A stretch of DNA of 64,000 nt from Mobula hypostoma. Taxonomy: Eukaryota. Every line of letters starts with the position of its first letter. Position 1 is the stretch's first letter. Location: NCBI RefSeq assembly GCF_963921235.1, contig NC_086097.1:170006001-170070000 (forward strand). The letters are read 5' to 3'. Made by a program: the position numbers and the translations under genes. Shown piece after piece: positions 1 through 64,000 of the stretch. The notes beneath the pieces were generated by a model. The model worked only from the letters and a program-made list of their open reading frames with translations. It was not told where the DNA came from and ran no database searches.

Positions 1-1570
1 AGCGTTCCTATGAAATGGTTTGTAAGCCGAAAATTCGTAAAGCGAAGAAGCAATTACCATTTATTTATATGGGGAAAATTTGTGAGTGTTCGCAGACCCA
101 AAAATAACCTACCAAATCATGCCAAATAACACATAAAACCTAAAATAACAGTAACATATAGTAAAAGCAGGAATGATATGATAAATACACAGCCTATATA
201 AAGTAGAAATACTTTTCCACAATCATTACTGCACTGTTCTCCTTAGTGAAAATCTCACGCAAGCGCCGTCGGCAGAAAATCTCACGCAATCGCTGTTGGC
301 AAAAACACGGCGCAAGCGCTCTCCAGTAACCTTTAAGCTATGAAGCTGCCAAATCATACCAAATAACACATAAAAATACACAGCCTATATAAAGTAGAAA
401 TAATGTACGTACAGTGTAGTATCACTTACTGGAGTTGGTTCAGCGCCGAGCACACTGATGATGGTGTGTTAGACTGAGTCGTTGGAGTTTGGGTGGTGCA
501 GTTGCTCCCACCCTCCAGGCCGCTGACCGATACATTGCCGCGAAGCATGCAGGAGTGCAGCGGTAGCCGGGAGGCACACAGCACATCTTTAAGAAAAAAG
601 CCGAAATAAACATGCTAATTAATTAGGTGACGACCGGCATGTATTTGTCGGTCCAGATCAGAGACCATTTCCAATTGTGTCGTCTCTGATCTGGGCCGAC
701 ATTTACGTGTTGGGCAGCACCTAATTAATTGGCTTGTTTACTTCGGCTTTTTTCTTAAAGATGTGCTGGGTGCCTCCCGGCTACCGCAGCATTCTCCGCG
801 AATCGTGGGGTTTGTGGGACGCTGGGGTGTCATCTTGTCGTCTGTTTCCATTAGAGCAGGCAGCTCATCTTCTCCTATGACTGCCCACCTCAATGTCGAA
901 GGTCGACGTTCGTCCTCTGCTGTGGCTGTTGTGGAAGGCTTGCTTGACTGCTGAGCCTTGCGCATTTTTCTATCATACAGTTCTTTGTAAAGACTCAAAC
1001 CATCCTGCAAATATCCCCTAAACCTAAGTACCCTTTCAAAATTAAATTCGTACTTTATCATTGCAGCGAAAATCTCATGCAGTTGCTTCACGTTCAGTTC
1101 CTGGACGACTTCACTTTCGGTCCGTTCGCTACTGCATTCGGTTTCAATTGTTATCCTTTCCTCTTCCAATTGCATCAGTTCTTCATCTATCAGTTCTTGG
1201 TCATGGGATGCCAAAACCTCTTCAACATCATGTTCGTCAGCTTCCACAAGCCCAACTCACTTTGTCCTTACTTCGTTCACCACGATCGAAACGCTTAATT
1301 ATGTCTAGTTTTACGCTAAGTGTAACACTCTTACGAGCTCTTTTAGGCTTTTCCAATACCTTAGAACTCACCTTGCAAATGGCTGCTGACAGGCACGTGT
1401 TTAAGCAATGCCGTTCCGAAGCCGGGGGAGAGCAGCTGATTTTCCCCATGCGCTGCTTTTTCTTCGTAACAGTGAAAACACGTTCTGAAAGCGAAAACAG
1501 GGTACTAATGTAGGTCTTTCGTAATAGTGAGGTTTCGTAAAGCGAACGTTCGAAAAGTGGGGGTCACCTG
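1..1570 (-). mobile_element. Tigger/pogo-family DNA transposon, internally deleted; other end lies outside the window
   Basis: ORF 1237-1449 encodes a CENP-B-type N-terminal HTH (KRARKSVTLSVKLDIIKRFDRGER). It is joined near 1260 to a Tigger-like acidic C-terminus (EADEHDVEEVLASHDQELIDEELMQL, ORF 738-1247), with no DDE domain between. The terminus reads CAGGTGACCCCCACTTTTCG on the minus strand from 1570, with TA at 1571-1572. Subterminal direct repeats lie at ~109-211/346-402 and ~27-bp units at ~248-320. Confidence 0.8.
560..787. repeat. Long inverted repeat (hairpin) inside the Tigger element
   Basis: Arms 560-665 and 682-787 are reverse complements (106 nt each, about 13 mismatches by manual alignment) around a 16-nt loop. 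Confidence 0.9.
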
Positions 1571-1789
1571 TATACAATCTTGAAGTGATGAAACTTAAAC
1601 AAATTTAAGTGTGATTGAGTGGTCAACAAAAGAGACAATCTCTGTTGCGCACCCCTCCCCCCCCCAGCTGCATACTGCACCGAGCAAAGCACGAATACGT
1701 AACTTGTTTCCTTTGCTTTTACCATGCTCCCACTCATGTGACTCCTTACCATAATAAACAGAATACAATGCCGGTGGAGAACAGATACA

Positions 1790-2062
1790 TGGCTCCTACA
1801 GTAACCATCCATCTTACCTACAGTGCTCATAATTTTATTTGCCTCTACAAACTCACCTTTCAGCTTTCTATGCTCCAGGAAAATTAGTCCCAGCCCATCC
1901 ATTCTCTTCTCCTCTTATAAACCCAAGTGCACCAGCCACAGTAACATACTTGTAAATCTTTTTCTGCACCCTCTCCAGGTCAGTGACAATTTTGGTGAGC
2001 AGAATTGTCTCCAGTGCTCCAAATGTGACCTTACCATGGCCCTGTACATTTTTAACAGATGC
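1790..2062 (-). mobile_element. CR1 LINE ORF2 C-terminal fragment, degraded
   Basis: Minus-strand peptides MVRSHLEHWRQFCSP and KLKGEFVEANKIM match the LVRPHLEYCVQFWSP and RLRGDLIEVYKIM motifs of better-preserved CR1 copies in this window. Confidence 0.75.
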
Positions 2063-2064
2063 AC

Positions 2065-2360
2065 AACTCCAACAGTCCAGGTTTGATCCTGATCTCCGTG
2101 ATTGTCTGGTTGATGTTTGCACATTCTCCCTGTGACCTTTCGGCATTCTTAAGGTGCTCTTATTTCCCTCCAGTTCCTAATGACATGCTGACCACGGTAA
2201 CTGTTCCCCAGTGTGGTGAGGGGATGGGGTGGGGGGGGGGGTGGAATTGCTGAACAGGTGAGAATGAATAGGACTGAGGGAAATAAATGGAGAATGGAAT
2301 TGAGGAGATTGTTTCAACATCTGCATAGATTTTGTGGGTTGTAGGGCTTCCACAATGCTG
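2065..2360 (+). mobile_element. tRNA-derived V-SINE-like element (HE1-type), degraded
   Basis: A B-box-like GGTTTGATCCT is followed by a V-domain-like core (GTTTGCACATTCTCCCTGTGACC...GGTGCTC...TTTCCCTCCAG). Confidence 0.55.
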
Positions 2361-2494
2361 TAAAGAAATCTAAATTTTTTTTATGACTTTAATTTTAAAG
2401 AGACTTGCATTTGGAAATGATGTGTAATTCTGGTCAACTGGTTATAGGAACGATAACAAAACATAGAACGGTACAGTATAGCACAACAGTATAT

Positions 2495-2860
2495 CCTCCA
2501 CATCCTTCTCCTTGGTAAATATTGATGTAGAGTACACATTAAGCATGGCATCCGTAAATATTCTCCCTTTTATCCTTGAGTGGTTCCACCTTTTCCCTAG
2601 TTATCCTCTTGCTCCTGATCTATTTATAGAATGCCCTGGGATTCTTTTTAATCCTACTTGTCAAGGTCTTTTCATGGCCCCTCCGGGCTTTCCCAATTCC
2701 CTTCTTGAGTTCTTACGGCTTCTTTATAATCCTCAAGGGCTCTATTTGTTTCCTGCTTCCTAAGATTTACATACTTTTCCTTTTTCTTCTTGACTAAGTT
2801 CATTACCTCCCTTAACATCCAAGATTGTCTTTACCTTGCCATCTTTGTCCTTCCTTCTGA
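2495..2860 (-). mobile_element. CR1 ORF2 fragment (EN-RT linker)
   Basis: Reverse complement resembles the KENPKAFY..I and LNEYFASVFTKE region of other CR1 copies here. Confidence 0.65.
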
Positions 2861-2861
2861 C

Positions 2862-3308
2862 ATACCCTCCAACCTGATGGCATGAACATTGACTTCTCTA
2901 ACTTCCGCTAAGGCCCCACCTCCCCCTCGTACCCCATCTGTTACTCATTTTTATGCACACATTCTTTCTCTCACTCTCCTTTTTCTCCCTCTGTCCCTCT
3001 GAATATACCTCTTGCCCATCCTCTGGGTCACCCCCCCCCTTGTCTTTCTTCCCGGACCTCCTGTCCCATGATCCTCTGGTATCCCCTTTTGCCTATCACC
3101 TGTCCAGCTCTCGGCTCTATCCCTCCCCCTCCTGTCTTCTCCTATCATTTTGCATCTCCCCCTCCCCCTCCAGCTTTCAAATCCCTTACTCACTCTTCCT
3201 TCAGTTAGTCCTGACGAAGGGTCTCGGCCTGAAACGTCGACTGCGCCTCTTCCTATAGATGCTGCCTGGCCTGCTGCGTTCACCAGCAACTTTGATGTAT
3301 GTTGCTTG
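2862..3308 (+). mobile_element. Penelope-like element 3' end / pseudo-LTR
   Basis: Starts with the ORF C-terminus TLQPDGMNIDFSNFR*, followed by a CT-rich UTR and a hammerhead motif. Closely similar to 22533-23000, 31522-31814 and (inverted) 48520-48960. Confidence 0.8.
3206..3243 (+). ncRNA. Minimal type I hammerhead ribozyme (Penelope-associated)
   Basis: AGTC (stem I, 3207-3210) - CTGACGA (core) - AGG/CCT (stem II) - GAAA - CG - TC - GACT (stem I', 3239-3242). Predicted cleavage after GUC at 3238. Confidence 0.75.
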
Positions 3309-3329
3309 TATTCTGTGTAGTTATTTTCT

Positions 3330-3869
3330 TTTTAAACACCCTCCATATTTCAGATGTACACTTGCCAAAAACAGCTGTTCTCAATTGTCTCTCTCAAATT
3401 CCTACTCTATGTTCTCGTAATTTGCCCTACTCCAGTTTAATACTCTCTACAAGGTCCATACTTATCTTTATCTAAGCTCTGGTCACCATTCCTTAACTGC
3501 TCACCCACTGAAAGGATGATCAATTGACCAAGCTTACTATCCAATACCAGATCCAGTACAACCACTCCTCTTGTTGAGCTATCTACATATTGATTTAAGA
3601 AACCCTTCTGGATACACCAAATAAATTCTGCATAATCTAACCCTCTTGCACTAAGAAGGTCCAGGTCCAGTGAAGTTGAAGTCCCCCATGAAAACAACCC
3701 CATTATTTTTACACCGTTCCTTGTATATCTAACTGCATATCTGTTCCTCAATGTCCCGGTAGCTATTGTGGGTCTATGGTACAATCCCAGAGTGATTACA
3801 CCCTTTCTATTTTTGAGTTCTACACATATAGACTCAGCGAACAAACCCTCCATTATGTCCCCTCTGAGT
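3330..3869 (-). mobile_element. CR1 ORF2 endonuclease fragment, interrupted at 3869/4452 and continuing to ~4480
   Basis: ORF 3437-3898 contains AESICVELKNRKGVITLGLYHRP and FLNQYVDSSTRGVVVLDLVL (APE-type endonuclease motifs). Confidence 0.8.
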
Positions 3870-4451
3870 CTGAGGTCTCTGGCGGTCAAAGCTGCCAATA
3901 GATGTTGTGTCTTAGCTGTCTAGATATGCAAGCCTGGACAGTCCTCTACGGAGAGCAAATTGCTGCCTATGTAGCAAGCTCCCCCCCTCCATGCATCTGA
4001 TGAACTCAAAGGAACGGCAGAGCCTGACACAGTTTGGTACCAGCAGTGTCGCAGAGGTTGCCAGACACCATTGAACTCAGTGTAGGACTGCCTTAGGGAA
4101 TCTGGCTCTGGATTTTTCCCTTGGGGTTTACTCCCGAAGTCTTCCCCATGAGTGGGTATAGTGCAAAGTAGCAGAGGTTTGAGATCAGAGTTTTCCTTCT
4201 CCTGGATGAGCTGCCAACCAAGGCTGACAAGCCCCATCTGACTGAAGCGACTGGTTTTAAGGCACCAGTAACCTGCCTTTGCCCCTTCTCCTGTCAGTAG
4301 AAACGGTTCCGCTGGGCTTAGTAGCTAAGCCACCCATGGTGTCCAGGAACTGGACTTGGTTGTCAGAGGCTATTTGAGGTGTATGCCATTGGGAGCATTT
4401 AATAGGCAGTGGGAGCTTGTCCCCATTACCACCCCCGGCTATAACAACCTT
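3870..4451 (-). mobile_element. Short non-coding retroelement, probably a non-autonomous RTE-group derivative
   Basis: Cleanly interrupts a CR1 (..CCTCTGAGT | AGTGCAGCTGTG.., AGT duplicated). The minus strand contains GGAGAAGGAAAACTCTGATCTCAAACC, a motif I recall from RTE-group 5' regions. Its 3' part resembles 23002-23103. No convincing ORF. Confidence 0.5.
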
Positions 4452-4699
4452 AGTGCAGCTGTGATATTGTCCCTGATTGCCTGATTGGTTAAGAAAATTA
4501 ACTTCGTTTCTCCACTGCCTACTAAGCATCTATCGAGTAATCCATGATGAGGCAAATGGGTTCTTGTATCCTTTGGGAAGTCTCCCTTACTACAGGATTT
4601 GAGAAATGATTTCTCAAGTTAATGCTTGAAGCTCCAGCAAGACTGAGTTCTGTTAATGAGCTCTACCTGAAGTCCAGCAGGGGAGCAGAATTCTCAGAA

Positions 4700-4808
4700 A
4701 AATAGAGGGCTATGGGTAACCCTAGGTAAATTTCTAAGGTAAGGATATGTTCGGCACAGCTTTGTTGGCCGAAGGGCCTGTATTGTGCTGTAGGCTTTCT
4801 ATGTTTCT
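4700..4808 (+). mobile_element. CR1 3' terminal fragment
   Basis: GGCCGAAGGGCCTGTATTGTGCTGTAG followed by a TTTCTATGTTTCT 8-mer tail. Confidence 0.75.
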
Positions 4809-5039
4809 CGAATGAAATATTTCTCCTTGCTAATTTGTCAGTAAGCTCTGGACTTCTGTATTTAACAATGAGTGCATGGACTCTTGTTTTAAGTTCGTTT
4901 CTTGTTGGCATTGTTTGTCCATTCTGACATGGTCTCGAGCCAGTGTTGAGGAATCACCCTGAGTCACAGAAGGGAATCTCACAAGCCTGTTTGATGCGGA
5001 GCTTCATGATTTAGACCCAGTGAAACTGTAGGAATGGTA

Positions 5040-7325
5040 CTATACTTCCAAGACAGGATGGTGTGTGACTTGAGGGAGAACTGTAAGTGTTGCATTCCTA
5101 TGCAGTTGGAGTGTTTGTTCTTCTGGAAGACAGAGGATGTGGATTTGTGAGGTTCTTTCTCAAGAGGGCTATCTCAAGAGCAAAGGTACAATTCTGAATG
5201 AGGTTGGAGGTGGAATTGGATGCACGTCAACTCTGGCAGGGTTTGCAGGCTATTATTTACTACGAAACGAAACCTAACAACGTGAATGGCAGAGATGCTT
5301 CACTCCCAGATGAGCTCAATGCCTTTTATACACGCTTTGAAAGGGGGAATGAAACTACAGCTATGAGGATCCCTACAACACCCAGTGACCTTGTGATCTC
5401 TGTCTTAGAGGCTGACATCATGGAGTCTTTTAAGAGGGTGAACTCTCACAAGGCAACAGGGCCCAATGGAGTAGTGCCAACCAACTGGAGGGGGTGTTCA
5501 AAGACATTTTCAATCTATCATTGCTACAGTCAGAAGTTCCCACCTCTTTCATAAGGGCAACAATTATACCAGTACCCAAGAAAAACAGAGTGAGCTGCCC
5601 TAATGACTACTGTCCAGTAGCACTGACACCTACGGTGATGAAATGCTTTGACAGGTTGGTTATGGCTAGAATTAACTCCTGTTTTAGCAAGGACCTGGAC
5701 CCACTGCAATTTGCCTTTCACCACAATAGGTCTATGGTGGGTGCAATCTCATTGGCTCTTCATGTGGCCTTGCATCACTTGGACAATACTCATGCCAATG
5801 TCAGGATGCTGTTTATAGATGAAGGCTCAGCATTTAACACAATCATTTCAAGTTCTGATTGTAAAGTTCCAGAACCTGGGCCTCTGTACTTCTCTCTGCA
5901 ACTGAATCCTTGACTTCCTAACCAGAAGACCACAATCTGTGTGGATTGGAAATACCATCTCCACCTCGCTGACATTCAACACTGGTTCACCTCAGGGATG
6001 TATGCTTAGCTCACTGCTCTGCTTTCTCCGCACCATGACAATGTGGCTAGGCACAGCTCAAATGCCATTTATAAATTTGCTGAATATACAAACTATTGTT
6101 GGCAGAATTTCAGATGGTGATGAGAGGGATACAGGCCAGAAACGAGATCTATCAGCTACTTGAGTGCTGTCACAGCAACAACCTTGCACTCAGCTTCAGT
6201 AAGACGAAAGAACTGATTGTGGACTTCAGAAAGGATAAGACGAGGAAACACACACCGGTCCTCACAGAAGGATCAGAAGTAGACAGAGTGAGCAACTTCA
6301 AGTTCTTGGGTGTCAATATCTCCGAGGATCTAACCTGGACTCAACATACCAATGCAGTTACAAAGAAGGCACAACCACAGCTAGATTTCATTTGGAGTTT
6401 GAGAAGATTTGGTTTGTCACCAAAGGCAGTCACAAATTTCTACAGATGTACCATGAAGAACATTTTTTACTGGCTGCATCACCATCTGGTATGGTATGGT
6501 GGGATGGGGGAGGGTGGGCTACTGCACAGGACTGAAATAAGCCGCAGAGTTGTAAACTCAATCAGCTCTATGATGGGTACTAGCCTCCATAGCATCCAGT
6601 AGATCTTCAAGGAGGGATACCTCGAAAGGGCGGCATCCATCATTAAGAACCACCCCTACCCCGTCACCCAGGTCATGCCCTGTTCTTATTGATATCATCA
6701 GGAAGGAGCTACAAGAGCCTGAAGGTACACACTCAATGACTCAGGATCAGCTTCTTCTCCTCTGCCATCTGATTTCTGAATGGACATTGAACCGATGAAC
6801 ACTACCTCATGACTTTTTAAATTTCTATTTTGCACTACTTATTTAATTTAACTATTTTATATATATACATACTGACCATAATTCAAGTTTTTTCTGTTAT
6901 TATGTATTGCATTGTACTGCTGCCACAAAGACAAGTTTCATGATTAATGCTGGTGATATTAAACCTGATTCTGATTCTGATTTTGGAATTGCCTCGCTGA
7001 GGATCTGGAAGGTAATTTGTGATGATGTCCACTGTAGTCACTGTGGCTGACTGTGCGGGTTGGGAGGAATATATGCTCTGTGTCGTGGCTGGAATGCCAT
7101 TCGTATTGGCTGCCTTGTCCTAGACGGTGCTGAGTTTCTTAGAGCTATTGGAACTACACTTTATCTGGACAAGTGAAGAGTATATTGTCATTCTCCTTAC
7201 TGTACTTGATAGATAAAGGAAAGGCCCTGGGGTCTCAGGAGGTGAGTGGTTCTCTGTTGATACTTCACAGCTGATCTCTTCTTGAAGCCAAAGTTTTCAA
7301 GTGGCTGATTTAATTGAGTTTCTAT
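5040..7325 (-). mobile_element. Old CR1/L2-like LINE remnant split by the Rex1 insertion (pieces ~5040-5155 and ~6985-7325)
   Basis: The two flanks of the Rex1 copy look like contiguous pieces of a highly degraded elasmobranch LINE. Recognised by eye only. Confidence 0.3.
5158..6982 (+). mobile_element. Rex1/Babar LINE, 5'-truncated, frameshifted RT
   Basis: Peptides [62 protein letters not shown] and FKFLGVNISEDLTW; (GATTCT)n tail at ~6966-6982. Confidence 0.9.
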
Positions 7326-7899
7326 ACAGTGCTCTTCTTTATTTGTAATGGATGAGTGACAGCAAGTTAAGTTTGATTGGAATTGCCACTATCAACTTAA
7401 TCTGTCCCATTGTTTATCACTCAGAGAGCTGTCAGCTCAGGGGCACTGTACCCGAGGAAAGCTGATTGTGTAAACATCAAGCAAAGTTTAATAGAGAGCC
7501 ACAGAGAGAGGATTTAAGGCAGATGAGTGACACACAGACAAAGAAGTCGAAAATCTTCACTATCCTGATGTCGTGTGAGGTTGAAATCTTTGTTTCAAAT
7601 GCTCAACTCATCTTCTGACCAATGATTCTCAATCTCCTTTTATTGAACGGGTCTGTTGAAATAGCTTTCCTTCTTGTCGTCAATTGTTTGTAGGCTATGT
7701 ATGAAATAAGAAAGGAAGGTAAACCAATAATGTGTCAGTTCAAGTATTAGGAACTTCTTCAAGGGGAGAGGAAACAGAGAGGTTTAGAAAGGCAACCACA
7801 AGGATTGAAGCCATTGCACTGAAGGCACAACTGCTAATGATGGAGAGTTGGGAATGCACCAAAGACCAGATATGAAAAAAACGGCATTGTTCCAAGAGA

Positions 7900-8575
7900 T
7901 TGTATGCTGTTTCTTTTTAAAATAAGTAACAGATTCCCCAGCACTTGCACTGTCTTGTGTCTCCTTAAGAACACAGTGTTGTGTTTGTCACTGAACGCTC
8001 TAACAGACTTCGATGGATGATCTGTTGAAAGTGTCCTGAATGATAGCATCATGGTTTGGCAGAGCAATTTCAATGCACAGGAATGTAGGAAGCTGCAGAG
8101 AGTAGCGGATTATGCCCAATGCATCATGGGTACATCCCTCTCCACTATTGGTAAAATCTACAGATGCCTCCTGAAGGCGGCAATGTCCTTCACCATCCAA
8201 ACCATGCCATTTTACAGTTCACATTGGGCAGGAGGTACAGAAGCCTGCAGTCCCATATTACCAGGTTCAAGAACAACTACTTCCCTTCAACAATTCAGTT
8301 CTTGAACCAACACAGTAAAACCCTTATCACCACAGTTTAGCAACACTATGACCACTTTGCACTGAAGTGACTTTGTTGTTTTGTTTATATGCCTGTTGTG
8401 TTCTTTCTTGTAAAGTGTGTGTAATTAATGTTCAGTTTATGTCTTTCTCCTGAATGCTGCTTATATGAAAGTTGGGACCCGTGATGCTGCTGCCAGTAAG
8501 CTTCTTGTTTCACCTGTGCATACATGTACTTGTGCATACCACAATAAACTCAAACTTGATTTTGGCTTTGACTTT
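7900..8575 (+). mobile_element. Rex1/Babar 3' fragment
   Basis: RKLQRVADYAQCIMGTSL peptide and a 3' UTR ending in AATAAAC plus GACTTT-like repeats. Confidence 0.75.
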
Positions 8576-8679
8576 GTTGCCAAATGAGGAGGCAATGCCT
8601 TTTAACAAGCACAGGGGTAAGTGACTGAAGGGGACGGTGCAAGTTCAGGTTGGCTTCCAACGACATTGGATTGGCTTCA

Positions 8680-8885
8680 GTGACAGGTACTCTGGTTCCC
8701 TCCCATATTCCAATGAGATTAATTAGCCACTGTAACTTGCCCCTAGGATGTAGGTGAGTGGTAGAATTTGGAAGAAGTGGATGGGAACTTGGTGAGAATA
8801 AAATGGGATTAATATAAACGGGTGCTTGTGGTCAGCATGGACTCAGTGGGCTGAATGGCCTGTTTCCTTGCTCTACAACTCTATT
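8680..8885 (+). mobile_element. V-SINE-like element with CR1-type 3' tail
   Basis: GGTACTCTGGTTCCCTCCCATATTCC core and GGGCTGAATGGCCTGTTTCC tail. Confidence 0.55.
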
Positions 8886-9744
8886 ATTTGACAGCTCTGA
8901 CTTCTGGTATCCCTGTGATCATGCTGATAGCTGCTGAAATACTGAGCAATAGAATTCACTTGGTTGTTCCTCAGGCTTGTTCTGAGTTAAGTCCACCTCC
9001 TGCACTAGTGTCTAACTAAACCAGCTGGTCTCCAGTAGCCTCAGGGACACACAGAGCTCATCCCATCACTGAGTTCAACTGGTCTGCAAGCTGACATTTA
9101 TTCCATTGGCATGGGAACGTATTGGCTGCTGTGATGTCAGGACCTGTTGGGAAAAGATTATGACAGAAAAAGTCCATAGGAAATGGATGAAACTAAAAAA
9201 ATATTATTTCAGTTCAGTTGACAAATCTAAGTGACTCATGTTCCAACTCTCAGTCCCTTTTCTTGTCAGTCACAGAGGGACAATGGAAGTTAATGAGACA
9301 TGAGTACTTAGGCATGCTAGATCTCACTTTAACTTCCCCAGCTTTTCAATCTTCCTTTAACAAAGGGTCTTGCAGGGCACAAGATGAGGCATGAAATATT
9401 TATATCCCATTAATAAGCAATCTTTGGGCATTTGTTCTTCAATCAAGTATCCCATCAGTTGAAGGGAATATTTTGTTTGTGTAAACAAGCTGTCACGATT
9501 TAATTAGTTTTTGTCTCTTTGGTGCTCCTAACCTTCAGTTTAATAATCGTTTTAAATTTTTGGGCATGGTTAAACTAAAAATGCATTTTGAAGGCATATG
9601 GCAGTTGTGTTACTCAGACATTCTCTTCAGTTCCTGACAGCACAATCACCTAATTCAAATGAATGTGAGTTTTGTAATACGGTGCTTAATAGAAAGGTCT
9701 GTATCTCTGAACCCCTGGGAGATCAATGCCATTTTCCATTGCTG

Positions 9745-10105
9745 CAGGTGCTGTGGGGAAGAGTTGTAAATGAACTGCTCCCAGTTCCTTTACCCAGGGA
9801 TGAAATGTCTAATATCAGAGAGCATATGTTTAAGGTGAGAGGGGGTAAGTTCAAAGTGATTGTGTGGGTTAAGTTCGTTTTTTTTACACTGAAACCTGTT
9901 CTTCGCATCTGTTGCCTGGGTGGTGGTGGAGTCAAATATGATAGAGGCATTCAAGAGGCTCTTAGGCACGTGAGTGTGCAGGAAATGCAAAGATATAGAT
10001 ATTTTGGAAGCAGATGCTGGGTATTTCATTATCAATTTAATTAGCTTGGCACAACGTTGTGGGCCAAAGGGCCTGTTCTTTCTTGGTACTGTTTTAGATT
10101 TGATG
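9745..10105 (+). mobile_element. CR1 3' fragment
   Basis: SNIREHMFKVRGGKFK peptide and GGGCCAAAGGGCCTGTTC tail. Confidence 0.7.
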
Positions 10106-10129
10106 TTCTATTACAGTTTTTCCTCACAC

Positions 10130-10375
10130 AATCCTGGCTTCAACCAATCAGGGATCCTCATTTTAACCTATTCATCCTTCCCTCTTCCCCACCCACACCT
10201 TCTCTGTTATGCAGAACTAAATTTTTTCTTTCTTTCCCATTAATGATGAAGGGTCTCTGACTTGAAGTGCTAGCTCTTTTTCTTTCTACAGATGCTGCCT
10301 GACCTGCTCAGACCACACAAGAGACAACAGGTGCTGGAAGCTGGAGCAACAAAAGCAATCTGCTGGAGCACTTGT
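10130..10375 (+). mobile_element. Degraded Penelope-derived repeat with hammerhead remnant
   Basis: TGATGAAGGGTCTCTGACTTGAAG followed by CAGATGCTGCCTGACCTGCT, similar to the Penelope 3' copies. Confidence 0.45.
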
Positions 10376-10394
10376 GGGGGTCTGTTCCTCATTC

Positions 10395-11378
10395 TAAGTA
10401 TACCATGTACAACTGGGCAGTGGACTTTCTACCCACAGACCTCCGATGGTTCGGATGCACAACTGCTCCTCCTTCCTCATCGTCCTCAATGTGGGTGCCC
10501 CCCAGGGCTGTGAGCTGAGCCCGTTGCTGTACACTCTGCTCACACATGACTGCACAGCCAGACACTCAGGTAATCATATTGGCCAATGACATGACAGTGG
10601 TGGGGCTCATCGCCAACAATGATGAGATGGCTTACTGAGTGGAAGTAGAAGAGTTGAAGACCTGGTGCCAGGGAAATAACCTCTTCCTTAATCTTAACAA
10701 GGCAAAGGAGATGGTTATCAACTTCAGGAAAGCCCAAACCACTCTAAAATCCTCTCACATCTATACTCACGTCATTCTACAGATGTGCGGTAGAGGGAAT
10801 CCTAACAGGTTGCGTCTCTGCGTGGTATGGAAACTGCACTGCAGTAGACAGGAAAGCTCCACAGCGGGCAGTCAAAATTGCCAACTGCATCAGTGGCACC
10901 AGCCTGCCTGGCATCAAGATCATATATATAAAAAAATGCCAGAAAAGGGCCAGTGTTGTAATGAACGATCCCACCGACTCTGCTTGTGAACTGTTTGTCC
11001 CACTCCCATCACGTAGGAGGCCAAGTAACATCCATGGCAGGACCACCAAACTCACAAACAGTTACTGTCTCCAAGCAGTAAGGCTGATCAACACGTCCCC
11101 TCACTAACCTACCCCTCCACACCACCAAACACCACTACTTTATCATTTCCTGTCAGACACATCTATGATTAGTGTCACTTTATAGACATCAAACCAACCG
11201 ACATATATAAGCTATCTTACATATGTACTGTATATTTATTGTGGGTTTTAAAATTATTATTGTATTCGTTATCTTGTTGAGTCTTTTGTGCAGCATTGAA
11301 TCCAGAGTAAACATTATTCTGTTGCCCTTTACAATTGTGTACTGGAAATAACATTAAACCTACTTGTCTTGAACCTTG
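10395..11378 (+). mobile_element. Rex1/Babar fragment
   Basis: PQG motif region, WCQGNNLFLNLNKAKEMVINFRK and a TTGAAC-like tail. Confidence 0.8.
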
Positions 11379-11872
11379 AAAGGAATTGTCAAAGTTTCAG
11401 GCTGAAATCTTGCACCCAGACCCATGATAAAATTCACTATTATCAGACTAATGAGATGATGTTAGAAGATGAAGATCCAAATCCCAGTTTAAAGAACTCT
11501 GAGGCAGCAACACTGGATGCTATTCCAGACGACATGACCGAGGGACAATTTTCTTTCACATCTTGAAATTATCACTATTCAATGGAACAGAATCTGCGTT
11601 CAAACTTCAGAGCTGACTTTTCCTGCTGAACTTTGGAAAAAAAAACCTTAATTCCTTGTTGAAAACGCAAAGAACGTTTGAATTTTCCATTCTTGCCTGA
11701 AGTGATCAAATCTAAACCTAAATCATTCCTCCATTCCTTAGTGTTATCTCTGCAGGACCAGAAAACTGCATGTACTGTTGAGAGTTATCAGACAGCAAGT
11801 GGCCGTGACTGCATGAAGGTTGAGTAGGTTTGGCTTCTAGCCATGAGGGCTGTTGGAAAAATGATTTATAAA

Positions 11873-12462
11873 TAGTGGATTCTGGATATTTGGGCCATGG
11901 GATAATCGGGACAGTCACTTATTTGTGACAACTCTCAAAGAGTAAAAACTAATCAAAAAAATAGCTTCGATTCTCTTCATTTATTTGGGACACTATCTCC
12001 CTTAATTGGATCAGGAGATTGTTGCTGAACAGTTTCTAATTAGCATTAGACACTTGCATTTGTGTGGCTGTTAGATACTACACTGTGCTCAGAGAGAACA
12101 GTTTTTAAGTAGCATCAGTTGTGTGTGCTTGTGTTCAAAAAGCAGTGATTGTAACTAACAGTTGGTGAGAAATAAGCAGTTGAGAAATGAGCAATAAGAC
12201 AATTTAGAACTGTTTTGCTCACTGCTGCTTCAGGCATTGAGGCTTGGAGATGCCAGAAATGGCTGGGAGTGAAAATGAAGCAATTTCACTACTTCATCAA
12301 GTTAGGAATTATGAAGGCATCGTTAATCATATTGAATGTTAAATGGTAGTTTGTCTTTTATACCTTTTTAACTATTTCCGTGAAACTTCGGCTAATTGGG
12401 AAGCTGCATAATTAGGGAAAATGTGCTGGTCCTGATGTGTCCCACTTAATGGGAATTCACTG
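11873..12462. mobile_element. Non-autonomous Tigger/pogo-like DNA transposon
   Basis: Imperfect terminal inverted repeats TAGTGGATTCTGGATATTTGGG...CCCACTTAATGGGAATTCACTG. Internal AACTGTTTTGCTCACTGC encodes NCFAHC, resembling the end of a pogo DDE domain. Confidence 0.55.
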
Positions 12463-12644
12463 TGTCTCCAACGCCTTGCAGCCTTATTTACTTCTATTTT
12501 TATTTAGGCCCTTCCTATTCTGCACTGTATATATATTTATCGTTTATATACAGTGTTTAATATAGTATTGATACATTTAAGCAATAGTATAAACAATAAA
12601 TGTTGATATGTTTATAATATTTTAACATTTGAACTGAAGTTCTC

Positions 12645-12900
12645 CCAGGGGGTCAGTGAACAGAGCTCTGCCTCAGAGTTCTAGAGGCCGAGGTTCAATC
12701 CTGTTTGTGTTGAGTTTGTGCTTTCTCCCTGTAACTGTCTGGGTTTCTGTCCGGGTGCTCTGGATTCCTCCCACATCCTAAAGATGTTGGAAAGTTAATT
12801 TCTCTTTGTAAATTGCCCCTAGTGTGTAGGACCAGTGTAAATGGCTTCCGGATAATTGGTGCAGACTAGGTGAGGCTAAGAATGTGTTTCTAGCACAATG
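12645..12900 (+). mobile_element. V-SINE-like element
   Basis: B-box GGTTCAATCC followed by V-domain GAGTTTGTGCTTTCTCCCTGT...GGGTGCTCTGGATTCCTCCCACATCCTAAAGATG. Confidence 0.7.
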
Positions 12901-12904
12901 AAAA

Positions 12905-13960
12905 TTGACATTTAGCATCAGGTGCATTTCTGACAGAAGTCGAAAGTAAACAGTATAAAGCTACTGGTGCGTCATGAGTAATGAGACCTGGGTGGTAGCA
13001 GGGAGTTCAGTAGTCTCACAGCCTGAGGGAAGAAGCTAGTTCCCACCCTAACAGTCTTTGTCCTAGTGCTACTGTACCTTCTGCCTGATGATAAAGGATC
13101 AAAGAGATTATGGGATGGAAGGGAGGGATCCTTGACGATGCTAAGGGCCCTATGTACGCAGTGATCCTGATAAGTATCTCTGATGGGTGGAAGAGAGACC
13201 CCAGTGATCCTCTTAGCAGTGTTTGCAATCTGTTGTAGGGTCTTGCGATCAGATACCTTGCAATTTCCATAGCAGACAGTGACGTAGGTCCTTCTCAATG
13301 GTGCAGGAAGTCGAGGCTCTGCTGTGCTTTCTTGACTAAAGAGGTTGTGTTGAGAAACCTGGTGAGATCATTATGTGCACTCGCAGAAACTTAGTGCTCT
13401 GAATTCTTTTCAGGGAGGAGTCAATTATGTGCATTGAGAGGTCAGCCTGCAGATTCCTCAAGTCCACAATCGTCAGTTTAGACTTGTTCATATTGAGGCT
13501 CAAGTTGTTGCGTTCACACCATTCTAAAAGCCAGTCTGCCTCCTCTCTGTACCCTGTCGCATTGCCGTTGATGAGGCCAACCACTGTTGTGTCATCAGTG
13601 AACCTGACGATTCGATTTGCGCTGGATCTAGCAGTACCGTTATATATCAGCAGCCCTGGGAGGCACTGGTGTTTAATGTGATGGAGCTAGAGATGTCTCT
13701 GCCAGTCTGAGTGTGGTCTTTGTGTCAAGAAGTCCAAGATCTATTTGCAGAGAGTGCCATTTGAGACCCAGTGAGGACAGATTACCCACCAGCTTCTGAG
13801 GGACGATCATATTAAATGCTGAGATGAAGTTGATAAATAGCATGAGGCACCACTTTTCAGGGGGGACAGGACAAAGTGGAGGGCACAGGCTATGGCATCA
13901 TCAGTAGATTGATTTGAGAAAAACAGCCAACCAGAAAGGGTTCAATGTAGCAGAAAGATG
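12905..13960 (-). mobile_element. Rex1/Babar fragment
   Basis: ORFs 12972-13298 (DPLSSGRRYSSTRTKT..SFFPQAVRLLN) and 13336-13584 (WCERNNLSLN). Confidence 0.85.
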
Positions 13961-14769
13961 AAATTTAAAGCAGTGCATGGAGAATAAAGATGTAAAAATA
14001 TCCTTTTAATTAAGGTCAGAAAACCATTCAATTGAATAGGTTGTGCAAGTTGCAAGTTCATAATAAGTAGATTATGAGTACAGGAGTTCATCTTATTGTA
14101 CACAAGGTCCATTCAAGAGCCTGAAAACAGTAGGATAGAAACTGGCCTTGAGCCTGCTGGCTTTTGTATCTTCTGCCTGATAGGTGGGTAGAAGAGTAAA
14201 TGACCAGAGTGGGTGGGGTCTTTGATTATGCTGGCTACTTTACCAAGGCAGCAAGTATAGAAAGAGTCTTTGAAAAAAAATGCAGCTCCTTCATTTACAC
14301 CCACTACTCCTGTTACTTGTTCCTTGATAAGGAGAACAAAATCCAAGAACTTGCATTAATCAGGACTCGGAGACTAATGAGCTGTTCAGGAAATGAGCTC
14401 TTACCAGAATTATTAATTAATCTCTGATTGTATCACAGTTTGCTCAGAACTTAAATTACATTATACAATTAAAATCCTTGTTAATATTCATCTGCCTTTG
14501 ATCAAGCAGAATTCGATGCTGCCATATTTCAGATGCAAAAGGCAGCCCAGTTCCCTGAAAAAGAATGCGGGCTTAGAATGTTATTGCGTAATTCTGGGAG
14601 ACCTTTTGGACTGAAAGTCTGTAATACAACTTAGTTTTTAAAATAAATAATTGGTACACCTAGATTTTTTTTGATGGACTAGTTGTGTGTGACTAGAAGT
14701 GAAGGGTAATTAGAGCAAGAAGGAAACAAGGATGAACAGGTGAAGTTTTGCCAATTTTCTGTCTCTCCA

Positions 14770-15110
14770 ATCCCTTGGCACCAATGACTATACCTTGTTT
14801 CATTTCTCTGGAGTCTGAGGTGTCTGAAAGGACACATTTAAGATCCAAAGGCTCTCCCACAGGTTAGGAAAGAAGGCAGATTTCTTAGGAGGTGTTGCCC
14901 TGTTCTGTGAGTTTTGGTTTCCCTTGACATTGAGCTGTTGTTGTCCAGGGATTTCCACAAGTCAGTGAGGATGTTAGATTTCTTAAAGGAGACTTTGAGA
15001 ATATCCTTGAAGCGTTTTCTCAACCTTCCTTGAAATTCTTTGCTGTTAGGGAGTTTATAGAGTGGCCATTTCTGGGGTCTATTGTAGATCGCTGGACAAT
15101 ATAGTCTGTC
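14770..15110 (-). mobile_element. RTE-clade LINE 3' fragment
   Basis: RKRFKDILKVSFKKSNILTDLWKSL resembles the RTE ORF C-terminal KR(Y/F)KD.LK..LK...I....WE.LA motif. Confidence 0.55.
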
Positions 15111-15114
15111 ATTA

Positions 15115-15418
15115 AGGACATCTTAAGAAGCCGTGCCTCAAGAAACTGGCATCCATCATTCGTGACCCTCTGGGACTTGCCCTCATCTCATTACTACCAC
15201 TGGGGAAGAGTACAGGAAGTTACATGATTTAGCACCAGGTCTGCCATCAAAATTATGAACAGTTCATGAAACCGTGAAGGCTACCTTGTCATCCTTTCAT
15301 TTTGCACTATTTAATTATTTTGTAATTTGTTGTAATATTATGAATTTGTGCCATACTTCTCCCACAAAACAACACATTTCATGTCATACAAGACTGTGAT
15401 AATAAATCTGATTCTGAA
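15115..15418 (+). mobile_element. Rex1/Babar 3' end
   Basis: GCATCCATCATTCGTGACCC region and AATAAATCTGATTCTGA tail. Confidence 0.7.
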
Positions 15419-15434
15419 AGGTTTTACATACACA

Positions 15435-17590
15435 GCATAACACATAGGAGAGGAGTAGTCCATCAAGTCTTCTCTGCCTTTTGATTTCTTTTCCCACTCA
15501 ATCCCATTCTCCTGCCTTCTTCCTGTAAACTTTGATGCCCATACTAATGAAGAACCTCTCAGCCTTCACTTTAAGTAGACAAAGATTTATTGTAAAAGTA
15601 TGTATGCAGTATACAACCTTGAGATTTGTTTTTCCCAGACAGGTTCAGAACACAAAAAGCTATGAAACCTGTTCAGGTAAAAAAACCATCAAACTCCCAA
15701 TATGCAACAAAAGAACAAATCATGCAAACAGTAAAAAAAGAGTGAAAAACAAAGAATATAAGACACCAAACCACAAACTTATCAAAGGAGCCCAGGCATA
15801 TTCAGTACAGCTCAGTTCAGCCTAACCCAGTGCTGGGCTATCTGCAGGCTGCAAATCTAGTCGGCCCGATCAAAATCGCATAAAAATAGCAATATAAAAG
15901 GAGCGACCAGAAACCAGAAACCTATCATAACATAAACTACTGAGTCAAAAACGTGAACCACATTCATTAAACCTTGCCAAAGACCCAGGACTCCAGCACC
16001 ATCTTCTGGCAGCATCGAGCGAAAAGAAGGGAGAGACCATTTGTACCAGTCGATTGGCCTTCAGGGCCATCTGTTGCAATGAATTCCACAGATTCACTAC
16101 CCTCTGGCTACAAAGATTCCTCCTCACTTCTGTTCTAAAGCGACATACATCTATTCTGAGGCTGTGCCATCTGGTCCTAAACTCTCTATTGGGAACATCC
16201 TCTTCATGTCCACTCTGTCTAGGCCTTTCAATATTTGGTAATCTCAGTGAGATTCCCCTCAGTCTTTTAAACTCCAGCAAATACCACCCAGAGCCATCAA
16301 ATGCTCTTAAGTTAGCCCCTTCATTCCTAGGATCATTCTTGTAAACCTTCTTTGCACCCTTTCCAGTGCCAGCACATCCTTTCTTAGATATGGAGCCCAA
16401 AACTACTCACCAATGACCAATGCCTTATAAAGCCTCTGAACTATATTCTTGTTTTTATATTCTAGTCCTCTCAAAATCAATGTGAACATTGCATTTGGCA
16501 CCCTTACTACTGACTCAGCTTGCAATTAACCTTTAGGGAATCCTGCACGAGGACTCTGAAGCCCCTTGGCATCTTTTGTTTCAGACTTCTCTCCTTATTT
16601 AGAAAATAGTGTAAATCTTTATTTCTTCGACTGAGGTGCAAAAAAGCATCAACACCATTATGCAGATCATTAAAATCTACTGGAACTTGAAAAGCAGCAG
16701 AATGAACACCAATGCTTTGGAATACCAATACACGTAGTTACCGTCAGCCATACAGAAGAGTCCACCTTTGTTCCCACTTTTTGCCTTCTGCCAGTCAGCC
16801 AATCTTTTGACTATGCTAGTATCTTTCCTGTAATATCAGGGGCTCTCATTTTGCTTAACAGCCACATGTACAGTATGGCACTTTGTCAAAGGCCTTCTGA
16901 AAATCCAAGTGAATAACATCCACTGTCTATACTGCCTGTTATTTCCTCAAAGAATTCTAACAACAATGTCTGGCTAGATTTCTCCTGAAAGAAGCCATGC
17001 TGATTTCTGTCTATTTTATCATGTTCCTCCAAGCACCCCAAAGCCTCATCTTTAAAAATGGACTGTAACATGTTATTAACCACTGAAGTCAGGCTAACTG
17101 ACTATAGTTTCCTGTCTTCTGTCTTACTCCCTTAAGGAGTAGACTGACATTTGCAATTTTCTAGTCTGTCAGAACCATTCCAGAGTTGAGTGATTCTTGA
17201 AAGATCACTATTAACACCTTCGCAATCTCTACGTCTACCCCTGGGGTGCGGTCCGTCTGGTCCAGGTGACCTATCTATCTTTAGACCTTTCAGCTTTATA
17301 AACACCTCTCCTTAGTAATAGCAACTACACTTATTTAATCCCATTGACAGGCTTGAACTTCTGGCATCTTGCTGGTGTCTTCCATAGTCAATTCTGATGT
17401 AAAATACTTATTCAGTTTGTCTCCCTTTACTGTACTACCTCTCCAGCATCATTTTTCAGCAGTCCAATATCCACTCTCACCTGTCTCTGAAAAAAATTCT
17501 TCTATATTATTGGCTAGCTTATCTTCATATTTCATCTTTTCTCTTCTTATATCTTCTTTAGTTACCTTCTATTGGTATCTCAAAAGGTCA
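15435..17590 (-). mobile_element. CR1 LINE, 5'-truncated and degraded, interrupted at ~15575-16045
   Basis: Peptides EHDKIDRNQHGF, LLEFFEEIT and EVRRNLCSQRVVNLWNSL; 3' tail at ~15435-15570. Confidence 0.8.
15575..16045 (-). mobile_element. Unclassified short insertion with a Rex1-like 3' tail
   Basis: Interrupts the CR1 3' region. The 15575-15700 end resembles the minus-strand Rex1 tails at ~29900 and ~58585. The body is non-coding. Confidence 0.4.
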
Positions 17591-18134
17591 TAAAATGCAC
17601 ATCTTTCTTTATTTATAATGAAGTAAAATTGTCTAATTAAGGCTTCAGCCAGTCACTTATCTCAAACAGTTACTGCTAAGGTTCATTAAAATGTTAACTT
17701 TCTCCTCTCTGCTACAGTGAATCAAATATAAGGTTGCTCATGTCAGTTTCAAGTGAATAGTGATCACTTAACACCCTTTTGCAAATTAACCAGAGTTCAA
17801 ATAAATTCAGAAATCACTCAAGTGTAATTTGAGTGAACTATCATCTGAACTTTGAGATTAGACTACCTTAATGTTTGGTATCAATTGTCTCAACGCATAT
17901 TTTGATTCATTCCTGGTACCATTAGTCACCGATGCTTCAGTTGTTAATGACTTTAAACACAGGAGCTTAATGATCACACTACCTTACTCCAGGTTAATTG
18001 ATGAATTAACTATGATATTCAATCTCTAGTGTATGTTTGAACTTTGCAACAACCAGTAACTTTCCTTGGTTTTATTAAGACCCTTCATCAAACTTTTAGA
18101 CAGAAGGTCAATTACTCAGATTTGGGGACAATTT

Positions 18135-18828
18135 TAGAACATTCAGCATTGAAAAGTACAGAACAGGAAAATGCCCTTCAACTAATAATGTTGTGCTGAG
18201 CTAATTAAACTAGTAATTAAATGCTTAATTGAACTATTCTCTTCTGCCTGCACAATGGCCATATCCCACCATTCTCTATGCATTCATGAGCCTATCTAAG
18301 GACCTCTGAATACACCTTTTGAATTTGCCTCCACTGCCAATTTAGGTAAAGTGCTTCAGGCATGAACCATTCTGTCAAAAACTTGCCCTGCGCATGTCAG
18401 TACTTCCTTTCACCTGAAATGCATGCCCTCTAGTGTTAGATATTTTGACCCTGGGAGAAAGATAGATATCAACTGTATATCAATGTGTCTCGTTTCTTTC
18501 AGGTTTCCTCTCAGCTTTTGCTGCTCTAGAGAAAGTAACCCAAGTTTGTCCAAACACTCCTTAGAGCACATGCATTCGAACCCAGGCAGCAACCTGGTAA
18601 ACATCTTCTGCGCCCTCTCCAAAGCCTCAATGCCTTTCCTGTAATGAGGTGAACAGAATTGAATGTAATAGTCCAGATGTGGCCTAATTAATTTAATAAA
18701 CTCACAACATAACTTTTTGAATCTTGAACTTACTGCCTTGATTAACAAAGGCAAGCATGTGATATGCCTTCATTACTATCATGTCAAACAGTACGGCCAT
18801 GTTTAGGGAGGTATGAACTTGGATACCA
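18135..18828 (-). mobile_element. CR1 3' fragment
   Basis: ORF 18410-18754: LIRPHLDYYIQFCSPHYRKGIEALERAQKMFTRLLPG. Confidence 0.85.
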
Positions 18829-18829
18829 G

Positions 18830-21805
18830 TATTGATTTGAAGCAAGAAGGCTGGAAGTGGAACGGCTAAGGATTTTCGGAGTGAAGGCATTTTACTACTC
18901 GGGGTAAAAGGGAGGCAAGACTGCGCAGGCTCATGACATCAGCCAGTAGAGCGGGAAAAGTTTAAGAAGAAGACTGCCATATCCAGTGGGCAGCAGAGTG
19001 AGAGGTAGCAGAGTGGTAGGGGTTTGGCTCAATGGGCTTAGGCAGTAACGAGGCGAGGTAGGTTTACCTGTGTTAATTGCGCAAAGGAAGTAGTATGTGT
19101 GTGAGGCCGGTTTTCTGTGCTCAGTGTCAGATGTAGGAAGTCCCGGAGTCTCCCAGCCTCCCGGACGGCCATATCTGCACCTGGTGTGTCGAGCTGCAGC
19201 TCCTAAGGGACCGCGTCAGGGAACTGGAGCTGCAGCTTGATGACCTTCACCTGGTCTGGGAGAGTGAGGAGGTGATAGAAAGGAGTTGTAGGCAGGTGAT
19301 CACACTGGGGTCATGGAGACAGACAAGTGGGTAACAGTCAGGAGAGGGAAGGGGAAGAGTGAGGTACTAGAGAGTATCCCTGTGGCTGTTCCCTGAACAA
19401 TAAGTACTCCTGTTTGAGTACTGTTGGGGAGGACAGTCTACCTGGGGTAAGCAACAGTGGCCGTGCCTCTGGCACAGAGCCCGGGCCTGTGGCTCAGAAG
19501 GGTAGGGAAAGGAAGAGGAAGGCAGTAGTGATAGGGGACTATATAGTTAGGGGGACAGGCGGGTGATTCTGTGGATGCAGGAAAGAAACTAGGATGGTAG
19601 TTTGCCTCCCGGGTGCCAGGGTCCGGGATGTTTCAGATCGCGTCCATGATATCCTGCAGTGGGAGGGAGAACAGCCAAAGGTCATGGTACATATTGGTAC
19701 CAACGACATAGGTAGGAAAAGGGAAGAGGTCCTGAAAAAAGACTATGGGGAGTTAGGAAGGAAGTTGAGAAGCAGGACCGCAAAGGTAGTCATCTTGGGA
19801 TTATTGCCTGTGCCATGCAACAATGAGTATAGGAATAGAATGAGGTGGAGGATAGATGCGTGGCTGACGGATTGGAGTAGGGGGCAGGAATTTAGAGTCA
19901 TTGGGACCTCTTTTGGGGCAGGTGTGACCTGTACAAAAAGGATGGATTGCACTTGAATCCCAGGGGGACCAATATCCTGGCGGGGAGGTTTGCTAAGGCT
20001 ACTGGGGAGAGTTTAAACTAGAATTGTTGGGGGGTGGTAACTGAACTGAAGAGACTGGGGAAGAGGCGGTTGGCTCACAAATAGAGAACGTTTGGAGACA
20101 GTGTGTGAGGGAGGATAGGCAGGTGATAGAGAAGGGACGCACTCAGGCGGATGGTTTGAGATGTGTCTATTTTAATTCAAGGAATATTATGAACAAAGCG
20201 GATGAGCTTAGAGTGTGGATCAGTACTTGGAGCTATGATGTGGTGGCCATTACAGAGACTTGGATGGCTCAGGGACAGGAATGGTTACTTCAAGTGCCGG
20301 GTTTTAGATGTTTCAGAAAGGACAGGGAGGGAGGCAAAAGAGGTGGGGGCATGGCACTGTTGATCAGAGATAGTGTCACGGCTGCAGAAAAGGTGGATGT
20401 CATCGAGGGATTGTCTACGGAGTCTCTGTGGGTGGAGGTTAGGAACAAGAAGGGGTCAATAACTTTACTAGGTGTTTTTTATAGGCTGCCCAATAGTAAC
20501 AGGGATATTGAGGAGCAGATAGGGAAACATATCCTGGAATAGTGTAATAATAACAGAGTTGTTGTGATGGGAAATTTTAACTGCTCTAATTTCGATTGGC
20601 ATCTCCCTAGAGCAAGGGGTTTAGATGGGGTGGAGTTTGTTAGGTGTGTTCAGGAATGTTTCTTGATGCAATATGTAGATAAGCCTACAAGAGGAGAGAC
20701 TGTACTTAATTTGGTATTGGGAAATGAATACCTAGTCAGGTGTCTGATCTCTCAAAGGAGAGCATTTTGGAGATAGCGGTCATAATTCTATCTCCTTTAC
20801 AATAGCATTGGAGAGAGATAGGAGCAGACAAGTTAGAAAAGCATTTAATTGGAGTAAGGGGAATTATGAGTCTATCAGGCAGGAACTTGGAAGCTTAAAT
20901 TGGGAACAGATGTTCTCAGGGAAATGTACAGAAGAAATGTGGCAAATGTTCAGGGGATATTTGTGTGGAGTTCTGCATAGGTACGTTCCAATGAGACAGG
21001 GAAGTTATGGTAGGGTACAGGAAGCATGGTGTACAAAGGCTGTAATAAATCTAGTCAAGAAGAAAAGAAAAGCTTACAAAAGGTTCAAAGAGCTAGGTAA
21101 TGTTAGAAATCTAGAAGATTATAAGACCAACAGGAAGGAGCTTAAGAAGGAAATTAGGAGAGCCAGAAGGGGCCATGAGAAGGCCTTGGCGGGCAGGATT
21201 AAGGAAAACCCCAAGGCATTCCACAAGTATATGAAGAGCAAGAGGATAAGACGTGAAAGAATAGGACCTATCAAGTGTGACAGTGGGAAAATATGTATGG
21301 AACTGGAGGAAATAGTAGAGGTACTTAATGAATACTTTGCTTCAGTATTCACTATGGAAAAGGATCTTGGTGATTTTAGTGATGACTTGCAGCAGACTGA
21401 AAAGCTTGAGCATGTAGATATTAAGGAAGAGGATGTGCTGGAGCTTTTGGAAAGCATCAAGTTGGATAAGTCACCGGGACCAGATGAGATGTACCCCAGG
21501 CTACTGTAGGAGGTGAAGGAGGAGATTGCTGATCCTCTGGCAATGATCTTTGCATCATCAATAGGGACGGGAGAGGTTCTGGAGGATTGGAGGATTGCGG
21601 ATGTTGTTCCTTTATTCAAGAAAGGGAGTAGAGATAGCCCAGGAAATTATAGACCGGTGAGTCTTACTTCAATGGTTGGTAAGTTGATGGAGAAGATCCT
21701 GAGAGGCAGGATTTATGAACATTTGGAGAGGTATAATATGATTAGGAATAGTCAGCATGGCTTTGTCAAGGGCAGGTCATTCCTTACGAGCCTAATTGAA
21801 TTTTG
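18830..21805 (+). mobile_element. CR1 LINE with 5' UTR, ORF1 (zinc finger + SGNH esterase) and ORF2 (EN to start of RT); 3' part missing
   Basis: ORF1 motifs CLPGARVRDV and VHIGTNDIG, ending in GAGAGTTTAAACTAG (20021). ORF2 contains YFNSRNIMNKADEL, VAITETW, KSPGPDEMYPR, NYRPVSLTS and SQHGF. Several stops and frameshifts. Confidence 0.9.
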
Positions 21806-22532
21806 ACTGAAGAAAGTTCCCTTCATGTTGCCCTTAAACTTTTCACCTTTCACCCTTAACCAATGACCTCTGGTTGTGGTCTCACCCAACCTCAGTCTGC
21901 TTGCATTAACCCTTTCTATACCCCTCATAATTTTGTAAACTACTATCAAATCTCTTCTCAGTCTTCTATGTTCTGAGGAATACAGTCCTAACCTATTCAA
22001 TCTTTCCTTATAACTCAGGTCCTCCAGACATGGGAAATTTTCTCTGTACTGTTTCAATCTTGTTTACATCTTTCTTGTAGGTAGGGGACCAAATCTGCAA
22101 ACAATACTCCAAATCGGGCCTCACCAATGTCTTATACAACTTTAGCATAACATCCCATCTGATGTACTCAATAACAGTGATGTAAGAGGGCCATAAGATT
22201 ATAAGACATAGGAACAGAATTTGGCCTTTCAGCCCATCAAGTCTACTCCGCCATTCATCATGGCTGATTCTGGATCCCACTCAACGCCATACACCCGCCT
22301 TCTCGTCATATCCTTTGATGGCCCAACCAATCAGGAAATGATCAAATTCCGCCTTAAATATATGCATGGACTTGGCCTCCTCCACAGTCTGAGGCAGAGC
22401 ATTCCATAGATTTACTACTCTCTGGCTAAAAATATTCCTCCTTTCCTCTTTTCCAAAGGGTCGCCCCTCAATTTTGAGGCTGTGCCCTCTAGTTCTGGAT
22501 ACCCTTGCCATATGAAACGTCCTCTCCACATC
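21806..22532 (-). mobile_element. Two CR1 3' fragments in opposite orientation to the preceding copy
   Basis: LSYKERLNRLGLYS and LVRPDLEYCLQIWSP (21806-22175), then a second 3' end with a TCTTAT tail at ~22190-22210. Confidence 0.8.
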
Positions 22533-23000
22533 TCTAACTTCTGCTAATGCCCCACCTCCCCTTTGTACCCCATCCCTTATTAATTAATTAATTGTCTTTC
22601 CCCTTTTTTTCTCTCTTTTTTCTCCCTCTGTCCCTCTCACTATAACTCCTTGCCCATCCTCTGTTTTTTTTTTCCCACCCCTTCCTCTTTCTTTCTCCCT
22701 AGGCCTCCCGTCCCATGATCCTCTCCCTTCTCCAGCTTCGTATCCCTTTTGCCAATCAACTTTCCAGCTCTTAGCTCCATACTTCCCCCTCCTGTCTTCT
22801 CCTATCATTTCAGATCTCCCCCTCCCCCTCCCACTTTCAAATCTCTTACTATCTCTTCTTTCAGTTAGTCCTGACAAAGGGTCTTGGCCTGAAACGTCGA
22901 CTGTACCTCTTCCTATAGATGCTGCCTGGCCTGTTGCATTCCACCAGCATTTTTTGTGTGTGTTGCTTGAATTTCCAGCATCTGCAGATTTCCTCGTGTT
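22533..23000 (+). mobile_element. Penelope-like 3' end with mutated hammerhead (22867-22902)
   Basis: Close to 2895-3308. The core reads CTGACAA instead of CTGACGA. Confidence 0.8.
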
Positions 23001-23001
23001 A

Positions 23002-23103
23002 GCATGGGCAACTGCTGGTCTTCCATACAACCTTGCCCAGGCCTGCGCCCTGGAAGCCTTCCAAGGTGCAAATCCATGGTCTCATGAGACTAACGGATGC
23101 CTG
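23002..23103 (+). mobile_element. 3' fragment related to the element at 3870-4451
   Basis: CATGGGCAAC..TGCCCAGGCCTGC..ATCCATGGTC..GCCT aligns by eye to the reverse complement of 3870-3970. Confidence 0.45.
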
Positions 23104-23714
23104 AAAAGTTTGTAGATGGAAGAGACATTAAAGCTGATAAATTATACAAGAAAACACAAATCTAAATTAAGAATATTTAAAATAAAAGGTGCAGCTCGCT
23201 GATTGCTTGAAATCCTAAAGAGCTTCTTGAATAATGAAGCTATGAAAAAGAAGTCTTCCTGCTGGACTCAAGGAGTTCATCAGTGTGACTGAGACCTATT
23301 TAAAGTTCACACATTTATAAACAGGGAGGTCTACTTGGGGTGAGTGTTGAATCTTACTGTCCACTTTGCCTGTATTTGCTATTGAAAGATATCATACTAT
23401 TGAATGACGAAGTCAAAAAGCACAGAAACAGGCTCTTCAACCCATTATGTCATTGTCAAACATCAAGTACCCATCTATACCTATTATCAAGGACAGACTG
23501 AAGGACAGATTCTACCACTGTTATAATCCCTTAGAATGGACCTCTTGATAAATACTGTAAACATGAACAATTGATCTCTCAAGTTACCTTGCTTGGCCCT
23601 TGCACCTCATCTGTCTACCTGCACTGGACTTTCTCTGTCCCTGTAACAATATTCTGCATTATGTTATTGTTTTTACTTTTGTACTACCTCAATGTGCTCA
23701 CATATGGAATGATC

Positions 23715-24666
23715 GCGTGCGCTGGTCGTGCATGCAGCCTGTTACAGCCATTCCAGACCAGTATTCTTACTTTTTTCTTCTTACTTCTTAACTTACGTTA
23801 TGTTTTGTATTTTTTTTTTGCACGGTAACATGTCGAAGCTGCACCCTCTCTAACATGCTGGTAGAGAGAGTTTTATTTGGGTTTTTAGTGCTGGAAATAT
23901 TTACATTCCGACACGTCTCATTAGCAGGGCAGCAGTATGGTTGCATATAAGCTGATTGAGCTTATGCCGGCCGGTTTAGTGAGCAGAGCGGCGGACACCT
24001 CTGCTAAAGTCTGGAGGAAAACACACAGAGGATACAGAGGGGGATCACTAAGTCGAGGAAAGAGGACCGGGTCGAGACAACAGAGACTTATGGAGAAGAG
24101 GAGTTCAGTGGGTAATAAAGTGGACGAGTTCACAGTGCTAGTCAGGCATCAGAGAACATTTCAGGAGTGCAGTGTTATGTGTTTCACTGGGAAGCATGAG
24201 GACATACCCGATCAAAAATTCTCCATGGATGGCTTCCAGACCGTTCAGGCTGACCGGAAGTGCACTGAGGGCAGTAGGCGTAAAGGAGTTGGGTGCTTAC
24301 TGTTCTGGTTAACAACAGATGGTGCAATCCGGGTCATATTACAATCGGGGAACGTGTTTGTAGACTGGATATTGAACTTTTTACTGTTGGACTTCGGCCA
24401 TATTCCACCGAGATACAACACTGGGCGGCACGGGAGGTCGTTCCTGCCTGTGGCCATCGAACTTTGCAGCTCCTCCCGTGGAGGGTCAGACACCCTGAGT
24501 CAATAGACTGATCCTGGACTTATTTTCCATCTGGCATAGTTTGCATTTTGTTGTTTGATTGTTTGTGGTTTTTGTATTGCTATATTTATGCTCTATTCTT
24601 GGTTGGTGTGGCTGTAACGAAACCCAATTTCCCTCAGGATCAATAAAGTATATCTATCTACCTATC
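23715..24666 (+). mobile_element. Internally deleted Rex1/Babar-group LINE (5' UTR + EN N-terminus fused to 3' end)
   Basis: EN peptides SVGNKVDEF..RTFQECSVMCFT and VNNRWCNPGHIT..DIELFTVGLRPY join at ~24403 to the terminal RYNTGRHGRSFLPVAIEL. The (TATC)n tail ends at 24666. The insert sits inside an older Rex1 3' UTR (~23490-23714 / 24667-24745). Confidence 0.75.
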
Positions 24667-25071
24667 TGTCTTGATGACATGCAAACAAAGCTTTTCATTA
24701 TATTTTGGTATAGATGACAATAAAAACTAAAAAACAATTACCAGTTACCATTTACTACAACCTTAGATACTTTTTTAAATGCTCTGGGAATAGCATCATA
24801 GTTGATGATTTTTCAATACCTAATGAAATTTCTTATTAAATCACCATCCATGACCTGCCCAGAGACAATACTCAATAACTCAGCCATTCTCTGAGTGCAG
24901 GACGTTCACTTCATAACCATCCAAATTGGTTTCTGATAATTAAATCTATGACCTCTAGTTATGTCCTCCCACAACAGAATGAGTTGCTTCTCTCTCTCCA
25001 ATAAAATCTAACATACTATTAACTTTTCCCAACTATCCTCATAACCAAAGTTCCTGATTCCTGATTATTCA

Positions 25072-25785
25072 AAGATTCAAAGATTCAAAGGTTCAAAAGA
25101 TTCAAAAAAACTTTATTGTCATTCTAACTGTACATCAGGTCTGCAGGGCAGAATGAGACAGCGTTTCTCAGGAGCAGTGCAATCATAACATAACAAACGC
25201 AACACTAAATAATAAACATAACAATAAATAGTAAAACACAACAGCCACATGTCAGTTAAAATCAAGTTATAAGTGTCCAGTGCAAGTTAAAAGTGTCCAA
25301 AGCAGAGTCAGGTAGAGCAGCTATTTAGCAGTCTGACTGCCTGTGGGAGGAAGCTGTTTAGTAGCCTTGTGGTTTTAGTTTTGATGCTCCTGTAACGTTT
25401 GCCTGATGACAGAAGAACAAACAGTTCATGGAGAGGGTGTGAGGGGTCTTTAATGATGTACCATGTCTTCTGGAGGCGTCGACTCTGAAAGAGGTCTTGG
25501 ACAGAAGGTAGGGAGACCCCAATGACCTTCTCTGCTCCCCTAACCACCCTCTGCAAGACTTTTTTGTCGACAGCACTGCAGCTGGAGTACCAAGTTGTGA
25601 TGCAAAAGGTCAGCACACTCTCAACCACGCCTCTGTAGAATGTAGTTAAGATGTTAGTGGGGAGTGATGCTTGTTTAAGCTTCCTCAGAAAGTGCAATCT
25701 CTGCTGGGCCCATTTCACAATCCCAGTGGCGTTCCTGGATCAAGTGAGATTGTCCGAGATCTGCACCCCAAGGAACTTGATGTTA
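25072..25785 (-). mobile_element. Rex1/Babar 3' fragment, well preserved
   Basis: ORF 25308-25718 AQQRLHFLRKLK..FYRGVVESVLTFCITTWY..SFLPQAVRLLNS; (TTTGAATC)n-like tail at 25072-25105. Confidence 0.9.
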
Positions 25786-26459
25786 TCCTGGATAATCCTC
25801 TCCTCCCCATTTCTAAAGTCTCGGAGTTATTTTGGATTTGAGAATTGTCCATCTTAAGGCTAACTAGAGGAGGCTGAGGAAGGGTTTCATTTTAGGTATA
25901 AAATTATGAAGGGCCTAGTAGCATAGATTTGAAGTAATTGGTTAAAAGATTAGAAAGAAGAGGAGGAAGGGTTCTTTAGAATTGCAGGAGTTGCAGGAGA
26001 CCAGTGTAACTCTCTCACTGTTGAACTATCTATTGAAATTTAGGACCAATCTCCAGGACAGCTCTATATTCACTGTAGCAAGGTGCAGAAAGCAGATACT
26101 GTAGCTTTCAAGTGAGAGATAAGAGATTTAAAGAGGATCTGAGGGAAATGTTCTTTATTTACACAGAAAGTAGTTGGTATCTGGAATGTGCTGGAATCAG
26201 ATAAAATTACTAAAGGGGTACATAAGTACGTAATGTATAGATGGGCAATCTTAAGGCGAGCAACTGCGATAAGTGTAGATGGGAAAAATGATAGGAGAGA
26301 TGTGATGGGTTGAAGGGCCTGTTTCTCTGCTGTACAACTCTACGACTCAATGAGACATTTAGCGGAACTGCCAACCTTTTCACACTTAATGAAGTAAATA
26401 AACACTAGAATTCAAAAAAAAGTATCTAGTTGTGTAGTGGGTTTATTATTTTCTATTAT

Positions 26460-26720
26460 TTAGAGATACAGTGTGGAACAGGCCCTTCCAGCTCAATGAG
26501 TCGCGTCACCCAGCAACCCACCAGTTAACTCCAGCCTAATCACAGGACAATTTACAAGGACCAGTTAATTGTTACATCTTTGGACTGTGGGAGAAACCAG
26601 AGCACCTGGAGGAAACCCATGTGATCACGGGGAGAAGGTACAGACTGTGCTGGAATTGAACTCTGTATGCTCAGAGCTGTAATAGCATTGCACTTGCTGG
26701 TACAACAGAGTGGCACCCCC
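26460..26720 (-). mobile_element. V-SINE-like element
   Basis: TCTTTGGACTGTGGGAGAAACCAGAGCACCTGGAGGAAACCCA is the reverse complement of the V-domain core. Confidence 0.7.
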
Positions 26721-26879
26721 AGTTGTATTTGAAAGATCCAGGAATGGGAGATTGACTGATGATGTGGGTGTAAGGGCAGGACAATTGGAGGAAAGTGGTT
26801 ATGCAATGACAGCTTACAAGAACATATTTAAACATACTTCAGATTTAGCAAAATTGAAAGAGATTCGGGTTACCAAGTG

Positions 26880-27500
26880 TAAATATCAACAACGATTTGT
26901 GCTGGTCCAACATGTGGATACTAAGGCATTAAGCACACCAGTCCGTCTACTTGCTCAGAAAGCTAAGGACATCTGACATACCCCCGTCACCAGTTTTTAT
27001 AGAAAGCATCAGACCCTGCTATGGTAACTGCTCCGTCCAAGAGCACAAGAAATTTCAGAGAGTTGTGAACACAGCCCAGACCATTATGCACATCAGCTTC
27101 CCCTTCATTAACACTATCCACTCTTCCCCCTGCATCGAGAAAATAGCCAACTTAACCCTGGACAATCCCACCCCCGCCCCCAGCCACTCTCTCATCTCCC
27201 CACTCACATTGGGGAAAAGATATCAAAACTTGAAAACACACTACCAAACTGAGGGACAACTTCTATCTTGCTATTATCAGATTCTTTTATGATAAAAACA
27301 AGCTCTTACCTCCCAATTTATCCCATCATGGCCTTGGCACCTTGTTTTTCTGTCTGTAATGCACTTTCTCTGTAACTGCATTTTGTTTTTCCTTTTCATA
27401 CTACCTCCTTATGTACAGAATGATCTGTCCCTATAGCATACAAGTAAAAGTTTTTCACTCTGTCTTGGCACAGGTGATAATAACAAATTAACTACCAGTT
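26880..27500 (+). mobile_element. Rex1/Babar 3' fragment
   Basis: CYGNCSVQEHKKFQRVVNTAQTI and LGKRYQNLK peptides; 3' UTR like 23490-24745. Confidence 0.75.
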
Positions 27501-27671
27501 AACAATGAAGCCATCTCTAGGTGAGATCCTGAGACTGAAGTCAAGTCTACTTTCTCATCCGGATGGGAGATACTGGACACCTTCCTTGTGACCCTGGGGG
27601 TCAGGAAAAAGTGAAGGCTGGCTTTTTGATTGAGGTATCAACATTTGGATGAAATGACACGTACTAAGAGA

Positions 27672-28806
27672 AACACCTTACACATCTGGAGAAGAGGGAT
27701 GCTTATGTGAGAATGCTGTTCTTGGACTACAGTTCAGCATTCAAAACCATAATTCCCTCTAGGCTCGACAAGAAGCTCAGAGACCTCAGCCTTCACCTTG
27801 CCTTGTGCAGCTGGATCCTGGACTTCCTGTCAGATCGCTGGCAGGTGGTGAGAGTGGGCTCCCTCACTTCTGCACCTCTGACCTTCAACACAGGTGCTCC
27901 TCAGGGCTGTGTACTAAGCCTCCTCCTCTACTCTCTGTATACCCATGACTCTGTCACCACCCACAGCTCCAATCTGCTAATTAAATTCGCTGATGACACT
28001 ACACTGATTGGCCTAATCTCAAATTATAATGAGGGAGCCTACAGAGAGGAAGTCATCATCCTGACACAGTGGTATCAAGAAAACAACCTCTTCTTCAACG
28101 TCATAAAAACAAAGGAGCTGGTTGTTGATTGCAGGAGGAATGGAGATAGGTTAACCCCTATAAACATCAACGTACCTGGGGTTGAGAGGGTGAACAGTTT
28201 TAAGTTCCTCGGCCTACATATCACCGAGGACCTCACGTGGTCTGTACATAGAACAGTGTCTCTTTCACCTCAGACTGTTGAGGAAGTTCAGTGTGGGCCC
28301 CCAAATCCCCCCAAGAACTTTCTACAGGGGCACAATTGAGAGCATCCTGACTGGCTGCATCACTGCCTGGTACGGGAACTGTACTTCCCTCAATCGCAGG
28401 ACTCTGCAGAGAGTGGTGCGAACAGCCCAGCGCATCTGTAGATGTGAACTTCCCACTATGCAGGACATTTATAAAGACAGGTGTGTAAAAGGGGCCTGAA
28501 GGATCATTGGGGACCCGAGTCACCCCAACTATAAACTGTTCCAGCTGCTACCATCCGGGAAACGGTACCGCAGCATAAAAGCCAGGACCAACAGGCTCCG
28601 GGACAGCTTCTTCCACCAAGTCATCAGACTGATTAATTCATGCTGATACTGCTGTATTTCTATGTTATATTGGCTATCCTGTTGTACATAATATTTATTA
28701 TAAATTACTCTAATCGCACATTGCACATTTGAATGGAGATGTAACGTAAAGATATTTACTCCTCATGTATATGAAGGATGTAAGTAATAAGGTCAATTCA
28801 ATTCAA
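27672..28806 (+). mobile_element. Rex1/Babar LINE RT-to-3' end
   Basis: ORF 27707-28339: MLFLDYSSAF, NTGAPQGCVLS, LIKFADDTTLIGLI, FKFLGLHITEDLTW; (CAATT)n tail. Confidence 0.92.
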
Positions 28807-29009
28807 CATCAGCTTCTGCTAGAAGACATACTGTCAGAAACTTGCTGGTCTTCCATTTTAAGGAGATACCTGCAAATTAATGCTGTCAACTTGCACATTC
28901 CGAGGTGCAGGAATACACATTGAAGGACCTGTGGAGCTCAGTGCAGCCAATGCAAAGGCTTTGTGGTAAACAACACCATCCGGGCCCTGTTGCCTTTAGA
29001 TGTTGGCAG

Positions 29010-29890
29010 AGCTGGGACAATTTCTCCCTGAAACTGGCTGCACAGGTTGATAAGGTAAAGAAGGCATATGGCATGCTTGCCTTTATTCATCAAGTCATTA
29101 ATTTCAAGGGTCAGGGAGTTAAATTGCAGCTTTATAAAACTTTGGTTAGGCTGATTCTAGAATATTATACTGCAAGAACTAGAACAGAATTAGGCCGTTG
29201 GCCCATTGAGTATGAGCCACCATTTGGCTGATTTGTTTTCCCTTCCACCCAATTCTCCTGTCTTCCCCTTGTAACTTTTGGTGCTCCTACTGAACAAGAG
29301 CCTATAAACATTCACTAAGTATACCCTATGATTTGATCTCCATAGCTGTCTGTGACAATAAATTCCACAGATTTGCCATCGTCTGGCTAAAGAAATTCCT
29401 TGTAATCTCTGTTCCAAAGGTGGGTCCTTCTATTTTGAGACTGTGCCCTCTGGTCCTATGCTCTTCCACTATTGGAAACATGCACTCCATGTCCAGTCTA
29501 TCCAGGCCTTTTAATATTTGATAGATTTCAATGAGATCCCCACACATTCTTCTCAACTCCAGTAGCACAGGAACAAAACCATTAAATGTGCCACATATGA
29601 TAACCCTTTCATTCCTAGGATCATTCTTGTAAATCTCCTCTGGAATTTTTTCAAGACTGGCACATTTTTCTTAGTTAAGGGGCCCAAGCTTCTCACAATA
29701 CTTCAAATGCAACCTGTCCAATGCCTTATAAAGCCTCATAAATACATTTTTGCTTTTATATTTCAGTCCTCTTGAAATGAATGGTAACATTGCATTTGTC
29801 TTCCTTACTATTGACTCAACCTCCAAGTTAGCCTTTAAGAAATCCTGCAGTAGGTCCCTTTGCACCTCCAATTTCAGAATTTACTCCCCA
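29010..29890 (-). mobile_element. CR1 fragments (short + piece 29010-29170, then - strand 3' end 29175-29890)
   Basis: KKAYGMLAFI (+); GDLIEIYQILKGLDR and NFFSQTMANLWNLL (-). Confidence 0.8.
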
Positions 29891-29894
29891 TTTA

Positions 29895-31097
29895 AAGTTC
29901 AAAGTAACTTTATTATCAAAGTACATATATGTCACCTGAGATTCATTTCCTTGGGGCATACTCAATAAATCCAATAATCATAATAGAATCAATGAAAGGC
30001 TGCACCAACAGGGTGGACAACCAGTACGCTAAAGCCAACAAACTGCACATACAAAAAGAAAAAAGAGAAATAATAAAATAATAAGTTTCAGAGTCAGGGT
30101 CCAACAAATTATATTACCACTGATTCATTATTACAGATAGGACAATCCTTAATAACCATCCAGATATAATATTACAGGATAAACAAGCAAGAACAACTTA
30201 CTTATGGCCATTCTAAGCACATGTAACCTACAGAAATCAATAGGTGAAAACACCAGAAATATGCTGAATTAAAAGAGGAAATTGAAAGACTATGGAACAT
30301 AAACAGGGTATACATTGTCCCAATAGTATCTCGCAGTCACTATGCAATAGCACTAAATAATTAGGCCTACACAGCAATATTTATGTAAAGCCACAACACC
30401 AAACACCACTAGAATAGTCCGAAAGCTCCTAGTAATAGAGAAATGAGTGTGCTTGTCTATGCCCACACCTCAGGTTTTACCAGCTTGAGCTGAGAAAAAA
30501 TAAAACTAATAATAACTAAATAAGCAACAAATATAGAAAAATTATTGTGAAATTGACTGAAGTTATACCCTCCGGTTTAGGAGACTGATAGTTGAGGGTG
30601 AATAACTATTCCTGAACCTGGTGGTGTGAGTCCTGAGGCTCCTGCACCCTGTTCATGATGGCAGCAGTCAGGAGAGAGCATGATCTGGGTGGTGGGGGTC
30701 CTTGATGATGGAACACGCATTCCTTCAACAATGTTCTGTGTAGATGTGCTTTATTGTGGGGAGGACTTTACCCATGATGGACTGGGTTATATCCACTACT
30801 TTTTGAAGGATTTCTGTTCAAGAGCATTGATGTTTCCATACCAGGCTTTGATGCAACCAGTCAGTATAATCTTCCACCACACATTTATAGAATTTGTTGA
30901 AGTTTTAGTTGTCATGCTGAATCTTTGCAAACTCCTAAGGAGGTAGGGGAATTGCCCTGCTTTCTTCATTATTGCACTTATGTGCTGGGCCCAGGACAGG
31001 TCCTTTGAGATGACAACACCGAGGAATTTAAAGTTGCTGACCCTCTCCAGCTCTGTCTCATGGACCTCCAGGTTCCTCCTCCTGAAGTCAATCATTA
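29895..31097 (-). mobile_element. Rex1/Babar 3' portion, split by the Dong/R4 insertion
   Basis: ORF 30796-31095 LERVSNFKFLGVVISKDLSWAQHI; tail at ~29895-30085. Confidence 0.8.
30086..30515 (+). mobile_element. R4-clade (Dong/Rex6-like) non-LTR retrotransposon 3' end with restriction-like endonuclease
   Basis: My translation gives FIITDRTILNNHPDIILQDKQARTTYL (from 30124) and HQKYAELKEEIERLWNINRVYIVPIV, matching the PD..D..KY REL motif. Flanked by TAA repeats on both sides. Confidence 0.75.
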
Positions 31098-31521
31098 GTT
31101 CATTTTAGCCTTGGAATGGGTTGAAGAAATACGCCCTGATTATGTACTTCTGCACTCCGATTCGCTCTCAGTCTTGCCATCTATTAAAACAGGTACATCA
31201 AATTGTAAACCAGGCATTATTCTTAAGGTTGGATGACCTGTGTTGAGGCTGCAGGGTCTAGGCCTGTGTATGTTTCCTGTCCATGTTGGGGCTGAAGGAA
31301 ACAAAATGACAGACATTCTTGCCAAGCAATTTAAAAAAAAGTTAAGGATGTAATGTGGTGCCTTTGCATAAAGGGGAGATGAAAACCATAATTAAAATGT
31401 CTATTTAATCACTGTGGCAACCATGTTGGAATAAGGAAAAGGAAGTACGGCACTTATATAAAATTCAGAGGATGGTGGGAACTTAACCGGCAGATGGGTT
31501 GAAAAGGAGGGAAGATGTTAT

Positions 31522-31814
31522 ACTTCTCTCTTTTAAACCCATCTGCCAGATCCTCTCATATCCGTTTTGCCAATTACCTGTCCAGCTCTTGGCTCCATCC
31601 CTCCCCCTCCTGTCTTCTCCTATCATTTTGCATCTCCCCCTCCCCCTCCCACTTTCAAATCCCTTACTCACTCTTCCTTCAATTAGTCCTGACGAAGGGT
31701 CTCGGCCTGAAACGTCGACTGTACCTCTTCCTAGAGATGCTGCCTGGCCTGCTGCGTTCACCAGCAACTTTGATGTGTGTTGCTTGAATTTCCAGCATCT
31801 GCAGAATTCCTCGT
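31522..31814 (+). mobile_element. Short Penelope pseudo-LTR fragment inserted in the Nimb element
   Basis: Similar to 3060-3308 and flanked by an 11-bp duplication GAAGATGTTAT (31511-31521, 31815-31825). Confidence 0.85.
31684..31721 (+). ncRNA. Minimal type I hammerhead ribozyme
   Basis: AGTC-CTGACGA-AGGGTCTCGGCCT-GAAACGTC-GACT (31685-31720), identical to 3207-3242. Confidence 0.75.
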
Positions 31815-32194
31815 GAAGATGTTATGCTTACATGTTTACATATTGGACATACTAGGGTGAGTAATTCTCTGTTCAGAATTAATATGCATGAAACTGGCAT
31901 CTGCAGGGAGTGCACTTATTAGGAAACAATGCAGCACATATTGTTTGAATGCAGTTCTATCAGGTGTAAAGGAAACATCTCATTGCTAAATTAAGATCTT
32001 TGAGTCAGATAGAGCTTAACATGGAGAGTTTATTAGGATAACACTACTACCTCATTTGAGTTTTTTTTGTGTGAGGGAATTTAGCAGGTATACTTCCTAC
32101 CTCTTTGCTCCACACTCCAATGCACATTATGTTTGTTTGCCAACCGCCATTAAATGTTACAAAAAGAACAAGAAGAATCAGCTGCTTGGATTAG

Positions 32195-35100
32195 CTGACA
32201 ATAAGGGACTGTTGTGGCACCACAGCCAGATTTTCAATCCCACTCTGTTATGTATTTTCTCCTCTGCCTTTGATTTGGCCTATGACAGTGGTATCATCAA
32301 CACACTCAAATATGGGACTGGAGCTATGTTTAGCCACATAGTCATAAGTGTGAAGTGAGTGGAGCAGGGGGCTAAGCACATAGCCTTGTGGTGCACCTGT
32401 GCTGATGGAGATCATGGAGGAAATGTTGTCGCCAAACTGAACTGACTGGGGTCAGTTAATATTCCAGCTTAATATTCCAGGGTTCCGATGTTTCAGATGT
32501 GATCGAGGCAGAGGAATGAAAGGTGGGAGGGTAGCATTGCTTGTCAGGGAAAATGTTACAGCAGTGCTCAGGCAGGACAGATTAGAGGGCTTGTCTACTG
32601 AGTCCTTATGGGTGGAGCTGAGAAATAAGAAAGGTATGGCCACATTAGTGGGATTGTATTACAGACCACCCAATAGTCAACGAGACTTGGAATAGCAAAT
32701 CTGCAGAGAGATAGCAGGCAACTGCAGGAAACATAAAGTTGTGGTGGTAGGGGATTTTAATTTTCCATATATTGATTGGGACTCCCATACTGTTACGGGT
32801 CTAGATGGTTTAGAGTTTGTAAAATGTGTTCAGGAAAGTTTTCTAAATCAATATATAGAGGGACCAACTAGAGGGGATGCAATATTGGATCTCCTGTTAG
32901 GAAACGAGTTAGGACAAGTAACGGAAGTCTGTGTAGGGGAGCACTTTGGTTCCAGTGATCATAACACCATTAGTTTCAATTTGATCATGGACAAGGATAG
33001 ATCTGGTCCTAGGCTTGAGGTTCTGAACTGGAAGAAGGCCAAATTTGAAGAAATGAGAAAGGATCTAAAAAGTGTGGATTGGGACAGGTTGCTCTCTGGC
33101 AAAGATGTGATCGGTAGGTGGGAAGCCTTCAAAGGAGAAATTTTGAGAGTGCAGAGTTTGTATGTTCCTGTCAGGATTAAAGGCAAAGTGAATAGGAATA
33201 AGGAACCTTGGTTCTCAAGGGATATTGCAACTCTGATAAAGAAGAAGAGGGAGTTGTGTGAAATGTATAGGAAACAGGGAGTAAATCAGGTGCTTGAGGA
33301 GTATAGGAAGTGCAAGAAAATACTTGAGAAAGTAATCAGGAGGGCTAAAAGAAGACATGAGGTTGCCTTGGCAGTCAAAGTGAAGGATAATCCAAAGAGC
33401 TTTTACAGGTATATTAAGAGCAAAAGGATTGTAAGGGATATAATTGGTCCTCTTGAAGATCAGAGTGGTCGGCTATGTGCGGAACCAAAGGAAATGAGGG
33501 AGATCTTAAATAGGTTTTTTGCGTCTGTATTTACTAAGAAAACTGGCATGAAGTCTATGGAATTAAGGGAAACAAGTAGTGAGATCATGGAAACTGTACA
33601 GATTGAAAAAGAGGAGGTGCTTGCTGTCTTGAGGAAAATTAAAGTGGATAAATCCCCGGGACCTGACAGGGTGTTCCCTCGGACCTTGAAGGAGACCAGC
33701 GTTGAAATTGCGGGGGCCCTGGCAGAAATATTTAAAATGTCGCTGTCTATGGGTGAGGTGCCGCAGGATTGGAGAGTGGCTCATGTTGTTCCGTTGTTTA
33801 AAAAAGGATTGAAAAGTAATCCGGGAAATTATAGGCCGGTAAGTTTAACGTCGGTAGTAGGTAAGTTATTGGAGGGAGTACTAAGAGACAGAATCTACAA
33901 GCATTTGGATAGACAGGGACTTATTAGGGAGAGTCAACATGGCTTTGTGTGTGGTAGGTCATGTTTGACCAATCTATTGGAGTTTTTCAAGGAGGTTACC
34001 AGGAAAGTGGATGAAGGGAAGGCAGTGGATATTGTCTACATGGACTTCAGTAAGGCCTTTGACAAGGTCCCGCATGGGAGGTTAGTTAGGAAAATTCAGT
34101 TGCTAGGTATACATGGAGAGGTGGTAAATTGGATTAGACATTGGCTCAATGGAAGAAGCCAAAGAGTGGTGGTAGAGAATTGCTTCTCCGAGTGGAGGCC
34201 TGTGACTAGTGGTGTGCCACAGGGATTAGTGCTGGGTCCATTGTTATTTGTGATCTATATCAATGATCTGGATGATAATGTGGTAAATTGGATCAGCAAA
34301 TTTGCTGATGATACAAAGATTGGAGGTGTAGTAGACAGTGAGGAAGGTTTTCAGAGCCTGCAGAGGGACTTGGACCAGCTGGAAAAATGGGCTGAAAAAT
34401 GGCAGATGGAGTTTAATACAGGCAAGTGTGAGGTATTGCATATTGGAAGGACAAACCAAGGTAGAACATACAGGGTAAATGGTAAGGCACTGAGAAACAG
34501 AGGGATCTGGGAATACAGATACAAAATTCCCTAAAAGTGGCGTCACAGGTAGATAGGGTCATAAAGAGAGCTATTGGTACATTGGCCTTTATTAATCAAA
34601 GTATTGAGTATAAGAGCTGGAATGTTATGATGAGGTTGTATAAGGCATTGGTGAGGCCGAATCTGGAGTATTGTGTTCAGTTTTGGTCACCAAATTACAG
34701 GAAGGATATAAATAAGGTTGAAAGAGTGCAGAAAAGGTTTACAAGGATGTTGCCAGTACTTGAGAAACTCAGTTACAGAGAAAGGTTGAATAGGTTAGGA
34801 CTTTATTCCCTGGAGTGTAGAAGAATGAGGGGAGATTTGATAGAGGTATATAAAATTATGATGGGTATAGATAGAGTGAATGCAAGCAGGCTTTTTCCAC
34901 TGAGGCAAGGGGAGAAAAAAACCAGAGGACATGGGTTAAGGGTGAGGGGGGAAAAGTTGAAAGGGAACATTAGGGAGGGCTTCTTCACACAGAGAGTGGT
35001 GGGAGTATGGAATGAGCTGCCAGATGAGGTGGTAAATGTGGGTTCTTGTTTAACATTTAAGAATAAATTGGACAGATACATGGATGGGAGGTGTATGGAG

Positions 35101-35470
35101 GGATATGGTCCATGTGCAGGTCAGTGGGGCTAGGCAGAAAATGGTTCGGCACAGCCAAGAAGAGCCAAAAGGCCTGTTTCTGTGCTGTAGTTTTCTATGG
35201 TTCTATGGTTCTATGGGGTCTGCAAGTGAGGAAATCTAGGATCCACTTGCACCAGGAGGTACTGAGGCCAAGGTCTTGATGCTTATTGATAAGTTGTGAG
35301 GGTATGATAGTACTAAATGCCGAGCTATAGCCGATGAAGTACATCCTGATGTATACACCTTTGCTGTCCAGATGTTGCAGCGTTGAATGAGAAGCCAATG
35401 AAATGGCAGGAGCTGATACGTTTCATCACCAACCTCTCAAAATACTTTATCACAGTGAATGTAAGTGCTA
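32195..35470 (-). mobile_element. Rex1/Babar fragment split by the CR1 insertion (32195-32453 and 35214-35470)
   Basis: ORF 35195-35398 [32 protein letters not shown] continues on the left flank. Confidence 0.75.
32454..35213 (+). mobile_element. Young 5'-truncated CR1 LINE (ORF2 EN-RT-3' end)
   Basis: 597-aa ORF 32741-34534 (GDFNFP, SDHN, YMDFSKAFDKVPH, GVPQG, KFADDTK) and 198-aa ORF 34537-35133 after a small deletion. Stop at ~32693, (TTCTATGG)n tail and TGGGGTC duplication (32447-32453, 35214-35220). Confidence 0.95.
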
Positions 35471-35549
35471 CTAGACAATAGAAAAAATAGTCTTTGGCTT
35501 TAATCCGTCTTCCAAAGTGCATGACTATGCACTTCCCTACATTATAATA

Positions 35550-37050
35550 GGAATTACAGGAAGAATGTGAAGACGGTAGAAGAGGTTTACTAGGATGTTC
35601 TGATAGGAGAGATTGGCCAAACTTGGGTTGTTTTCTCTGGAGCAGCAGAATCTGAGGGGAGATCTGATAGAGGTTTATAAGATTATGAGAAGTATAGTTA
35701 AAATAGACCACCAGTATCTTTTTATCCCCAGAGTTGGTGCATCTAATACTAGAGGGCACACATTTAAGCTGAGGGGGGTAAATTCAATTCCGATGTGCAG
35801 GGCAGTTTTTTTTTCACAGAGAGCTGTGGGTTCTTGGATTATGCAGTCTGGGGTGGTAGTAGCGGTAAATATGATAGAGGCGTTTAGGAAGCTCTTAGAC
35901 AGGCACATGAATGTGCAGAGAATGGAAGTATATGGACAGTGTGTAGGAAGAAAGGATTTGTATAGTTAGGTGTTTCATTATTAATTTAATTAGTTTGGCA
36001 AAACATTGTGGGCTGAAGGGCCTGTTCCTTTTCTCTATTGTTCTAAATGACACTGAGGCCCTCAAGTGCATTTTTTAAGGAGGGAACATGGATGATGTTG
36101 TACATTGTAAGAAAATGTACTGAACTGTTACAATTGTATATATTATGAATAAAGTAAGTTTATGAAATTAAAAGATATGTTATAAGTGATGCCCCATCAG
36201 GTGGAAGTAAGTGAATCCATAGCAGCTTTTGCAAAAGTGCATCAGAATTTGCCACAGTGCTTTGGATTATATCATCACTAAAATCTAGTTTAAAGCCATA
36301 AGTAATTGAAACTTTATTATCAGTGTACCATCGAAGAAAGGAATATTGAGGGTATTTCATATTCAGATTAGAGTGTATCTAAGATGCATTGGCTAGTTCT
36401 GTGCACCAGCCACCAGTAAGGCTGTATTACAGATTCACCAGAATTAAATAGAAATGGTTAATGACAAGGACAGGTAGATTAGAATGGGTTTAAGTTTCCT
36501 CCAATTGGTTGGTCAATGAGGGGCATTTGGAAGAAGTGTTTACTGTATGATTAGAGCTAGCCCATACACTTCATCACAGAATGGTAGTAGCAATCTGAAC
36601 AGTTCTGGGTACAATTTTGTTTACCCTAAGATGTATTAAGGTGGAAAGGATGCCAAGATGACTCACAAGGATGCTGCCAGGACTCGAGGGCTTGAATTAT
36701 TGAGAGAGGTTGGAGATGCTGGGACTTTATTCATGAGGAACATAGATAAAGTGAATGTACTCAGTCTTTACCCCAGGGAAAAAGAACGTGAGGGCATACA
36801 GTATGTTTAAAGTGAGAGAGGAAAAATTTAAAAGGAATCTAAGGGGTAATGCCTCTCTGGAATGAGCTGCCAGAGCAAACGGTTGAGGCAGGTACAATAA
36901 CACCATTTAAAAGATTTGGATAAGAATATGGATAGGAAAAGCTTAGAGGGATATAGGCCAGACATGGATAAAGCATGGACTAGCTTAGGTGGACATTTTG
37001 ATCGGCATGGATGAGTTGTGTCAAAGGACTATTTTTGTGCTATGTTTCTC
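35550..37050 (+). mobile_element. Two degraded CR1 3' ends (35550-36045 and 36590-37050)
   Basis: LGLFSLEQQNLRGDLIEVYKIM and GGGCTGAAGGGCCTGTTCC tail; the second copy has the same 3' motifs. Confidence 0.7.
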
Positions 37051-37439
37051 TAAGTTTCTACAAAACTCTCTCCCTTATAACATTGGGGACTGTGGATATT
37101 ACAACAACATTGATGTGTTGTTCTTCGACATGAGTAATTGAATGTCAGAGCAGGGTTAAGGAGCTGGGAAATATGTTCAACTTCTCTGTATCTCAAATTC
37201 ATAGAAAGACCCTGGTACATGACACTGAATACAAAGCTAGAAACAGGAGACTGAGCAAACTTTCTGAAGTTCCCTGTTTCACCACCACACTGCAGTATTG
37301 TGACAAGCAAGAATTTGTCACTGATAACTTTTGAGTAGACAGGCACAGCTTAGTCAGAGAGAGACACCATAAGAGTCATACTCTCATTTTGTTTCATGGC
37401 TGCCTCTCAGCTGTGGGAGATCACCTAGTGTATTTTAAA

Positions 37440-37710
37440 AAATTAATTTCAGTGGACATGGACATTTCTGGCAAGGGCAGTACTGAATGCCCATCCCTAA
37501 TCACCTCTGAACTGATCGGTTTGCTGGACAATGTCAAAGGATGCTTAGCAGTAAACCACATGTTGGTCTGGTGTCACAGATGGGTCAGGTGGGATTAGGG
37601 TGGCAGATTTCCACTCCTGAAGACAGGAGTGAGTCACATAGTTTTTTCAACACTCAACATTTGATAGATTTAAGAATTTTAACTCATGTTTTGACCTCAT
37701 GTTGTTAGCC
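37440..37710 (-). mobile_element. Old elasmobranch SINE-like repeat (SacSINE/DeuSINE-like)
   Basis: GGCAAGGGCAG..TGCCCATCCCTAAT..GGTCTGGTGTCACA..GGCAGATTTCC motif chain, recognised from memory. A similar remnant lies at ~42740-42830. Confidence 0.35.
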
Positions 37711-37729
37711 CTTCACGTCGTTACCCCTT

Positions 37730-38610
37730 CACATTCAAAGAACAACACATGTCATGAATATTGAGGTTTCCAGTTTTAGGTGAATCCCCCCTTTTTCCCC
37801 CTCTTCCCCTTTCCCTTTCACACTCGCTTCTTCTTAATCTCTGCTGCTCCCATTTTTATTCTCTTTTCCACCCCTCCCCCCCCAAAACCGCCTTCACCAA
37901 TCTCTGTTTCCTTCCTCCATCTACCAACTTCACACCACACATGGGTTCCCTACACAACTTCTCCCACCTTCTGACAGGTTCTAACTGTCCTTCACTTCTC
38001 CATTTTCTAATGGTTCCTATTCTCAACTTCTTTACTTCTCAGAATCAGGCACTGTTGTTCCTGATTAAACCCCTCCGGCAGCTGTCTTCCATCTCCACAC
38101 TCCCCTGTCCCACCTTGCTCCATCTGTTGTTTTTTTTTCTTATTCCTCTATTTCTTTAGCTATCTCCATCTATCATTCACCTTCCACTGTTTTCCATCTC
38201 CACCCCTGTTCATCTCCCTTCCTGGACACCATCTAGCTGTGATCTTTCACCCCTCCTCAATCTACCAATCAGAGTCCTTTCTTGCAACTCCTCCTCTCTA
38301 TATTGGCTATCCTGCCTCTCCACTCTCAGTCCTGATGCAAAGTTTCAACCCGAAACCTCATCAACACTCCTTCTTATTCTGTTCTCTGTCCCTTCCTTTC
38401 CTGTCCTGATGAATGGTTTCAATCCAAAACATCAACTGTTTATTCCTCTCCATAGTTGCTGCACAACTTGCTGAATTTCTCCAGCACTTCATTTGCCTCA
38501 CCCGAAACTTCGACAATTTCTTTACTGCCACAGATGCTGCTCAACCCGCTGAGTTCTTTCAGCATGTTATTTTTTGCTCTAGATTCCAGCATCTGCTGCC
38601 TCTTGTATCT
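37730..38610 (+). mobile_element. Degraded Penelope-like 3' region with tandem hammerhead remnants
   Basis: C-terminus MNIEVSSFR* (~37754-37783), a long CT-rich tract and three partial CTGATG..AAAC units at ~38328, ~38403 and ~38500. Confidence 0.6.
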
Positions 38611-38614
38611 TCAG

Positions 38615-40760
38615 AAAAAGTGCAAAGGAGCTGGAGCTGGAACTGGATGAAATCTGGATCATTCGGGAGGCTGAGGGATCGATAGACAGGACTCAGAGAG
38701 AGGTAGTTACACTCAAGATGCAGGACAGAGAGGTAACTGGGTGAGGAATGGGGATAGGCAGCCAGTGCAGAGAACCCTGTAGCCATTCTCCTCAACAACA
38801 GCTATACTGCTTTGGATATTGTTGGGGTGGGGGAAGGTGGAGGAGTGGATGACCTAGCAGAGAAAAGCCACAGCAGTCAGGCCACTGGCACTAAGTCTGG
38901 CCTTGTGGCTCAGAAGGAAGGTGGGAGAAGAAGTGCACTGTAGTGATTCATTGGTTAGTGGAACAGAAAGGAGGCTCTGTGGATGAGAATGAGATTCCTG
39001 GATGATATGTTGCCTCCCAAGTGCCAGCGTCAGGAACACCTCAGATCAAGTCCATAGCATTCATAAGTGGGAGGCTGAGTAACCAGAGGTCGTGGTCCAT
39101 GTTGGTCCATGTTGCTACCAATGATATGGATTGGAGGGATGATAGAGCTGCTCGGAGGGGTTAAGCTAGAGATGCAGGTTGATGGGAATCAGAGCGCCAG
39201 AACAGATCGTGGAGAGAGTGTGGAGAAAGATGTTGTTAAGTCTACATACAAAGTCAGGAATCGAAATGTTGAGCATGCTGGGAATTATGTTTTGAGTTGC
39301 AAATATTTCAATGCAAGGAGTATTGGAGGAAAGACGAATGATCTTAGGGCATGGATCAGTATGTGGAATCATGGCATTGTAGCTATTAGTGAGACTTGGG
39401 TACAGGAGGGGCAGGACTGGCAGCTCATTGCTTTAGACATGATAGAGTGGGGGGGATTACAGGGGGATTGGCTGCATTACTAGTCAGGGAAAATGTCGCG
39501 GCAGTGCTCAGTCAGGAGAGACCGGTGAGGCTTTGTGGGTAGAACTGAGGAATAAGAAAGGTATGATCATGCTAATGGAATTATATTAAAGACCACCCAA
39601 CTGCCTTCGAGATTTAGAGGAGGAAATTTGTAGAGATATCACAGACTGTTGCAAGAAACATAAGGTTGTGATAGTAAAGGATTTTAACTTTCCACATACT
39701 GACTGGGACTCCCATAATTTGAAAGGCTGGATTGTTAAAAGTTTGTCAAATGTGTTCAGGAAAGTTTCCTTAATCAGTACATAGAAGGCAACTAGAGAAG
39801 GTGTGATATTGGATCTCCTATTAAGGAATGAGACAGGGCAGGTGACAGAAATTTGTGTAGGGGAACAACTTGCACTGAGTGATCATAATGCATGATGCTG
39901 CTTGAGCAGACAAGGTGAAGGAGAATCCTAAAGGCTTCTATCGGTATACTAAGAACAAAGGATAGCAGGGGACAAAATTGGTCCTCTGGAAGATCAGAGT
40001 GGTAATCTATGCGTGGAGCTGAAAGTTGGAGGAGATCCTAAAAGGATTTTTTGCTGCTGTATTTACATAGGAGACTGACACAGAGTCTATAGAAGCGTGG
40101 CAAAGCAGCAGTGAGATCATGGAACCGATACAGATTGCAGAGGAGGAGGTGTTTGCTGTCTGGAGGCAAATTGAAATGAATAATTCCCCAGGGCCTGACC
40201 GTGTGTTCCCTTGCACATTGTGGGAGGCTAGTATAGAAATCGCAAGGGCCTTGGCAGAGATATTTATAACATCATTAGACATGGGTGAGGTGCTGGAGGA
40301 TTAAGGGATTGCTCATGTTGTTCCATTGTTTCAGAAAGCTCTAAGAATAGGCCAGAAAATTATAGGCAGGTGAGCCAGACATCAGTAGAGGAAAAGTTAT
40401 TGGAAGGTATTCTAAGGAACCTGATATATAAGTATTTGGATGGACAGGGATGGCTTTGTGTGTTGTAGGTTGTGTCTAAACAACCTTTTAGAGTTTTTCA
40501 AGAAAGTTATTAGAAAAATTGATGAAGACAAGGCTTTGGATATTGTCTAGATGGACCTTAGTTAGGCCTTTGAGAAGGTCGCACATGGCAGGTTGGTCAA
40601 GAAGGTTCAGTCGCTGCCCTTCAGGTAGTAAATTGGCTTCACAGGAGAAGCCAGTGAGTGGTAGTAGACGGTTGCCTCTCTGACTGGAGGCCTGTGGACT
40701 AGTAGTGTGCCGCAGGGATCGATGCTGGGCCCGTTATTGTTTGTCATCTGTATCAATAAT
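38615..40760 (+). mobile_element. Degraded CR1 with ORF1 and internally deleted ORF2
   Basis: ORF1 remnants (ELELELDE; CCLPSA; VVVHVG), EN YFNARSIGGKTNDL and VAISETW, and RT up to VPQGSMLGPLLF. Confidence 0.8.
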
Positions 40761-40818
40761 CCCCACAGCTCCCATCTGCTGATTAAACTTGCTGATGACA
40801 CTACAGTGATTGGCCTAA
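40761..40818 (+). mobile_element. Tiny Rex1 RT fragment (ADD motif)
   Basis: CCCACAGCTCCCATCTGCTGATTAAACTTGCTGATGACACTACAGTGATTGGCCTAA matches the Rex1 copy at ~27960-28017. Confidence 0.75.
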
Positions 40819-41235
40819 TCTATATACTACTAAAACTCTCATGCTCTGTCTGTCTGTTTGTCTGTTTGTGACCTCCAATAAGTGCCAATGGTGCATTACA
40901 GTGGCACTTTTTTTGGCTAAAACAAATTAAAATACGCTAACTTACAGAATGCAGGCAAAGTTCGGGGTTAGATATTCGTCTAAAATTGCTCATTCACCAA
41001 AAATCAACAGGCTGCCTTTCACCCAAGACCCGATCGGCCATCATGGAGACCGCAATGCCATAGCCTGACGCATGCGCATGGCCAGCCTCAGCAGCTTGGA
41101 GGCTTTGGCGTTACTGCTTTCTATCTTCTATCAAGTATTAGGGTAAAAATATATGGATAGCCTAATTATGCCGTGTGGAAAGAGAAGGGGGACGTTATGG
41201 TCAAGAGATGACGCACTAGGAGCAGTTTATAGTGA
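40819..41235 (+). mobile_element. Non-autonomous Helitron-like element; 5' end clear, 3' end uncertain
   Basis: Begins A|TCTATATACTACTAAAACTCTC followed by a (GTCT/GTTT)n microsatellite, the usual layout of Helitron-N 5' ends inserted at AT. No clear hairpin+CTAG 3' end. Confidence 0.5.
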
Positions 41236-41249
41236 CTTATTAGCCTACC

Positions 41250-41402
41250 AATTAGCTCACTGCATGCTTTTAGGATGTGGAAAGAAATCAGAGCACCCTC
41301 ATTCACAGGGAGAACTTTCAAGCTCCACTCAGAGATCAGGATTGAACTTAGGTCCTTGGAGATTTGGGGCAGCTGCTTTGTTGACTGTTCCAGTGTGCCA
41401 CC
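41250..41402 (-). mobile_element. V-SINE-like element
   Basis: TTTTAGGATGTGGAAAGAAATCAGAGCACCC and GGATTGAAC (reverse-complement B box). Confidence 0.6.
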
Positions 41403-41744
41403 TCGATGTATCGGACAGTTGGCAAGAAAAAACAAAGTGTCACCAATTGTTTTCACAATCATATGTTTGATATGGTAACAATCTTCCTTTGATTGCAGGT
41501 TTCAAATTGAGATGTTGCAGTATCAAAGTATATTTCACACAATATTTGAAAAATATCTCTGATATTTAGACATTCATTGCATTGGTACAGTAATGGGAAA
41601 CAAATTTTACTTTAAGATTATTTAATAAGTAAGCTATTAGTGCAAAGTATCCAGCCCAGAATGAATAATGTAATTACACTTTAATGCAGAGCACTGGGCT
41701 TTTTATTAGCAGATATGCAGCAAGGACTCAAAGTTAAAAAAAAA

Positions 41745-42560
41745 AGTTTGAAGTAAATTTATTATAAAGTACATAACTGTCACTGTATACTACGTTGAGG
41801 TTCATTTTCTCACGGGCATGCTTAGCAGCACAAAAACACAATAGGATCAAAGGAAAACTATACACTGAAAAACCAACAAGCCACTAATGTACAAAAGAAG
41901 ACAATCTGTGCTAATACAAAAAACCAAATAATAATAATAATAATAAATGAAGTAGTAAATAACTAATACGGAGAACATGAGTTGTAGAGATTTTGAAAAT
42001 GAGTCCATAGGTTGTGTTCAATTATCATTTCAGTGTTGAGGTGAATGAAGTTATCCTCGCTGCTTCAGGAGCACGATGGTTGAAGGGTAATAGCTGTTCC
42101 TGAACCCGTTGCTGTGGGACCTAAGGCTCATGTTCTCTTTCCCAATGGTGGCAGTGAAAAGGGAGCATTGCCTGGATAGTGGGGGTCCTTGTTGATAAAA
42201 TCTGCTTTCTTGTAGCAGCACTCCCTATAGTGGTGGGGAGGGCTTTTCCTGTGAGGGACTGGGTTGTATGTATGCACTACTTTTTGTAGGCTTTTCCATT
42301 CTTGGATATTAGTGTTTCCATACCAGGCCATTATTCAAGTCGTCAAGATACCCTCCACTGTACAGCTATACAAGTTTGTCAAAGTTTTACATGATATATT
42401 GAATCTGCACAAACTTGAGAAAGCAGAGGAGCTGCCATGCCTTTGAAGTGACATTTACGTGCTGGTCCCAAGTTGGATAATGTCCAGGAATTGAAAGTTA
42501 ATGAGTCTCCCCACCCTCTGATCCCCTAATGAGGACTGACACATGGACTCCCATCCATGA
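41745..42560 (-). mobile_element. Rex1/Babar 3' fragment
   Basis: MAWYGNTNIQEWKSLQKVV and INKDPHYPGNAPFSLPPLGKR peptides. Confidence 0.8.
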
Positions 42561-42865
42561 GTCAATGGGCAGAATGGCTTTTTGTGTCATGACTGTTCTG
42601 TGATTTAAGATATTAAAATTTTCTATCATATTTTTCATTGTCCTTCAGCTTTTCAGTACTGCGGTAGGGACGATCTTTATTTTAATAAAGATAAGGATAA
42701 TATATTTTCCAGGCGGTAATTGCAGTCAGCAAAATTGCATTTGGACTAGAGTCACATACAGATCAGATTTCTTCTTTGAAAAGACTTCAGTAAAATACAT
42801 GAGATTTTTAAGACATTTGGATAATTGTAGGCAAATAAAATCTGATCGAACATTATATATATATA

Positions 42866-43842
42866 TATTAATGACCTGGAAGAGGGAATTAAATGCAGCA
42901 TCTCCAAGTTTGCGGATGACACGAAGCTGGGTGGCAGTGTTAGCAGTGAGGAGGATGCTAAGAGGATGCAGGGTGACTTGGATAGGTTGGGTGAGTGGGC
43001 AAACTCATGGCAGATGCAATTTAATGTGGATAAATGTGAAGTTATCCACTTTGGTGGCAAAAATAGGAAAACAGATTATTATCTGAATGGTGGCTGATTA
43101 GGAAAAGGGGAGGTGCAACGAGACCTGGGTGTCATTATACACCAGTCATTGAAAGTGGGCATGCAGGTACAGCAGGCGGTGAAAAAGGCGAACGGTATGC
43201 TGGCATTTATAGCGAGAGGATTCGAGTACAGGAGCAGGGAGGTACTACTGCAGTTGTACAAGGCCTTGGTGAGACCACACCTGGAGTATTGTGTGCAGTT
43301 TTGGTCCCCTAATCTGAGGAAAGACATCTTTGCCATAGAGGGAGTACAAAGAAGGTTCACCAGATTGATTCCTGGGATGGCAGGTCTTTCATATGAAGAA
43401 AGACTGGATGAACTGGGCTTGTACTCGTTGGAATTTAGAAGATTGAGGGGGGATCTGATTGAAACGTATAAGATCCTAAAGGGATTGGACAGGCTAGATG
43501 CAGGAAGATTGTTCCCGATGTTGGGGAGGTCTAGAACGAGGGGTCACAGTTTGAGGATAGAGGGGAAGCCTTTTAGGACCGAGGTTAGGAAAAACTTCTT
43601 CACACAGAGAGTGGTGAATCTGTGGAATTCTCTGCCACAGCAAACTGTTGAGGCCAGTTCATTAGCTATGTTTAAAAGGAAGTTAGATATGGCCCTTGTG
43701 GCTACAGGGGTCAGGGGGTATGGAGGGAAGGCTGGGTTCTGAGTTGGATGATCAGCCATGATCATAATAAATGGCGGTGCAGGCTCGAAGGGCCGAATGG
43801 CCTACTCCTGCACCTATTTTCTATGTTTCTATGTTTCTATTC
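42866..43842 (+). mobile_element. Young CR1 3' fragment
   Basis: 209-aa ORF 43113-43742 is an intact ORF2 C-terminus; (TTTCTATG)n tail; 5' junction abuts a (TA)n run. Confidence 0.92.
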
Positions 43843-44533
43843 TATTTTACATTTTATTTATCTACAATTGAATTTCTGTTACCCAGCTGGCTTAGAACCG
43901 GAGAGTGATTGTCCAGGCATTGGGGTTATTAGTCCTGTTCCATATGACTACAAAAGTCGATAGGGTGGTAAAGAAGCCGTCTAGCAAGCTTGCCTTTATT
44001 AGTTGAGGCGCTGAGTTCAAGAGTCAGGAAATTATGTTTTACAATGTCCTCATCTGGAGTACTGTATTCAGTTCCTCTTGTCCCATTATAAGAAGGATGT
44101 GGAGGCTATGGAGAGGGTGCAAAAATGGTTTACCAGCGTGCTGCCTGGATTGGAGGGCTTGTGCTGAGGAGAGTTTGGACAAACTAGGGTTATTTTTTTC
44201 TGAAGCATTGGAGCTGAGATGAGTCATGTAAGAAACTTAAAAAATTATGTGAGGCTTGGATAGAGTCCCAGTATCAATCTGCCTAATACTAGAAGGCATT
44301 CATCTAAGGTGGCGGGAGGGTGGTATATTCAAAGGTGATATGTAGGCAAGTATTTTACACAGTGGTAGATGCCTGGAATGCACTGCTAGGGGGTGACTAG
44401 GGATGATGATGGGTGCAGTTGCTATGGAGGCATTTCAGAGGCTCTTAGGTAAGCACATGAATGTGCAGAGAGGGGAGGGTTACAGATCTTGTGCAGACCG
44501 AAGGGATTAGGTGTTACTTGCTTAATTGCGATA

Positions 44534-44597
44534 CAGTACAAAAGTCTTAAGCATATATATATATAGCTAGGATGCTGAAGAGTTTTGCACAGTACTG
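44534..44597. mobile_element. Tiny Tc1/mariner-type MITE
   Basis: TA|CAGTAC(....)AAAAGTCTT..AAGAGTTTTGCACAGTACTG|TA with a central (TA)n. Confidence 0.7.
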
Positions 44598-44706
44598 TAT
44601 ATTATGTCTTTCCAGTTACCAAATAACTCATAATGCTACTGAGATAATACAAAGCTAAGTACTCTTAATTCTGTTTTCCAGCCACCTTCCTATTTTAACC
44701 AATATA

Positions 44707-44776
44707 TAGTACTGTGCAAAAGTCTTAGGCACCTTAGCTATATACGTATATGTGTCTAAGATTTTGCACAGTACTG
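44707..44776. mobile_element. Tiny Tc1/mariner-type MITE, inverted relative to the first
   Basis: TA|TAGTACTGTGCAAAAGTCTTAGGCAC..GTGTCTAAGATTTTGCACAGTACTG|TA. Confidence 0.75.
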
Positions 44777-45291
44777 TAGTTGACACAATATCACAGATGA
44801 AAGGGCCTGTTCCTGTTCTAAATGCATGTTCTGTCTACATAACACACTCCCACCTCGAGTACCAGCTATACTGATTTGGTACTTCACCAGTCTGGTTACA
44901 ATATGCTCCTGAGGGGAATGGATTTACACACGCCTTAGTCTCTGCTGTGCTAACATGAGATAAGAGAAGTTTCTGATATCTGCAACTAGCTGAGACTGAG
45001 AATATATCCCGCTGACTTGTGGGTTTCCCATATTCTCTCGGGAAAGTCCCTTTAAATATGATCGTTGATCTGTTAATATGATAATTAGGGAGCTAAGAAA
45101 GTCTTGCCTGAAAGGCTCACAGAAGAGAGATTAAAACAGGTTTAAAAGGTGAATACTGATTCTGAGATATATGATTAACAACTAGTTCAAATTCCTCCCT
45201 GAGGTATCTTGCTTGTAAAAACAGAGGAAGCAGTGCAGTGCAGGGATGGGTGATATATAGGGGATTAAAAGCTTGGTGAAGCTGACATTTA

Positions 45292-46880
45292 AATTGGAAA
45301 TGGAATTGGAATTGCTTTATTACACATGTCACATATACTGAGATACAGTGAAAAACTTGTCTTGCATACTGTTCATACATATCAAATCTTTATGCAGTGC
45401 ATTGAGATAGGACAAGGTAAAACAATAACAATGCGGAATAGAATGTAACAGCCACAGAAAAAGTGCAGCACAGGTAAACAGTAAGTGCAAAACCATATCA
45501 AGGTAGATTACAAGGTCAGGAGTCCATCTTATTGTTCTAGTAACATTATAACAGCAGTATAGAAGCTGTCCTTGATCCTGGTGGTTTGTATTTCAGTCTT
45601 TTGTATCTTCTGCCCAATGGCGGAGGGGAGAAGGGAGAATATCTGGGATGGTTGAGATTTTTGTTATGCTGGCTGCTTTACTGATGCAGCAAGAAGTACA
45701 GACAGGGTCCATTGAGGGGAAGCTAGTTCCTGTGATGTGCTGAACTCTCCAAATATTTTTGCAGTTTCTTGTGATCATGAGCAGAGAAGTTGCCATAGCA
45801 AGCCATTATACAAGCAGATAGTTTGCTTCCTATGGTGCATCAATAAACATCGATAAGGGTTAACAAGGACATGGAAAATTTCTTAAGTCTCTCAAAGAAG
45901 TGGAGACATCGATGAGCTTTCTTGGCCATGGTGCCTACACGGTTGGACCAGGGGAGGCTATCGATGGTGTTCACGTCTAGGAACACAAAGTTCTCAACCC
46001 CCTCAACCTCAACACTGCTGGTGCAGAGAGGAGCTTGTCCACTGCTCTCCTTCCTGAAGTCAATGCCCAGGTCTTTTGTTTTGTTGACATTGAGAGAAGA
46101 GTTGTCAGCATGTCACCATGTTACTAAGCTCTCTGTCTCCTTCCTCCAGTCTGACTCATCGTTATTTGAGATGTGGCTCACTATGATGGCATTACCTGTA
46201 AACCTATAGATTGAGTTAGAGCAAAACCTGGTCATAAGTGTACAGGGAGTAGGGTAGGGAGCTGAATATACAGCTATGTAGATCACCAGTGTTCAGTATA
46301 ATGGTGGCAGAGGTGTTGCTGCCTATCCTTACTGATTGCAGTCCATTGGTCAGGCAGTCAATATCCACTTGCAGAGGGAGCCATCGAGGCATTAACTTCC
46401 ATGGTCTGGAATATATTGACGAGTTTGCTTTGAATTATAGTATTGAAGGGAGAGCTGTAGTCAATAAACAATATTCTGATGTAGGTATCTTTACTGTTCA
46501 GATGCTCCAAGAAGAATGGAGGCCAGGGAGATGGCATCTGCCATAGTCCTGTTTTGGCAGGAAGGGAATTGCAGTGGGTCAAAGTTGTCTGGAAGGCTGA
46601 GCTGATGTGGGCCATGACCAGCCTTTCGAAGCACTTCATGATGCTAGATGTCAGAGCTACTAATCAAGGGATATTACCTTGTTTTTCTGAGATACCGGGA
46701 TGGTAGCGGTCTCCTTACTGCAGCAGGAAGCCACAGATTGAAGCAGGGAGAGACTGAGAATGTCTGCAATATCCTCCCAGCTGATCTTCACAAGGTATAA
46801 GGACACAGCCAGGGACATCACCTGGGCCAAATGCTTTCTACAGGTTCACCTCCAGATGCCTGATCTTATATCCACAGTGG
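45292..46880 (-). mobile_element. Rex1/Babar LINE fragment
   Basis: MKCFERLVMAHI and YIRILFIDYSSPFNTII peptides; (GAATTG)n at 45292-45315. Confidence 0.85.
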
Positions 46881-47049
46881 TGACGATGGGTTCAATTACT
46901 TGAAACTTGAGGTTGTCAGGGTGGGTGGTGACATGCTCATTCTCTTCTGTTCAAAATATTCTGGCATTTATTTCTTTTCAAACAATAATTGCATGTATTT
47001 ATTTAATGTCTTTTAACACGGTTTGGTCCATAATCAAATAAAATGAGAA

Positions 47050-48280
47050 ACAAAGCAGTATCAGGAGATATTAGGAAAGGAGACAATGACCTTGCCCAAA
47101 TAGATCATTGTCCTAGGACATGTTTAGACCCTCCCAGACCAGCTTTTCTCTCTTCTTCCCCTTCCCACCGAGCAGAAGATACAAAAGCTAGAGACACATA
47201 CCCCGAGATTCAGGGACAGCTTCTACCCCACAATATAAGACTCTTAACTGGACCTCTTATACAGTAAAGATGAACTCTTGACCTCGCAGTCCACTTCACC
47301 ATGGCTCTTCTAATCTATTTTGTCAACTTGCACTGCATTTTCTCTGTGACTGTAACCTTATCTCCTGCATCCTGTTTTTTTTTCCCATTTTGTACTACTT
47401 GATGTACTTACATATTGAATGATCTGGTTGGAAACACAAAACAAATATTTTTCACCATACCTTGGAATATGTGACATTAATAAACTAATTACCAATTTCC
47501 CCCAGGATCAGAATGAGAATCAGGTTTAATATCATCGGCATATGTCGTGAAATTTGTTGACTTTGTAGTAGTAGTAGTACAATGCAATACATAATAGAGA
47601 AAAAAACATAAATTACAGTAAAAAAACAGTTAAATATGTAGTGCAAAAATGGAAATAAAAAATGTCGTGAGGTAGTGTTCATAGGTTCAGTGTCCATTCA
47701 GAAATCGGATGTCAGAAGGGAAGAAGCTGTTCCTGAATCACTGAGTGTGCGCCTTCACCCTTGTTTACCTCCTTTTTGGTGGTAGCAATGAGAACAAGGC
47801 ATGACCTAGGTGAAGGGGGTCTTTAATGATGGACGTCACCTGTTTGAGACATTGCTCCTTGAAGATGTCCTGAATACTACAGAGGCGAGTACCCATGATG
47901 GAGCTGGCTAAGTTTACAGATGTCTGCAGCTCACTTCGATCTTGTGCAGTGGCCTCCCCCTCCGGGCCCCCACCCCTACAATAACAGATGATGATGCAGC
48001 TGGTTAGAATGCTCTCCACAGCACATCTGTAGAAATTTGCGAATGTCAATCAAAGTCAAGGTCAAAGTTCAGTTTATTATCAATGCAGAGGTATATTCAG
48101 GCAAGGGTACAATGAAAAACTTATTTGCAGCAATATGATAGGCACATAGCATTAGAAAACAGCATTCAATAGAAAAACATAAATTAAGCATTAATTTTAC
48201 ACTGTCTTTACAACAAAGGCACAGTTAGAACACAAAAATGTCCACTTTAGTGCAAAGTGACCAAAGATAATATAGTACAG
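47050..48280. mobile_element. Cluster of Rex1/Babar 3' ends (+ 47050-47497; - 47505-48047; - tail 48048-48280)
   Basis: ORF 47765-48049 NFYRCAVESILTSCI..IIKDPLHLGHALFSLLP; tail-to-tail junction at ~47500. Confidence 0.75.
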
Positions 48281-49467
48281 TACCTCAGTTTTGAATATAA
48301 TGGCTCAAACTCCAAACTCCCCAGCATAAAGAATTATTCGTAAGCAATGATTAATTACTGATTAACACCATGACCATTCTAACCTAGCAAATACCCATCT
48401 ATATTAATCCCATTTACAAACATTAAATGGTTATAGATCAGATTTTCAGGATCTGCAGTTTATAGATTTTCAAAGAATCTGGATGTCTTGTCACACCCAG
48501 ATTTATGGGCTCCTTTATACATCACTAACACAAAGGTTTCTGCAGAAGCTGGAAATCCAGGGTCAGGCAGCATCTATGAAAATGAAAATCAGACCGTGCT
48601 TAGGGCTGAGACCCTTCATCAGGACTGGAAAGGAAGGGGGAAAATGCCAGAATTAAAAGGTGGGGGGAGAGGAAAGAGGACAAGCTGGAAGGTGATAGAT
48701 GAAGTCAGTTGAGCGGGAAAGGTAGAGGGCTGGAGAAGAAGGAATCTGATCGGAGAGAAAATGGACATGGGAGAAAGGGAAGAAGAAGGGGTACCAGGGG
48801 GAGGTGACAGGCTGGCGAGGAGAAGAGGTAAGAGGCCTGAATGGGGAATACAAAAAGAGGGAAGGGGGAGGCAAAAAGAAAAAAAAGAGAAAAAAAATTA
48901 CCAGAAGGAGAAATTGATGTTCATGCCATCAGGTTGGAAGTTACCTAGATGAAATATGAGATGTTGCCCTTCCACCCTGGGTGTGGCTTTATTGTGGTAG
49001 AAGAGGAGGCCATGGACTGGTACGTCAGCATGGGAATTAAAATGGTTGGCCACTGGGAAATTCTGCTTTTCGTGAATAGAGTTGATATGCTTGACAGATA
49101 TGAGCCAGGAGGGAGAGTAGTGGGGAGGGATGAATGGACAAGTGAATCATGGAGGGAGTGATCCTGTGGAAAGCAGAGTGTTGGGATGGGGCAGGAAAAA
49201 TGCGTTTGGTGGTAGGATCCCGTTGAAGATAGTGGAAGTTGTGAGAATAATGTGTTGGATGCAAAGGCTCATGGGGTGGTAGGTGAGGGCAAGTGAAGTC
49301 AGAGCCAAAGTAAAAGCAAAAGAGAGGGCATACCAGGAAGTCAACGCTTGTGGGAAGATAAAGGATTGGGAAGCTTTTAAAAACTTGCAGAAGGAAACTG
49401 AAAAGGTTATTAGGAAGGAAAAGATGTATTATGAAAGGAAGCTGGCGACTAGTATCAAAGAAGATAC

Positions 49468-49932
49468 TTTCTTTCTTTTTCAACCTTTTTATTAGTTTCA
49501 TAAAAATAAACATAACATGGTAATGGTACAAAGTTATTGGGAATACATTGTTATAATTAGCATAAGTGATTATAAAGCCAGTTAACATTTAAATGACAAA
49601 ACTCCCATTCATATAGGATACAAATGAACAATATAAAACAAAGAAAAATATCTAAAAAAAACCATGAAAAAGGAAAAAAATGATAACCCCCCCCCCCAAA
49701 ACTAATCTAAACAGAATTAATCAACTAAACTAAAAAAAATGACATGGGCTGTTTTGTAACATCGTAAAAAAAAAGAGAAAAGAGAAAACCTTAATGTCGA
49801 CGACTCTGTTCCTCTCAACCAATATTACAAAGAAATAAAATAAGTTTGGAAAAAGTCAAATTACATCATATGAAAATGTTGAATAAGTGGCCTCCAAGTC
49901 TTTTCAAATTTAATAGAGGGATCATAAACAAC
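49468..49932 (-). mobile_element. L1-clade LINE 3' end
   Basis: Minus strand 49932-49861 encodes VVYDPSIKFEKTWRPLIQHFHMM* (fish L1 ORF2 C-terminus type), followed by a T-rich 3' UTR, AATAAA and a (GAAA)n tail. Confidence 0.7.
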
Positions 49933-49958
49933 ACTAAAAGCTCTTTTAAGTACATAAA

Positions 49959-52579
49959 CAGAGAAACATAGAAACAGCCCACAACGCTGTGCTGAACATG
50001 TACTTACTTTAGAAATTACCTAGCGTTACACACATCCCTCTGTTTTCCTAAGCTCCATGTACCTATCCAGGAGTCTCTTAAAAGACCCTATTGCATCTGC
50101 CTCCACCACCATTGCCAGCAGCCCATTCCATGCATTCAGTTCTCTGTGTAAAAAAAAACTTAACCCGACATATCCTCTGTATCTACTTCTAAGCACCTTA
50201 AAACTGTGCCCTCTCATGTTAGCCATTCCAGCCCTGGGAAAAAGCCTCTGACTATCCACAGGATCAATGCCTCTCATCACCTTATACACCTCTATCAGGT
50301 CACCTCTCATCCTCCGTCACTCTAAGGAGAAAAGGCCGAGTTCACTCAACCTATTCTCATAAGGCATGCTCCCCAATCTAGCAACATCCTTGTAAATCTC
50401 CTCTGCACCCTTTCTATAGTTTCTACATCCTTCCTGTAGTGAGGTGAACAGAACTGAATGCAGTACTTCAAGTGGGGTCTGACCAGGGTCCTATATAGCT
50501 GTAACATTACCTCTCGACTCTTAAACTCAATCCCATGGTTGATGTAGGCCAATGCACCATATGCCTTCTTAGCCACAGAGTCAGCTTTGAGTGTCCTATG
50601 GACGCAGACCCCAAGATCTCTCTGATCCTCCACACTGCCAAGGGTCTTACCATTAATACTATATATTGCCATCATATTTGACCTATCAAAATGAACCACT
50701 TCACACTCATCTGGGTTGAACTCCATTTTCCACCTCAGCCCAGTTTTGCATCCTATCAATGTCCCGCTGTAACCTCTGACAGCCCTCCACACTATCCATA
50801 ACACCTCCAACCTTTGTGTCATCAGCAAGTTTACTAACCCATCCTTCCACTTCCTTATCCAGGTCATTTATAAAAATCACGAAGAGTAGGGGTCCCAGAA
50901 CAGATCCCTGAGGCACACCACTGGTGACCGACCTCCATGCAGAATATGACCCATCTTCCACCACTTTTTGCCTTCTGTGAGCAAGCCAATTCTAGATCCA
51001 CAAAACAAGGTCCTCTTGGATCCCATTCCTCCTTACTTTCTCAATAAGCCTTGCATGGGGTACCTTATCAAATGCCTTGCTGAAATCCAGAGACACTACG
51101 TCTACTGCTCTTCCTTTATCAATGTGTCTAGTCACATACTCAAAACATTCAATCAGGCTCGTAAGCCACAATCTGCCTTTGACAAAGCCATGCTGACTAT
51201 TCCTAATCTTATTATGTCTCTCCAAATGTTCAGAAATCTTGCTGCTCAGGATCTTCTCTTTCAACTTACGAACCAATGAAGTAAGACTCACTGGTCTATA
51301 ATTTCCTTGCTATTTCTACTCCCTTTCTTGAATAAGGAAACAACATCTGCAACTCTCCAATCCTCTGGAACCTCTCCCATCCCCATTGATGAAGCAAAGA
51401 TCGTTGCCAGAGGCTCAGCATCCTCTCCCATCCCCATTGATGATGCAAAGATCATTGTCAGAGGCTACTTGCTTCCCACAGTAGCCTGGGTACATCTCAT
51501 CTGGTCCTGGAGCCTTATCCAATTTGATGCTTTCCAAAAGCTCCAGCACATCCTCTTTCTTAATGTCTATATGCTCAAGCTTTTCAATCTGCTGCAAGTC
51601 ATCCCTACAATCGCCAAGATCCTTTTCCATAGTGAATACTGAAGAAAAGTATGCATTAAGTATCTCTGCTACCTCCTTCAGTTCCATACACACTTTTCCA
51701 CTGTTACACTTGATTGGTCCCATTCTCTAACATCTTATCCTCTTGCTTTTAACATACTTGTAGAATGCCTTGAGGTTTTCCTTAATTCTGCTCACCAAGA
51801 CCTTCTCATGACCCCTTCTGGCTCTGCTAATTTCATTCTTAAACTCCTTCCTGTTAGCCTTATAATTTTCTAGATCTCTATCATTATCTAGTCTTTTGAA
51901 ACTTTCGTAAGCTTTCTTTTCTTCTTGACTAGATTTTCAACAGCCTTTGTACACCATGGTTCCTGTACCCTACCATCTTTTCCCTGTCTCACTGGAACGT
52001 ATCTATGAAACATCTAAATCCTGGCACTCCAAGTAGCCATTCTTGCCTCTGAGCCATCTAAGTCTCCGTAGTGGCCACAACATCATAGCTCCAAGTACTG
52101 ATCCACGCTCTAAGCTCATCCACTTTGTTCATGATACTTCTTGCATTAAAATAGACACACCTCAAACCATCGGTCTGAGCACATCCCTTCTCTATCACCT
52201 GTCTTTCCTTTCTCTCTCACTGTCTCCAAGCTTTCTCTATTTATAAGCCAACAGCCCTTTCCTCTGTCTCCTCAGTTTGCTTCCCACCCCCCGGCAATTC
52301 TAGTTTAAACTCTCCCCAATAGCCTTAGCGAACCTCCCTGTCAGGATAATGGTCCCCCTGGGAGTCAAGTGCAACCCGTCCTTTTTGTACAGGTCACGTC
52401 TGCTCTAAGAGAGGACTCAATGATCCAGAAATCTGAATTCCTGCCCGCTGCTCCAATCCATCAGCCACACATTTATCCTCCACCTCATTCTATTCCACTG
52501 TCACATGGCACAGGCAGTAATCCCGAAATTACTACCTTTGAGGTCCTGCTTCTCAACTTCCTTCCTAACTTCCTGAAAT
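49959..52579 (-). mobile_element. CR1 from the end of ORF1 to the 3' tail, with internal deletion
   Basis: ORF1 end GAGAGTTTAAACTAG (52315-52300); EN deleted at ~52007; ~45-bp tandem duplication at ~51372-51465; GVPQGSVLGPLLF..KLADDTK; flanked by CATAAA (49953-49958, 52580-52585). Confidence 0.9.
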
Positions 52580-55574
52580 CATAAAGGGTAACAGAGAGTT
52601 GAGGGTAGATATAGGACCAATAGAAAATGACGCTGGAGATATTGTAATGAGAGACGCAGAGATGGCAGAGGAACTGAATGTGTATTTTGCATCAGTCTCC
52701 ACAGTGGAAGACATCTGCAGTATACCGGACGTTCAACAGTGTCAGGGAAGTGAAGTATATGCAGCGAAAATTACAACTGAGAAGGTGCTCAGGAAGCTTA
52801 ATGGTCTGAGGGTGGATAAATCTCCTGGACATGATGGAATGCACCCTTGGGTTCTGAAGGAAGTAGCTGGAGAGACTGTGGAGGCATTAACAATGATCTT
52901 TCAAGAAACGATAGATTCTGGCATTGTACCGGATGACTGGAAATTTGCAAATGTTACTCTGCAATTTAAGAAGGGTGGGAGGCAGCAGAAAGGAAACTAT
53001 AGACCTGTTAGCCTGACATCAGTGGTTGGGAAGTTGTTGGATTTGCTTGTTAGGGATAGATTATGGAACACCTGCAGGCACATGACAAGACAGGCAAAAG
53101 CCAGTATGGTTTCCTGAAAGGAAAATCCTGCCTGACTAACCTACTACACTTTTTTGAGGAAATTACAAGCAAGGTAGACAAAGGAGATGCAGTAGATGTG
53201 CTGCTCTTGAAGTTTCAGAAGGTCTTTGACAAGGTGCCGCACATGAGGCTGCTTAGCAAGATAAGAGCCCATGGAATTACAGGGGAGTTACTAGCATGGG
53301 TGGAGCATTGGCTGATCGGCAGAAAACAGAGAGTGTGAGTAAAGGGATCCTATTCTGGCTGGCTACCAGTTAGTAGTGGAGTTCCACAGGGGTTAGTGTT
53401 GGGACTGCTGCTTTTTACGATGTACGTCAATGATCTGGACAATGGGATTAATGGGTTTGTGGCTAAATTTGCTGATGATACAAAGATAGGTGGAGAAGCA
53501 GGTAGCGTTGAGGAAATAGGAAAGCCTGCAGAGAGACTTAGATAGTTTAGGGGAATGGGCAAATAAGTGACAAATGAAATACAATGTTGGAAAGTGTATG
53601 GTCATGAACTTTGGTGGAAAAAATAAGCAGGCAGACTATTAATTAGATGGGGAGAGAATTCAAAATGTAGAGATGCAAAGGGACTTGGGAGTCCTTGTGC
53701 AGGATATACTAAAGGTTAACCTCCAGGTTGAATCAGTCGGTGGTGAAGAAGGCAAATGCAATGCTGACATTCATTTCTAGAGGTATAGGATATAAGAGCA
53801 GGGATGTGATGTTGAGGCTCTACAAGGCACTCATGAGGCCACACTTGGGATATTGTGTGAAGTTTTGTGTTCCTTATTTTAGAAAGGATATATTGACATT
53901 GGAGAGGGTTCAGAGAAGATACACGAGAATGATTCCAGGAATGAAAGGGTTACCATATGAGGAAGGTCTGGCAGCTCTTGGGCTGTATTCCCTGGAGTTC
54001 AGGAGAATGAGGGGGTATCTCATAGAAACATTGTGAATGTTAAAAGGCCTGAACAGATTAGATACGGCAAAGTTATTTCCCATGGTAGGGGCGTCTAGGA
54101 CGAGAGGGCATGACTTCAGGTTTGAAGGATGTCTATTTAGAACAAAGATGAGGAGAAATTACTTTAGTCAGAGGGTGGTAAATCTGTGGAATTTGTTGCC
54201 ATGAGCGACTGTGGAGGCCAAGTCACTAGGTGCATTTAAGGCAGAGAAAGATAGTTTCTTGATTAGCCAGGGCATCAAGGTGTATGGGGAGAAGGCAGGG
54301 GAGTGGAGATGACTGGAAGAATTGGATCAGCCCATGATTGAATGGTGGAGCAGACTCAATGGGCAGAATGGCCTACTTCTACTCCTATATCTTATGGTCT
54401 TATGGTCTTATCCCTGTTAAGGTGGCTGGAAGAAGGTGTGAGCACAGATGTCTGGGAAATGGAGGAGATGTGGGTGAGGGCAGCATCAATGGTGGAGGAA
54501 GAGAAACTCCATTCCTTGAAGAAGGAGGACATCTCTGATGTCCTGGATAGGAAAACCTCATCCTGGGAACAGATGTAGTAGAGATAATGGAAATGAAAAA
54601 AGGCAATTGCATTTTTACAGGAGACAGGGTGGTAAGAGGTGCAGCCAAATTAGCCATGGGAATCGGTAGGTTTATAAAAATTGTGGCTATACATTTTGTC
54701 TCCAGAGATAGAAACAGAGTGATTGGGAAAGGGGAGAAAGGGGTCAGAAATGGACCAAGTGAATTTAAAGGCAAGGTGGAAGTTGGAGGCAAAGTTGATG
54801 AAATTGATGAACTGATTGTGGGTGCATGAAGCAGCACCAAAGCAGTCATCAATCTAGTGCAGAAAGGCTGGGGAGCATTACCAGAGAAGGCTTGGAATGT
54901 GGACTGTTTCACCTTGCCAACAAAAAGGCAGACGTAGCTGGGGCCCATGTGGGTGCCCATGGCTACCCCTTGAGTTTGGAGAAAGTGGGAGGAGCTGAAG
55001 GAGAAATTGTTGAGGGTGAGGATCAGTTCTTCCAGATGGAGGAGGGTGATCATGGAGGGGAACTGGCTGGAACTTTTGGTTCCAGAGCTTTAAGGCCTTT
55101 TTGATGGGATTGCAATATATAGGTACTGGACATTCATGGTGAAAATGGGGTGATCAGGGCTAGGGAATTGAAGCTGTTGAGGAGATTTAGAGATGTGAGG
55201 TGTTACGGATAAAAGTGGGAAGAGACTGAACAAAAGGGGATAGAATGGAGTTGAGGTATGCGGACATAACTTCAGTTTATAAGTCACTGTCTGAGTCACT
55301 CCTATGAGCTACAGATTCAACTAACAACAGTTAAAAATTCTTTGTTCAATCTCAAAAGCAATGTCCTTGGAGTATCTGATCACTTGAGTTGTTGTTTGAA
55401 ATACTACTTGGAGCCACGATATATTAATCATGCCTTTGATTACAGCAGATACAAATTGAGTTGCTCCCACTGAAGGACAAAAGGTTCCACTTTGCCCCAG
55501 TGGAATATGAATATATTCTTGTCACTGAGGTCAGGACAAAGACATTGAGGCAACAGTATTGATCTTGTGGCATG

Positions 55575-55810
55575 GAGTCTCCAGTGTACAGGATTGAAAA
55601 AAGCTGCAGTGTTGTGGACTCAGCCATCTCTATCATCACAAACGCTACCTCACTATTATCCTCGCTTTTTGTATTATTTATTTATTTTCATATATTTATT
55701 TTTGTAACTTATAATAATTTTTTGTGTCTTGCATTGTATTGCAGCACAAAATAGTGGATTTCATGAGATATGTCAGTGATAATAAACCTGATTCTGACTC
55801 TGATTCTGAA
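55575..55810 (+). mobile_element. Rex1/Babar 3' end
   Basis: AATAAACCTGATTCTGACTCTGATTCTGA tail. Confidence 0.75.
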
Positions 55811-56063
55811 ATCTAATAAAGAATCACAGTTGGCAATTCATGCCTTCAGATCAGAACAGAAAGCCAGGGCTGCCAGAGCTATGGCTGTAGTTTCTATTAG
55901 AGCAGACAGTGTGCCATCCTGATGTGATATGCGACTGTGATTCCTGCAATCTGAGAGAAACAACAGGGAAGAACGGATGTTTTGTTCCAACTTGGAGCTT
56001 GAATACTGACAGTGCAGTGGCAGTGACAGAGTAGCTAATAGCCATTGAGGGTGAGATTTAGTC

Positions 56064-56144
56064 ATGAAGTCCTGCACCATCTACTCTACTGTTGCAACAC
56101 TATTAGTGGTCTATCTTGCTCTGTTTTCATCAACTTGGAGCACC
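56064..56144 (+). CDS. Candidate first coding exon of a host secreted or membrane protein (signal peptide)
   Basis: Lies in non-repeat sequence. ATG context gtcATGa, with an in-frame TGA upstream at 56052-56054. Encodes MKSCTIYSTVATLLVVYLALFSSTWST and is followed by ACC|GTGAGT (phase 0 donor). Possible acceptor TTCATGCCTTCAG ends at 55849. Gene not identified. Confidence 0.55.
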
Positions 56145-56414
56145 GTGAGTGCTGGGATTTCCTGTCAAATTTCCAAGCCTGGACTATTATCTTAGGTGGT
56201 GAAGCATCACACTGCAAAGATGAGTCCTCTCACTTCTCCGGTGTCTCTGGTGAGGATCCAGGTCCAAAGAGAAAAACCTTAGCTCACTCAACCTTTCCAG
56301 CAAAAAGAGGCCAGGATTAAAGCTGACAGCGAAAGGGTGGCAAAAGGCGAGGGAACTGTTTCCTGTATCAGAGCTGCCTTCAGAGGTTATTGCAGCCTTG
56401 GGACAGATCTGACT

Positions 56415-57337
56415 TGAAGTACTGTGTTCAGTTTTGGTTGTCTTATTATAAGAAGGAGGTGGAAGCTTTAGAGAGGGTGCAAAGGAGATATATCAGGATG
56501 CTGCCTGGATTGGAGTAAACTAAAGCTTTTTTTCTTTGAGCAAAGGCAGATGAGAGGCAACATGATAGAGGTGTATAAGATAATAAGGGGTATAGACAGA
56601 GTGGTCTTATTCCCAGGGAAGCAATGGCCCACATATGATGGCGGAATATATCATTAATATAGTATTAATGGTAAGACTCTTGGCAGTGTGGAGGATCAAA
56701 GGGATCTTGGGGCCACAGGACACTCAAAGCTGCTGCGCAGGTTGACTCTGTGGTTAAGAAAGCATATGGTGCATTGGCCTTCATCAATTGTGGGATTGAG
56801 TTTAGGAGCCAAGAGGTAATGTTGTAGCTATATAGGACCCTGGTCAGACCCCACTTGGAGAACTGTTCTCAGTTCTGGTCGCCTCACTGCAGGAAGGGTG
56901 CGGAAGCCATAGAAAGGGTGCAGAGGAGGTTTACAAGAATATTGCCTGGATTGAGGAGCATGCCTTATGAGAATAGGTTGAGTGAACTCAGCCTTTTCTC
57001 CTTGGAGCGACGGAGGATGAGAGGTGACCTGATAGAGGTGTACAAGATGATGAGAGGTATTGATCATGTGGATAGTCAGAGGCTTTTTCCCAGGGCTGAA
57101 ATGGTTGCCACAAGAGGACACAAGTTTAAGGTGCTGGAGAGTAGGTACAGAGGAGATGTCAGGGGTAAGTTGTCAGGAGATTGATAGGTATCTAATTAGT
57201 CAGGGTATCAAGGGATATGGGGAAAAATTCAGAAGTTGGAACTAGATGGGAGAATAGTTTAGCTCATGGTGGAGTGGCGGAGCAGACTCGATGGGCCGAA
57301 TGGCCTACTTCTGCTCCTTTGTCTTGTGACCTTGTGA
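56415..57337 (+). mobile_element. Composite of CR1 3' fragments
   Basis: ORF 56855-57184 QFWSPHCRKGAEAIERVQRRFTRIL; TCTTGTGACCTTGTGA tail. Confidence 0.85.
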
Positions 57338-57984
57338 CTCCTCTGCTGTCTAAAATTCTGTCTTTTCTGTCTTAAGCAATGCACCACAGTTTTGTGTGGT
57401 AGTGCTTTGTATTTTTTTATGTTCCTGTTGTATTCATTCTTGTGTAATTTGGTACTATTTATGTTTAATTTATGTTTTTCTTGTGAATACTGTGTTCCTA
57501 GTTCTGAAATCTAAGTCTGTGCTGCAGCTGCAAATAGATTTTTATTGAAACTCTGCGTACATGTACCTCAATTTTTGGCTTTGAGGAAGTGAAAGATTTG
57601 TGAACCTTTTAGAGGAAAAATTCTTTCTCATCCTTTACTTCAATGGGTGTCCCCTTATTTTGAAGCAGTGCTTTTAGGACTATCACTCTTGGCATTTTCC
57701 TGTTTATTTCAGATTTGCAGCATCTGTGATATTTTATCATTGTAATGAAATTCAATTAAATATTGTCTTAACAAAACTAATAAGGGACAGTTTGTGAGAG
57801 AAGGTGCCTAAAATATGATCTGACCCATGATAGGTAACGTCCCAAGAGTTAGCTGAAAGGTGAAATCCTGTCAGTAGACAAAAAAGAAATCACCAATTAA
57901 CCTTTCAGGAGTTAGAGTACTTGCTGTCGTTTCTTTATGGAAGCCAAATATTCTGTTTCTTCAGTTTTGTTTGATCAGTCAGGG

Positions 57985-58162
57985 CTGCTAGCCCTGAGCT
58001 AAAACCTGGAGGGAACATTCTTAGTCAGGCCTCTATCCTTTGACCTGTTTGGCATGGGTGATCCTACCAAAATCCAAAGCAGAAGGCCTGACTCTAGCCA
58101 GCATAGCTCTCCAGGACGCTGAGGCATGCAAACCTCTGAACCTCGACAAGGTTGTGGCCACC
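57985..58162 (-). mobile_element. RTE-clade (Rex3/Expander-like) 5' end fragment
   Basis: Minus strand CCACAACCTTGTCGAGG..GGTTTGCATGCCTC..GAGCTATGCTG..GGTAGGATCACCCATGCCAAACAGGTC resembles RTE 5' termini, recognised from memory. Confidence 0.55.
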
Positions 58163-58579
58163 AGGAGTAAAGGGCAGTAAGTAAATAAATACTCTGTTGA
58201 GTTGCAGAAACAACACTGAGGAAGAAATTGGATTGAAGTCAATGATAAAGAGTACTAAGGGAATATTTTTGATAGGGTGAGGTCAGGAATGCAGTGGCAT
58301 AAATTACTGAAGTGATGTACTGGTTCAGTTTACTGCAGTGGCTGAAAACCAGCAGATGGAGTATAATGTGGGGAAATGTAAGGTGATTCGTTCCGGAAGG
58401 AAGAACAGACAAGTGCAAGGGAACCGTTAAATACTTGGCTGCCCTTCCTCATGATAAACAGTAATTTGAAGCAAGCAGTTAGGGATACTCATGTTGGAAT
58501 TCAGAAAATGGCCTTGGAATTCAGAAATCCTGCTGCAGTTCTGTAGGACTTTGATGGGATGACAGCTGGAGACTATGCC

Positions 58580-60360
58580 TTCAAATTTCAAAGTAAGTTT
58601 ATAATGGAAGTACGTATATATCACCATAAAAAACCTTGAGATGCAGTTTCTTGCAGCATACACAGTAAATCCAAGGAACACAGTGGAATCAATGCAAGAC
58701 TGCACCCAATAGCAATCCAATATGCAAACACAAAAGGAAAATAAAAATAATAATAATAATAAATAAATCAGTAATAAATATCGAGAACATGAGATGAAGA
58801 GTCCTTGAAAGTGAGTCCATGGGTTGTGGGAACAGTTCAATGATGGGAAGAGTCAAGTTAAGTCAAGTAATCCCCTCTGGTTCGCAAGTCTGATGGTTCA
58901 GGGATAATAACTATTCCTGAACCTGGTGGTGTAAGTTCTGAGGGTTGATGACAGATGCTGCTTTCTTGCAACAGCGCTCCGTGTAGATGTGCTCAATGGT
59001 GGAGAGGGCTTTAGCCATGACTGACTGGGCTGTATCCACTACTTACTGTTGAATTTTCATTCAAGGGCATTGGTTTTTCCATACCAGGCCATGATGCAAC
59101 CAGTCAATATACTCTCTACCACACATTCGTATAAAGAAATTTGTCAAAATTTCAGATGTCATGCCAAACCTTCACAAGCTTTTAAGTAAGAATAGAAGGA
59201 TCAACAACTTTATATTCCTCGATGTTTTCATTTCAGAGGATCTGCCCTGGGCCCAGCACATAAATGAATATAGCACAGCAACATCTCTACTTCCTTAGGA
59301 GTTTGTGAAGATTTGGCATGGCATCTAAAATTTTGACAAACTTCTATATACATATTTGTGGTGGAAAATATATAGCAGTGGTGAAGAAGCTTGCCTTGAG
59401 ACTGGATGACTGTGCTTTCAAACTCCTACATCTTCTGGAAACCTGTTCTAACCAGCAGGCTGGAGTATTCAAGACTCCCTCAATCACTCACTGTTGTGGT
59501 CTGAGGTTGAACGCCTGCTTCGAAAGAGCAGCAATTGTACTGGTGCCCCAAAAGAGCAGCGTGAACTCCCTCAACAGCTATCTCCCAGTAGCGCTCACAC
59601 TTACTGTGGTGAAGTTGGTTATGGCTAGAATCAACTTCGGTCTGAGCAAGGACCCAGATCCTCTGCAATTTGCCCACCGTCACAGCGGGTGACACCTCAT
59701 GGGCTTTCCACTCTGCTTTGGAGCACCTAAACAGCAACAAAACATACATCAGGCTGCTGCTTATCGATTACAGCTCAGTGTTTGTCACCATCATTCTCTC
59801 AGTACTGAATACGAGTTTCTAAACTTGGGCCTCTATACCTCCCTCTGCAACTGCATCATTGATTTCCTTGTCAGACGACTACAGTCAGAACAAATCAATG
59901 ATAACCTCTCTTCCTCGCTGACTCACTCAGCACAGGCCCCCCTCAATGATGTGTGTATAACCCACTGATCACGACTGTCAAGTAAAGCTCGAGCACCATT
60001 GATAAACTTACCTGTGAAACCACTGCTGTTGGTGGAATCTCAGATGGCAATGATGAGGCACACAGGAGTAAGATAGATTGGCTGGTTGAGTGATTTGAAC
60101 ATCAGCAAGATCAATGAATTGATTGTGGACTTCCGGAAGGGCAAGTTGGCAGAACACTCACTAGTCCTCATTGAGAGTTATGTTTTTGGGAGACAGCATC
60201 TCAGAGGATCTATCCAGAGTCCAACATATTGATACAGTCATGAAGAAGGAATGCCAAGAGCTCAGATAATGAACTTAATCTGGTTCTGATTCATAAGGTG
60301 GAAGAGAGAAAAAGGAATGGCCAGGGTGGCTGGAGTCCTTGAGGACATCAGGATGATTTC
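58580..60360. mobile_element. Cluster of Rex1/Babar fragments in both orientations
   Basis: - strand 3' end at 58580-59195; + strand RT pieces (PVALTLTVVKLVMARIN, DPLQFAH) at 59200-60270. Confidence 0.75.
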
Positions 60361-60590
60361 CAGGCATTGGGGTAAGAGCTATGTTAGACCTGGCTAGGTT
60401 GGTTACAGTGTGACCTGTGGTGAGGGGTGCACTGAGGTTGGGAAATATTACAGGAGTGGGAAGGTATGTTGTACTAGAAATACAAATGTACAGCAGTTTT
60501 GTTTTGCAACCAAGGGGATCAAAGGGCATGGGATGAGTGCATGCAAATTAAGGTAAAAGATTATCCATGATTTGTGTGAATGGAGGAGCA

Positions 60591-61052
60591 TGACAGGAGT
60601 TCAGAAATGGCCCAAGTGCAGAGGGAGATCCACAGTTACAGAATAAACAGTTCACTGAGTTTTAATAAGAGCTGTACAGAACTAAGGAAAATAATAAAGG
60701 CTAAGCCCTCAGGGCCGATAACTAAAAGCTCTCAAACTAACTAAAAACTAATGCCATCACTGTCGCTCAAAAGTAGTAACCTAGAGATACATTAATATTG
60801 CTTCTGTAACAGCATCTTTCTAAATCACGTCCTCTTTCCCGGAATATTGACTAAGGTAACAGGGAGTGTTGTTGTCACTGTGCTTTGATCAAGATTTGAC
60901 AAGACCAAAACAAAAGGAAGTGAGTTAAATGCGATTACAAAGAAACCCTAATTGGCTGGAACGTATGCATTCTCATGGGCATGATTGCCCGCCTTTCAGC
61001 TGCCAGCCTGCGACAGTGCCCAGACCCTGCAGCAGAGCCTGTGGTTGTGACA
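60591..61052 (-). mobile_element. Possible solo LTR (Gypsy-like)
   Basis: Interrupts a CR1 tail (GGAGCA | GGCATGAGG). The minus strand starts TGTCACAACC, contains ATTAAA and CTGCACTTGGG near its end, and ends TGTCA. GACAGG occurs at both junctions. Confidence 0.4.
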
Positions 61053-62000
61053 GACAGGCATGAGGGTAGAGACATTTCGTATCAGTGGAGGAACAATAGA
61101 GGTCATTGCTGACTGTGCCTATTGGATATCGTGGTGCTAAGACAGTCCTGGATTTATTCTACATGGGTCTAACCTCAGTCTTTATAGACTAATGCCAAGG
61201 TGGTGAAAATTAGGAGTTAAAATTCCAGTCCAAGTTTATTGTCATGTGTACTTACACAGGGTATAAATACTATGAAAATTAGCATTTTGTAGCAGTGGCA
61301 GAGCACATTAAAATCATGACAAATGTAAATTAACATAGTCTTACATTAATATAAATTGTTCATAACTTCCACATCGTAATAAGCACAAGGAAGGATGCCT
61401 CACGCTAATATCTTTCATGTACAAGGCATCCTGACCAATACATGACTGTTGGCAATCCACCCGAAATGTTAAGTGCTAAAGAGGAAATGGACAGGGTAAG
61501 TATGGAGGAACTTTCGTTCTCGTGGAAGAGTCAAATCGAGTTAATTGTCATGCACAGGTACGGTGAGGTACTGATACAATGACAACCTTGCAGCAGCACC
61601 ACAGGCATGCCGGTACAGACAACACACAGAACATAAATCATGAATAAATTATACTAAACATTTAGGAGAGCAAAAAAGACTGTGCAAAATAAGACTTCAG
61701 TGGAAAAGCAAAATAAGAAGCAAGTCCCTGGCCGTGTAAGAGATGGTCCATGATGTTCTGTTGTTGAGATAGGACTAGGATAGCCCTAATGCTACCAAAG
61801 GCAGATGTGGAGGCCAGGTCGTTGGGTGTATATAAGGCAGAGACTGACAGATTCTTGATTGGACAAGGCATCAAATGCTATGGGGAGAAGGCCAGGAAAT
61901 GGTGTTTCAGTCAAAGCAAGTAGCTGAAGAAGTGAACGGAAGAATTCGGGTCGAAAAAGTCATTTTTTTTAAAACACTGCTCGGGGAGAAGGGTCTGCAC

Positions 62001-62066
62001 TGCGCAGGCGCGTGACGTAGCGCGCCAAGGTTTAAAAAGCAGACCACCATATACAGCAGCCATTGT
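62001..62066 (+). promoter_or_regulatory. Putative CR1 internal Pol II promoter motifs
   Basis: TGCGCAGGCGCG (NRF1-like), TGACGTA (CRE-like), TTTAAAAA and GCCATTGT (YY1-like). The same order occurs at 18922-18982. Confidence 0.4.
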
Positions 62067-62213
62067 TGTAGTGGCCATCGTCGGAGTGGACTGAGTCAGA
62101 GTGGACTATGTCAGAGTGGGGCGGCTTTGGCTCAAACAGGCTTCGGCGAGAACAGGCAGAGGCCAGGGTAGGTTCCGGTAAGTTTTTTGTTCAGATTGTT
62201 TAGTGCAGTGAGA

Positions 62214-63148
62214 ATGCCAGGCAGGATGTTGGAATGCTCCTCTTGCAGGATGTGGGAAGTCAGGGAGCCCTCCGGTGTCCCTGACAACGACACCTGCAAG
62301 AAGTGCATCCAGCTGCAGCTCCTGACAAACCGCGTTAGGGAACTGGAGCACGAGCTGGATGACCTATGGATCATTCGGGAGAATGAGGAGATTATAGATC
62401 GTAGCTACAGGGAGGTAGTTATGCCAAAGGAGCAGAGGACAGGAAATTGGGTCACTGTCAGGCGAGGGAAGAGGAAAGGGCAGGCAGAGCAGGGTTCCCC
62501 TGTGGCCATTCCCCTCAACAACAAGTATAACGCATTGGATACTGTTGGGGGGGATGACTTACCTGGGACTAGCTGCAGTAGCCGGATCTCTGGCACTGGG
62601 TCTGGCTCTGCAGTGCAGAAGGGAGGGGGGAAAAGAGGAGAGTGGTAGTGATAGGGGATTCGATAGTTAGAGGTGTAGATAGAAGGTTCTGTGGTCGTGA
62701 CAGAGAACCCAGGATGGTTTGTTGCCTCCCAGGTGCCAGGGTCAAGGATGTCTCTGATCGATTGCATGACATTCTGAAGTGGGAGGGTGACCAGCCAGAT
62801 GTCGTGGTGCACATCGGTACCAATGACATAGCAAGGAAGAGTGAAGAGGTCCTGGACAGTGAGTATAGAGAGCTTGGTAGGAAGTTGAAAAGCAGGACCT
62901 CAAGGGTGGTAATCTCAGGATTGCTACCTGTGCTAGGTGCCAGTGAGGGTAGGAATAGGATGCTCTGGAGGAGGAACAAGTGGCTGAGGAACTGGTGTAG
63001 GGGGCAGGGTTTCAGATTTCAGGATCATTGGGACCTCTCCTGGGGCAGGTGGGACCTGTACAAGAGAGACGGGTTACACTTGAACCACAGGGGGACCAAT
63101 ATCCTTTCAGGGAGGTTTGTTAGTGCTGTTGGGGAGGCTTTAAACTAG
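62214..63148 (+). CDS. CR1 ORF1p (zinc finger, coiled coil, SGNH/GDSL esterase) with one frameshift at ~62630
   Basis: CSSCRMW..CKKC and LTNRVRELEHELDDL, then VVIGDSIVRG, CLPGARVKDV, VHIGTNDI and DGLHLN. Confidence 0.85.
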
Positions 63149-64000
63149 ATTTGCAGGGGGATGGGAACCAGAGTGCCAGAGCTGACAGTGTGGCTGGGGT
63201 GAAAATAAATGGTATTGAAAGTTTAAGCAAATCCGCTGATAGAAAGGTTGTGAGTGGTGGTAAAAATCTTCTGAGGTGTATATATTTCAATGCTAGGAGT
63301 ATTGCGGGGAAGGCAGATGAGTTGAGGGCGTGGATTGACACGTGGAATTATGATGTTGTAGCAATTAGTGAAACTTGGCTACAGGAGGGTCAGGACTGGC
63401 AGCTTAATATTCCAGGGTTCCGATGTTTCAGATGTGATCGAGGCAGAGGAATGAAAGGTGGGGGAGTAGCATTGCTTGTTAGGGAAAATATTACAGCAGT
63501 GCTCAGGCAGGACAGATTAGAGGGCTTGTCTACTGAGTCCTTATGGGTGGAGCTGAGAAACAGGAAAGGTATGGCCACATTAGTGGGATTGTATTACAGA
63601 CCACCCAATAGTCAACGAGACTTGGAAGAGCAGATCTGCAGAGAGATAGCAAGCAACTGCAGGAAACATAAAGTTGTGGTGGTAGGGGATTTTAATTTTC
63701 CATACATTGATTGGGACTCCCATACTGTTAGGGGTCTAGATGGTTTAGAGTTTGTAAAATGTGTTCAGGAAAGTTTTCTAAATCAGTATATAGAGGGACC
63801 AACTAGAGGGGATGCAATATTGGATCTCCTGTTAGGAAACGAATTAGGGCAAGTGACAGAAGTCTGTGTAGGGGAGCACTTTGGTTCCAGTGATCATAAC
63901 ACCATTAGTTTCAATTTGATCATGGACAAGGATAGATCTGGTCCTAGGGTTGAGGTTCTGAACTGGAAGAAGGCCAAATTTGAAGAAATGAGAAAGGATC
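63139..64000 (+). CDS. CR1 ORF2p N-terminus (APE endonuclease), open to the window end; absent from the ORF track
   Basis: Frame is open from 63124 to 64000: FKLDLQGDGNQ..LRCIYFNARSIAGKADEL..VAISETW..GDFNFP..SDHN. First ATG is at 63451, inside the EN domain. Confidence 0.9.

Follow-up and report, generated by a model that had tools for sequence, protein, structure and literature searches.

We propose that esterase-type CR1 LINEs probably make ORF2 by programmed -1 ribosomal frameshifting, which would yield a fusion of ORF1 with the endonuclease (EN) as well as the reverse transcriptase (RT). A slippery heptamer, U_UUA_AAC, stands in ORF1 phase at the end of ORF1 and is conserved at the nucleotide level. 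It is followed at a fixed distance by a run of five guanines (G5), and leads into a linker that keeps the -1 frame as far as the endonuclease and has no start codon shared between lineages. The original prediction had read one such junction as the site of an ORF1-ORF2 frameshift fusion, and this reading is supported by comparative evidence. The decoding mechanism is a known one, likely seen here in a group for which we came across no earlier report of it, and its 3' element is atypical.

CR1 elements are very abundant in sharks, reptiles and birds. CR1-group elements make up 22-34% of elasmobranch genomes according to the available text of PMC13343379, and they predominate among bird repeats. 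Reviews, in the portions available, treat LINE ORF2 translation as an open question, with reinitiation in the tested cases. No report of CR1 frameshifting was found in the literature searched; the founding CR1 papers (Haas 1997, Kajikawa 1997, Kapitonov and Jurka 2003, Kojima 2005) and the Repbase notes lie outside that search and may have raised the idea. Excerpts of PMC2734521, PMC4120745, PMC3905857, 10.1101/788562, PMC11835228 and the main text of PMC13343379 do not mention it, the accessible part of PMC3894237 does not list frameshifting among ORF2 mechanisms, and in that of PMC5009743 the sole non-LTR passage concerns HeT-A and TART.

The window, by which we mean the whole 64-kb stretch of DNA analysed, was searched for CR1 copies, and further loci were collected from metagenomes with three patterns internal to the esterase, none of which covers the end of ORF1; the motif itself was not used to fetch loci. 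The best 80 of 138 confirmed metagenome loci were analysed. The junction sample consists of 18 junctions, namely 15 from metagenome loci and three from window copies, with near-copies among them (L004, L012, L016, L017 and L018 stop short of the junction and are not in the 15). A decayed window copy at 39 kb was excluded from the codon count and included in the linker count. An esterase tree of 83 rows was built by a quick method. A viral collection searched for homologues gave one weak unrelated locus and nothing further, and a search of prokaryote genomes gave 14 weak bacterial SGNH loci that were left out of the sample. Public records list two shark-type CR1 ORF1 proteins, P0020 and P0071, under Pseudomonas aeruginosa and Proteus mirabilis as bacterial SGNH hydrolases, probably through contamination.

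The junction to which the original prediction refers lies at 63 kb, and its features are collected in Table 1 with those of the other copies. ORF1 ends GCT TTA AAC TAG (63137-63148), so placed that T_TTA_AAC falls at 63139-63145 as the original prediction had it. Its account of the -1 frame also holds: an ORF scan of the window finds 63124-63999 open behind the upstream TAG, the encoded protein is an endonuclease (PF03372, E 1e-18), and the earliest in-frame ATG is at 63451, downstream of the YFNARS and SETW motifs. The RT of this copy would lie beyond the window; in a copy at 32-35 kb, RT (PF00078) comes after EN. A profile search gave no Pfam match for the N-terminal part of ORF1 (62214-62645), which is joined to the esterase in homologues and separated from it by a frameshift here, ORF1 being broken over two frames near 62612-62645 by tblastn. 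Because ORF1 is split, the 63 kb copy is a dead relic and any signal is a property of its family. Its named homologues come from sharks, rays and a chimaera, and together with the esterase and APE-type EN they identify it as an esterase-type CR1 of cartilaginous fish; the assignment to esterase-ORF1 CR1 agrees with the sequence of its junction, which matches published CR1 consensuses by eye. The 5' UTR contains a short tandem duplication (62088-62118, +) and, 36 nt upstream of the ORF1 ATG, a splice-donor-like CCG/GTAAGT (62175-62183, +) that was not found in the 19 kb copy with the identical pattern.

Table 1. Positions of junction-related features of CR1 copies in the window
Feature	Position	Strand	Basis or remark
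CR1 5' untranslated region	61975..62213	+	5' limit approximate; by eye and from a similar stretch before ORF1 in the 19-21 kb copy
ORF1 N-terminal part with CxxC pairs and coiled-coil-like segment	62214..62645	+	tblastn with P0002/P0012 (two frames); homologue alignment
ORF1 SGNH/GDSL esterase domain, C-terminus Ala-Leu-Asn-stop	62645..63148	+	PF13472, E 4e-13
Stop codon shutting the -1 frame, 15 nt upstream of the heptamer	63121..63123	+	
Putative slippery heptamer U_UUA_AAC in ORF1 phase	63139..63145	+	exact in 15/18 junctions
-1-frame linker without ATG, heptamer to first endonuclease motif	63145..63288	+	translation P0094
ORF1 stop adjoining the heptamer	63146..63148	+	TAG here, TAA/TGA in other families
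GGGGG run beginning at +11 from the heptamer; candidate 3' stimulator	63156..63160	+	G5 at +11 in 14/17 junctions
ORF2 APE-type endonuclease, continuing past the window end	63274..64000	+	PF03372 and PF14529
Second, decayed CR1 copy: heptamer, stop and G run	20012..20027	+	
Third, decayed CR1 copy: junction	52288..52309	-	
Fourth copy: decayed junction, internal ORF1 deletion, EN still in -1 frame	39159..39180	+	

The motif had also been claimed for two other copies, and it is present at 20012-20020 (+) and 52309-52301 (-). An EN motif stands in the -1 frame in the 20 kb and 52 kb copies as well as in the decayed one at ~39160, where about 280 nt of the esterase are missing (39106-39133, +) and the junction is still in frame with EN. 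The CR1 copies of the window share 68-78% DNA identity, so that by themselves they are evidence of common ancestry and not of selection. The string TTTAAACTA occurs four times in the window against 0.82 expected, the fourth occurrence (36286-36294, -) lying outside every CR1 ORF1 match. As background, the CR1 pieces of the window contain three in-frame X_XXY_YYZ heptamers per 1901 coding codons.

The sample spans five deep lineages; 15 of its 18 junctions have T_TTA_AAC exactly, and each of the three exceptions (L003, L040 and L066) is one base off. In 17 of 18 a T stands ahead of the Leu codon, whether the codon that it ends encodes Ala, Ser, His, Cys or Tyr; the Leu codon is TTA in 17/17 and the Asn codon AAC in 17/17. 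Codon use elsewhere in ORF1 was judged from 50 esterase columns in which 10 or more of the 18 sequences agree in their residue. All 48 non-Trp columns use at least two codons, the commonest reaching 83% at most. TTA fills no more than 3/13 of any of the seven control Leu columns and AAC no more than 6/12 of any of the three control Asn columns; since these columns use other codons, synonymous sites are saturated elsewhere. In the CR1 frames of the window, TTA accounts for 15% of Leu codons and AAC for 30% of Asn codons. The frameshift reading was to be tested by whether synonymous positions, the T at 63139 among them, are conserved, and their conservation withstands this internal codon control. 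At the protein level, 56 of 86 ORF1 homologues end in Leu-Asn or Ile-Asn, and most of the remaining 30 look truncated, frameshifted or spliced. Codons for Glu, Gln, Lys, Met and Trp cannot end in T. These residues precede the terminal LN in 2/56 proteins, versus 33/56 one position earlier. Judged by these comparisons, the heptamer signal is real, ancient and well above chance.

The Leu-Asn-ending loci fall into five deep groups of the esterase tree: cartilaginous fish; L002, adjoining P0065, which is close to the sturgeon-labelled P0069; an amniote-type group that includes the turtle-labelled P0075; an invertebrate-type group of L007, L009 and P0089, whose esterase end is similar to that of P0091 and P0093, both labelled Lamellibrachia; and L003. 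Because the deep forks of the tree are weak, a single origin of the five groups is undecided either way.

Contigs piled up on the window in two runs (11,383 and 12,473 contigs) show no variant in 63139-63147 and variants at 63138, 63148, 63149, 63150 and 63152, among the 40 variant rows listed of 57. More than 300 contigs per run have an exact match that starts at 63139. The pile-up agrees with conservation of the heptamer but is weak evidence, because upstream no more than 13 of ~43 third positions are variable. Raw-read runs X21 and X22 matched 2 and 0 reads, which is too few to weigh.

Published consensuses carry the same junction. In the supplement of PMC13343379, as available with 400 characters per cell, TTTAAACTA occurs in 23 places, of which 16 are CR1 ORF1 ends as judged by eye, one is a similar end in a Crack-labelled element and six lie elsewhere. 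The 16 consensuses come from shark, ray, chimaera, bowfin, coelacanth, frog and crocodilians (species taken from the abbreviations), and a lizard CR1 family has a TGA form of the junction. Within those same cells, no CR1 end had G, A or C for the first T before TTAAACTAG. Since searching by motif favours the motif, a counter-check used an anchor in the esterase upstream of it; it gave seven matches, six of them readable, with the heptamer in 6/6.

If ribosomes enter ORF2 at the heptamer, the sequence behind it should be read in the -1 frame. The linker from the heptamer to the first EN motif is 105-285 nt long and unrelated in sequence between groups, and its length is a multiple of three, which keeps the -1 frame, in 12 of 15 junctions; the three misses are one base off. 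In the 12 frame-kept linkers the -1 frame has 4 stops, the 0 frame 35 apart from the ORF1 stops, and the +1 frame 59; L022 contributes 39 nt to this count and has its EN motif near 195 nt in the same frame. An ATG before the EN motif is absent from seven of the 12, and the other five have it at unrelated places. No AUG or near-cognate start is shared across the lineages of the sample, and the initiation at TTG 63151 or at a GTG that had been put forward as an alternative fails on this point. In the tightest case the -1 frame is shut just 3 nt ahead of the heptamer and so leaves no room for a start upstream. With the linker frame kept and no start codon in common, the coding frame therefore starts at the heptamer or the adjoining stop. 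Three single copies with ORF1 and ORF2 annotated as one ORF (P0087, P0090 and P0092) form single-member clusters and look like private junction indels, and these natural fusions were counted neither way.

Downstream of the heptamer, GGGGG starts exactly 11 nt 3' in 14 of 17 junctions, with G at 88-100% per position. The third-codon positions of the -1 frame within the run are G in 17/18 and 15/17, and GGG makes up 27% of Gly codons. L003 (680-700) has G_TTA_AAC, an arterivirus-type heptamer, and G5 at +8 in place of +11, in an element that is otherwise open.

The original prediction had expected a pseudoknot, hairpin or G-quadruplex downstream. No conserved one was found, and the fixed-distance G5 stands there instead. 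Folding energies of 50 and 80 nt downstream gave z-scores of -1.5 to +1.2 in 15 junctions, and a consensus fold of 13 aligned junctions had no conserved pairs. No three-tier G-quadruplex was found, and ViennaRNA predicted two-tier ones in only 2 of 15 junctions. No common pairing partner for the G run was found within -150 to +800, pseudoknots having been examined solely as pairwise duplexes of the G-run arm. Long-range pairing of the run (best z about -2 in 4 of 13, some at a C-rich Pro-Pro stretch) was rejected as a candidate, since the pairing seen in the 20 kb copy is not kept in the 63 kb copy. The absence of a shared structure therefore counts against a classical pseudoknot signal. Among the hallmarks of canonical -1 sites, CR1 junctions have the in-phase heptamer, synonymous conservation and a startless downstream -1 ORF, and lack the 3' RNA structure a few nt downstream.

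The sequence of events that we infer is as follows. Translation would mostly terminate at the ORF1 stop, releasing ORF1p. A minority of ribosomes, holding UUA in the P site and AAC in the A site, would slip by -1 onto UUU and AAA, bypass the stop and continue through the variable linker into EN and RT. The product, an ORF1p-EN-RT fusion, would be scarce relative to ORF1p, in the manner of Gag-Pol. The pause may come from the adjoining stop, from a factor acting at the G5 run, or from both.

Three other readings were considered. Ribosomes might terminate and restart in the -1 frame beside the ORF1 stop, at an AUG or any other codon, and make a separate ORF2p, with the heptamer and G run serving to position the ribosome. 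Such reinitiation is the mechanism described, in the available portions of the sources, for SART1 and L1, the LINEs that have been tested (PMC5972666, PMC2881922, PMC10275272), and it would also account for the frame-kept linker. Five of 12 linkers have an ATG somewhere, and TAATG, an in-frame AUG overlapping the TAA stop, is present in 3/16 published junctions (ScyCan_CR1-1a, SquAca_CR1-17a and SquAca_CR1-6c in the available part of the PMC13343379 supplement). The overlapping AUG is, however, absent from the other 13 and from all 18 fetched junctions, the conserved bases are exactly those that a tandem slip needs, including a T that alters no residue, and the downstream structure that SART1 requires is not conserved at CR1 junctions. 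We consider reinitiation unlikely as the general route; it may act additionally in the TAATG families, so that both ways into ORF2 may be used in these sharks. Conservation of the DNA letters might otherwise reflect a protein requirement, with ORF1p having to end in Leu-Asn and the DNA match due to shared ancestry. Leu and Asn are indeed near-invariant in ORF1 proteins, but equally conserved Leu and Asn columns do not hold to TTA and AAC; this reading, scarcely credible, leaves ORF2 entry unexplained and is largely refuted by the codon control.

Nucleotide-level conservation would suit any sequence-specific signal, and the motif might act outside decoding, as a packaging or ORF1p/ORF2p binding site, a TATA-like element or a splice acceptor, with ORF2 started otherwise. 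TTTAAA does resemble a TATA variant, and a donor-like GTAAGT lies at 62178. Against this, the motif keeps the exact ORF1 phase and adjoins the stop in all lineages, and an ORF2-only RNA would offer no AUG ahead of the EN motifs in 7/12 linkers. A splice acceptor would also lose its AG in TAA families, GT..AG ends occur in none of the 15 joints listed of 78, and the donor-like site has no counterpart by identical pattern in the 19 kb copy. On these grounds we rejected the splice-acceptor and internal-promoter readings, and regard a non-decoding role in general as very improbable.

A parallel class was seen among 22 other esterase loci, a set chosen by eye, whose ORF1 ends in TGA; the TGA is followed by C in 17 of 22. 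The EN motif shares the frame of ORF1 in 17 loci (14 without a stop between), is out of frame in three and out of reach in two. These loci form four groups on the esterase tree and include L010, L014, L015, L020, L024, L026, L029, L030, L032, L035, L038 and relatives; L052 and L043 have an apparently sense codon in place of TGA. The arrangement suggests stop read-through to a similar ORF1-EN fusion, which we treat as a lead because in many loci an ATG lies two or three codons further along and because the set is a selected one.

Returning to frameshifting as the preferred reading, a broader and speculative picture, which we hold only tentatively, would join these observations. The G5 at +11 could be a structure-free stimulator bound by a protein, either ORF1p, with possible self-regulation, or a protein of the host that binds G tracts, for instance hnRNP H/F, in both vertebrate and invertebrate-type CR1. 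An esterase ORF1p-EN-RT fusion may be the rule for esterase LINEs, by a -1 slip in CR1 and in-frame UGA read-through in others, and ORF2p might be delivered to its own RNA-protein particle via the ORF1p coiled coil, as Pol is via Gag.

If frameshifting in CR1 is true, the assumed N-terminus and size of CR1 ORF2p change and the missing start codon is explained. Esterase ORF1p would gain an RT-recruiting role, CR1 retrotransposition assays would have a guide, and the junction would be a very old, apparently structure-free eukaryotic -1 signal.

The proposed mechanism has relatives among known systems. SART1 and L1 likewise make a little ORF2 from a bicistronic LINE RNA, and its synthesis depends on translation of ORF1, but in the accounts available they give a separate ORF2p; SART1 uses a stop-start UAAUG pentamer with a 3' structure and L1 a 63-nt spacer, and most CR1 junctions have neither. 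Two-ORF Penelope-like elements are non-LTR retroelements in which ORF1 can be separated by a frameshift (PMC8557442, Fig. 1 legend), although they differ from CR1 in order, in their GIY-YIG nuclease and in the pseudoknot drawn for them. The likeness to Gag-Pol and coronavirus sites, as described in the available part of PMC5009743, lies in an identical heptamer, placed in phase where the first ORF ends, and in a polymerase ORF in the -1 frame with a short overlap and without its own start; U_UUA_AAC ranks there with the heptamers most prone to shift, and equine arteritis virus uses G_UU(A), the form seen in L003, the one exception that is apparently intact. In contrast to Gag-Pol, the element is here a LINE of the APE type that carries an esterase ORF1 in place of Gag, no pseudoknot or hairpin was found, and the fusion may stay uncut, since no protease is encoded in the parts examined. 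Closest in layout is the PRRSV nsp2 -2/-1 frameshift, which has no 3' structure and a short conserved motif, rich in a single base, 11 nt 3' of the shift site after a 10-nt spacer, and is stimulated by nsp1beta and poly(C)-binding protein (PMC4937337, available text). The CR1 motif differs in being G-rich, in its U_UUA_AAC heptamer and in that only -1 is productive; the resemblance of its G5 to the PRRSV type is one of geometry only, with protein binding at the G5 as a candidate.
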